Below are positions 1 to 64,000 of a DNA stretch of 64,000 nucleotides, piece by piece (position 1 is the stretch's first letter; each line of letters opens with the position of its first letter). The notes under the pieces were generated by a model, which searched no databases, was not told the origin of the DNA, and saw only the letters and a list, made by a program, of their open reading frames with translations. Source of the stretch: Octopus vulgaris (lineage: Eukaryota). Where the stretch lies: positions 44,826,001 through 44,890,000 of the forward strand of contig OX597823.1 in assembly GCA_951406725.2 (NCBI GenBank), in the 5' to 3' direction. A program made the translations under genes and the position numbers.

Positions 1-603
1 GGAGAATGTATTGACTTCCAACTAACAAAACTGTTGTTCTCTGAGATAGAATTACAATGCAGCTTCATGATTTGAAAATTAATTAAAAACCCTAAACATG
101 CTATACTCAAGTGTATAGGGTCTCATTTGCTAAGTCTCTTGTCTGAACTAACATGTTACTTTACAGACTGGACATCAAGTAGTATGACTTGAGGAGAAAT
201 CCTTTCATAGTAACCATATGAATGAAAGATTTCACATTTCAAGAACAAGATGAAGTTTAAAAATATCCTCTTTAGCTTCTGGAATTCAATAAAAAGCAAA
301 TGCCCAGTTTCCAGAGAGAGCAATAGCTATTTTGCTCCAATGCTCTGAGAACACAGTGCCTCAACCTGAAGAAATTATACAAACAAAAAGAAAGCAAAAA
401 TTGGTATCCAAGATGACATGGGTGTGTTTGCTAAAACATCCAACCTAAGATTGACAGAATTTGGCAAAAATACTAGCAAGAATTTTTTTCCTATCTCAAT
501 TTGTTTAAATTTATCATGCTCAACAGTCATAACTGTATAAATATAAGTTAATTGCAGAAAAAGATCAACAATTTTTTTTATTTTGCATATACTTTCATTG
601 CAA

Positions 604-730
604 TAGAAATGAAGCACTATGGAATTTGGCAGGGATGGGCTGGCTACAAATGAGGTGCCATGGAATTTGGCAGGGATGGGCTAGAAATGAGGTACCATGG
701 AATTTGGCAGGGATGGGCTAGAAATGAGGT
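604..730. repeat. 37-bp minisatellite, ~3.3 copies
   Basis: Unit TAGAAATGAGGTACCATGGAATTTGGCAGGGATGGGC. Confidence 0.85.
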
Positions 731-1200
731 GTTGCAGTACATTAGATACATAATTGTGTCATGAAACAATAAAATTGAGAATTATAAATGGGATAAATTT
801 TGCTGACCAGTTAAAGTTTAGTTATCAAGTATATAGTGCTTTTTATGTGACACCATTACAGAGCTTTTTACATGGCATCATCACCAGTGCTTTGCATGTA
901 CCAATGCAAACATGACATGTTACAGCAAAGGTCACTTACTGACAAAAAGCAACAAACAATAAAAATGATGTCAACAAGGGCTCTGGATGAAGCTGGATTG
1001 TCATCATCTTGAAGACTTCAAAATAGAAAAAGTAGGCAAAAATAAATTACCTAGAGTCAAAAACACATCACTGAGCAGGTAATGTGAAGAAGAAGGAGAC
1101 CACAATAAAATTCTCAAAACACATTAAGCAATATGAGTGAATTACAGGTTATAGCACTTGCCAAGTTATATATATAGATTGCTTTCAGCTACACCACCAC

Positions 1201-1241
<41 letters not shown>

Positions 1242-3699
1242 AGAAAAACAATAAGTTTTAAATCACTGAGTGAGAAATAAGTAGTAACAGTACAACAGAG
1301 TGAAGTCTATTTGCCAACGTAAAGTGGCAGTCCTGATTAGAATGATGTTACTACCTTTTTTAGCCCCAGGAAAAAGACTTTTCTCTCTCTCATATATATA
1401 TATCTCACTCAGTACCAAGTTCAAACCAGCTACAATAGATCAGCATGTGGTTCAAGTGACTCACTTTGCATCTGCTTATAAGCATAGTTGTGGCTGGTTT
1501 GGTTAAGAAGCTTGATTTCCAACCATGTGGTTTGGGGTTCTGTCCCACTGCACAGCACTCAGTTAATGCTCCAGGATGATCAAAGTCTTGCGAGTGGATT
1601 TAATAGACAAAAACTGCAGGCAGTCCATTGTGTGTGCATTCCCTTGTCATGATAGCGTGACGGTTGTAAAAAAAGGAAACCACCATTATACGAGTAGTAT
1701 TGTTTATTCCCTATCTCCTGTAAAAAACATGTCTGACCATGAGAAATATTACCTTGCTTGGAAACCAGTAAGGGAATCTGACCAAGAGGCAGTCTGCCTG
1801 ACCTGGGCTATGCACTTTTGTAATTCAGGAAAAGAATTAACTAGTTAATATTATATAGGAACTGTTACAAATTTAGAATGACAGAATCTTGTGCAAAGTC
1901 AGATCAATGGTTTTCACCATACAATTGGCTAGAAATAAATTAGAATTAAACTCCCCCACCCCTGCTGATAACCTTACATTGCAGACTGTCCTATCCAGTA
2001 AATAACACAAGCTGGATTATAAGAGACAAATTAAAATGAAATATATGTAAATCTATGCCTATATTGCTTCTTTCTTTTACCACATCTGCAGACGTGTATA
2101 CACGCTCACCGCATAACCACACAAGCTAACAAGGGAGTCTTTACATAATTGCTCAACCTAGAAATAGCAACCAAACATCCATCATATGATACACTGCTAT
2201 CTTAAAAGAGATGATCATGGTTGGATTGTCTTTGGTTGCTCAATCAGAGGTGACATGTAGCTAAACAACAATAACATCTCTGGAATCAGATTATTATCTA
2301 AATTCATCGAGGTCAACCAGTACATTTTATTTCTTTTGCCCAATAAATAAGATAATACAGTTCATCAGATTAACCATTTAGCAGCAATTAAAATGCAAAA
2401 TGACACTTAAATCTTGCACCAATGGTGAGATTTTGGTTGAGATTTGAATTAGTATACAGACACTAATTTAAACAGTTGATGATGTGTGAAAAGAGGTAGT
2501 TTAATATTTGATAAGAGAATTATACAATTCCATTTCATACTACATAAAAGCACTTTGTAAAAATTTGGTATTCCTATTCCTTTGTGATTAAAGTTAGTGG
2601 TTGAGGGAAATGGGTCCAGGAAAAGAAATAATATGCAGATGAATAAATAATAGCTGGATTATTGACCAAATGGTAATAATTTCAATCGTTAACACTTTGC
2701 TTATCTTAGCCTGTTACACAATAAACTGAAAACTCATTTCATAATTGAATGGTTAATAGTAACAATTAGCATTCAGCCTTGCTAGATTCATCTTAGCAAC
2801 ACTAACAAAGATATAAAATATAGTATGAACAGAAGATGAAAAGAATTTCCCTTGACCTAGTTCTTTAACCCAGTTGGGTGTGTGTTTTAAGGAGTCAACT
2901 TCACAACCATATGGTTTCAGGTCAATTTCCAATGCATGGCCCCCAGGGAAAGTGTTTCGTACTATAGCTCAGAGCCAACTAAAGCCTTGTGAGTGGATTT
3001 AATAGACATAAACTGAAAGAAGCTCATTGTTTGTGTGTTTTGCATTTCCTTGTCTTTATATCGTGTGATAGTTGTAAATAAATGTCACTGACATACATGG
3101 TGTTGCTTATTTCCAACCTTCCATGAAAATATGTCTCTGACTGGGAAATATTACCTTGCTTGGAAAAAGGTGAAGGTCAACAATAGGAAGGGAACTGGGG
3201 TGTTAAAAATCTAGCACTACAAACTATCCAATCCCATGCAAGCATGGGAAAGTTGATGTTAAAATGATGACAAAACTAGAGGAGAAATTTAAATGCATCT
3301 CTGCAGTTTACGAGCAGATCCCTATCCTCCTTTCTCTGTCTTAATCCGGACAAGAATGCCTTAACTACCATTAGTTTATCTTAATACCTTGGTAGTTATC
3401 AACTACACGAAGACTATCAATTCCCAAGTATGCCATCCTTACCCAGTATTATGAAGGCTGTCCCAATTCTCAAGTAGCTGACCTACCTATTACCATGGTG
3501 ACAACCTCATTAATACCAATTATCTATGACATACAAAATTTTAATCATCAATCATAGATTACAAGGCTTACCTAACACAGTAATACTTCTTCCTCTTATG
3601 TCATGGAAAAATGAAGCTTCACAGTTGTGGTGAAGGCAACCCATGGTAAGAATTCTATATGGTGCACCCAGTCTAAACTATGCACAAGAGGTGCAACAA

Positions 3700-4270
3700 G
3701 ATCACAAGAAGCAAGAAAAGAGGAACTTCATATGTAGCAGTTGAGACACTAGCATAATTAGTATTAAGTGCATTCCAGAAAAGAATTCTTTTAAAAACTC
3801 AAAACCATAGCAGCCAGAGTAAGTATGGGAAAGTGGATGTTCAGGAAGAAATTTCCTCTGTTGCAACATAGGCGTTCTCTTCATGAGTGAAGAGCAGCTT
3901 GTATGTTGATTGTGCATAATGCACAGTGCTGCATGGTAACAATCAGGGGTACTGAATGCAGAGAATGTGTGAGTGTGCTGTACTGCAAGTGCAATGTTAA
4001 TGTGTGTGGAGAACAGAGCACAAATGGATTGAGAGAAAAACTGCATCTAAGAGGATGCAAGAAAGGAGAGTCTGCTGATATGGGCAGTGAATCACATGGA
4101 GGCTGACAGATGAAAATATCAAACAACCAAAATGAAGGAAATTGCAGCAGAAGATATAAGAAGAAGCTGTCTCAAAAAGAAGTTGACAAAAGATTGTAAC
4201 AAATGGCAAGATGCTAATGTTGGAGAAGACTCATCCAACTCATGAATGTAAAATAATGATGATGATGATC
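3700..4270 (+). mobile_element. Degenerate RTE LINE 3' end
   Basis: LREKLHLRG-like remnant, CATCCAACTCATG 3' motif and (GAT)n tail. Boundaries approximate. Confidence 0.5.
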
Positions 4271-7088
4271 ACGGTAATAATGATGATGACTTGAATGGCT
4301 AGTCGTTCCTATACTGCAATACATTACTATAACCCTTTAGCATTATTCACATTGTTTTAAATTAATCATGCATTATCTTGCAGTTGAGATTTTCATGATG
4401 TGATTGCTTATTTTTAGAAGGACATTGTAAGGTAGTTGTGAGAGGCTGCATCTGGCTGGTTTGAAAACTAAAAGGTTAATATTGGTGGAATGGTCCATTT
4501 TGAGAGTTAAATATCTTGACCAGAGATGAGATTTGAACCACCAACCTCTCGACTAGTTGTCTAAAAACCATACTCTTAACTCATAATCATACTCTTAACT
4601 TAATATTAGCAACTAAACCGTTGATACTCTTGTAAAGTAATTTATAAAATCATCCCAAAAGGAGAGTCATATTATGAAAATTATTGTTCAATGTCTGAAT
4701 TCATAGTAGAATTCAGGACAGTTTTAATGAGGATGACTTCTCACATATACAACTAAGACAATTAATACTTGTTTCTAAATTGTTTTAATTATCACGCACA
4801 CAAAAAAAAAAACATGCGCACACACACACGCATTTTATAAACAATAAAAATAGCAATGCCTTCAGTGCAAAGTAAAAGTTGTTTTTAAAATCATGAAGGT
4901 CATATGGCTATCATTAAATATGAGGAATGTTCCAGAATACATTCAGGAAAAATAGCTGTAATACGAGTTCAAACCACTGGTGTTGGCTTATGACCGGCAA
5001 TGTGACATTACCCTAGCAGTAAAATAGGGACCATTTTTATTTTATAGCTTTAGTAGATTGAAATATAATGCCCTACTTAGTTCTTTTATTAATATCCACA
5101 TTAAAATAAAGCTTAAAAATACCCCACTAATCTTTTAAATATGGAAAATTGAATGTTAAGCAACAAGCAAAAAATTATAAAGGCTTTTTATACACACATA
5201 AATATATACATGTTAACATTGGACAGTGAGAATGAGTGCTTAACACTGCATTGTTGGATAAATACTCTTTATTTGTGGGTTAACAAGGCTATTGATGGTT
5301 TCATGGCAAGAGATCTTTGCAATTGTTTAAGTGTGCTACATGGAAGTGTTGGTACTTGTCTCCATTTTGGATGGGGGGGGGGGAATCAAAATTTTGACAT
5401 CCACTTTTCCATGCATGCATAGGTTGGACAGAATTTGTTGAGGTGGATTTTTTTGTTTTTGTTTTACGGCCAAACATCCTTCCAACCAATTACCAAGTAA
5501 GGTAATATTTCCCCTGACCAGATAGATATATTTTCACAGAATACTGGAAACAAAGGATACTGGTTGCATTATGGTGACACTCATTTACAAATATTATGTG
5601 ATGTCAAGGCTAGAAGACAGTAACACACACACACACACACACAACAGGCTTCTTTCAGTTTCTATCTACCAAATCTATTCACAAGCTTTTTGTCAGTCTA
5701 GGGTTGCAATAGAAGACACTTGCCTGAGGTACCATACACTGGGACTAAATTGTCATAGGGAAGCAAACATTTTACTACATAGTCATGTCAGCACACACAC
5801 ACACAATATAAGGTATAAATTAAAAATGCAAAACATCTTTTTTTGCTAAAAAGTCAGTCAGAATGAATACATACTTCACATAAAATACTAATGGGGTGAA
5901 AAAAAAAAAAAAAACATCCTTTCATTTCTATAATGAGTGAATCATACATTTTTATATTCCACTTTCTAAAATAGAAAAAAACAACAAACAACAAAAAAAT
6001 GGCTGCTTGTCTAAGTGTGAGACATCATCAGCATTACAATCATCATCATCATCATTTTATATATGTTAATGGGAGAAATCTACAAAGCTAGGAGAAAGAC
6101 TGATCCAGAAGAAATACCTCTCCATTACCATTCTACTAAAGCAGATGGAAAATTGAGTGTAAAGAGTAAAATAACTAAACTAATTGCTCCAGAGTAGCTA
6201 GATTAGTGCCAAAACTGACTTTTTTTCATTCTTCTTGCTCTTTACTGGCTATGAATGAATCAATCACTGTATATTGAGCCAATAGTTGCTTAACCTGCTT
6301 GAAATAGCAGCCAAATCTCCCTCAAATCATCACTCATTACTAAATTAGAGAAGGACATTAAAATAACAAAATAATTACAATTGGAATGCCTTTGTCCATA
6401 AGTCTGATCATGGACTGAGATAGAGCTGTTCAAAAACAAGAACCACTGATTATTATTAGCATTTTTTGTTATATAATAGACAGAAGCAGAAGATGTTAAG
6501 TCAGAATATTGATTACTTCAAAATATATCCAGATCTCTACCAACTGTACCAATATTTTTGAGAGTAACAATACTATGAGACCATTCCTACTGCAGCCATC
6601 ACAAAAGAAGAACATTTGTCATACTTATAACATAACTCAAGAGCAAAAGTTATATAATCAGCAACTGAATAGAGAATATATTGTTGTTCTTGACCAGTCA
6701 TGGACAAACCGCAGCCCTTGAGTCTTTCTGAAAGGTACACTAACAAAAAATTACCTTGAATTTTAGTAGTAAGGTATGACTGATAATAAACAATGTCTCA
6801 TGTGAAAAAGGGTTGCCTATACCTGCTCTAAACAATGAGGTAGAGCATAAGAAGGCTATTCAAGAAGAGACTCAAACCTATAGCATTTAAACCAGCCATA
6901 ATATTATACCCCAGTTTTATGTTCAAACTGGCCCGATCTGGCTCCTCACACCAACCCTACAATATCATTCTAAAAATTAGCAGTTACCTAATAAAAATCT
7001 CAACCCAAAAAGATAATGTATGATTAATTCAAAACAATGTGAATAAATAAGCAATACATTTGATTGAATAATCTGAAAATAAAGAGTT

Positions 7089-7310
7089 CATCATCATCAT
7101 TTAATGTCTGTTTTCCATGCTGGCATGGGTTGGACAGCTTGACAAGAACTGGTATGGCCAGGGACTACATCAGGTTCCATAGTCTGTTTTGGTTTGGTTT
7201 CTATGGCTGGATGCCTTTCCTAACACCAACCACTTTATAGAGTGTAATGGGTGCTTTGCTTTTTTTTGTGGCACCATCACCAGTGTTTTTTAAGTGACAC
7301 TAGCACCCAC
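7089..7310 (-). mobile_element. RTE-tail SINE family, representative copy
   Basis: (CAT)n-TTTAATGTC..TTCCATGCTGGCATGGGTTGGA...GGATGCC motif recurs at ~15600, 17660, 22210(+), 25183, 28930, 31375, 37155(+), 60160, 60470(+), 63800. Confidence 0.75.
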
Positions 7311-8512
7311 ATTAAATGACACTTTAGGTTTAGGATCTCAATTTTGTTATGGTGGGCTGGTCCCCCAAATACAGCAACGCACCACATATCTTGGTCTCTG
7401 TCAGCAATGCACTGATCCCTTCTATAATGTATTTGCTCAAGTAAAACTGTCTAAGGTGATTCATAAGATCATCAGACAACACAGAAGACAAGCACAACAG
7501 TAAAACCAACAACATTTTCAGAAATGTATAAACAGTAATAGCAACATGCTCACTTTCTGCAGTAAGTCAACACAGTTTGGAATCTAATGAGAATACTAGA
7601 TTCATCAGTTAAGTGACAGGAGTTGATAAATGTACTTTTTTCTACTTACAACAACAGAAAAAGACAGCATGTCTAATTTGATGAAATTGACACTTTAGAT
7701 CTTGAAAAAAAAGATATATCTAAGAAAATACTAGCATATGCTTCACTTATGAAAATTTGCATAAATTGTTTCACCTTCTAATTTTCCACATGACTGTCTC
7801 TTCAAATACCTTGGAAATCATTCAACAAGTAGCAAAGTACATATGCTTTAACTCTTTAATATTCAAATTACTGTCAAATGTAATGCTTGTTTATTCATAT
7901 TGTTTTGAATTAATCATGCATTATCCCATAGCTTTGAAATTATGATGAAGTATTTGTTTAGTCTTAGAATGACATTGTTAGGTAGGTGTGGGAGTTTGGG
8001 TGTGGCTGGCTTGAACATAAAACAGCTATAATATTTAGGCTGGATATAGCCAGTTTAAATGCTAAAGGGTAAACATGGTTTAAATGCTAAAGAGTAAACA
8101 TGGTTTAGTATTTTAGGTTAAGATAAAATAACTACTGTTTCTATATTGTAGGTACTCATAAAGCTGGTAATTATTTCTATATATTTTTGCATGATTGATA
8201 CATCTTTCTCTAGAAAGGCATTCAGTCTATCATGACTAACATCTCTCAACAATATTCCTATTCTTTAAGTCAATTCAAATGACTGCTGAGGCATGTAAAA
8301 GCAATTTTCTCAGAGAAATGACAAAGCATCCTTAGATGTAAATTTAAAAGCAACATTACTAATACATAGTCTTTAACTTAGGTTATTTGCACTCAATTCT
8401 AACTCTCAAGAAGTTCCTGCACTCATACCTGTCTAACAGCAGCAGCTATAAAAGCAGAACCAACAAAGAAGCCTCTACCTGGTCATATGATCTACAAGAA
8501 ATAGCAGCCAAA

Positions 8513-8742
8513 AGTGACAAGCTGGCAGAAACGTTAGCATGCCAGGCAAAATGCTTAGCAGTATTTCGTTGGCCGCTATGTTCTGAGTTCAAATTCCGCC
8601 ATGGTCAACTTAGCCTTTCATCCTTTCGGGGTCGATTAAATAAGTACCAGTTACGCACTGGGGTCGATATAATCGACTTAATCCATTTGTCTGTCCTTGT
8701 TTGTCTTCTCTGTGTGTAGCCCCTTGTAGGCAGTAAAGTAAT
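8513..8742 (+). mobile_element. Deu/Nin-type SINE inserted into an older repeat
   Basis: Same family; 17-bp TSD AAGAAATAGCAGCCAAA (8496, 8743). Confidence 0.85.
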
Positions 8743-9129
8743 AAGAAATAGCAGCCAAACCGCCCCTTTAATAGCACCCCACTGGAATAAAAAGGCAAGG
8801 ACACAGAGGATAATGTAGCTTTAGAAATACAATATTAATGTCTTAGAATAAAACAGGATAGTCATGACTAGAGTACCCTTGATCATAGCTTTGTTCATTT
8901 GGGTTGACCTGGAACCAAACAACGATGAAAACAATGACAATTACAATGAAAACAATGAAAGCAGTTGCTTTTCTTAAATATTCAAATTAATTTCTCAAAT
9001 ATTCTATTCAAACAGCAGCATTGCATAAATATCTATAAATACAAATAGCTAAGTTGCTATGGATATGATATAATAAGCTATAAGCCTCACAATATGCCAC
9101 AACAATGTTATTGTTATTTTGTCAGTTAC

Positions 9130-9165
9130 CTCTAAGACAGGATCCAACTCTACCAAGATGTTTAC
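9130..9165 (-). CDS. Candidate 36-nt WDR47 microexon (or recursive splice site)
   Basis: Minus strand: long T-rich tract, ttaaacag|GTAAAC...TTAGAG|gtaact. Open in phase 0 (VNILVELDPVLE) and phase 1 (GKHLGRVGSCLR). No homology support. Confidence 0.4.
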
Positions 9166-10838
9166 CTGTTTAACAAAAATGAAAATAAAAAAATGAAAGA
9201 AATTTAATTGTTTCTAATAGAGGCACATGGTCTGAATATTCTTTTGTGGGGGGCGGGTATCTTGTTGATTAAATCAACCTCAGTACATGACTGGAACTTT
9301 ATGTTATCGACCCCAAAAGGCTGAAAGGAAAAGTTGATTTTGGTAGAATTTGAATTAAAAATGTAAAGTTCCTAAAGAAATGCCACTAAGCATTTTGTCC
9401 ACATTGCAAAAGCTTCAGCCAATAAGTCTTCAACCATTAGTAGGATTCCAGTAGAAAAGCTGTACCACAAAATCTATCACATCTACTTCAAGTCATATGA
9501 TTTTCAGGAAAATTTCCTCTGAATAGTGATACCATAAATTTCAGCAACACAATGGAGCTGACTCACATACTTTCTCCACCACTCTTTCCAAAAATAAAGG
9601 GACAACATAATAGGAGATGCCCTAATTTTAACTAAGCCCATAACAGCAAAGTAAAAAGTGTGGTATTCTTGCAGTGTAATTTTATTTTTCAATAACTGGA
9701 AAGTGAATCAAACAGAATAGGCCTTTTGTTAGAAGTTTGTGGGGTTAACACCTACATTCTTTATTCTTAACCCTTTCGGTACATACTTGGCAGATTTGGT
9801 GATACTAAGTCACCAAAGTGTTCATTTTTAGATTAAAACATTCCCCTCACAATTTTCTTCTGAATACCAGCTTGATATACAAATATACAAACAAATAAAA
9901 ATGTTACATGTAATTTCCAAAACAGATAATTTAGAGGAGTTAAGCAAATTAATTGAAACATAGGCAGTGTAATTCTGGTAGAAATATGGCCACACAAGAG
10001 TTAGATTGAAAACCCCACAGGCATGAAAAGTGACTTGAATTTTATTTGTAATTTCATGCTGAGGTTTCCATATTATTATCAGCAGAATGATTCTCAACAC
10101 ACATATGTGCATTGTTGAAGAAATGCCCAACATCACCAACTTTTGTTTTTAAAGCTAGACATTCTTCCTAAATATAATCAATCATAAAGTGAAACTAACA
10201 CAGTAACATGTCTGTGCTAAATTAAGAGAAGTGAAAAATAGTACCAGTATAAACACTATAACCATTCATTACATTCAAATCCATTATGATCATTTCACTA
10301 ATTAACAATGAAGCGAGAGAGCTGTGGCACATATAAGCAGAGTAATTGTAACTTACTCCACATGTTTAACAGTATGACTGTTGAATAAGTTTAACTCATG
10401 ACATTGTGTCAAAGAAATTCTTAGCTTCACAGCCATTGTGCTTCTCTTAAGATTTTAAAGGCTTTACCAATTACAGAGTTGAAGGATAATGAAATAAATA
10501 AATCTACATTATATTTAGTCTTCTTAATATTTAATTAGGTCCCCCCACCCATCAGTAAAGTAATAGGGTCCAGATGTGCCAGGATTTTGTTGCTAGATTT
10601 TGTTTGTTATATACGATATATGTATACATGTACTAGGCATAATGCTCTACCAGCTTTAGACACCACTGAACCATGAATGCCATTCACAGAGTTTATTTTG
10701 TTGCAGGCATTCAGACCAGAACTTCTGGTTCCAACTTTGTCCAGATTTTTCCTGAAGACATAGACCAGATGTCCTGGCAGCTAGGTACCAGTCACATCAA
10801 TGTTACCAGTACAGAAAAGCTTTCAACATGTCATAATA

Positions 10839-11066
10839 CAGTAATCCCTCGACTATTGCAGGTGTTACATTCTGACCCCCCGCCAAACCCCGTGATATGT
10901 GAAAACCCACAAAGTAGAAACAGTACTGTACTGTATGTTTTTTTTAATCATTTTTATAAGTTCTATATATTTATTTCATAATAAATACAAAATACCACAG
11001 AGGAATGGACATAAGCTTAAATAATAAACTGTGACAGGTGAACCGTGACATGGTGAGGGATTACTG
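10839..11066. mobile_element. Tigger/pogo-like MITE
   Basis: TIRs CAGTAATCCCTC...GAGGGATTACTG, 5' TA flank, ~230 bp, non-coding. Confidence 0.75.
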
Positions 11067-11122
11067 TGCACAGTTAATTTAAAAATAAAAAAAAAAATAG
11101 CAATTTTTTCTTTGTGTATCAA

Positions 11123-12364
11123 TCAGAACATCCCATTAGTTCCGTCTGATTTTACCTTTTTTAAAATTGAATGAAATTTAAAAGTATTTTAGAATGTCTA
11201 ATGGAATTAAATATTATTTTTATGCATTTGTGTACATTTAAACTAATTAAATATTGTTTTACAGAATAATAGAATTAAAATTTCTTTGATTAAAACACTT
11301 TCTAACATGGAAGTATCCAAAGAGCATTTGAGGCACATAATGCTTTATGAGTACAAAAAAATAAACTCTGCAGCTGAAGTGACTCGAAACACACACTCAG
11401 TTTATGAGAAAGAATGCTTGAATGAAAGAACTTGCAGAAGATGGTTTGCAAAATTCAGAAGTGGAGATTTCAGCCTTGAAGATAAAGACCCAGTTGAGTT
11501 TGATGATAAACTCCTTGAGGCATTACTTGAAGAAAATCCTGCATTATCAGTTGAAGAATTGGCAATAAAGCTTAGTTCAAATCATACAACTGTTCATCAT
11601 CATCTTCAACAACTTGGAAAAGTTCCTAAACTTGGAAAATGGGTGCCTCATGAATTGTCCAAAAGCAACCACAAATCCCGAGTTGACATCTGATCTCTCC
11701 ATTCTCGTGACTGGTGACAAAAACTGGATCTTCTAGTGGAATGTTAAACGTTGTAAACAGTGTCTTGGTAAAAGGGAAAAAGCTTAACCACAACCAAGAA
11801 GGGAACTTCATGGAAAGAAAGGTTCTTTTCTCTATCTGGTTGGATTGCGAAGGAGTAATTCACTTTTAATTGTTACCACCTAATGCAACAATCAATGCTC
11901 AAGTCTACTGTCAACAATTAGAGCATTTGAACCAAGCTTTGAAGGGAAAAGACCCCACTTTAGTGAATTGAAAAGGAATGATGTTTCATCAGGACAATGC
12001 GTGACCCCACACTGCAAAGATCACATCACAGAAGATCAAAGAGCTTGGTTAGCAAAAAATTCCTCATCCACCTGATTCTCCCGACCTTGCTACTTCAGAC
12101 TACCATTTGTTTTGTAGTTTACAAAATCATTTGGCTGACATGACTTTCGCAAGCCAGGAGGAGGTCGAAACTGACATTTCAGAGTTCTTTGCTTTGAAAC
12201 CAAAAGAGTTTTACATTGATGGGATTAAAAACCTTGTAAATAGATGGAAGGAAGTCATAGATAATCAGAGAAAGTACATAGATGATTAAATTTCAATTAA
12301 ATATAACATTTGATCACTTGTTTTCTTTATCTAAAATTCGGACAGAACTTATGGGATGACCTGA
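11123..12364 (+). mobile_element. Mariner transposon, near full length, transposase pseudogenised (ATG 11307 to 12289)
   Basis: ~30-bp TIRs (TCAGGTCATCCCATAAGTTCTGTCCG-like) with 3' TA. Motifs WFAKFRSGDFSLED, WVPHEL, VTGD, FHQDNA*PH, SPDLATSDYHLF; stops and frameshifts. Confidence 0.93.
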
Positions 12365-12986
12365 TACGTAAAAAAATGTTCAACCAACTAATCTGATTGG
12401 AGTCATCTCTCTTGCTTTTAAATTTTAAACATCACCTTCGGCAGTGTTTACCTAATTGGTTAGACAATTGTCATTATCAAAATTTTGGAATTCACTTTAC
12501 ATGCACACGTGTTTGTGTTGTCACATAGGTAGTCTATATGGAGAAAAGAAAAGATGCAAGAGGGAGAGAAAGAAGCAATGAAACTAATTTCTAAAAGTCA
12601 GAACTAAAAATGTGCATAGAAGTTATATTATACTATATTTATCTCCTTATAGAAGCACGAGAGAAACATTTCTATACATTTATACATGTTTTTGTATTGC
12701 TTATTTGCATTGCACTGCAATTTTACTTGAAAGCTTAACTGGTTCCTCCATTTGACTACATAGCTCAAACAGCTACCACATACTGCCAGGGTATATTAAA
12801 TATGAAGATGGCTTGCATTCCAATGCCTAAGGTGATAAATATTTGGACTAGTTAGCAGTGCAAGCCATATTTATTATAGCAGTGACACTAACCCCAGGGG
12901 AGCCTATACATCGTTGCCTAAACTGCTATACTACCATTAATACACACAAATAAATAAATAAATAAAATTATGGATAATAAAATATA

Positions 12987-13352
12987 GGCGCAGGAGTGGC
13001 TGTGTGGTAAGTAGCTTGCTAACCAACCACATGGTTCCGGGTTCAGTCCCACTGCGTGGCATTTTGGGCAAGTGTCTTCTGCTATAGCCCCGGGCCGACC
13101 AAAGCCTTGTGAGTGGATTTCGTAGATGGAAACTGAAAGAAGCCTGTCGTATATATGTATATATATGTATATGTGTGTGTGTTTGTGTGTCTGTGTTTGT
13201 CCCCCTAGCATTGCTTGACAACCGATGCTGGTGTGTTTACGTCCCCGTCACTTAGCGGTTCGGCAAAAAGAGACCGATAGAATAAGTACTAAAAGGTGGT
13301 GCTCGAGCATGGCCGCAGTCAAATGACCGAAACAAGTAAAAGAGAGTAAAGA
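12987..13352 (+). mobile_element. tRNA-derived CORE-type SINE (octopus OR-like)
   Basis: GGCGCAGGAGTGGCTGTGTGGTAAG head, GGTTCAGTCCC B box, TTGGGCAAGTG CORE motif, internal microsatellite. Other copies at ~1490, 2875, 5640(-), 19190, 24960, 28580(-). Confidence 0.85.
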
Positions 13353-14078
13353 GATACATAAGATAATATCTTCAATACACTATGCCTAAAATTTACCATG
13401 TTTATTCTAGTTTTGGAATGGGCTTACTAGCATACTGTAAGAATCCCCAAACCATAAAATGATGGTTGAGAAAACTGCACGAATCATACTAGTATGGGAA
13501 ATGCAGATGTAAAATGTCGAGGAAAATATACTGCATCTGAAATTAAGACATGATAATAATGGCTGGAATACCTTTGACCCATATGTCTGTTTGATAAGGA
13601 ATGACCTGAGCAAACGAGAACAGAGTGTGGCTATCAGTAACATGGATAAAGTCAACAAGAAGACATCAATATCAATGGAAAAACATATCTGATTTAAAGG
13701 CTGATGTTCCCTACTGATGTCTGTAATACATTTGTCTTAGTCAACATGCCATCTGTTCTGGAATATCTAAACTAAAATCCACACTCTTTGACATTCCTTG
13801 ATATGCTTCTGTCTCATGTACCCTAAACAATATGAACTCAAATTCTTCAACCAGTAAGCACTTCTTTTTAAAATTCCATAGCCATATCAGGTGGGGATCA
13901 TGATGTCTTTGAAGATATCTTTCTTCAGCTCTCTAATTAGTACACTAAGTTTTTCATGCACAAAAATTTATATCTGAAATTTCAACTTCTGGTGTAATTA
14001 ATTATAAGCTTATGATTAGATGTAAATCTCCCCTTTTTAATTGCTTAGACCAATAATTGCAATGAATGTCCTATACAT

Positions 14079-14129
<51 letters not shown>

Positions 14130-14132
14130 GGG

Positions 14133-14248
14133 TGACAGTGCTAAGCAGTGATGTGTATAAATACAAACTTGTTACCAGTTCAGATATGCATGACAGTGCT
14201 AAGCAGTGATGTGTATAAATACAAACTTGTTACCAGTTCAGATATGCA
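14133..14248. repeat. Perfect 58-bp tandem duplication
   Basis: TGACAGTGCTAAGCAG...CAGATATGCA twice. Confidence 0.9.
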
Positions 14249-16437
14249 AGAAGCATATTTGAACCAGTAATTCACTGTATTTTGTCAGGGAGAAAATCTA
14301 CTGTAGACAGATATATATATAGGATAAGTACAAACTATTCATACTATTTCTCTCATTAACACTGGATGATGTGAATTTCTTTTTGCACTGCCTTGTGATA
14401 TTCCATGAAGACCCTCTAGAATTGATTCATGTCAGCCTATAAGAAATAGGCTATCACTTGCTAATTTTTAAACTGATTAAGAAGGAATAAGGAATAACGG
14501 AGTTATTTCCCCCAGCCACATAGAGGCAGGAAATAGGATTGGCTACCTTAGACTGAAAATGTCAGTGAAAATGCCAAATATATTCACACCATTTATATAG
14601 TTGTTTTATGCTGCAGAAGAAACTCACTGGAGTTAATTTCATAAATGACATTCCTATAGTTCTTAGCCTTCATTAAGTAGTTTTTGATAATCATTTGTAT
14701 GGTGATGTAAAAGACATAAGGTTCCACATAGAGGAGTGCTGTTACTTGTTTCAATCTCAAGCTGTGACCATGTCCACTCAATTCAATGTGCACATCACGA
14801 TCAGATCAGATTACTGCTTGCCTTAAATCTGGAGCTTTGGGACTACTCAAAAAGAAATCAATATCTATTCATATCACTGAGGGTAGTAAAATTTCGCCAC
14901 AGTTGATAGCTGATAGTTTCTATTATAAACATGTTTTTGTTTAATCCCAGGTCAGTCTTGGTGCAGTAGTTTTATAATCAAAAGCATTCCAGCCATGGCT
15001 CTCCTGTTTTCAGACAATAACCTCTGATATGTCTTTTCCAAGAACATGAGTTTCAGAAAACTTTGGCTCCCCTGTCAAGTGACCAAGTAGAAGGTCCTAA
15101 TATTGGCTTTTGTGTGTGTGTGTGTGTGTGTGCGTGAGAGAGAGAGAATAGTGAGCATCAGTGTATTAATGACTGCACTAATTAATTATTCTCTGCAATT
15201 CAAATGGATTGTCAGCTAAGATGGCTTGGACATTTGGTGTACAGGTCTGACTAAAGCCTCCCTGCACACCCCAGTAGGATCTTTGCTGGTCAGCTTTATT
15301 ATGGTCAATGATAAACCAAAGGGTTTTAAAGACCAGTTCTTCAAAACTGGAAGGCATTGATACCTACCATTAAATTTAATGGTATAACTTGGAAAAGATA
15401 TAGAGGAGAAACACACTCGGCACTACCACAAGAAAATAAAGAACATAGAGAATTATACTTAGCCCTTCAACATGGAGATGTCATGATGGCAAACAAGGTT
15501 CTATAACCAAAATATAGTCATCAAAAGATCCACAAATCAAAGAAAACTTGGTCATCAATGGATTCAGTGGGTGGCCCTAGGCAACAAGCAAGCAAGAGAA
15601 GTCATCTTCATCGCTGTTTAATGTCTGCCTTCCATCCTGGCATGGGTTGGATGGTCTGACAGAAGCTGGCCAGGTAGATGACAACACCAGACTATTGTAT
15701 CTGCTTTGGCATGGTTTTTACAGCTGGATGCCCTTCCTAACATCAACCACCCCGCAGAGTGGACTGAGTGCTTTTTACGTGACAACCAGCATAGATTAGG
15801 TCAGTTTTGACATGGTTTTTCCTAGATATTTAGGAAAGGAGGTTTATAAAATTGACATTCATACCTTTCTCAAATGCATTTGTTTTATAAATGCAGTGGT
15901 TTCAGTTAAGAGTCAATGCTGCAGTTATTATCATAGATAAAATACTACCTTCTGTTCATTAAATGATTACTTACTTTACTGTAGCATAAACATTAAGCAA
16001 CAACCAGTAATGTGTCCCTACTAATAATACTCTCAATCTTTTCCCATACTAGTATTGTTTCGACCAATAAAAATGACATAATTACAGAAGATGATGTTTA
16101 CCCAAACTTGAAACCCACACATATTTCAATTCACCAATCATTAAATATGCACATATACACAGCATGTAGGTCATTTACACACAATGTGTATACATACATG
16201 TGATATATTTCCCTTATTTTATCTCAAGAATACAAAGAAATGCACTACAAAGTAAACTAATGTTTAATTAACTGAGAAAGAAAAAAAGATTAATAGTGTT
16301 TTCTGTTTAACTGCCCAGTATTAGTAGTGGCACTGATGAAAGTCAATTAAAACAGTGACATTGTGTACTAATGTATAAACTAATTTTTTCTTTTCATTCT
16401 TTTAATAGTTTTTCAGTAAGAAAATAGAGGTGAGGTT

Positions 16438-16485
<48 letters not shown>

Positions 16486-19400
16486 AAAGAATAAAAGTGA
16501 ATGGTTAGTAGATAGTGGCAAACATTTATCATTATTTCATTTAAAATTTACTAATAGTCCAAAAATGGACAATATCAAACTCTAATTTTAAGCAAAAATT
16601 ATTTTACATCCACCCCATTTTTCAGCTAAAAAAAAAGTGTGTAGGGTAATTTTCTGCATATGAATTACTGGCACTCTTAGAAACAGATTCCAAACTATTT
16701 ACATCTAATAGTCTTATTACAGAGCAACCGTGATATTTCAGGCATCCTAATTCTTCCTTACCGATTAAACTGTATCTCTCCAATTCATATTGCTTCAAAT
16801 CAATATATATTTACAGGCTTAAGCCACTAACTCACAACCATCTCAGAAGGAAAGAATCAACTAGCAGTAACAATATCGACTGTGACTTGCATACCAAGAT
16901 TTATTTTACTTTTCTATTCATTTTGTGCACCATTGTTGATGTAAGGTATGTGATTGAGTTTATTCAGTCTTCATGATGTTGAGTGATGGGAGATATCCTT
17001 CTCCCTCTAGATGTTATACCAGTCTACTGCTAGTTTAGTTTACATGCAGATTTTAGTTCAACACGAGTGAATGGGACCAAATTGGAGACACTTACTTAGC
17101 CAGTATCTAGAACATTAATAATTTGCTTAATTACACCTCACGCAGTCAATAATTACAAAGAGTGCAGATTCAATTGGTTAAGAGCAGACATTATTGTTCA
17201 AGAGTCTCTTGTTACTATTCAATCACCAGTGATGTACAATGAATTTGATTCAACACTTAACTTTCATAACCCAGCTCATCTATTTGTAAAAGTCCCTAGG
17301 GACATAGGCTGTAATAATAATGGTACTCCTAAGATTGAACTTAACCTTCATTGTTTCACCCAGTATCTACTGAGAGAGGCAAGATATATCCAAATAGCTG
17401 CAGCAGAAATGAACACTATTTGGTGGCAAACAAACAAACCATGTGATATTCCACTTGTTTACACAATGTAAAAGAATCAAAACCAGATGAGTGTTTGGAT
17501 AAGAATTAATAACTAAACCATGACATTGATAAACATGTCATTTGAAAAATATGGTAAATAGGAAAATGGTTCATGGAAATGATACTAGAAATGTTTTATT
17601 TTCCACACCAGAAAGATAAAAATCAGACAAAAGACACACCAATCACTGCCACTATGACCATCATCAATATCTAATGTCGGTTTTCCATACTGGTGTGGGA
17701 TGAACAGCTTGACAGGAACTGGCAAGGCCAGGAGCTGCACCAGGTTCCATAGTCTGTTTTGGCTTGGTTTCTATGACTGGGTATCCCTGGATAAATAAGG
17801 AAAGCAGACATTGAAATTCATTAGAAAAAAGTTTTAACTACCTTTGTCAAATACAATTTCTAGAAAAGGTAAGAGATTAGGGCAAACTGTAAAGTAATCA
17901 AGTACCAGATGCTGCTCCCATATGGTAAAACTGAGCCATGACTAAGATAGGGAAATTTCAGCTGTAAAGATAATAACGCCAACCATACCACAGAGTTTAC
18001 TGGTTGCTTTTTACATAGCACCAGTACCCACACTAATGCACTTTATGAGTAAATTCAGAAGAGTATACCACTAAATGGTAGCGTATGGTATTGTTGAAAA
18101 TAGATAACTGCAAAGATGAAGGAATGTAACTTAAAAAGGTAAACACACAGTTAAGTTAATAATGACCAATTTAATTAAAAAGTGCATCATTTAAAATTGA
18201 CAGAATGTTGTAAGATACAGAGTAACAATTTATTTGTTATCCATCTCACAAACTGTCAAGTCTATGATTGTCAGCTGGCATAAATAAGGAAAGCAGACAT
18301 TGAAACTATTGAAAAAAGTTTTAACTACCTTTGTCAAATACAATTTCTTAAAAAGGTAAGAGATTAGGGGCAAACTGTAAAGTAATAAGTACCAGATGCT
18401 GCTCCCATATGGTAAAACTGAGCCATGACTAAGATAGGGAAATTTCAGCTGTAAAGATAATTAACAAATAAATGCATTGTAAATTGGTTTGAAGAGCAAA
18501 AACTGGCAGGTAATGAAATAACTAGGAAAAGAATAAAATTAAACACTGCCAATGACTTTTTTTCTTTCTTTCTAGCATAAAGTCTTCAGAATTTTAGACC
18601 TAGAGAAATGATGAGGCTGAAACAGTAATTTATGCCCCTGAAGATATTTTTCTTTGCTTTTATCCTTCACTATTTTTTGTTTTTGCTAGTAAAAACAAAG
18701 AAAAACAATTTTGACAACTAACACAGCTTTCTTAAAGATCAACCTCCAAATGCCAAACTTCAACTGCAACACTGCATATATTCATCCTAGCATTGAAATA
18801 TTGTATACTGGTTTAAAGAAAAGAAATGAGAAAAGTTCTAATGTAAAGATACTGGTTTATACAAATTCAATAGCAATATCCAGCCTTCCACCCCTATGAT
18901 GTAATATGCAAGTAGTTATCTACTTGTACAGATTTCAAACTTGTAACACTGACAAAACTTTTAGTTTTAGGTAACTATTTAACAAAGAAATTGTCTTTCA
19001 GACAATTTCTTAGTCCATTTTATCAATTTCTTTTTATCCCAATTTAATAACCTTTTTCTAGATTACCTCACTATCTCACATATCATGTGTATTAAACCTA
19101 TAGTACACAGAACACTGTATGCAGTTTTAGAATTTTGCTTAGTCATATCACACAAGAACTGAACGGATATATCAATTATACATAAAAGAAGATTGCTTCC
19201 CAACCACATGGTTCTGGGTTCAGTGCCACTACGTGACACCTTGGGCAAGTGTCTTCTACTATAGCCTCAGGCCAACCAAAGCCTTGTGAGTAGATCTGGT
19301 AGATGGAAACTGAAAGAAGCCAGTCACATATATACATATATGTATATATTTATGCATGTGTATCTGTGTTTGTCCCCCAACCATTGCTTGACAACCAATG

Positions 19401-20980
19401 TTGGTGTGTTTATGTCTCACCAACTTAGCAATTCAGCAAAGTGACCAACAGAATAAGTACTAGGCTTAAGTAATAGTCCTGGGGTCAATTTCTTTGATTA
19501 ATGAACTCGTTAAGGTGGTGCTCCAGCATGGCTGCATTCAAATGACTGAAACAAGTAAAAGAAGAACATGCACACACAATGAATTCCAAAGTTATGTAAT
19601 CACATTTTAAAGTAATACTTTGGTAATCTTATTAGGTTTTTCTTGCTTAGGTTGAAACCATTTAAAATTTCAAACAGTCCTGGTTTCCTTGATCAGAATT
19701 CATTTGATTTCTATTTCAAAACTCAAATTGAGGTAACCACCTATTTCAATAAATGACTTGAAAAGTGTGGTGTTGCATAATCATTCATTTTTGCACATGT
19801 TATCAAGGAACAAAAAAAAATTTTATGTTTCCTGTGATTTTGTTGTTTTCCATGATAAAACAAATTGTTCTTGTAAAAATAAATAACATCACTAAATTAT
19901 TCTTTGATTGATTTTATATACTCTATATAAGCCAAAAGCTATGGACAAATGAGTTGGTACTACATAATCAATTTTAACTTTGTTATGTAGTCACTATTCT
20001 GAAACTGCACAACTGCACCAAAAATGTACTGACAGATATAAGTGAAATAACAAAAAGAAAAAGAAAAAAAATCTTTTTCTGTTTGATTCATGTCTAGAAG
20101 TTTCAATAAAAGAACAAAGGAATTTTACAATCTTATAAGTTAAAATAAACCTTCATTGAAATAAGTGCTTTATACAGAAATGCCAGTCCTAGGGAAAGTG
20201 GTTTTACTGTTATATAATCACATGATATACATGATTCATAAGAAAGAGCTGTAGAGAATAATGGGGAAATGCTTCTGATTGTTTTTGAAAAAATTGATGT
20301 ATGCTCCTTCAAGTCTACCAAATGCTGATACCCTGAACTTTTGCCTAATAAACTGCCATTAATTTAAAATTTTCCCAAATTCTCTTTTTGTTTTTTAAAT
20401 CTTAGAAGGGCCTCCGTCAAAGAATTCTATAGAATGCCCTAAAATTACTTTTTGAAAGTAATTTCACATTTCTTAAGTTAAAAGAAAATGTCATCAGAAT
20501 TAGCTTCATGGAAAATACTGATTTTGCTGCTAAATTCATGACACACATACATACATATATATACACCCAGCTTTGAGTAAATAACCTCACTGCCTTAAGA
20601 AAAAAAAAGGCAAAGGAGTAAACCTTATAATAAATTTGAAGTGGAACCCCTAAAGCATTCAACCTGATACTATTCCAGCAACTCCTAAGCCAAACCTAGG
20701 CCTGCAATCCCTTGGGCAACATCAGCTAGGAGGGGCATTCTAGTGCCCAGACTACCTAGTGTCTCCCTAATACCATCTCAGGCTTGAACTATGGAGAGAT
20801 CATTTCAGTGTCTGGCCAGTTGCACAAACTCCACTGTCAATCAAGACAGATGAATGACAAAGCCTCAAAATTACAAGAACATGCAAGAAAACAGCCATAT
20901 ACACTTATGTTGAACACACCCTTTAGCATTCAGATTACTCTGTCAAATGGAATGCTTTTTTATTCAAATTGTTTTGAATT

Positions 20981-21333
20981 GGGTAAAAGAGTAAAGACCG
21001 ACTTTAATCATGAATGCCCATAATATTGCACCTAGAAAGTTACCCACCAAGGCACAAGTCTAGATAAGATTGTTTACGGAAGGCCAACAGTCACCCTGCA
21101 TACCAGCCCCCACCCCTCTCCAAGCCACTGATAATATCCAAAGGAAAAGGATAGACCAATATAGTTTGGCATCAGTGACGTTGCAACTCATTTCTACAGT
21201 TGAGTCAACTGGAGTAACATGAAAATAAAGCGACTTGCTCAAGAGCACAACACACAGCCTGGTCCCGAAAGTGAGCTCACTACCTCATGATTGTGAGCCA
21301 GATGCTCTAACCACTGAGTTATGTGCCTTCACC
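20981..21333 (-). mobile_element. Second CORE-like SINE family, inserted in a piggyBac-like MITE
   Basis: tRNA head on minus strand (CTCAGTGGTTAGAGC); 10-bp TSD GTTTTGAATT (20971, 21334). Related copy at ~55500-55725. Confidence 0.7.
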
Positions 21334-24096
21334 GTTTTGAATTAATCATGCACTTTACACTATCTTGTAGCTTTGAGGTTTTAATGATGTGATTATTTTT
21401 CAAGTGTCAGTGTAGTTCAGGTGTGAGAGGTTTGATATGGCCAGTTTGAATGTACAACATGTAGAATATTTGGGATGGATATGGCTAGTTTAAATCTTAG
21501 AGGGTTAAACATGGGTTAAGAAAATCTGTGAGTGTGTGTGTGTGTATGTGCAGATGATAATCTGTGGCTGTAAAGGAGTTATCCAAAGACAAACTTCAGC
21601 TGATGATCTAAATGAAATGAAAACAAAAACAACCCCTAACAACCCTCTAAAGTGGATTGACCTCGACTTCTGTTTAAATAATGTGACTATTTTGTTCTTG
21701 ACGAGTGCAATGATTGAGAATTCAAGTTCCAAATTCTGTCACTAACATCTCCAAGATACCACAATTCAAATAACATTTCTAACTTTCACACTTGACATTT
21801 CAAAATTCTCTCACATCAAGTAAAAACTGTGAACGTAGTGTTCAAGTTATCAACAAACAAGAAAAGCCAAAGTGCCACAAACTATACAATGACAGCTTGC
21901 CAAATGTTATTCAGCACTACACCTCAAGTTAAATTCAGTAAGACACCAGTTTGACCAGCTTGCTTCCTTTTCTGATAGTGCTGCTGTTTCTAATGCAACA
22001 AATAATGAGGACCCGAAATGGATGCTCTAATTTTGTATATAAAGCAGAAATTGAGTGCACAAGTAGAAATTAAAATTTCACATTGTTATTTCAAGGATTT
22101 GAAATGAAGTCACACTGAAATCACTGGAATATTTTTATTTTTTTTTATTTTTGTTGTTGCTGTCTAGCATTGGGTCAATCCTGATTGAGAAAACTTATGA
22201 TCAAAAAACCTGGTGCCATGTAAAAAGCACTGCACCTGAGGTTATGTAAAAAGTAGTCAGCACACTCTGGCATTAGGAAGACTATCCAGTTGTAGAAACA
22301 CTGTCAAAACAAAGAGCCATGTGTGGCCCTGGTCTTGCTAGCTTCTGTCAAGCTGTCCAACCCATACCAGCATGGAAAACAAACATTAAATGATGATGAT
22401 TCTAAACATACAGACAGTGTACCTCAGACGATATTGTCCACTGTCTTAAAGTCAGTAGCACATGGTTTGCAAGAGATGTGGTAGCTATTTCTAGCGGATC
22501 TAGCAACCAAAAAAGGGCTTTTCCATTCGCTTGTTTTATGCAAGATCCTTTCGTTAAAATTTTCCAAACACCGACTTAATGGAGAAAGTTATTTTACTAA
22601 ATCCTTCCAAATTCTTGATTATATTTGAATTTAATGGAAACAGATAAGCTGTGAATTCCAGAAAACATGCCATTGTTCCTCTTATTGTTATTGCTGACTG
22701 TAAGAGCATTCAACTAAGAGTCTCAATTTGAACATGTAATCTGTTCAAATACAAATTGATAATTCTAAGATTCAATGATATCATTCCTGAAAACTTAGTC
22801 ATACATTCTTTTCTGCTATTGTTATTTCATTGACACTAGCAAGATTTTTGACAGCTTGAATCAACCAGCTCCAACTATCTGTCTAAATGTCTTTCTATAT
22901 CTTCCTGCATATACATGTGATATCTATCAAACCATCTCCTATCGACCTGTCAAGTTCCATGTCATTGCCCATGTATTCCATTCAATGCCATAAAAAGGGG
23001 ATAACATATAAGTGTAAAGAAAGGGAGAAAGGAGTTGCAGTGATAGTTTGGTGGCAGTTATGGCTAGGGTTGGCTGTATTCCTCTATAGTCTATGAAATT
23101 CCTTCTTTTCAAAAACTTTTTTTGCAACAAATTAACAGCTAAACAACAGCACAAATAGCAATGTTCATATCAGCAACAACAGATACATTGCTCTCATTAC
23201 ACACACACACACACATTATTTACATAGAAAAAAAAGCAAAAAAAAAAAAAAAACCAAAGATACACAAGTAAATTTGGAAATAACCCTAAAATTCTGCTTC
23301 CTTTCTCAAACCACACCTCAACTTCATTCTTACAATGAGGAATCTGTCTAGAAACAAATACGACAATCTACAGTTCACCCTATTTTCTCTTCCGCAATAT
23401 CATTTTCTGTTTTCACCAATATATTCAGGGCAGATTGTTGACCTTATTACAGAAATATAAATCACAGTCACTGTACTTACTTTGTTAATCTATTCACCTG
23501 GATATCTTGCTCCATAAAAATCCCAGAAATTCAATTGGTTTAAAAGAGTAGTGGGGGAAATTAGAAAAACATATGTCAGTAGCTAGCTGTTCCAAAAGAT
23601 TAGAGGGTGATAAGGAATATCACCAGAACCACTTCTCAAATTAACAGGGATTTATTTTTATTCTTCCTTATTTTCATTTCTCACTCCCTTCCTTCAGTTG
23701 TTGCTTTCTTTATTCCTTCTTTCTCTCACCCAGCATACTCCCAATGTCAAAATACTTTCCATACACTTTTCATAGAAAGAGTACCTGACCTTTTAAAAAT
23801 ATTTTTATTAATTGAAAGTGAAAATTCGAAGGTGTTTTATCTTTTACACAAACCCTTAGAGGAAGTTACATGTATAAAAAAATCACTGCCAACACCATGC
23901 CCACTACTATTTTAATGTCCCTTTTTTCAGATAACATAACTGTTGGATGTGTAATGTTGATGAATGTAATACTATAGCATAAATGAGCTGAGAGAGAAGC
24001 TGGATATAAGAGGAATTAAGTGTAGTGTGCAAGAAAGAAAACTGCACTGATATGCATGTGATGCATATAGATGCCAGGTATATAATCAAATATATA

Positions 24097-24325
24097 GGCG
24101 GTGAGCTGGCAGAAACGTTAGCACGCCGGGCGAAATGCGTAGCCGTATTTCGTCTGCTGTTACGTTCTGAGTTCAAATTCCGCTGAGGTCGACTTTGCCT
24201 TTCATCCTTTCGGGGTCGTTTAATAAGTACCAGTTACGCACTGGGGTGGATATAATCGACTTAATCCGTTTGTCTGTCCTTGTTCGTCCTCTCTGTGTTT
24301 AGCCCCTTGTGGGTAATAAAGAAAT
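24097..24325 (+). mobile_element. Young tRNA-derived SINE with Deu/Nin-type central domain
   Basis: Head GGCGGTGAGCTGGCAGAA, B box GAGTTCAAATT, GCCTTTCATCCTTTCGGGGTCG domain. 17-bp TSD AGGTATATAATCAAATA (24076, 24326); CpGs intact. Confidence 0.88.
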
Positions 24326-27152
24326 AGGTATATAATCAAATACTGAGATTATAAAGTGTAGAGAATCTGTGGAAAAGTAAGTCAAGGGACAAGTGGTGTA
24401 AACCAAATTTGAACCTGATGAAAAATGACAACGGACCACAAAGAAGGGTAACACATGGTACTAGAGATCTTCTTACTGGTGCCATTTAAAGTATCTGTGG
24501 TGGTGGAGATTGTAATGTATAATATCTCATTAAACCTGCCTATTCACTGTCCAACCTATTGCCCTCTAAACTGTGCCATTTATCTAACTAAAGTGGACAG
24601 TTGATCAATTTGTTTCCAATACGTCCATCAACACATTACCATTCAACTAGTCTCCCACCATCATCCTTCTATAACTGCCTCTCTTACATCACAATACCTG
24701 TATAACTAGGGATGGCATTAAAAGTATCTATATTCAGAACCCCTATTGTTAGCCTTTGCCACTAACCATCATTCCCTCTTCCCTCATTTCTAGTTGATAT
24801 CAACTATTCACATTTACCATCACCAATTTGTTATCCATCATCCCTTTAAAGAAGAAATGTCATTATTGCTATCCCCTTATGCTGCTCCTGTTTTCTATTT
24901 TAAACTTCTACCAACATCTATCATCAATCACTCTCTCTTCCAATTCTTCCTCTCCAACCAGGTGTGGCTGTGTGGTAAGAAGTGTGCTTCCCAACCACAT
25001 GATTGTAGATTCAGTCCCACTGAATGGCACCTTGGGCAAGTGTCTTCTACTATAGCCTCAGGCCAACCAAAGCCTTGTTGAGTGGATTTAGTAGATGGAA
25101 ACTAGCCAGTTGTGTGTGGGTGGGTGAGAGAGAGAGAGAGAAAGAGAGAGAGTATGTTTTGTGTGTATATATATATATATCTCATCATCATTTAATGTCT
25201 GCTTTCCATGTTAGCATGAGTTGGATGGTTTGAGATGGAGTTGGCCACCTGGGAGCAGTCCAAACTCCAATTGTCTCTCGTGGCATGGTTTCTACATCTG
25301 GATGCCCTTTCTAATATGAACCACTTAACAGAGTGTGCTGGGTGCTTTTCATGTGCCACCAGCATGGGTGCATTTACGCAGCACCAGCATGGGTGCTTTT
25401 AATGTGGCACTGACACCAGAAAGGGCAAGTCTGTATGTGTGAAATACTGCAATTTTACTTAAGTTGACGCATCTTATCAAGTACAGCAAATTGGGATATA
25501 CATATATGTATATACATAAATACATACACCTGCATGTATGTGCGAGTCTGTGTCAGTTTGTCTACTGCTACCACCACCACCACCACCACTTGACAACCAA
25601 TGCTGGTGTGTTTAATGTTCCCATAACTTAGCAGTTTGGCAAAAGACACTGACAGAAAAAGTACCAGGCTTAAAAAAAAAAAAAGCACTGGGTTTGATGC
25701 ATTTGACTAAAAGTTCTTGAATGTGTTGCCCCAGCATGGCCACACTAATGGCTGAAACAAGTAAAAGAGAAAAGATCCTATTGTTCAGTTTTGTCTGTCA
25801 CTCTTACTACATGTCTTTTATCCACACTCTCAGTCTTCTAACCATTTCTATTCTGCAGCAATTTAATTATCACTTATCTCCCTCATTAGGCCCTTTACCT
25901 CAAAACTCATGATTACCTTCTCTACTGCTGCATCAATTATTTGAGAATACTTGCCCCTGCAGTATGATTTACTAAACAAATAACCTGTATGGTATCAACC
26001 CATTTGATATCTTCAGTATCCCAGTAATTAACCCAGAAAGAGACTGAGCATCATTGCCCTTACTTTTTCTTTTTTTTAATTTTTTTTTTATACTTTATTT
26101 TTAGTCTCATTTTCACATTATATTCACTTTTTCTGTTCACCACTGTGTAGTATCTCTCCATTTCATTCACAATTTTCAGCAACTTTGAATGCATCCATGT
26201 TATTTTAGAAACCCTTCTTCCAAAAACACTGAATGGGCTAAATGTGTGTGTGTGTGTCTATGGTTTCATAAACTAAAGCATTGAAGTTCTTAATAGGCAT
26301 TCACAGGGGATGTATATACATCCCTGTGAGTGCCTATTGGAAACAGCATATACATAAACACTTAACCCTTTCGTTACTAACCCGGCCGTAGCTGGCCGAA
26401 AATAATTTAAAGTGTCAGTCATGACTAGCGCCAGTCTAACTATAATTGGAATTATTTTCATATTGTGTGGTGAATACTTGCATTACGTACATTAAAAGAA
26501 TTTTTAATTTTTTGATTGGTCTGAAGGAAAGGGACTGGGTGCCCATGGTCTTTGCAATCTGTCTGAAATTGTGAGAAGACACAGTTAAATAACTCTTTAG
26601 GATTTAAACTGGCTATATCAGGCCCAAATATTCTACCTTGTTTTATGTTCAAACTGACCAGATCAGGCCTCTCACACCTACCCTACAATGTCATTCTAAA
26701 AAAAAATCACATCACTGAAATATCAAAGCTATAAGATTAAGTGTGATAATTCTTTTTTTTTAATGTTAATAAATAAGCATTACATTTGATAGAGAAATTT
26801 GAATGCTAAAGAGTTAATGTGCATATATGGAACAATTGCAAGTCAAGTGCTTAAGAAAAAAACAAACAAACAGGAGAGCGGGAAAGACTGAATAGTGGTT
26901 AGCATGATGCCTGAAGAAAGTGGAGACAATATTAGAGGCTAGACAAGTGATTTAGTTGTGTTTGACAAGAGGTATAGCATGAGGTCAGCCAACCCTAGAG
27001 CAGAACCCATTTTTTCCCTGAGATATTAAAGACAAACCAAATCAACCTACCTAATTAAAGATTCAACATGGAAAATGAAGAGTAAATAAGAAAAACAGAA
27101 AACTATTTTAGTAGAGATAACATATAAAGATATGATGAACCATTTAGCTTAC

Positions 27153-27187
27153 TTCCTTCCTTATCACTACAAATCTCAAAGAATATC
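27153..27187 (-). CDS. Candidate 35-nt WDR47 microexon
   Basis: Minus strand ttgttgtttttag|GATATT...AAGGAA|gtaagc. Open from phase 1 (GYSLRFVVIRKE), ending in phase 0. Splice signals only. Confidence 0.3.
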
Positions 27188-28524
27188 CTAAAAACAACAA
27201 TGTTACATAATCTGACATTCATCACTGCTCTGAAAACCTATAATACATAATTCTCAGACTTTGTTTTGAAAACTTCAAGGTTGAAAGCTATGTTCTCATC
27301 ATTCATCTCGTCATAAAATGCAAGTCACATGCACACAGTAACACTGCATTTTTTTATTTGAATGCACAAAGCCAACATATTCCATCTGCAGTGCATGATG
27401 GTTAATAGATGAAATGCATAAATAATCAAACTGCTGGATCTAATCACGTCAGAACATTCTCGTAACACCATGGAGCAATATCGTTGTTTCTAAGGACTTT
27501 CAAACTACATACACAGACATATTAAATTCAACTTCATATCCGACCACACACACACCACACAACACGCCTCAAATCAGCATGGGCATACTCAAGAAAATAA
27601 TGAGAAACAAGTCACAATTGAGATTCAGAAACTGACAAATGGTCATTAGCTTTATGTTAATGAACTTAATTTCACATTAAGGGACCGAGAAGGTTCAGCT
27701 ATTTTCTAACCTTCTATTTCTCTTTCTGATTATTTGTGTGTGAGTGTGTGTGTGTGTGTGTGTGTAACCCCTTCTTTGGTCTCCAAACTTACAACAGAAA
27801 GGGGGAAGAGGGAAGAGGAGAGAAGGGGGGGAGAAGGAAGCAAGAACAGTAAGACAGAGGGAGGAACAGGCATACGAGACTATCATAATACACACAATCC
27901 TCATGTTATGTGGTGGTGGTGGTGGAGGTGAGGAAAGTGAGATTGCCTACATTGCTCTGAGATAGTAAAAGTTAGATACATATTAACATAGGATTTCTTA
28001 TCGCAACTTATCTGAGAAAAAAAAAACCCCAAAAGTCTAATTCTTCTATCTTTGTTATATAAAAAAAAAATTTCAAAAAAAAGGATGGAATACACATCTT
28101 TAAGTGCAACCCTCCCTTAAATATGTTCCCTCCTTCAGTAGATCTTATAAGATGAGTAATACTAGCATTATAATAATCCAGCAGCAAGGCCCCTACCAGA
28201 CATGTTTGATAACAAAAGGACCAGGAAAGGAATGAGGTAGCAGACAAATTATAAATAGAGACAACCAGACCCACTCCGTTAGGAAACAAACAACAAATAA
28301 AAGAATTATTAGAAAACAGATCTGGTAATTCTTATCAGTGTTTGTTGGCATCATCATGACAAATCACAATGCCAGAGAAATGAAAGTTACCACAGAATTC
28401 TATTTTTAATGACAAAAGCAGTAAAATGTTGAGAAAGTAGTGAAGCAAACTAATCTGTGATGCCCTTACTCTTGTGTTCTTTTTCACCATATAATAACAA
28501 GTAGAGGCTCACAGACATACAAAC

Positions 28525-28576
<52 letters not shown>

Positions 28577-29619
28577 TATATGATGGGCATCTTTCAGTTT
28601 TCATTTACTTACTAAATCCACTAACAAAGATTTGTTTGGTCAGCTTGAGGCCATAGCAGAAGACACACACCCAAAGTATTATGCAGAGATACAATGGAAC
28701 TGAATTTGAAACCATGTTATAGCTGGGAAGCAAATTTCTTACCACACAGCCCAGCTTGCACCCTGTATCTGTCAAGCAATCTACCTATCTATGGAGAGTG
28801 AGAGATTTTTAAGATTAGTACCAAACTTTTACAAGTTTAGAATCAATAAGAACTCTTTAAAGCAATATACCCAAAGATAGCTGTAGTGAGTGTGTGAAAC
28901 AAAAAAGAGATTTGTTTATATACATGTATGCCATCATCATCATTTAATGGCCTCCTCCCAGGCTGGACGGTTTGATAGGAGCTGGCAAGTCAGAAGATTG
29001 CACTAAGCTCTACAATCTGTTTTCGCATGGTTTCTATGTCTGGATATCCTTCCTAATGCCATCCACTTCACAAAGTGTACTGGGTGTTTTTTATGTAGCA
29101 CCAGTAGCAGTGAGGTCACCAAGTAACTCGCAAGACAAGAACTCAACTGGGGAGGAGTAGTATTGAGGGAGTTGGCTTAGTGCCAGTTGATGAGAAATTA
29201 GGATATGAATAGAGGGTCAGAAATTGGTGTTTGGCAGTAGAAATATAGAAATACATGGCTACCTCAGTTGGGGAGAAAGAGAGATGGTGAAGATACACCT
29301 AAGTTACAAGGCATTATAAGGGGAACAGGGATTGGATTGGGTGGGTGAAATTGCAAAAGGGGTGGAAGATGGTAGAGAGGAGAGGTACATAGAGAGAGGG
29401 CCATTAGGAGGGTATGTTGGGGGGGGGGAAGAGATTTTATAGGGACATATTGTGTGCAGGTAGCTTCTCAAAGGCAAGTGGAAGATAGGGGGAGGAGTGA
29501 ACACAGGTATGGCGAATTCAGGTGTGTGTAGGGGGAGGAGAGAATATTGAGAATGTGAAACTTGGGGAAGAGTTATCTCAAGGACAGAATGTGTGAGGGC
29601 ATGGACATAAATGATATGC

Positions 29620-30445
29620 CTTTAAGGACTCGATTTTACTTAGCTGGACAGATCTTCTCAAGCACAGCAAACCGCTAATTGTCTTTGTCATCTCTTCTGT
29701 GAAGCTCAACAACTAAAGATTAATCATCTCTCAACACTTTGTCCCACATCTTCCTAGGTCTTCCACTTTTACAGGTCCCCCTCCGCATTTAGAGATCAAT
29801 ACTTCTCTATACAGCTGCCTTCATCTATACACATCATATGACCCAATTTTTCTCTCAAAACACTTTTGTCATACATGAACACTGACATTGCTCATCCAGC
29901 AGAGGATGGTGACTTCATTTCTTTCAAGCCTTCACAACCCATGTTTTATTGCTATGGTTGTTCATACACAGACATCATAAATCTGCCATTCACTCTGAGG
30001 GAAAGACCATTTGTTACCAACAAAGATAATAGCTCACTGAACAATGCCTAGCTGGTTCTTATTCTAGCAACCATGCTTTCAGAGCATTCTCTTCCACTGC
30101 TAATTTGGTTGACTAGATAACAAAAACTATATATACTAACTGTAAGGATGACCCTGGGCATTTTGAGAAAATCTATTTCTTAGGTGTTCTTAGTGTTTAT
30201 TATTCCTGCACATCTGCCACACAAAGGCTACTTTCTGTTAACCTTCCTGCGATTCCACTGCATCTCTCACGAGTCCATAGTTTGCACTAAGTACACTGCA
30301 TGGAATTTCTACTTACAACTTTACATATAGAGCAGAGCCATTTTACTGAAGTAGTTACCAATTTGTCTGTTTTTCTGCTTACTAGTACTTCGGTCTTTGC
30401 AAAATTAACTCTGAGGCCCTTTGATTCCAGTCCTCTTCCACACCT
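29620..30445 (-). mobile_element. Degenerate RTE LINE ORF2 fragment
   Basis: Minus-strand remnants LESKGLRVNFAKTEVLVS and GRPRKMWD. Confidence 0.75.
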
Positions 30446-32304
30446 GTAATTTCTTTATGCATTATTATGTATACATGTGACTCCCCCAACCCCCACCACC
30501 AAATCTATCAACCTCACTAAGTCCAACAATAGAGAGTGTAATTAGTAATAATTATGAGAACAAAACAGAACCTCATCAATAAGATAAAACTTAACATGGA
30601 ATCAGAGTTAATATTAATTTAGTTTAATGCTTTCTCAAGTGTCATTTCAGCAATCTGTGAAACATTATATAATTTATCAAAGACATATTTAGTGTCACAT
30701 TTATGAGGTGTGTGCGGTATGTTATGAAGTGTAATGTATGTGTAAGGTAGGTGGAAGTGTATTTAATAGGGAGGTGATAAATGAGTATGTGTTGGTGTAA
30801 AGTGGAATAGTGTGTGTGTATGTGTGTGTGTGTGTGTGTGTGAGTGGGTGTATACATGTGCAAAGTTTGCAAATATGCTTGTGTGCCAGTGTGTGTGTTT
30901 AGCTTCAATCTATAAATGTATATGTGTCTGTGTGGGTATGTTTTCCTGATATGCATCTTGACATTGTGTACGTTTAAGGTGAGAAGGCAATATCACCCTT
31001 CAGGCTCATCATCTAAAAGACCAGGGAAATGAAAGACCTTACCCAGAAGGGAGGGTTGGTGACAAAAATGGCACCCAAATCTTATCGAATCATGCCAGCA
31101 TGATAAAGTATTGGAGAATATAGTGGATTAAAATATCTACAACCTATGTTTATGCATGTTTGAGTGAAAAAGGAATTAAGTGTGTGAGCAAGGATGTGTG
31201 TGTGATAGTTGAGAATAAATGTGTGATGGTAGTTCTATGATGTTACAAGAGTGGTATAAGCAAGGTTCTATTGTGTATAGGAGGGTAGGTTGTGAAGTAC
31301 ATGTGAGCTGGGTAGAAAAGAGATGGGTGAAAAGTGCAAGTAATAAGAATGTGTTACCACTTATCACTTAGCATTGTTTTTGATGCTACCATGGGTAAGA
31401 TGATTTGACTAGAGCTGGTAAGCTGCACTGGACTCTATTCTGTTTTGCCAAGGTATCTATGGCTGGATGTCCTAATGCAAACTATTCCACAGAGTGTCCT
31501 GGATGTACTTTAAGAGTCACAGACACGAATGCACTTTACATGTCACCGGCATGGATGCGCTTTACACGTCACCGGCACGGATGCGCTTACATGTCACCAG
31601 CATTGGCACCTTTAACCACTGAATTTATTAATTCAGTTGATGTTTAATTTGAACTGTTTTATACAATTTAATATTATAACAGATGAGTTGGACACATATT
31701 CTAGAGAGATTAATTCTAATTTAATTAATGCTAAAATACATACACTATTCAGCCAAAGATGATGCTTTTAGCTAATATTGAAATGAAGAGGTTTCAAAAC
31801 CTTCACACATCCTGATAGTGGTTCTAAAGTTTTATAAAGTGAAAAAATGTTTGATTTAACACAACAATATAAAAATCCTAAATAGATAAAGATAGAAATA
31901 TCGTTGGTTTTTATCAAAAAGGACATTTGGAAATGTCTATAAAATTTATGTTATAACAGATGTTGCTTTGGAAAGTTTTCAGCAGCTCCAACAGTGAAAG
32001 TATTCAAGAAATTAAAATAAAAAGGAAAAGATTTGAGCCACAAATAGCTTATAACATGTATTAAGTCTTGTACTACAGAAACAAGTCAAACAAGTCCAGA
32101 TAAATACATTTCAGACGTAATGGGATTGATATTCATAAAAAGTTTCAGATTAGTGAGATTGTCATGTAACTTGCAAGATTATAAACTCCAAGGGAGCAAC
32201 TTTATGCAAGCTGAAGGTAAAAGTATGGAGAGAAGGGGCCAAAGCAGAACAGGCTCATTGCTTAGCAACAAGATAATTCAAAATATAATAGGGCTTATTT
32301 TTAG

Positions 32305-32460
32305 GCAGAGAGTTAGAGAGAGAGAGAGCAGGAGCGAGATGGAGAGAAAGAGCAAGAGCGAGACAGAGAGAGAGAGTGAGCGAGACGGAGAGAGATAGAG
32401 AGCAAGAGAGAAGTGGAGAGATGGAGAGGTGGACAGGCAGAGAGAGAGAGAGAGAGAGAA
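32305..32460. repeat. (GA)n-rich microsatellite region
   Basis: Purine dinucleotide repeats. Other microsatellites: (TA)n 1205-1238 and 33765-33808; (CA)n 16446-16482. Confidence 0.85.
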
Positions 32461-32470
32461 AGATAGTGAG

Positions 32471-32760
32471 TAGTTGAATAAAGTTAAAATATGGTCTGGT
32501 TTCTACGTTTTTATTATGGTATTTTAACATAGAAAATTATTTTTTAATGCTCACTAAGTTAAATTAGTACTTTCATACACAGTGTACTCATCAAATTTCA
32601 AATGTGTTTCACTGACAGCTAAACACATTTAAAAACTGATGAGTACACCGTGTGAAAGCGCTAATTCAAATTTTTGAGCATTACAAAATAATTTTTTTAA
32701 TGTTAAAATATTATAATAAAAAATGTGAAAACCAGATCACATTTTAACTTGATTCAACTG
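32471..32760. mobile_element. Fold-back MITE with Tc1-like (C)AGTTGAA ends
   Basis: Two ~140-bp arms are imperfect reverse complements centred near 32615. Confidence 0.75.
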
Positions 32761-33624
32761 ATATATTATTCTATAAACATTCACACAAATTTGAAAATAT
32801 GTATATATATATATATAATATACATGCACATTTCTAAAGGCTTTAGAGTTGTGTGAAATCCATATATTTACATAAATAACCCAAATGTATTGCAGCTCTG
32901 GCAAACACCACACCTTAACACCAAAAGCTTTCACTATCAGACATGAAGATTTGGTAAATGAATGAATTCAGTTGTCACTCAAGCAGCTGAATTTTAGCTC
33001 CTAAAACTCACATGGATTATCATGAATGAATACCTGTGTAGGTATGACTGAGTGGTGTAGAGACTCACTTAGTAACCACATGGTTCCAGGTTTAGTCCAA
33101 CTGTGCAGTACCATGAATTGATTCATTTACTAAACCTTCACATGTCTGATAGTAAAACCACACTAACATGAAACATCCTACAAACACTAGTTTAGGAGGG
33201 ACCTAGGGAAGGAATCTAATAAAAGATAAATTAACTGTAAAAATGACCAACTATTACAATTTTAATCATTTTAAACCAAAGATAAAAAAAAAAAAAAAAT
33301 CTAACATTTGTCTTCAGCAATCTCTAATGTAATCTATTCTCTCTCTTAACTGACATGACCGGGCAAAACGCTGGAAGGAAAAAGAAAAAGTGCTAAACTG
33401 TTGAATCACTTCTCAGTGCCTGCTTTAACATACAGAAACAAAACAGGAAGATCAGCCAGTCAGTTAGTCAGCCAGTCTTTTGATGACTAGATTAGCAAAA
33501 TATGTTTCAGGAAGTCAACCTGCACAGAACATGGTTCTTGCCTGATCAAAACTTGGCACTAATTGGTGTTATTCAATATCTTGTTCAACACACTGACATA
33601 CCTAAGCGTACTATTAATAATAAT

Positions 33625-33760
33625 AATTTCTAACATAGGAATGAAGATCTGAATTTTGGTGGCAGAGGCTAGTCAATTATATCAACCCCAATGCTTAAAT
33701 TATACTTCATTTCATTGACCCTCATGAGGTTGAAAGGCAAGGTGGACCACAGAAGGATTT

Positions 33761-33811
<51 letters not shown>

Positions 33812-34720
33812 ATCACACATTTTGCCCGACACTAAATGATTCTGCCAGTTCAGCACCCTAATAATAATAATGATAATAGTTTCAAATTTTGCCACAAAGG
33901 CAACCATTTTGGGAGAGGGGGTGAATTGATTACCCCAATGTTTCACTGATAATTTATTGACCCCGAAAGGATGTAAGGCAAAGTCAACCTCAGTGTAATT
34001 TGAACTCAGAAAATAGTGACGGGTGAAGTACCGTGAAGCATTTCATCCAGCATATTAACAATTCTGCCAGCTAACAGCCTTAAATAATGGTTTCGAATTT
34101 TGGTAAAAGGCCAGCAAGTTTGGAAGAAGAGGGAATGGGTCAATTACATCAACCCCAGGGCTCACATGGTACTTATTTTATTGACCCCCTAAAGCATGAA
34201 AGGTAAAGCTGACTTTGGCAGAATTTGAATGCAAAATGTAAAATGCCACTAAGCATTTTGCCTGGTGTGTTAATGATTCTTCCAGCTTGCCACCTTACTA
34301 CTACTAAAAATACTAATAATCTTCACTATAAGCACAAGGCCTAAAATTTGTGGGAAGGGGACTAGTTGATTACATTGACCCCAGTGTTTCACTGGTATGA
34401 CCCCCGAAAGGATGAAAGGCAAAGTTGACCTCGGCGGAATTTAACTCAGTTAGTGGTGTTTCATCAATTCCTATGTTCTAAGCATTTCACCTGGCGTGCT
34501 AATGATTCTGCCAGCTCACTTCCTTAATAATAATCATTTCTACTATAGGCACAAGTCCTGAATTTTGGGGGACGGGACTAGTCCATTACATCGAGCCCCA
34601 GTATTCAACTGGTGCTTATTTTATCAACCTCAACAGAATCTGAAAACAGTTGAAATGCAACTAAGTATTTTCCTTGGTGTGTTAATGATCTTGCCAGCTT
34701 GCTGCCTTAATAATAATAAT
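33625..34720 (-). mobile_element. Head-to-tail cluster of five Deu/Nin-type SINEs
   Basis: Five diverged units (GACCCC..AAGGATGAAAGGCAAAGT...TGCCAGCT) separated by (TAA)n. Confidence 0.75.
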
Positions 34721-37700
34721 AATTCCAGATGAACTGAACTATTGGTATATGATAAACACAACCTTCAAAGTTCTTTTTTTTAATTTATCCTTTTATTAAA
34801 TTATATTTCCTTTCACCAGCCTAACTGACTAATTTTCATACAAAATAGATGCAACACCCTGCCACACCAGCCACAATTTGCATAGGGAAGTAATTGTTGT
34901 CATAACATTCCAACAGGATGTAAATTTGAACTTTGCATACTGTATGATGCCCTTCCTACTTCTAACCATTCAACCATGAAATAGGAGTATTAACCAAGGC
35001 AAACTAGGTTATACACCTTGCCTGGAACCCTATAATAATTGGCACAATGCCATCAATTTCTGAGTAAATCAAACCGGTTTATGGATGAACACAGATGCAT
35101 TACTGAATACAAAAAAGTGTTTCATTTTCAAGATTCCATATAATAAAGGCTGTATGAAATGGAAAAGGCATAGTTAGGCAAACCTTATAGTACTCGAACT
35201 TGGGAGAGGCAAGGACACTAATTAAGCATTAAAAAGACATAGGTGTAGCAGTGTGATAAGGAGGTTGCTTCCTAGCCACCACATGGTTTTGGTTCAGTCG
35301 CAAACAGATCCCACATTTTCTGCCCATGAAGTCTGTAGGGTAACAGCAAAATTACTCTTTTCCCCAATGAGACTAAACTTGTACATTTATTATAGTAGGT
35401 CTGGTGTTTCGACCATTATATGCACTCACATACAGAACTCAACAGCAGCAAAGAGTGTAAATAAGAGGTAGATTCTTGATTGTAAACTTCTGGTGCTTAC
35501 TCACTCAAAGCAATCTAATACAATAGAGAACAAGTAGCTTTTAGATCAATACACAAATACACACACAATAGCTTTTAAACTCTTATTCACAAGATTGTAA
35601 TCACGATCAAATAATGGTTCTTTAGTCCAGTAGTAAACTTTTTTTTTTTTACCGCAGATATTAACATACCATTACGGTTACATAAACAGTGGTGTTCATT
35701 TAGAGCTGAGTTAATGCATAAGCAACTGGCTTGCCTACAACTCTCTTCTGTTGAACTTTGGTCACAAGTTTATTGCATTAACAACAGCAACACACACACA
35801 ACAAAAGTGAGTGAAAGAAAACAATAAAAAAATAACCAAAATGAAAACAAATTATATAATACTATGAAGAAAGCAATCTCTCGTGTTTAGCAGCGTAACC
35901 AACCAACAAAAAATGTCATTTTATGAATGGTATCGGGCTGGCCAACTAGCAACAATCTTACAAGTGAGCCAATGCAATCCTACTAGAAATAGTAGCCAAA
36001 TCTCACGTCACACTATACATTCTTAAAAAAAGTAAATAAATAAATAAAAAGGAATAGTGTTGTCCTTGGCATAGGGACAGTCACTGGGTGGAATGTTTTT
36101 GATTAAAAAATCTGCTTGATAGGAGCTAAACATCATGCTAGTTTACTAGACAAAAAAAACCCCAGCAAACAGAAGGAAAAAGGTAATTAAGTCTGGTCAG
36201 TATCTACAGAATCTGACCAAAAAAAAAAAAAAAAAAAGAGCTAAATGATTGCAAAGGAATGTAAGTGTGAAATGACATAACGAAAAGCGAACAATAAAAG
36301 CTCAAGGAAAGATAATCAAGAGAATCTTATAACCAATAACAATGACACCAAAAATCAATAATCTGAGACTGTTCAGGAGAGACAAAAGAAATCCAGGTTG
36401 TAAAGTGAAGTGTTACAGCAACCACTAGTTAGTTTCCTCAGACGGTTAATGAATCTCAAACAAAATTCACCATGTTTCCAAATACAAATGTTCTTGAAAG
36501 ACTCCGTCGCCATTAAGTTGTTATAAGCCAGTTATAAAAATATAAAAGTATTCATTACCAGAGAGCTAGTCATCAATTTAAGAACATCAAAGTTTTACTT
36601 AAAATAGATTATGTACTTAGCAAAAGTTAACTTCTGTTTACCATTTTTGACCACAAAGCTATACATGAGAAGTGTGTGTACATCCTTGCTTATAAATAAA
36701 TATATAATTAATGAATTGCAAATATGTGTTAGGTATTTTCTTAGCGAAATGCAAAATTGAATCTCTCACAAAAATAGAGTGCAGATGGTATCATGATATT
36801 TGTACATCGTAGGAAATACTGGGGCAATGAAATTTGTTGATAATATGTATATGAATAATCTTTTAAAGCCATATAATGTGCATTAACTTAGAAAGTCATG
36901 AATGTGTATAAGCTTATAAAGCTATGAATGAGATTAAGAAAACAGTAAATCACTGGATGAATAAAGATAATGTATGTACTCAGCTATTTAGGAGAACAAA
37001 TGCAAGCTAAATCTCAACCTAGTTATTCTTCTTATTTCCATTTATTATAATAAAAGTGCAGCTCTGTGTATATGTGAGAATTTCACATTTTTACTTCATT
37101 TTACATAAGCCCAAAATTATTTTTAAAACAAATTTTCAATATACTTTCTTATACAGTGCTGGTGCCATGAAAATAAACAGCCAGTCCATTCTGTAAAGTG
37201 GATGGCATTAGGAAGGATAGCCAATCATAGAAACCATACCAAAGCAAACGTTGGGGCTCAATGCTGTCCTCTGGCTTGTCAGATCCTGCTGAACTGTTCA
37301 ACCCATATCAGCATGGCAGACAGACGTTAAATGACAAGGAATAAATTCACAGAATTTGCTGTATGTAGTTTACCTCAAGTCTACAACAAGCCAGATTGTA
37401 GTGTACACAATCAATCAGCTATTAACAGCAGCCCAAACTCACTTAAACACTTTTAGAGTCCCATGTGAAAAATGCTTGATTGAAGCTACCTGATAATCCA
37501 GTCTGCACCACTATAATATTGCACCAAAGCTGATCCTTTACTTGTCAGAACCATATGCTAATAATTCTAAAACTGTGGATGAGAAACAAGGATTCAGCTT
37601 CACATTACCCACAAAGATCCAAGAATAAACCATGGCTCACCTTTAAACAGTATATATTTACTAAAATAGAATACACAGAGATCTGAAACCTAGTGGCCCA

Positions 37701-38989
37701 CTTTTGATACCTTTTTACATTTTAATATAAAATCTTACATCCTCTCTTGCCATTTTCATCATTGGCAATGCATATATATGCAAAATTAAACAAATCTTAA
37801 CACAAAAGACTATCTAAAATCCATCAACTGATAATGACCTACTTATATATTCAACTTGAGGGCACTTGCTTTGGATCCTGTTCTGCAGCCACAAGAAGTG
37901 AGCTGTGTAGTTCAGCATCCCTTGCCAAGAAACCTAACAAAGTACTTGCAGAAGATATCAAAATATAATTCCCATACATTTCAAATAACTTGTCCAGTTT
38001 CCTACTTTACCTCTCCATATATCTGTGAGTAGCTCATTAATAAATTATGCACAGGTCATAGATGAATATGTACATCAGATGTACTTTTTGAATTAAGTTT
38101 CTCCTGCCTCTATTTTCCACTCAAAATTACAAACACAAATATAACTAGAAACCATCATGTCCAATTCCTGTACTTGATGCACAGAGTAAGAAGTATAATA
38201 TATTAGGAAACTACGTAGAGGTTAACTGACTTTCTGGTATGCTGTAAGCGAAACAGAAGGTTGGTGCTTATAAATGCAACCTACTTCATTCCAACTGATG
38301 GTGACACTGTGTAATGAAACATTGTATTTATAAACATTACCGTTTCCATTTCACACACCAATTATTGTGCCAGAAAGTAGTTTCATGAAATGGGAAGTTT
38401 TACATATGCTACAAATCCTATGAATTTATTCTGTATAAGAATGTTCAGGATGTGTCAAAATTCATGCACAAAAGAAGTTCAAATGTTCCAAAATTGTCAA
38501 CAGGCTTCATTTTTTTCTAAAATTGAATAAAATAATGATGAATCCACAAGCACTTGAACTTGATGAATAAAAACAAACAAAAAAGGAATAACAACAGTAT
38601 AAAATGCCAACTGTTTTGGTGCGTCACTTTTGGCCCACACTGTATTTTAGCCCCATGGCCCTAAAGTCTCTTGGGGCTTACATAAAAGGTGAAGAAAAAA
38701 AGTAAAATACTCACATACCCACCCCCACACATTTATTGAAATAAACAGAAATACGAAAAGTGAAATCTGGGTTGGAAGAATTTAGCTTTTATTCTCTCAT
38801 GAATGTACTTAGCATATTACGTTAACTTTATGCTGGCAGTAATTCACTGATTTATTAGATAGATAGATATAGACAGACAAGACAGATAGATATCGGTCAA
38901 ACTAGGTAACTCAAATCTGATGTGTATTACTGCTACTAGCTGTAGTGCCCAAGACTATTATCGTAGAGACACAGTAAAGAGAAGGGAGG

Positions 38990-39178
38990 GGATTGCCCAG
39001 AAAGAAGCAAAAAGAAAACGGAAATCGTGGGAAAAGGCGTGGGAAAAAGTGGTGAGGTCTAATCTTATAATGTTGGATCTCAGAGAGATGACGCAGGAAT
39101 CCGGCATGTGACAAGATGCTGTGCTAGGACGGACCCACCCACTCCATGCTAGTTTGGAAAAGTACATAATGATGATGG
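38990..39178 (+). mobile_element. RTE LINE 3' end fragment
   Basis: KAWEKVVRSNLIMLDL remnant, then CCACTCCATGCTAG..GGAAAAG and ATGATGATG tail shared with RTE-type 3' ends in the window. Confidence 0.55.
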
Positions 39179-39529
39179 TTTAGTTGAAATAATGATGATG
39201 GTTTAGTTGTGTATATATAATATTTGCAACAGCAGCTGCCAACAAAAAGATTTCTAACAAATAGATTGCCACAAAAAGGAAGAGAACGTAGCCGATTAAA
39301 TCAACATCTATATCATAGCTTGCAACTGGTTTATCAACCCCCCAGATTATGGAACGACAGTCGATTTAGATGGGATTTGAACTCTGATAAAAAAAAACAA
39401 CAATCTAATACAGATATAGTATGTTATACGGTGCTTCGCCCAAACTGACACCCACAGCCCTAAAAATAGTGCAGTCCGATAGATAGAAGTTTCATAGAAA
39501 ATTACCAGAATTTGAAACAAAAGAGAGAG

Positions 39530-39563
<34 letters not shown>

Positions 39564-41830
39564 TGTGCACAGAAACATGAAATAAACAATTCACAAGAAG
39601 GATTATTTCGAGGAAAAGATTCAATTAGAAATAAAAGACGGGAAACTAGCAATACAAAAAGATGAATGAACATTCTTCTATTTAACATAAATGTGAAGTC
39701 GTCATGTGTCATTCGCAGCAGAGAGAGACAGAGGAAGCAACTCCAAACCAATAATCGTGCTGCAATGTTTGTCTTCCAGCTAACATGTTGACACAGTCTA
39801 GCAGACAGAATAATAAATAATTTTCAAGTCGGGGCCGACGACCGATATAGTAGAAGAGCTTGTCCTATTTATTTACGAGTTCGACTCTCGTCAAAGTCGA
39901 AAGTGTCGATGACAACAGTAGAGTATAGTAGTGAATATTTCGGAATCTAACCAGTAGTGGTTTGGATTTTTTGCCCCTCGGGGACTTGCACTGCAATTTA
40001 TTCAGTGAAACCTATTTTGCAGTCATCTGTCAATATAAGAAGAAATCACCGGCATCTTGTCATTATGCCAACTGTACATTCTGGTAGCAAGTGGAAATAT
40101 CTTCACATACATTATTCACATATCTAGGCTAGGAAACGTCAGTATTCCTTTTCACAAGAAATCTACCAATTATTTGTTTTCGAACACCACTAACTTTTAT
40201 GCCTTTATTATCGATTAATATATATATACATATTATACAGACAATAGGTGAGAGCTAAATATGCTCATTATAGAAAACACGTAGTAGTGCTTAAATGGAT
40301 TTAGAGCACCACTTAAACGCCGAATTCTTCATTTAGGACTAGGTCCACAGCGTCAAGAGTGGCGATAAGAGAATCCAAAGCGAACTGACCACTACCATAT
40401 ATATATATATACACATACACACATACACGAATGTATGTACGTAAACTCTTAATCCTATTTTTGGGTTTTGAACATTAGAGAATCAGAAATCTGTAAAAGC
40501 AATTTTGTTCTAGTCCAATTTTTTTTTTCCCAAAAACTTATTTTTTGTAAATGAGAAACTGATTTGCATATGCAATATTTCTTAGAATAAAAATGTACTT
40601 CGTGCGCATTCGTAGTGAATGTATTTTTACGTTTCAAAGAATTCATGATAAATTATAATTTTCATGTTGAAAATGTAATTCATTACAAATCCAAACAATT
40701 TGAGCACTTCAAATGCAAACTAATAATACACTTATTGGGATACACAATGGAATCATGTACAGGAAATAAATATTACCATTATCGAGTCAATGGGGGGGGG
40801 GGGGCTATCTAGGTGGTAGTTCCACTTGCTAGAAATAGCAGCCAAATCTCCCTTCACATCCTAATGTCTTTAAAAAAGAAAAGAAACACTGGATAACGTA
40901 ACCATGAAAATACGGAAAGGCAAGGTAGTCATGACTGGAATAATTGATAATAGGTCAGTTCGATTGGGGTTGATCGAGAACAAATCAACAAACACTCAAG
41001 AGATGGGACTACTTCACTAACGCCATAAGACCAACACAATAAACGCGGTGCAAAATTATGTGACTCGATCATCGAAACAAGATAAACTGGAGCAGGACGG
41101 TGATATTTTTTTTTAAAAAACAAAAACACGTCATTTTATCAGTGAAAAATGCACTTGTTGCCAAGAATTATCATACACCTAAGAAACGGGTAGGTGGGGT
41201 AACAGAGGGAAAGAGTACTTGTTGCCAAGAGTTACCATTCAACTTATTATCACACGCAACTTACGTCAATTGGTCTGAATCAATTTAAAATAAGTACCCA
41301 CCAATTACTAACATCAAAACTAACTACTACTTCCGTTAGAAATTAAATTAACGTCCCCCAGACAGATAGGTTACCAAAAATCCTTATTTCGTTTAATTAT
41401 TATAATGTATAAAATCACGGATCAGGTTGGTAGTGATGATGCTGCTGTTGTTGTCGCAGTACTGTGGACGATGATGATGGCGGGACAGATGCATGTATAA
41501 AGCGCCATCACAAACAGTGTTGGTGGTATTGCTATTGGTGATATCGATGTTAGTGTTTAGCCCGATATTAAATCTGACAAAGTAGATTCATGATTAAAGG
41601 CGTTTGTGATATGATCGTCCAGTTTCATTTTTCAGTAGAGTACCCTATTTACACACTTTTTTTTTTTCCAATAGGGTGTCATTTGAAGGAGATTTAGTTG
41701 CTATTTGCAGCAGGTCAAGCAACAAATAGTGAAAAAAAAAACAATAGAGAGGCTCCTCTCATTGATTATGATATTGATGTTGGAGACCCACCCCTTCCCA
41801 GAGAGATGAAACGTGAATAAAATGACTTAC

Positions 41831-43379
41831 CTGGAGTCCCTTGTAAAGACCGAGTCGAAGTTTCGGGTGAACTGAATGATTGTTGCGAGTAACGTACTTC
41901 CTCCTTGATCCTGTTATCGCTCAACATGGTCTGCTTCTTTTCGAGCTCATTGAGTTCTTTCTGGTAGAGTTCCTTCTGTTGTTCTTGAATCTCTAGCTGT
42001 TCTTGCAGGCGCTGTTTTTGACGTTGATACTCCTTAAACAACTCCGTGTTGGTGGACCCAGCAGGCCCTGGCGTGGAAGAGGCGGTGGTGTTCAATTTGA
42101 GGTGTTTGGGGGAATCTGTTACTGAAGCAGTGAGATTATTGTTTACGGGTGAGAAAGAACGAGGTGGTGTACCAGAGGTACCTGGCTTGACGTTCTTCGG
42201 AGTGCGTAACGGCGACGATGTCACTGAAGATGACGAACGAAATGAGCGCGAATCGTCGGAAATTGAGCTTTGGGTGTTGATGACCTCGCTTTCTTCGAAC
42301 AGCTTGTCCATCGACATTTGCATAGGATTCTTTTTCATATTGAATAGCCTGGCTGCAGGGGTCATGGAGCGCGACATAGGGCTAAGTCCATCACCCGAGT
42401 CTCGACGTCCTTGCCATAAGCCGCTAGACAGGCCGTCGAACTGTGGATTTAGTGAGCGGGTCATCATGTCAGCGCCTCCCCTCGGACGAGTGGTGGGTAC
42501 ATGCGAGTGCGGGAACATGCGAGGTTTGATAGGGGTGACAAGAATCTGTTCCGACCAAGACGCTTCCAGAGATGGTTTTGTCATTGGCCGAATGTCGACA
42601 TTCATAGTCTTCTGTTCAAAAGGGCAAGAAAATGTGTCCGTCGGAATACTTTGCAACCAGGAGAGGAGGCTCAAATCAGCATCGCTGAGACCAGTATCGT
42701 TCAATAGAGATGCAAATTTCAATTCCATTTCATCTCCGTTGCTGGTTGCTTTTGATTGACAATAATCTACACAAGATTCATAGAGCAAACCTTTCAGGAG
42801 TAATTGTAACAAACGGTCGTTTTTGGCCACCAGATTGTTCTGGTCGTTTTTACGTTCGAATGGTAGCAAGTGTTCAACCAACGGATAAACTGTCTTGAAG
42901 CACTGGGCACGGGCATTACTCGGGTTCCAGTTTTGGTAATCGATATGACTAGCCAAACGAGGTAAGGTCAGTAAAAGACAGAGGTTGCTATATTCTTCTT
43001 TGGTCGGGCAGAGCGACTCAAGCGAGTTGAGACATTTGACCACTTCGTCGACTGTAAAGTCGTAATTGGCCATAATACTAGGCTCAGATTTGATACACAA
43101 TAATTCCAGATATTTGTGTTTCATAATAATATACTCAAAACGTTTCGTGTCAAAATCATCAACACTGCCCAACGGCTGAACGAAGTCCATCACATCGTCC
43201 CACTGACCATCGAGTATCAATTGACGCAGGAAGAGCATGTCGTCTGAAAAAAGTCCATTAATGACTCCTGTCTCTCGTTCGAGAGACATCATTGAAATGT
43301 TCAGTTCGCGATTCTGAAGAAATTCCGTCACAAGACGGAGTACGTCTGTTTCATTAACTACAATATTCGCAGCCGGCAT
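41831..43379 (-). CDS. WDR47: WD repeat-containing protein 47, first coding exon (LisH + CTLH + Ser/Pro-rich linker + coiled coil); WD40 exons not found in window
   Basis: Translation (VLRLVTEFLQNRELNISMMSLERETGVINGLFSDDMLFLRQLILDGQWDDV, KYLELLCIKSE, LLLTLPRL, NDRLLQLLLKGLLYESCVDYCQ, SDADLSLLSWLQ) matches the WDR47 N-terminus. Consensus donor CCAG|GTAAGT at 41831/41830, phase 1. Confidence 0.93.
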
Positions 43380-44596
43380 TTTCAGAAATAATTAAATAGA
43401 TCTCCCACACAAAAAAGAAATATTATTTTTTCAATAACAAAAGTGTTCACTTCAGGAAATGAAAAGAAAAGGAATTCTTTGCAAAGAAAAAGACTTTTTC
43501 CTTCTCTTTTTTTTGCACTAAAATAGATTTCCCATATCTTTGTTGAATTTTAAAACAAAATCTTCCGATATTTAAATTATTGCGTCACGACTCCATGACG
43601 CAGTTTGTCATTGTCGGAATCCAACTGTCTGAAGACTATTTTCAGGCTTGTAATGAATTTAACAGAAAAAGAAGGAAAGGGTAGAGATAAATTAGATAGA
43701 TATAGGATGGAAATAGACAAGGTAAGAAATATGCATTACAAAAATTGACAGACAAAAATAGAAAGATTTATCAGGTGATATCAATCGGCAGATTAACCGT
43801 TCACAATATAAGTTCCGTTGAGTGAATTAGAAAAAAATCCGAGATTTTGGTAAAACAGTGTAAACTAAATAAATCCATGGATTATCAAAGTAGCAGCCAC
43901 AAGACACATGTAGATGTCGGACTTCGAATAGCAGAGGAAAAGATCGGACCGAACCGAGTAAAATCCCAGATAAAATGATAATAAATGTATATTCACACAG
44001 CTGCAGAATTATTGGAAAAAATCGTGTAATACCTTACATTGGCGACGTTTACTTTTGGGCCAAAGATGTAAATTCTCCTCTTTTATATACATCTTCATTC
44101 TACTGAATCAGTTTTGTTTTCACAACTTGCAGCCATTCAGCCTGGCGTTTATTGCCGGAAGTTGCCGACAAATACCGTAAAGGAAAAAAAAAATGAAATG
44201 AAACATTAAATAGATATTTTAATAAATAATATTGTTTATCAATTTTATTTTTATATTTCAAGGATAATCTATGCAAAAAAATTCAGTATGTTAAATAACT
44301 ACGAAATGTTTTATCTTTAAATAAACTCGAACCAAAGCATATAACATAGGAAACAAGCTCTCATGTTTATGAATATTAATTGTGTTGGCTTCAAATAGAT
44401 ATAAAAAGTTAAGTACTTACTGTTTGTAATGAAATAAGCTATCAATAAACTACGACAGTTGTTATAACTGCGGATATTTTACTTGAAATAAATTAATGGG
44501 TTGATGAGGAAGTTTGAGTTTCGAAACCGGACCGGAAGAAGATATTTTTTTTTAGTATTTTTCTTTACTTCCTGTTTGTAATTTTTTTTATCCAAG
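43380..44596. promoter_or_regulatory. Shared bidirectional promoter / 5'UTR region of WDR47 and EEFSEC
   Basis: Divergent ATGs about 1.2 kb apart. No recognisable TE and CpG retained. ETS-like CCGGAAG at ~44155 and ~44532; inverted TGCGTCA/TGACGCA at 43581-43602. Confidence 0.7.
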
Positions 44597-44876
44597 ATGT
44601 CTCTTCGCACGTTCAACTTCAATGTTGGTGTGTTGGGGCACGTGGACAGTGGCAAAACAAGTCTGTCGAAAATATTAAGTACGACAGCCAGCACTGCTTG
44701 CTTTGATAAAAACCCCCAGAGTAAAGAGCGTGGAATTACTTTAGATTTGGGTTTCTCTTCTGCTGTTGTCGATATTCCCGCACACCTTGCTGAATTGACT
44801 TCTAAATATGAGCGGCTTCAGTTTACTTTCGTTGACTGCCCAGGTCACGCTTCTCTCATTCGCACCATTATTGGCG
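44597..44876 (+). CDS. EEFSEC: Selenocysteine-specific elongation factor, coding exon 1
   Basis: FNVGVLGHVDSGKT (G1), STACFDKNPQSKERGITLDLGFS (G2), DCPGHASLIRTIIGG (G3), typical of eEFSec. Donor GGCG|GTAATT, phase 1. Confidence 0.96.
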
Positions 44877-44979
44877 GTAATTGAACGATTGAATATTTTT
44901 CACTTTTCATAATTTTTTTTTTTTAATTTACATGTATAACCAAATATACGGGATTATATCCTTTCAGGACACATGGGTA

Positions 44980-45049
44980 TAGCTGCATAACCCATGTGCT
45001 CTAGTTGCATAACCCATGTGCTCTAGTTGCATAACCCATGTGCTCTAGT
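44980..45049. repeat. 22-bp tandem repeat x3
   Basis: Unit TAGTTGCATAACCCATGTGCTC. Confidence 0.9.
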
Positions 45050-46045
45050 AATTTAACTTGTTGAATTAGCTTATATTAAATCCTTTTTCAAGTCACTAAT
45101 TCATTCTTATTTTGATATTGGAATAGTCATTTTTTTTTTGTTTTTTTTTTGGGTTTCGTTATCTTATTTAATTATGAAATTTGAAAAGCGTTTTGAAAAC
45201 AACTATACCCCTATACTTAAACTATTAGCTAAATAAAAGCTATCAACTAAAAATACAAACTATATCTAACTCAAATAAAACCAACATTAATAAACAACGA
45301 AAATATTGAATAACTAATCTTATAATGTTTACTTCTCAATACGATTATCAAGTTAAATTGTAAGACGTTTCTCAGTGAAAAAGAAGAAAATAAAAAGGCT
45401 CCTTTGGAAAAGTTAAAAAAAATACGATTATGTAATTGAAAGTTTTTAGAAGAGTAATGTATGAATGTAGATGTATTACTGGCCCGACATGTGTTAAATA
45501 TCTGTATATATATTACAAGACATGATGACATAGTCAAAATAAATTTCGACAAGATACAATTTCTTGGCTATCGTTTCATTTCATCACGCCGACAGCCAAG
45601 TTATTTATATAAATATTGCACAGTCATTGACTTCAATTTAAATGGCACCGCTTTAGCTAAAAATTGCCTTTAACAATCTGTAAATTTGCCGAATATGTTT
45701 TTAAGTATGTCCTTCGTCATCTCCAGTACAAAACGAAAGCGATCTTACATTAAACAATTGGAGTAAGGGAAATAACACGCTACCAATTAAACAACAAATC
45801 TCAGTTCCAAAAATTGTTTAACCTGTCAGTGTTAACAGTTAGTGGTGTTTCACATATCTCACACCAGACTCTAGTTCTTGAGAAATTTGTAACTGCCCAC
45901 ACTATTGGTTGTAAATAACACAGTAAAATATTAATATGCGATACATTTGGAAAACAACCAAATAAGTGGTGTCTAGAAAGTTCTTTTGATGCCTTGTGTC
46001 CATACGTATTGTAGTATTTTTGGTGGTAATTTTTTTAGCAAGAAA

Positions 46046-46668
46046 TTGGGTGGAATTTTGGTTTTAAGCACCTCTCAATTTTCTTTTCTTTTTTTTTTTA
46101 ATTTTTAGAAAACTTTTGCGAATTTGTGTTCTATAGACGGAAATTCATCCGATTATGAAAAAAAAGAATTGTGTTCTATACATGGAAATTCATACGATTA
46201 TGGAAAAAAAAATGTCTCATTTAAGAGCGATTTAGTAGGTGTTTTTAACACATCCCACGACCAACTGATACCTTCCTCGTTTCTTTCTCACCTTCATCTC
46301 GTTTAACGTCCGTTCTCCATGCTAGCATGGGTTGGACGGTTCGACCGGGGATCTGGGAAGCCAGAAGGCTGCACCAGGCTCGTGTTTATTAATATTTTTC
46401 TCCCCTTAAACACATTTAATGGCATGATGATGCACCCAAGGGTGACCCATTTTTAGGATTTAAGCAAAAAATACTGGACTACCCGTATTTTAAACTAATT
46501 TAAAAACAAAAATTCGAATAAGATTGGTGGTAGTGGTGGAGAATTAGAAATAAAAATACAAAAAATTTTATTATCGTATGAATTCCCGTCTGTAGAGCAG
46601 AAATTTTCTGAAAGTTCCCAAAATTAGAAAAAAGTTTTAAGGGTGCTTAAACCAGAATCCTACCAAAG
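46046..46668. mobile_element. Non-autonomous DNA element with ~120-bp terminal inverted repeats; SINE-like fragment inside (~46295-46380)
   Basis: Left arm GGTGGAATTTTGGTTTTAAGCACC...ATAGACGGAAATTCATCCGAT matches the reverse complement of ATCGTATGAATTCCCGTCTGT...GGTGCTTAAACCAGAATCCTACC. Confidence 0.65.
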
Positions 46669-47349
46669 TTGTTTGTTACAATATATCTTTTATACTTCTA
46701 TTATAACACATACAGCCTATATCTTAAACACAACAGCTATAACTATTGTGTGATTGATTAACACCTGTTTTCCATTATTTAATAAAACATTAGGAAAATA
46801 TTTAAGAGCACTTCTTCATTTTTTGGGACCCACGGAAGTAAAAAGTAGGTGTTTTCTAGATCAGAAAGTTTTTAGAACTTTTTTAATACAAATAATAAAG
46901 GGATTAGTATTTTCAAATGTTCAAATCCATTATCAGGAAATGCTTAACACCATTTACTTGACAAAAACATTTAGGCATTTGTATTTGAATTTCTGCAGCT
47001 GTTGTCATATGCCTTTTCAAGCTCCCATGATTTATTTGAAGACCTGCTGTAGAGTGAATATTTGGTTAGTTGTACTGTACTCAGGACAGAAGCCAAACTA
47101 CTCTTCAGCTAGCTTGGGCTCAACAATTTCCTTACATCTCTTTTCCAGACACCTAATATAGACTTTACATGGAAATTCCTCTAATTTTAGGTACTCTCTA
47201 CTCCCTTTTCAAAAATTGGGTTTATCACCTTGGATTGCCATTACTTGACTGTCTTTCCAGCTGTCATAGTTATCTGGTACACACAAACCAGCTAAAGAAT
47301 ACCTTGTGTGTTTAAGATTTTTAATGTCTTAGACTAAATTTCATCCTCC

Positions 47350-48310
47350 TGGGTAGTTTTATCAAGTTCGAGTGCTTTAATTAACTCTATGACTCCAACC
47401 TCTGTGATGCAATTTATTTGGTCCAACAGAAGATTTATTGTGACTGGATTTAGATCAGTAAAGTATTCTATCCACCTCCCAAGGATGCCTTTCTCTGTTG
47501 ACAGAACCCTCTGAATTCTTAATGGCAGGTGTAGAAGAGGGCTTCATGTTAAGAAGCTTGTGAATTGTCTGCCAGAATACTTTTTTGGTCAATCTAAAGT
47601 CAGAGTTCAGCTTAACAATGAAGTCTTCTCATGACTTAGCTTTGGATTGTGTTACTGTCTCTGCTGGAGCTTTTTACACCTCAGGGAGGGAGACTTGTTT
47701 CCAAGCCAAGCTTTGTAAACCTTCTTTGCTCAGATGGCATCTTCCTGGTTAATCTAGGAGGTTCTTTTACACCTAGCACAACACTGAGCAGCTTCCATCC
47801 ATAACATTGTGCAACCAAAGAAAAAATTGTTGAACAAAACAATCTGCACTCCAACTTCCTCAATTAGTTCCGGAAGGCCTCTGAATTTAAATGCAAGGGT
47901 GTTTATGTATTTGTTTCTGATCCCACTTTATTTTGTAAGTTGTGCTGGACTTAACAGCTTTGTGAGTTCTTCTTACTGTAGATAATATTAGGGCTCAGAC
48001 AACTATGTGGTGATCAGTTGATATATCTGCCTCTTTATTTACACGAATGGCCTGTACAGAATCAAAGCAATCTGAAACAATAATGAAATCTGTCAGTGAC
48101 CACTGTCCCAAAATATCCCTATACCATGTGTACTTCTGGATATCCCTGTGTTGGAAGAATGTGTTCATAATGGAGAGCTTGTTTGTAGCATAGAAGTCAA
48201 GTGAGGCCCCTTCATTCACACTGAGTTCAGGATCAACATTCCTCTTCCCAGTCATTCATTCCTTTCTGTGTCTAGTGGTCAGTGCCAACTTGTGTATTGA
48301 AGTCTCCTTG
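47350..48310 (-). mobile_element. Degenerate RTE-clade LINE endonuclease fragment
   Basis: GDFNTQVG; LSIMNTFFQHRDIQKYTW; DFIIVS; STDHHIVV (APE endonuclease motifs). Left boundary approximate. Confidence 0.8.
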
Positions 48311-51300
48311 TAGGACAGGTGACTTAGCCTTAACCACATCATCTTAATATATAATATAATTCTAATTTTGGCACAAGGCCAGTAATTTTAAGTGGGGTTG
48401 GGTGTGTAGTATATGTTGATTACATCAACCTTGGTACTTGACTGACTTTATTTTATTGACTCTGAAAGGATGAAATGCATAGTTGACCGTGGCAAGATTT
48501 GTAGCCAGTAATAACAATTTTGAGTGCAAATTGAAATTATCCTCCAGCCTAAATCTAATCAAGAGGAAGAGCTCTATACTGAATATCATGAAATATTATT
48601 ATGTATGGAACACCAGAATTTTTGATAATAGATTCTAAATAGTGACAGGTATTCACCTATTTCTGAGTCCAATTCTTGACAGGATCAACTTTGCTTTTCA
48701 TCCTTTCAGGGTTTATAACATAAAGCACCACTCAAACCCCACCCCTCAAAACTGCTTGATTTATGTATAAATCAGAAACTATTATTACAAATATTCTAAC
48801 AGAAAGGTATTGAACTTCTCTAGTAAACTCAGGCCTCCTAAGCCCTTTTCTGTAGTGTCTTTATTGTGGAGAGTAGTGGACTGGTGAAAGTGTTAGGGGG
48901 TTGGATGAGATAGCCTGCAGCATTCATTTCAACCCTTTGCTTCCGAAATTAAGGTTTAGGGGTTTTACTGCTGTTTTCTGGACAATGGCTTTAAGAAAAG
49001 TATGCAAACATCAATTCAAAAACTATATTTTTACAGTTTTATCATCTCCATGAAATTGTTGCTCTAACATATGGCCACATACACACACACTTGCACATCC
49101 ATATGCACTGTGCTTGTCACTGACAATAATCATTTGAAACTGCCAAAGCAACAAAAGAGAAACAAAAAATTTGAATATAGCCATGCTATCAAGGTGTTTG
49201 TGTTGAGTTCTGTCCTTTTACATTCCTTTATGAAAATATAAACCTCATGGTCGATCGCATCATCATGCAACATTCATGTTCCATGTTGACATGGGTTGGA
49301 TGGCTCACTAAAAGAAATCACTAATAATATTCAAAAAAATTATTTGACCAGTCACCAAAGTTTGGTCTCTCATTTCTTTTGTAGCCCTTGTCTTGACGGA
49401 TTTAGTGAATTGAGCAAGTCATTACTATATTTGCCTTCTCCAATTAATATAGACATAAGAAGACTGTCCATTCCATATTACTCAAGTATCTTGTAGAAAG
49501 TTATGCTTTACTGCTGCTTCAAATGTCCCACCCCTTTTTTAAAATCAAAAACAAGTTCTTTGTGCCATTCTCTACCATATATTCACAGATACAGATCACT
49601 CTTAATCTCATGTTTTCAATGAATAATGGCTTTCATGAATTTAAGGTTCTCTCCTTTCCATAAGTATCCAAGTCTTTTGAACAGAGCTGATTTGTATGAC
49701 TTGTTTAGGTTTAAAATTGAATCAGATTGTCAGTAATTTTGAAAGAAGAACCAAGAGGAGAATTATCCAAATATTTATGCATATCATTATTTTTAAAAAA
49801 ATTATATCTATTAGTTACAGTGATGACTGTGATTAAGTTTGCTTTGCGGTCTTACAGTTCTAAATTCGTTCCTTTCTACCATAGCCATAGCTTGTGAGAA
49901 ACTGTGCAGAAGTCATCTGTGTGTTTATATCAGCTAGAAGTAAATAGGGGTATGTGTGAACAGAAATACCCTGTGGTATTTGTCCAAGTTAATTCCTGTT
50001 ATGCTAATGTCCACTTTGCAACAAAGTAAAATGGACTTTGGTTGATATAATTTGTTAAAATTCATGTGTCTAAGCATGGCTATTGTCCAGTAACTGAAAC
50101 CTGTAAAAGAATACAAGAATTGATGCAAGGAAATTCTGTGACATCATTGCTAATTAACCATATATCATGTGATGTATAAATTTCAAGATGTAACTGGATT
50201 AGTCTTGAATGTATTGTTAATGGTGCATAAATTGTCAGTTTCTGTTTTGGACAGATACAAAATATTAATTCATATTTTTTACATTTTTTAACACAATTTA
50301 CAATGCATTATTCTTATTTATATTTTGCATTATGATGTAACTATTTCCATTAATACGTTACATTTAATTATTTTAAGTGTCCAGAATGTTCTTTTTATAT
50401 CAATGTCATATCAGGGATCCAGAAAGTAAACTATCTCACTTGTTCATTGTACCAAATTATTTCCTCAATTTTCTTTTAGATAGTCTCAGTTTCTTTTTAC
50501 AAAGTGACCAACTGCCACTGAGCAACCAGTTGCATGTTAGCACATTATTTACTAGGTAAACAAAATGGGTTATCTTAATCATATGTCTGAGGGCATGAAC
50601 TTAAGACACATGGTATGTATTGAGGGCACCAATTAGGAAGTAAGTTTGATTTTTTTTTAACTAAAGATTTAGATTATAGGTATATATATATATATATATA
50701 GTATATTAGCTATATCACCGAGAACATTTCCATTTAATTTTATATCTTGGAAGATCAAGGTTGAGGCACACCAGCCATACATGCGACTCACACACACTTT
50801 AAACAAATAAAATGTAACCTGGATTTTATATACATTCATGATAAAACTCCATGCTAAGCTAAAACATCATTTTACTGTTCATATTTTTATATAAGCAAAA
50901 GGGATGATTTTGTCTCACATAAATAAGAGTCAACTAATCAAATCAAAAGCCAGTTTAATGACTACTATCATTATTCTAGTTGTCTGCAAGTCCCTGTTCC
51001 ATTCCAGATCATTTTTTAAACTATTCATCCATCTACACCCACTTTTTTTCTTCTACATTTTAGTATTTTTGGAAAATTGCTTATCACAAGAAAATCACCT
51101 CTAGGCATGTTATCTTGTAGTTCATTTCATGAAGTGGCAAGAACCATTTCAGTCACCTAAAATTCTTTAGTAAAAGATTTGTCTGATTTTGTGAGTTATT
51201 GGATAACTAAAATATTCTCCCTAGCAGTATCCTGGATGAGAAAACAATTACAAGCTGGGAACATTTCTATCATTTTCTATCCTATCATAAAAATTTTGGA

Positions 51301-51744
51301 AAACATGTGTTTATTATAGCACTGATATTGAAATCTTGTTGTAGCTGGGTCTGTAACTTAGCAGGTGAGTTGGCAGTTAAACATCTTGTATAATGTTTTA
51401 TTAGATTGTGCTGATTAGGACTTCTTAGCTGTTACATCTAATTGAAGGAGGTGAAGAAGCTTTAACTTGGCTTGGTCTAGTAGCTTGTAATGAGGCCATG
51501 CCAGGTAAAGTTTTATGGCTTTTATGTACAGATTGATTCTGTGATGCTAAATGAAAGATTAAAAATATGTTATCACTCTTCTTGAAGTGATGCAGATAAT
51601 AAAGTCTTGTAAACTATATTACATAAGAACATACTGATAATAAATATATTAACGTTGACTTTTGAATATTATCTATTATCATTATAAAAGTATGAAAGTG
51701 TTTGTATTGGTGTTTAATTGGTAGAATATCAAATCAGAGTTGAT

Positions 51745-52155
51745 TCTTTTTCTTTTATTCTTTTACTTGTTTCAGTCATTTGACTGTGGCCATGCTGGAG
51801 CACCACCTTTTAGTCGAGCAAATTGAACCCAGGACTTATTCTTTGTAAGCCTAGTACTTATTCTATCGGTCTCTTTTTGTCAAACTATTAAGTTATGGGG
51901 ACGTAAACACACCAGAATTGGATGTCAAGCAATATTAGGGGTGATGGGGTGGGAGGGGAGGCAAACACAGACACACACACGCACATATATATACGACGGA
52001 CTTCTTTCAGTTTCCGTCTACCAAATCCACTCACAAGGCTTTGGTTGACCTGAGGCTGTAGTAGAAGATACTTGCCGAAGATGCTACACAGTGGGACTGA
52101 ACCTGGAACCATGTGGTTGGTAAGCAAGCTATTACCACACAGCCACCCCTGCGCC
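51745..52155 (-). mobile_element. CORE-type SINE
   Basis: Full-length reverse complement of the 12987 family. Confidence 0.85.
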
Positions 52156-52472
52156 TATTATTGAAAGAAGTTTTTCAAAATCTTCATAACAAATCTGGTT
52201 GAACTGTCAAATCTAAAATCTCTCATATCAACAAGATGGGAGGCTGAATTTAACCTCAGCCAAACGTTTATGTGGTGGGTCTACTTACATTTGTATTCCA
52301 TCTCAATGATATTCACTGCCTGAATATTTAAGGTAGTCATCTCCCAGTCAAAGGTCTAACTTATTGGGTTCAACCTTTTCTTACCATATTTATATTAAAA
52401 TGCACTGCCTTTGTTTCAGTTACTTTTGAAAACAAGGAAGTTAAAATAATTCTGTCTTTATTAAAATGGTAT

Positions 52473-52700
52473 TTAACCCTTTTGTTACCATATTTCTGTT
52501 GAGATGCTCTGTTTCTTTCAATTAATTTTAAATATAAGAAAGAATTTAGTAAAATAACTTAGTTATCATTAAGCTAGTGTTGGGAACATAAATTGTGACT
52601 AAAATTTGGTGGAAGATTTTAATTCAGAACTTTTGAGAACAAGACATTTGTACTACAGAGCCAGAGGCAGATTCAGGCTGGTTGGTATCAGAAGGGTTAA
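52473..52700. mobile_element. piggyBac-like MITE
   Basis: TTAA-CCCTT...AAGGG-TTAA termini. Related CCCTTT/AAAGGG-ended elements at ~4330-4480, 6880-7090, 7850-8075, 20918-21508, 26590-26818. Confidence 0.75.
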
Positions 52701-52839
52701 GGTGGGAAGCTGGCAGAATCGTTTGGCATCTCAGACAAAATGCTTAGTGGCATTTTGCCAGTCTGCATTCAAATTCCACTGAGGTTGACTTTGCCTTTCA
52801 TCTTTTTGGGGTTGATGAAATATGTACCAGTAGAGCCCT

Positions 52840-53099
52840 CCTTCGGTCAGTGCTGATCATGGGTAATATCCTTGCTGTTTTCAGCTCAGCTGAAGCAGTG
52901 TCTCAGGTAGCTAAACAAACCTATTCATGAGTGACAAGTATTAATGTCCATTGGAGTTACAGTGCTCCTTTTGATGGGCTCACACATACTGCTGTGCTCA
53001 TTAACCTCTTTTCCCCTGACTTGTGTTCATTCAGGGTGCTCCTCCATGTTGGCTGGTCAGCTGCAAGACTCTCCCAGGTCTCTGTGTTAATGACAAGAG
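52840..53099 (-). mobile_element. 5'-truncated RTE (BovB-like) LINE
   Basis: Minus strand gives INTETWESLAADQPTWRSTL and TCHS*IGLFSYLRHC (RTE ORF2 C-terminus). 13-bp TSD CCAG(T/C)AGAGCCCT at 52827-52839 and 53100-53112. Confidence 0.75.
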
Positions 53100-55181
53100 C
53101 CAGCAGAGCCCTAGGGTCAATATGATTGACTTACCCACTCTCCCAAAATTTCAGGCCTTGTGCCTATAGTTGAAAGGATTATGAAAATGGTATTTGAAAC
53201 GAAATTGTAATGGAAGGTTTTTACTTTAGGTCACTTTAAAAGAAGTTTGTATCATAGAACCAGGGTCAGTCTCAGGTGAGTTGATATCAAAAAGGCTAAA
53301 CAGGCTAGCATTTATTATCTGGCATTATGTGCTTTCCTATGTTTTTCCATTCTGTGTAGATGCCATTTTCACAAGGTCAAGATTTAAAATCAGAAGAATT
53401 TTTACAGCTTTACTTTACTTTCTCTTATTTGATTCCTCATTTTCTCTATGTTGGTATGTTGTCATGTATTTACTCATATCAAGCCTAACATCTTTTGCTG
53501 TTGTTTTTTGTAACTTCATCACGAATCTTCCTTGTTTTATGTCTTCTAAGGATGTCTCCACCAGTTACTTAAACACTTTCTACTCAACAGCAAATATTCT
53601 TTCACATTATACAGTAGGATTAACATCCCTCATGTCTACATTAACTTTTGATGTCAATTTGATATTGCTCATGTCTACATTAAATTTTGACGTCAGTTTT
53701 TTTTTTCATTTTGTTATTGGTAGTTCATCTGTGGACTCTCAACCTTGCAATAATTTTTTCTTTGATCTTTTATATTGTGTTTCTAGATTTGATTTTATAT
53801 ATATCTAACTGATTTTTGTGCTTACTTTGTTGGTGGTATTACTCTTTATTTTTCTATTTAAGAAAGAAATTGTTAATTATTATCTTGGATGAGATGGGAA
53901 TGGGGTTTGGTTACTAAGGAAAACTACATTGGTCATCTAAGGTAGCTTGGCTTATGGCTATCTGTCATTTAACTACCAAGCAATTGTGACAGACTAATAG
54001 CAAATGCTTTAGGCTGTTATGAACAGTGGGATTGCCAATGGTGTGTAGTTTGCAGTGTCTGTGTTTCCTCTGTACAATTTGGGACAGAACACTTTTCTTG
54101 GTTATTTTCACTACAGCTAGAAGGCCACCTCATGCATATGATGTGACAATGTAAGGTCTTTATGAATAAAGGTTGTTTCTGCTCTGTAGACAGGGAATTT
54201 AAGGTGTTAGCCTAGGCCATGACAATGAAGCTGTCTCCATATTGATAAGAGTAGAAGTAAGGTGTGGTGGAGGGTATAGCAGCTAAACATTTGTAAATAA
54301 TCTGCAGTAATTAAATTGATATAGCATTAATAAACATATCAAAAATTATAATCATGCTAACATAAGTATAATAATTATCTATAATGATAAATATGAAATT
54401 CTGTCTGTCTGGGACCCTTGTGTTTCAGTCTACGTTTGCTCTACATAGACATATACCTTTTTGGAATCAGGATCATCCTGGGATTAAAAATCTGTCCTTC
54501 ATTTGGTTCTTGAACATCCTGCATTAGGATCTGATTTAAAAGCATTTGGGTTGCTATTTCTAGCAGGTAAGGCTTGGCTGATTCACGCCATCTTGGTTGG
54601 TGTTTGTCTGATGACGTCAGAGATCAAATGGAGAGATAAATGACATTTACTTCGTTAATTTTATGTCAAGACAAGTACTTTGGGACATATTGGCCAACAG
54701 TTGGAATTCAACTTGGGTCTAATGATTGCATTACAGAATTAATTCTCATTTGTCCTTAACCTCTGATCAAACCCCACCAGGGCATATAGTTATTGTAAAT
54801 GTATTATAGTCATGCTGTTTGATACTCTTTAGTTTTGGGTCACAGGCCCAATTAGCCCTCCACAGTAGCTGACTTAAAAGTCTGCATGGAGTGTGGCTTT
54901 TAAGCTAGTTTGTAATAAATGAATACGGCACTAATACCAGTAATATACTGAGCTGAAATTCAATTCACAAAGACCAAACTTAAACAGTAGAGTTGGTACA
55001 GTGTGTAAAATGCTGAGCCAGATGATTTACTGTGCTTTGTTTTCTCAATCTCATTTACAAATTCAGTTATTATATAAGTACCAGACTTGATTAAATTACC
55101 ACAAAGTCCTCATTCTGATGTTGCTCAAAGAAAAATAAATATTTTTTTAATTATTTAATATTTTGCTTTTCCATTCATTAG

Positions 55182-55351
55182 GTGCCCAGATTATTGACCT
55201 TATGATTTTGGTTGTTGACATCACTAAAGGAATTCAAACACAAACTGCTGAGTGTCTTGTTGTTGGAGAGATTGCCTGTGAGAAAATGGTGGTTGTACTT
55301 AATAAGACAGATCTGTTGCCACCGGCTAAAAAGGCTGCTACAATTGAAAAA
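55182..55351 (+). CDS. EEFSEC: eEFSec coding exon 2
   Basis: Acceptor ttcattag|GT. Encodes (G)AQIIDLMILVVDITKGIQTQTAECLVVGEIACEKMVVVLNKTD(G4)LLPPAKKAATIEK. Donor AAA|gtaagt; phase 1 to 0. Confidence 0.95.
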
Positions 55352-55833
55352 GTAAGTTTCATTTCAGACCATCATAAGCGAAGGTCATAAACAAACTTCC
55401 TTACATCTTAATTTTTCCCTCTTAGCTTCATGTGTTCATTATTTTATTTTACTCTCTCCTTTGATGATTCTAAATATTCCACTCCACAAGGATGTTCTGA
55501 CTCATAAGGGCTGGTTTCCCAGTTTCCTTGGTGTATAAATTCCTGACCTGGATGGGACACCAGACCGTCGCAGGATTACTCATTTTTGCCAGCTGAGTGA
55601 AATGGAGCAACGTGAAATAAAGTGTTTTGCTTAAGAAAACAATGCGTTGAATGGTTCAGGAAATCAAAACCACAATCTTACAATCATGTTTCTAACACCT
55701 TAACCACTAAGTCATGCACCTCCATGCTCACTCCAGTGATTGATTCTTAAAAGTGAGTGATGGTATATTTTATATAATAGGACTGCTTTATCCGATTTAC
55801 TACTCTAAAATTTGAAATGTTTAATATTTACAG

Positions 55834-55923
55834 ATGACAAAGCGATTACTGAAAACCTTGGAGCCTACAAAGTTTGCTAAAGCCCCAGTAATTGCAGTGT
55901 CTGCTAATCCAGGAGGAACTGAG
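55834..55923 (+). CDS. EEFSEC: eEFSec coding exon 3
   Basis: Acceptor tttacag|, MTKRLLKTLEPTKFAKAPVIAVSANPGGTE, donor GAG|gttggt. 90 nt, phase 0-0; not in the ORF track. Confidence 0.92.
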
Positions 55924-56356
55924 GTTGGTACCATTATTCATACTTTTGCATTCTGACATTGGTTTGGATTAGCTGGGTTAATGTTTGTATGAGTTCTTAG
56001 CAGATCTCTTTATAACCATTATGCTATTTTGTCAACTTAAGTTACTATTTTCTTTCTTTTTTTTTTTTTGCTTGCTCCATCTTCCTTTTATTTTATCCTT
56101 AGTTTATGTTCAGGAAGTTTGTCAAAATCCACTGGGCTTCTCCATCCTTGGTTAGAATTTTTTTTCTGTCATTAAACTGCTCCCTTTTTAGACTTCAAGG
56201 CCTAACTACTATTAAAGGAAGCTTTGAAAAGGAAATAAGTGCTAATGCTAGAGTTGTCATAGACGCATCCAAAATCTGAGTCATTAATAGTGCAACATGA
56301 TCTAATATTATCAGAATGCTAAAATTATAATTGTTTCTAATTTAAGCACAATTATA

Positions 56357-57476
56357 TTGGGTCATCCATAAATAATGTGGTTTTTTTCAATTGCGAACTA
56401 AAAGTTGTAAGGGGATGGTATAAACTACCTGCATCAACTTGTTATAAAAGCAGGTAGTAATTTTACCTTGTACATATTCTTTGTGCAAATTTTGAAGAGT
56501 GCAGTTCGATTTTAAGTTATTTTTTCAAAGCTACAATGGAAATGACAGAGGAGCATATTTGGCATATTTTGCTTTATGAGTTCAATAAAGGCAACAACAT
56601 AATGGAAAGTGCGAAGAATATTAGTGCCATATATGGGGATCGGACAATAAGTGTAAGCCAGTGTCAGTGGTGGTTCCAGAAATCCCAAGCTGGCAACTAC
56701 AGCCTAGAAGATGAACCTCATCCCGGAAGATCTGTAGAGCTCGATGAGGACATCCTGCAAACCCTGGTGGAACAAAATCTTATCGTAACTATTGAGGAAC
56801 TAGCAGGGAAGCTTGGATTTGGTCATTCAACCATTCATCAGAAAAGTCAGGAAATTGGGTCAGTGGGTTCCTCACAAACTTTCTGAGTCTAATCGCGTGC
56901 AGAGAGTGAATGTGTGCTCTTCTTTGCTGTCATGTCATATGAATGAACCTTTTTTTGGACCAAAGGCAGAGGTAAGGAAAGGAGAAACATTGGCTCTCCA
57001 AGCTAAAGAAGGTCTTCACTCATGTAAGGTATTACCTGTTTGGTAATACCTTACATGCTGTGAGCAGCTTGGGCAGCTTCAGTCAATGCTAGAAGAAAAG
57101 CGACTGTCTTTGGTTTCAAGACGAAAGGTGTTCTTCCATCAGGCCACATACAGCGAGGATGACATTCCAAAGGCTGGAACAATTTGAATGGGAAACAATG
57201 TCCTGCCCACCATATTCGCTAGACATTGCCCCATCTGATTATCATTTATTCTGCAGTTTTCAAAATCATTTGGATGGAAAAAAATAGGAATTCTGTAGAC
57301 GAGATCAGAAGAGTACTGGAGGAGTATTTTTTATCATGGACTGGTGAATCTTGGAAGAGGAGCCTTGTAAAAAATGAAGGAGAGTATATTTTAGATGAAA
57401 AAAGAACTTTGTTTATCTTAATTTTGAAAAATAAAAGAAGTATAAAAAAAATCGCATTATTTATGGGATGACTCAA
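56357..57476 (+). mobile_element. Mariner transposon, internally deleted, in EEFSEC intron 3
   Basis: TIRs TTGGGTCATCCATAAATAATG / CATTATTTATGGGATGACTCAA, both flanked by TA. HTH ORF 56536-56886; WVPHKL; PPYSLDIAPSDYHLF; first two catalytic motifs lost. Confidence 0.92.
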
Positions 57477-57973
57477 TAACATTGGTTTCAAATTTTGACG
57501 CAAAGTCAACAATTTTAGTAGGCGGGGTTGATCCCTGATACTTATTTTATCAACCCCGAAAGCATGAAAAGCAAAGTTAATCTTGATGGAATTGGATCTT
57601 GGAATGTAAAGACATATGAAATGCCATTAAGCATTTTGCCCAGCATGCTAATGATTCTATCAGCCTACAACAGAATAATAATATTAGTAAGATTTTGCCT
57701 GCTTATAGTTGCTCAGTAGAAGTACCATAACATTATTTGACTTTTAGGTGGCCTAAATTTACTATAGAAGTTCAGTACTAAGTTCTTTCACTTCACTATT
57801 TATCGGATATGTAATGAAGTGACAATGAGCTATGGTCACACTGTATGAAGGCAGGTTTTGGTAGTGATTGGCTCCACAACACATTGAATTATATTTTATT
57901 TTCTGTTCATAGTGACTTAATTAGGGATACACAGCATTGCTTCCTTAGAAATGAATTAACATATGTTAGGAAC

Positions 57974-58275
57974 AGGTGTGGCTCTGTGGTAAGAAGTTTG
58001 CTTCCCCAGCACTTGGTTCCAGGTTCAATCCTACTGCATGGCATTTTGGGCAAGTGTCTTCTGCCTCAGGCTGACCAAAGCCTTGTAAGTGGATTTGGTA
58101 GATGGAAACTGAAAGAAGCCCATCTTAGAAGTTTGGCCAGAGAGACTGATAGAATAAGTACCAGGCTGAAAAAGAAAATAAGTACTGTTGTCGATTTGTT
58201 TGATAAAAATCCTTCAAGGCAGTGTCTCAGCATGGCTGTAGTCTAATGACTGAAACAAGTAAAAGATAAAAGATA
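57974..58275 (+). mobile_element. CORE-type SINE, internally deleted
   Basis: Same head, CORE motif and tail (TGACTGAAACAAGTAAAAGA) as the 12987 copy. Confidence 0.8.
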
Positions 58276-58544
58276 TAAATCAGTAAAAAAGCTTAAATGT
58301 TGTTGCTCATCTTCCTAGAAATAGCAAGCAACTTCTGAAAATACATACTTGTTTCTTGGTAAAGTAAGGACCGACTGGACAGTATACTTTATATATATAT
58401 ATATATATGCATACACACACACACACACATATATATCTCAATAAAGTGATATTCTTGAATGAAAATATATGTAAAATTTGAAGAAAACAAGCAAGAAGAT
58501 TGATTATTTGTTAAATTTGTGGCCCTTTTTTTTTAACCCATCAG

Positions 58545-58730
58545 ACTGGAGATACTTCAAAATCAGAGGGAATTGTGGAGTTGCTGGAAACCCTAAAGAA
58601 ATACACTTATATACCAGAACGAAATCTTACTGGACCCTTTATTTTTTCTGTTGACCATTGCTTTTCAATTCGAGGACAAGGAACTGTGATGACTGGTACA
58701 GTACTTAACGGCAGTGTCTCAATCAATGAG
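58545..58730 (+). CDS. EEFSEC: eEFSec coding exon 4 (end of G domain, start of domain II)
   Basis: Poly-T...catcag| acceptor; TGDTSKSEGIVELLETLKKYTYIPERNLTGPFIFSVDHCFSIRGQGTVMTGTVLNGSVSINE; donor GAG|gttagt; 186 nt. Confidence 0.94.
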
Positions 58731-59471
58731 GTTAGTACATAATATTTTTATCATGAGAAAGTCCTCACACGTTAGGAATTTGAGGAGTTGTTATTATCTG
58801 GCTTGTGAAGTTATATTCATTATATTAATATAATATGTGTATTGTCTGTGTCTGAAGAAGTGCATTTTACTGGAACATAATTTATCGAGTCTGGAGACCA
58901 CTGAATCTTGCAACTGCATCAATTGTAAGTTGACATTATCTCCCTTATCCTTCTGAGCAGCATGTCTCTTTCTCTGTTGCTCTATCATGTGCAGGAAATA
59001 AAGTGGATATGGGTAACTGGAATAATTGCTGGAATAGTGTGGAATATTTATATGTTGCTTTTTCTGTGGTGGTGGGAAGTGTTTTGCAATATATGAAGAT
59101 AAAATAAATGTAGTTATGTTGATGGTGGGTAGGAAATGAATGGAAACTTTTTGCAAGTGAAGAACTTAATTAGCACATTTCATAGCTAGCTTTTAGAAAA
59201 TATAGAGAGGGTGAATCTATTTGGCCATATGTTTCTTTGTAGATGTTTCTTTTGATAATCATATAGCTAGGGTACAATAACCATTTACACTTTGTTAACA
59301 GCAGTTGTAGCTTGAGCTGTAATTACTTACACCTTTTTACCATTCAAGATATACCCAACTTTCTTGGTGCCTTTTGATCTGGTGAATACCTCTAACCTCT
59401 GAAGTTCAAGAAATTGATTTATATTTGATAATATAATGATCTGAATAATTATATTTCTTTACTGCCATATT

Positions 59472-59701
59472 TATTTCTTTACTACCCACAAGGGGCTAAA
59501 CACAGAGGAGACAAACAAGGACAGACAAACGGATTAAGTCGATTACATCGACCCCAGTGCATAACTGGTACTTAATTTATCGACCCCGGAAGGATGAAAG
59601 GCAAAGTCGACCTCGGCGGAATTTGAACTCGGAACGTAACGGCAGACGAAATACGGCAACGCATTTCGCCCGGCGTGCTAACGTTTCTGCCAGCTCGCCG
59701 C
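59472..59701 (-). mobile_element. Young Deu/Nin-type SINE, same family as 24097
   Basis: Near-identical reverse complement of the 24097 copy; 15-bp TSD CTTTACTGCCATATT (59457, 59702). Confidence 0.88.
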
Positions 59702-59717
59702 CTTTACTGCCATATTG

Positions 59718-60134
59718 ATATTTGATTATAAAATTATGAGATTTTCTTTTAAGCATCAATCTTGTATGGGTGTCCAGTAGAGAGTAAAACAAAAATCAAA
59801 GGGGTCCACAGGCAAAAAATGGTTGAGAACCACTGCCCTAGAGTAAGACGCTTGTTACTGTCCCTCTCTCAGACTTTAATTGTTCATCTCCTGGCATTAA
59901 ACCACTAACATATTTTAGCAGTTTTTTTAGTACAATTTCTAATAATATTTGATTACAAAATCATGAGATTTTCTTTTAAGCATCAATCTTGTATGGGTGT
60001 CCAGTAGAGTAAAACAAGAATCAAAGGGTTCCACAGGCAAAAAATGGTTGAGAACCACTGCCCTAGAGTAAGACGCTTGTTACTGTCCCTCTCTCAGACT
60101 TTAATTGTTCATCTCCTGGCATTAAACCACTAAC
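59718..60134. repeat. ~190-bp direct duplication containing a hAT-like end
   Basis: 59718-59909 approximately equals 59945-60134. Each contains GGTTGAGAACCACTG (hAT/Charlie-type TIR) followed by CCCTAGAG. Confidence 0.85.
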
Positions 60135-61440
60135 CTCACTTCTCTATGTGGAGTCAGATCTGGCAGTGTTTCTACAGCTGGATGCCCTTCCTAACGCCAA
60201 CCACTCCGAGAGTGTAGTGGGTGATTTTATGTGCCACCGACACAGGTGCCAGACGAGGCTGCCAGACGGCCACGCTCGGATGGTGTTTTTTATGTGCCAC
60301 CGACACAGGTGCCAGAATGAGTAATCTCATGATGCACTAGTGTCCTGTCCAGGTGTGCGGAATATATATATACCATGAAGCCGGGATACTGGCCCTTATT
60401 AGTCGGTATGACTCAAGAAGGTAACTTTTTGATTTTTGCCCTCACAACACTCAGTTGAGGAGTCTTGTCTTGTGAGTTACTTGGTGACCTCATTGGTGCT
60501 GGTGCCATATAAAAAGCACCCAATACACTGTAAAGTGGTTGGCATTACGAAGGACACCCAACCATAGAAACGATATCAAAGTAGATAAAGGAGTTTGTTA
60601 CAATCCTCTGACTCACAAGCTCCTCTCAAATCTTCCAGCCCTTACCTGCATGCAAAACAGACATTAAATGGTGATGGTTATAATTGTGGGACCCCAATGT
60701 TGCAATACATTTTGAAGTGACAGTTATTTCAGTTTGAACTAACTTGATCTTTGAATCTTCAGTGGAGTACTTAGTCATTAGCTCTGTTTCCTTGGGCAAA
60801 TTTGGTTGAGTAATTTGCATTACATTTGTAAGATATTTCTATGTTGATAATGGTGAGACTTAATGATTTGTGCAAGATATTCCATTCAGAAATGAAAGAC
60901 TAGTCTCCATGTTCTCCACAATAAAGAAATTCATATCCACATCATGCTTGGTTGTTAAATGCAAATATGCCTTGACACTGGCTACATTTGTAATTTCTGT
61001 AGTGCCTTTAATGTGTATTTCTCATATTTAGACAAAATGCTGCAGTTGGCTGTATCTCTAGAGTAATATGTAAAACGTATGCAGAGACTGCACACAAACA
61101 AACATGCACACCATCAGGTTTATTTTATTACTACTTGTATCAGTTTAATTTTGTATACTGTAGTTTATTTCACTTACTATCTTCCCCCTTTTCTGCAAAT
61201 AGGGTGCCTATACCAGAAGAATCATGTATATATCAACATGCATTGGTCCAAGAAACCAGACATTGTAAATGTATTCTGTTTATTTAGATCACCTTTGATA
61301 GAGAGTAAAAATAAAATAGAAAAGCTTAGACTATAAATATATGCAACAGCTGATATGATGATCTAAATGCATCTACTTTCATCTTGAGGAATTGAATATC
61401 TAATTCTATGTTTGCAATCTTCCTATTTGTATATTTTCAG

Positions 61441-61524
61441 ACCATTGAAATCCCATCTCTGAAAGTGACCAAGAATGTTAAATCTATGCAAATGTTTCGT
61501 TTACCTGTTGAGAAAGTTGTTCAG
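61441..61524 (+). CDS. EEFSEC: eEFSec coding exon 5; gene continues beyond window
   Basis: Acceptor attttcag|, TIEIPSLKVTKNVKSMQMFRLPVEKVVQ (VKSMQMF motif), donor CAG|gtcagt; 84 nt. Confidence 0.93.
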
Positions 61525-62040
61525 GTCAGTGAAGAATAAATGTATCTATGTTATTTAATCCTCATTGAGTACACCTATAATGAAAGGCATTCACACTCAA
61601 CAATCCAACCATCTTTTTGTATGCCTAATATGTTCTTTAAGATGTTAGTGTTATGTCTCTCCCATGTTTCTCACTGAAAGAATTTATGTCATAGTAATTC
61701 CTTGGTTGTTCCAAACTGATCAGTTTTTACTTCCACCATTTTGTTTGTTTGGAATTTTCATTCTTTTTCCATTTTCTTTGCTTCATTTTTCTTCCTTTTT
61801 ATCTTTGTCAATGACACAAAACACACACTATATATATATATAATCTCGTCAGTAATATATATATTGAAATGTATGAAAAGCCAAATGCTTTATGGATGCA
61901 AAACCCTGGGTAACCCAATGAACCAGCCATAACTCTTTCTCTAAATATATATATATATATTCGACTTTTTTGTTATTTCCTTGTTAAGTTTTCTTACCAC
62001 TTTTGCTTTCTTAGTTATTCCCCCACCCCACTCTTGTCCA

Positions 62041-62162
62041 ACCAATGATGACTAAACTCTGCGCAAATATGAAGTATGTCCTTCAAGTGTGTCTGGCTCC
62101 AATGATAATCCTTTGTTGAGCCAACAGCTTGAACATACACTGTTTTAAGAGTGTTCTGAGGT
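62041..62162 (+). ncRNA. Candidate box C/D snoRNA/scaRNA, copy 1 (EEFSEC intron 5)
   Basis: ACC...GGT terminal stem; box C ATGATGA 62045-62051; putative D' ATGA 62069-62072; box D CTGA 62156-62159; internal hairpin; host-sense; paralog 1.16 kb downstream. Confidence 0.65.
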
Positions 62163-62339
62163 AATATGCTAATCATATCAATATTAAGTATTTAAAAAAA
62201 TGTTAAATGTTACACTGAAGCCACAATGGATTTTGCCACAATTGTCATGATTTTTAGTTAGCAACTTCAGAAGAAATATAAGGAATTACATCAGGACTGT
62301 TTGTGAAACTGTTAAAAGTATTGAACATTGTATACAGAG

Positions 62340-62780
62340 AACGTGCTGAGTGTTCAACAATGGTTATTCACTCAAATTTAGGAAACTTTGTTAGATCATG
62401 AAAAAGATGATAGCCCAAGTTGTTTTTGGAGGGTAGCCATCTGGGCCTTTTGGGCTCATGTTGACAACTGCACTGTTTAATACCTTCCTCATCTGTACGA
62501 CCATGCTGCTGTACATATAATGGAAATGGAGGTGATTCGAAGTGAACCTTTTCAACGTCAGAGAAATGCAAGGTACCAACAAGTTAACAACTGAATAGTT
62601 CATTGAACTACATTAGTCTGATGATAGTGTTTTCAGTGTTCACACTTCAGAAGCACTATAAGCCACCATAGCAACCATTACATTTTATGGAAAAAATGGG
62701 CCTGATAGTTAACTTCCACAAGCAGACCATTTGTGAATGGTACACTGTATCCCCACAACACACCTGCTTATTCACTTTCT
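62340..62780 (-). mobile_element. Degenerate LINE (RTE-like) fragment between the two C/D RNA copies
   Basis: Minus-strand PKRPR / PKTTW remnant resembling the GKRPRGRPKTTW C-terminal motif; frameshifted. Confidence 0.45.
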
Positions 62781-63199
62781 CAATACAACAGCAACAAGAA
62801 GCTATATCTTCCTTTCTAATTCCCATACTTGAACATTATCATTTCTAGTGAATGCTTAACTACTATCTACTGGACAGTCTGTATTTTCACTCTTCTGTCT
62901 AGGTGTTAGTCATGGACTTCATACAGCTGATACATTGAAACAGTGGAAATCTTTTACATCCAATGTCTGTTGAAGATCTTTTTACTCACCTGTTTAAAAA
63001 AAGAATTATGTACATGCAAATCTAACACCAGCAGCATTGAATCCACCCTAAATCATCTTCTATAATCAACTGTCTCTTCTACTTATTCAACTGAATTGTG
63101 CAATTTGTTTTTCTAATTTACTCTTTCAGTCACTTTCTTTCCTTTGGAAGTTTTCTTACCTCTTTGCCTCTCTTAGTTTTTTTTTCCCCTCTTGTTGCA

Positions 63200-63307
63200 A
63201 CCAATGATGACTAAACTCTGCGCAAATATGAAGTATGCTCATCAACTATGTCTGGCTTCAATGAGCCAACAGCTGGGGCATACAGTGTCTTGAGAGTGCT
63301 CTGAGGT
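63200..63307 (+). ncRNA. Candidate box C/D snoRNA/scaRNA, copy 2 (EEFSEC intron 5)
   Basis: Box C 63204-63210, box D 63301-63304 followed by GGT. 40-nt 5' block identical to copy 1; compensatory change in the internal stem. Confidence 0.65.
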
Positions 63308-64000
63308 AATGCTGCAACATATTCCCTATACTTTTACCAAAGGAGAAACAATGCTATTATTTCTTAGTGAACCTATTAGAAAAGATAATAGTTCTGGTTT
63401 ATCTTTTCAGTATTTTGTATTGCAGCACAATATCAAGTGTGTATAATGTGTGTGTGTGATAAGTGAACGAACAGTTTTCCACTACTACCCTTGTTCTTTA
63501 AATCAAATTTCTTTGTTAAAAATTGTATTGTAGATAGTTGTTTACTCAAATATATTTTCTTTCTTTCTACATTTCCTCATTAATTGGTTCTGACCAGTTT
63601 GCAGCAGTATTGTCACAAAAACAAATTTACTCTAGTAAAGTTGAGTCAGTTTTTTGTTTTTTTATATTTTTGAAGAAAATCAAGATGTTGTTAGAGAGAA
63701 GCATGTATTGAGTGATATTAATGCATTTACCCTCATGGGTTCCATAATGGAAATGAGATGTTCATTGAAGAGAACATGCAAAAAGATCAAGCTCCAATCT
63801 GATCTGGCAGAGTTTCTACAGCTGTATGCCCTTCCTAATGCCAACCACTCTGAGAGTGTAGTGGGTGCTTATACATGCCACTGGCACGAGGGCCAGTCAG
63901 GCGGTACTGGCAATGGCCACGCTCAAATGGTGTTTTTTATGTGCCACCTGCTCAGGAGATAATTTTGTTAATTAGCTAACCTAATTAACTGGCAGTGAGT

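What the first reader, a model, noticed from the sequence alone, without database searches (positions are those of the whole stretch)
62041..63307. Duplicated intronic box C/D RNA in EEFSEC with a covarying hairpin and a U4-complementary guide
Seen: two host-sense copies (62041-62162, 63200-63307), each reading ACC-A-ATGATGA...CTGA-GGT. A 40-nt block (box C, guide, putative D') is identical while the flanks have diverged. The internal stem covaries: GTATGT/ACATAC in copy 1 versus GTATGC/GCATAC in copy 2, with TGGCT(T)C/GAGCCA kept. Recalled, not checked: CTCTGCGCAAA is complementary to the invertebrate U4 5' end (UUUGCGCAGAG), and the layout resembles vertebrate U91/SCARNA17 (U4-C8 guide). Inference: an unannotated cephalopod scaRNA pair. 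The +5 rule from ATGA points to U4 G7, one base off vertebrate Cm8, so this is either a different site or another target.
Basis: partly seen in the sequence, partly recalled or inferred. Interest (0 to 1): 0.75.

Follow-up and report, generated by a model that had tools for sequence, protein, structure and literature searches.

The report
Intronic U4 guide RNA, shifted site
Two copies of a small guide-RNA gene sit in one intron of the selenocysteine elongation factor gene and match the start of this animal's U4 splicing RNA over 11 letters; they are likely invertebrate relatives of the vertebrate U91 guide and are predicted to place a methyl group one letter earlier (G7) than in vertebrates (C8).

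Summary
Observation confirmed. Two box C/D RNA genes (62041-62162, 63200-63307) lie in coding intron 5 of EEFSEC, an intron spliced in 4 of 4 RNA runs; only these two copies were found in the genome. The guide forms 11 Watson-Crick pairs with nt 4-14 of this genome's U4 and follows U4's change at position 13; rRNA, U2, U5, U6 and U12 give no comparable match. Both copies weakly hit Rfam RF00283 (U91). A metagenome scan gave 10 distinct homologues with terminal stem and box D (0.9 expected). All 10 share the window's register (D'+5 = U4 G7), whereas 10 of 10 vertebrate sequences give C8. The shift is thus family-wide, not a slip. The window's UAUGA D' equals that of yeast U18, which methylates at +5 and +6, so C8 may be modified too. 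Expression, methylation and Cajal-body location are untested, and no known Cajal-body signal is evident, so 'scaRNA' is unproven. The scan noted a similar pair before in an arthropod SPT6 gene (e1-7833854). Verdict: a new variant of a known family, of moderate interest.

The parts
61441..61524 (+). EEFSEC coding exon 5 (upstream of the host intron)
   Evidence: Translation, exon order, joined to the next exon in 4 of 4 RNA runs
61525..64000 (+). EEFSEC intron 5 (2861 nt, GT..AG; ends at window-equivalent 64385, beyond the window); host of both copies
   Evidence: Splice joint skipping 2861 nt in 4 of 4 RNA runs from 3 studies; next exon matches human eEFSec at E 2.4e-74
61973..62019 (+). Pyrimidine tract upstream of copy 1, 81% like 63135-63181 upstream of copy 2 (co-duplicated flank)
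62041..62162 (+). Copy 1 of the U91-like box C/D RNA (122 nt; 3-bp terminal stem)
   Evidence: 41.2 bits with a model built without it
62045..62051 (+). Copy 1 box C
62057..62067 (+). Copy 1 guide, 11 Watson-Crick pairs with U4 nt 4-14
62068..62072 (+). Copy 1 D' box: AUGA at 62069-62072, or the 5-nt form UAUGA as in yeast U18
   Evidence: precedent PMC5389607
62074..62138 (+). Copy 1 apical hairpin between D' and C'
   Evidence: MFE -23.0 kcal/mol, z -5.25
62140..62148 (+). Copy 1 candidate degenerate C' box with insertion (inferred)
   Evidence: Aligns with the RUGUYAA element that follows the hairpin in homologues
62156..62159 (+). Copy 1 box D
63200..63307 (+). Copy 2 of the U91-like box C/D RNA (108 nt)
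   Evidence: 38.1 bits
63204..63210 (+). Copy 2 box C
63216..63226 (+). Copy 2 guide, identical to that of copy 1
63227..63231 (+). Copy 2 D' box (AUGA at 63228-63231, preceded by U)
63233..63283 (+). Copy 2 apical hairpin, 14 nt shorter at the tip
   Evidence: MFE -17.7 kcal/mol, z -2.93; alignment
63285..63293 (+). Copy 2 candidate degenerate C' box (inferred)
   Evidence: the segment from here to box D also aligns with the 3' part of the Rfam RF00283 consensus
63301..63304 (+). Copy 2 box D

Best explanation
The two elements are box C/D RNA genes in EEFSEC intron 5 whose guide is complementary to nt 4-14 of this genome's U4 snRNA; they are likely stand-alone orthologues of vertebrate U91/mgU4-8 and are predicted to direct 2'-O-methylation of U4 at G7, possibly also C8. 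Shown: the boxes, terminal stem, hairpin, 11-bp duplex, splicing of the host intron and homologues in other animals. Inferred from established C/D biology: the RNAs would be trimmed out of the excised intron and bind 15.5K, NOP56, NOP58 and fibrillarin. They would pair with free U4 before U6 takes the same arm (U4/U6 stem II), and fibrillarin would act on the nucleotide paired to the fifth base upstream of D', which is G7. Because D' reads U-AUGA as in yeast U18, a second fold of the C'/D' motif could add C8. The two copies are a local tandem duplication with identical guides, so they are likely redundant.
For: (1) 11 of 11 Watson-Crick pairs with U4 nt 4-14, -19.6 kcal/mol, with both U4 types tested. 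The six best U4 genes all begin with this target. (2) Guide and target changed together: U4 has A13 and the guide U, where the vertebrate guide has A. Position 13 is unpaired in the U4/U6 duplex here and is a pyrimidine mismatch in human (PMC12324492), so it is free to vary. (3) Best rival site: 9 pairs with 2 G-U in an 18-kb rDNA unit, and 6 or fewer in U2, U5, U6 and U12. (4) RF00283 is the only family hitting both copies (18.4 and 16.9 bits). (5) Of 49 distinct metagenome pattern hits, 10 have a terminal stem of 3 bp or more plus box D (null mean 0.9, max 4 in 200 shuffles). All 10 have the extra A giving D'+5 = G7, and 0 of 23 hits with the vertebrate one-nt spacing have a stem. Six of the stem-bearing or held-out homologues have canonical CUGA at D' (L033 group, L046, L055, L078, L079, L022). 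(6) A model built from 11 homologues without the window's copies scores them 41.2 and 38.1 bits. The next hit in 94 kb scores 16.1, and chance pattern matches score at most 24.7. (7) Between L019 and L020 the RNA is 96/116 identical, against 48/106 and 45/106 for its flanks. (8) Vertebrate register: 10 of 10 sequences have one nt between guide and CUGA (PMC4041459 supplementary Fig. S5); human Cm8 is assigned to scaRNA17 (PMC7960923). (9) The D+5 rule and the U18 exception: PMC8053127 and PMC5389607.
Against: No small-RNA or methylation data were available; only assembled contigs could be laid. The Rfam scores are far below the gathering threshold of 40 (E 1 and 2.8), and nothing passed at gathering level. 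I found no report of U4 Gm7 in any organism (searches; the Drosophila passages read name only mgU4-65 or give no U4 site in the text). Homologues were found with a pattern built from the window and the vertebrate consensus, so box C, guide and D' match by construction; only the stem, box D and register are independent. U4 from the homologue-bearing organisms was not seen, so G7 there assumes the same U4 5' end. C' is degenerate. RNAalifold on five members gave no covariation support for the hairpin (covariation term +1.68). U1, U11, U4atac and U6atac were not screened as targets.
Confidence: 0.62

Rival explanations
1. Same guide RNAs, but only C8 is methylated, as in vertebrates, through a D'+6 register (5-nt D' box or a one-nt bulge).
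For: C8 is the established human site. D'+6 is G opposite C8. Non-C D' boxes can shift the site to +6 (yeast snR13 and U18). The window has AUGA and 6 homologue groups have UUGA.
Against: Several homologues have canonical U-CUGA in the same shifted register, and making D' canonical in U18 reduced the +6 site and left +5 unchanged. The pure +6 case needs a C at the last guide position; here it is U.
Confidence: 0.2
2. The RNAs are expressed and pair with the U4 5' arm but do not methylate it (chaperone or handover before U4/U6 annealing), or their real target is another RNA.
For: C' is degenerate. No invertebrate U4 methylation near the 5' end was found in the papers read. U1, U11, U4atac, U6atac and mRNAs were not screened.
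Against: The D' box and its distance from the guide are kept in all 10 stem-bearing homologues, as expected of a methylation ruler. No better target was found in rRNA, U2, U5, U6 or U12.
Confidence: 0.1
3. One or both copies are silent or decaying duplicates of a guide gene that works elsewhere.
For: No discrete transcript was shown. Copy 2 lost 14 nt of the hairpin tip. A homologous second copy in L025 has a degenerate D'.
Against: No other copy was found in the genome by DNA search (2 matches) or by pattern (3 matches, the third lacking D' and scoring 17.1 bits). The 40-nt functional block is identical while downstream flanks are at background.
Confidence: 0.06
4. The elements are fragments of a transposon or of U6 retrocopies, and the U4 match is a by-product.
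For: U6 nt 63-76 resembles the guide plus D' in the same register, and U6 copies are numerous (48 matches listed).
Against: Only two copies were found. There is no U6 hit at E up to 10. The guide follows U4 at position 13, where U6 does not pair. Complete C/D anatomy is kept in unrelated host genes.
Confidence: 0.02

Closest known systems
U91 / mgU4-8, the 3' box C/D domain of vertebrate SCARNA17 (mgU12-22/U4-8); Rfam RF00283, labelled SCARNA18
   Same: Box C, short spacer, guide to the U4 5' arm, D' box, box D and short terminal stem; 17 nt from box C to D' in both human and window; both copies align end to end with the Rfam model.
   Different: Here the RNAs are intronic monomers, not an independent capped Pol II transcript. 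No U12-G22 domain was found nearby (best complement 9 nt in 30 kb). The guide window is slid by one nt (U4 4-14 rather than 5-15), so D'+5 is G7. D' is AUGA, the apical hairpin is long (108-122 nt RNA against an 83-nt model) and C' is degenerate.
Yeast U18 (also snR13, U24): C/D guides that modify two adjacent nucleotides from one D' guide
   Same: D' AUGA preceded by U, and a candidate C' with an insertion.
   Different: Unrelated family with an rRNA target; the dual activity here is only predicted.
Intron-encoded vertebrate C/D scaRNAs with a long apical hairpin (U90, mgU2-47) and Drosophila C/D scaRNAs
   Same: Intronic, long hairpin between D' and C', snRNA target.
   Different: No GU/UG wobble stem (longest GU/UG run 6 nt) and no Drosophila-type GUUAnUG motif in either copy.

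Membership tests
Box C/D guide RNA | Box C (RUGAUGA) and box D (CUGA) at the ends, joined by a terminal stem | tested here: met
Box C/D guide RNA | About 10 bp or more of complementarity to a stable RNA just upstream of D or D' | tested here: met
   11 Watson-Crick pairs with U4
Box C/D guide RNA | Internal C'/D' motif | tested here: inconclusive
   D' is AUGA; C' is only a degenerate candidate
Box C/D guide RNA | Host-sense position in a spliced intron (or own promoter) | tested here: met
Box C/D guide RNA | Discrete stable RNA bound by fibrillarin, and methylation of the target | not testable with these tools
   Only contigs were available
U91 / mgU4-8 (RF00283) | Score at or above the Rfam gathering threshold (40 bits) | tested here: not met
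   18.4 and 16.9 bits; four metagenome homologues likewise score 19.6-22.6
U91 / mgU4-8 (RF00283) | D' guide antisense to the U4 5' arm, 16-17 nt between box C and D' | tested here: met
U91 / mgU4-8 (RF00283) | D'+5 target is U4 C8 | tested here: not met
   D'+5 is G7; C8 is D'+6
SCARNA17 (full mgU12-22/U4-8) | Upstream second C/D domain antisense to U12, in an independent Pol II gene | tested here: not met
   Intronic; no U12 5' complement above 9 nt in window-equivalent 40000-70000, sense strand
scaRNA (Cajal-body RNA) | GU/UG wobble stem or Drosophila C/D-type CAB motif | tested here: not met
   UGAG tetramers occur (2 in copy 1, 3 in copy 2, one of them overlapping box D) but are too short to count
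scaRNA (Cajal-body RNA) | Accumulation in Cajal bodies or WDR79 binding | not testable with these tools
   Needs FISH or immunoprecipitation

The most novel reading that the evidence does not exclude
U91 is an ancient animal guide that exists in invertebrates as a mobile intronic monomer and methylates U4 at G7, a modification I found no report of. Vertebrate Cm8 arose when the guide slid by one nucleotide, and the fused, independently transcribed SCARNA17 came later still (lizard, turtle and coelacanth sequences lack the U12 guide seen in mammals). The window's UAUGA D' box would be a natural dual-site (G7 plus C8) version of the family.
Probability: 0.3. Interest if true: 0.6.

Novelty: new variant of a known kind. 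Interest (0 to 1): 0.42.

Why it matters
If right, it extends a guide family modelled at 83 nt (Rfam misses these copies at its threshold) to diverse other animals and predicts a U4 modification, Gm7, inside U4/U6 stem II, the helix that keeps U6 inactive until spliceosome activation. It would be a clear case of a modification site moving by one nucleotide through guide slippage, and a cheap natural test of the overlapping-D'-box model in an animal. The biology is housekeeping, and no unusual mechanism is needed.

Tried and rejected
Rfam at gathering level: no hit in the window. A second, D-side guide: both copies can pair 11-12 nt (3 G-U) with a conserved 28S stretch, but 23 of 150 and 67 of 150 shuffles do as well and the segment is not kept in homologues; rejected. 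A third genomic pattern match (L084) has no D' and is a chance match. The 39 distinct metagenome hits without a 3-bp stem were not counted as homologues in the 10-of-49 count. Among them, the L026 group (2-bp stem) was nevertheless used in the model, L022 (no box D) scored 46.4 as a held-out sequence, and the rest scored 24.7 or less. Relatives B, C and D are too close to test conservation, and the difference table was cut. No RNA holder was listed on record. In four runs guessed to be RNA, one low-depth contig covered copy 2 (window 63195-63386) and none listed covered copy 1; contigs cannot show ends, so this counts neither way. Taxon assignment worked only for L046 (94% to a brittle-star OTUB1). 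L025 is an animal KIF23 with arthropod and gastropod hits of 83-90%; L020 matched one unnamed protein; the Atlas gave only generic dsRBD clusters under 0.9 for L026. No guide-like string was found in the Drosophila snoRNA supplement of PMC11014333. PMC6984369 does not mention this family. Marz et al. 2011 (PMC3256416), which surveyed exceptional animal scaRNAs, and two Deryusheva papers with snRNA maps were not held, so invertebrate U91 homologues or U4 sites may already be in print there.

Full report
Observation. Each has box C, an 11-nt guide, one U, AUGA, a hairpin, box D and a 3-bp terminal stem. The identical block is 40 nt. The bodies match at 95 of 122 columns, the downstream flanks at background (about 50%; null mean 45%, max 55%), and the 100 nt upstream at 65 of 107, so part of the upstream flank was duplicated too. 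The hairpins fold better than dinucleotide shuffles (0 and 3 of 300), but the covariation between the copies is one two-sided and one one-sided change. No other such C/D element lies in the window.

Host. The gene is EEFSEC: the downstream exon matches human eEFSec at E 2.4e-74, and Pfam domains agree. Five coding exons precede the intron. The intron (61525 to window-equivalent 64385, 2861 nt, GT..AG) is skipped in contigs of 4 of 4 runs guessed to be RNA, from 3 studies.

Copy number. A DNA search of the genome gave 2 matches. A pattern search gave 3, the third without D'. These searches skip common words, so they give lower bounds, but there is no sign of a transposon.

Target. The six best U4 genes share a 5' end that pairs with the guide over nt 4-14, 11 Watson-Crick pairs. 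The best alternative was 9 pairs with 2 G-U in an 18-kb rDNA unit, and 6 or fewer in U2, U5, U6 and U12; U1, U11, U4atac and U6atac were not tested. U4 has A13 here and the guide has U opposite it, where the vertebrate guide has A. Position 13 is unpaired in the predicted U4/U6 duplex and is a pyrimidine mismatch in human (PMC12324492, passages). The guide therefore followed a change at a position that U6 does not constrain. Counting from AUGA, +5 is G7 and +6 is C8.

Family. Rfam gives nothing at gathering level. At low stringency RF00283 (labelled SCARNA18; that this is U91 is my recall, consistent with its match to the 3' domain) hits both copies end to end, at 18.4 and 16.9 bits. Human U4 Cm8 is assigned to scaRNA17 (PMC7960923, passages). 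In the vertebrate alignment of PMC4041459 (supplementary Fig. S5, read), 10 of 10 sequences have one nt between guide and CUGA, giving C8. The U12 guide of the upstream domain is visible in the seven mammals but not in lizard, turtle or coelacanth. The human RNA is independently transcribed and lacks GU repeats (passages).

Homologues. One metagenome pattern scan, which allowed both the one-nt and the two-nt spacing, gave 64 loci, 49 of them distinct. Ten have a terminal stem of 3 bp or more with box D, against 0.9 expected (max 4 in 200 shuffles). All 10 have the extra A and thus the G7 register, and 0 of 23 hits with vertebrate spacing have a stem. D' is CUGA in five of the ten and UUGA in the other five. 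They lie in different hosts: KIF23, OTUB1 that is 94% like a brittle star's, a dsRBD gene for the 2-bp-stem L026 group, and exons I recall as U2SURP-like and NAA40-like; some have no exon nearby. L019 and L020 keep the RNA at 96/116 while flanks are at background. A model from 11 homologous sequences, without the window's copies, scores them 41.2 and 38.1 bits (next hit 16.1). Held-out L022 and L046 score 46.4 and 36.6, and chance pattern matches at most 24.7. L025 holds a second copy whose hairpin core nearly equals that of copy 1. Limits: the boxes and guide match by construction, most taxa are unknown, these organisms' U4 was not seen, and consensus folding of five members gave no covariation support.

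Mechanism. Shown: anatomy, duplex, host splicing and conservation. Inferred from established C/D biology: release from the intron, assembly with 15.5K, NOP56, NOP58 and fibrillarin, pairing with free U4 before U6 anneals, and methylation at D'+5 (rule as stated in PMC8053127, passages), which is G7. In yeast U18 a D' of AUGA preceded by U gives both +5 and +6, and a canonical D' reduces +6 (PMC5389607, passages and Discussion). The window has that same motif, so G7 plus C8 is plausible here, while homologues with CUGA predict G7 alone. I put 0.62 on G7 being modified (alone or with C8), 0.2 on C8 only, 0.1 on a non-methylating role or another target, 0.06 on silent copies and 0.02 on a repeat or U6 fragment.

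Is it a scaRNA? Neither copy has a GU wobble stem or the Drosophila C/D-type CAB motif. The line between scaRNA and snoRNA is not sharp (PMC6298559, passages), so the target does not settle location. It works like U91, but it fails the Rfam threshold, the C8 register and the SCARNA17 architecture; I file it as a variant of the family.

Literature. Nine searches (listings) showed no invertebrate U91 and no U4 Gm7. The Drosophila papers (PMC3884663 passages; PMC13228274 passages and section 7; PMC11014333 passages and supplement search) gave none in the text seen; figures and the PMC13228274 supplements were not seen. PMC6984369 (term search) does not mention the family, and PMC4914119 was used only for a reference. 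Marz et al. 2011 was not held and may already list invertebrate homologues. It came after my reading was set, and I did not check its locus.

Verdict. A real, duplicated, intron-encoded U4 guide of the U91 family with a family-wide one-nucleotide shift relative to vertebrates. New variant of a known kind; interest 0.42.

Noticed in passing
L003 (G000:C18), L004-L007 and L008 (G000:C4): The genome has at least three U4 gene types with the same 5' arm but different 3' stem-loops, plus many truncated copies.
   Followed up: partly
L091:1563-1576 (U6 nt 63-76) against window 62060-62073: U6 resembles the guide plus the AUGA D' box in the same register. The guide part is expected since both pair with U4; the matching UGA may be chance or hint at an old origin from a U6 copy.
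   Followed up: partly
L025:2233-2340 (-) and L025:1422-1533 (-): Two copies in one KIF23 gene; the extra copy has a degenerate D' and a hairpin core nearly equal to the window's copy 1.
   Followed up: partly
L022:37-145 (+): Homologue without box D, joined directly to a long kinesin reading frame; looks like a chimeric contig.
   Followed up: no
L033:1838-1925 (-): Weak SNORD12-family hit (22.6 bits, E 3) about 300 nt upstream of the homologue on the same strand; possibly a non-coding snoRNA host gene.
   Followed up: no
window 41769-43391 (-): Open frame of 541 aa head to head with EEFSEC, about 1.2 kb from its start codon region; recalled as WDR47-like, not tested.
   Followed up: no
window 11247-11690, 12099-12235, 56461-56883 (+): Fragments recalled as mariner-type transposase.
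   Followed up: no
window 60154-60309 and 63798-63956: High-copy interspersed repeat; thousands of RNA contigs lie on the copy in the host intron.
   Followed up: no
window 59713-60134: Tandem duplication of about 225 nt at 94-98% identity in EEFSEC intron 4.
   Followed up: no
L094:3963-8852 and L095:2688-5330 (-): rRNA genes are long: 28S 4890 nt and 18S 2643 nt, against Rfam models of 3401 and 1831.
   Followed up: no
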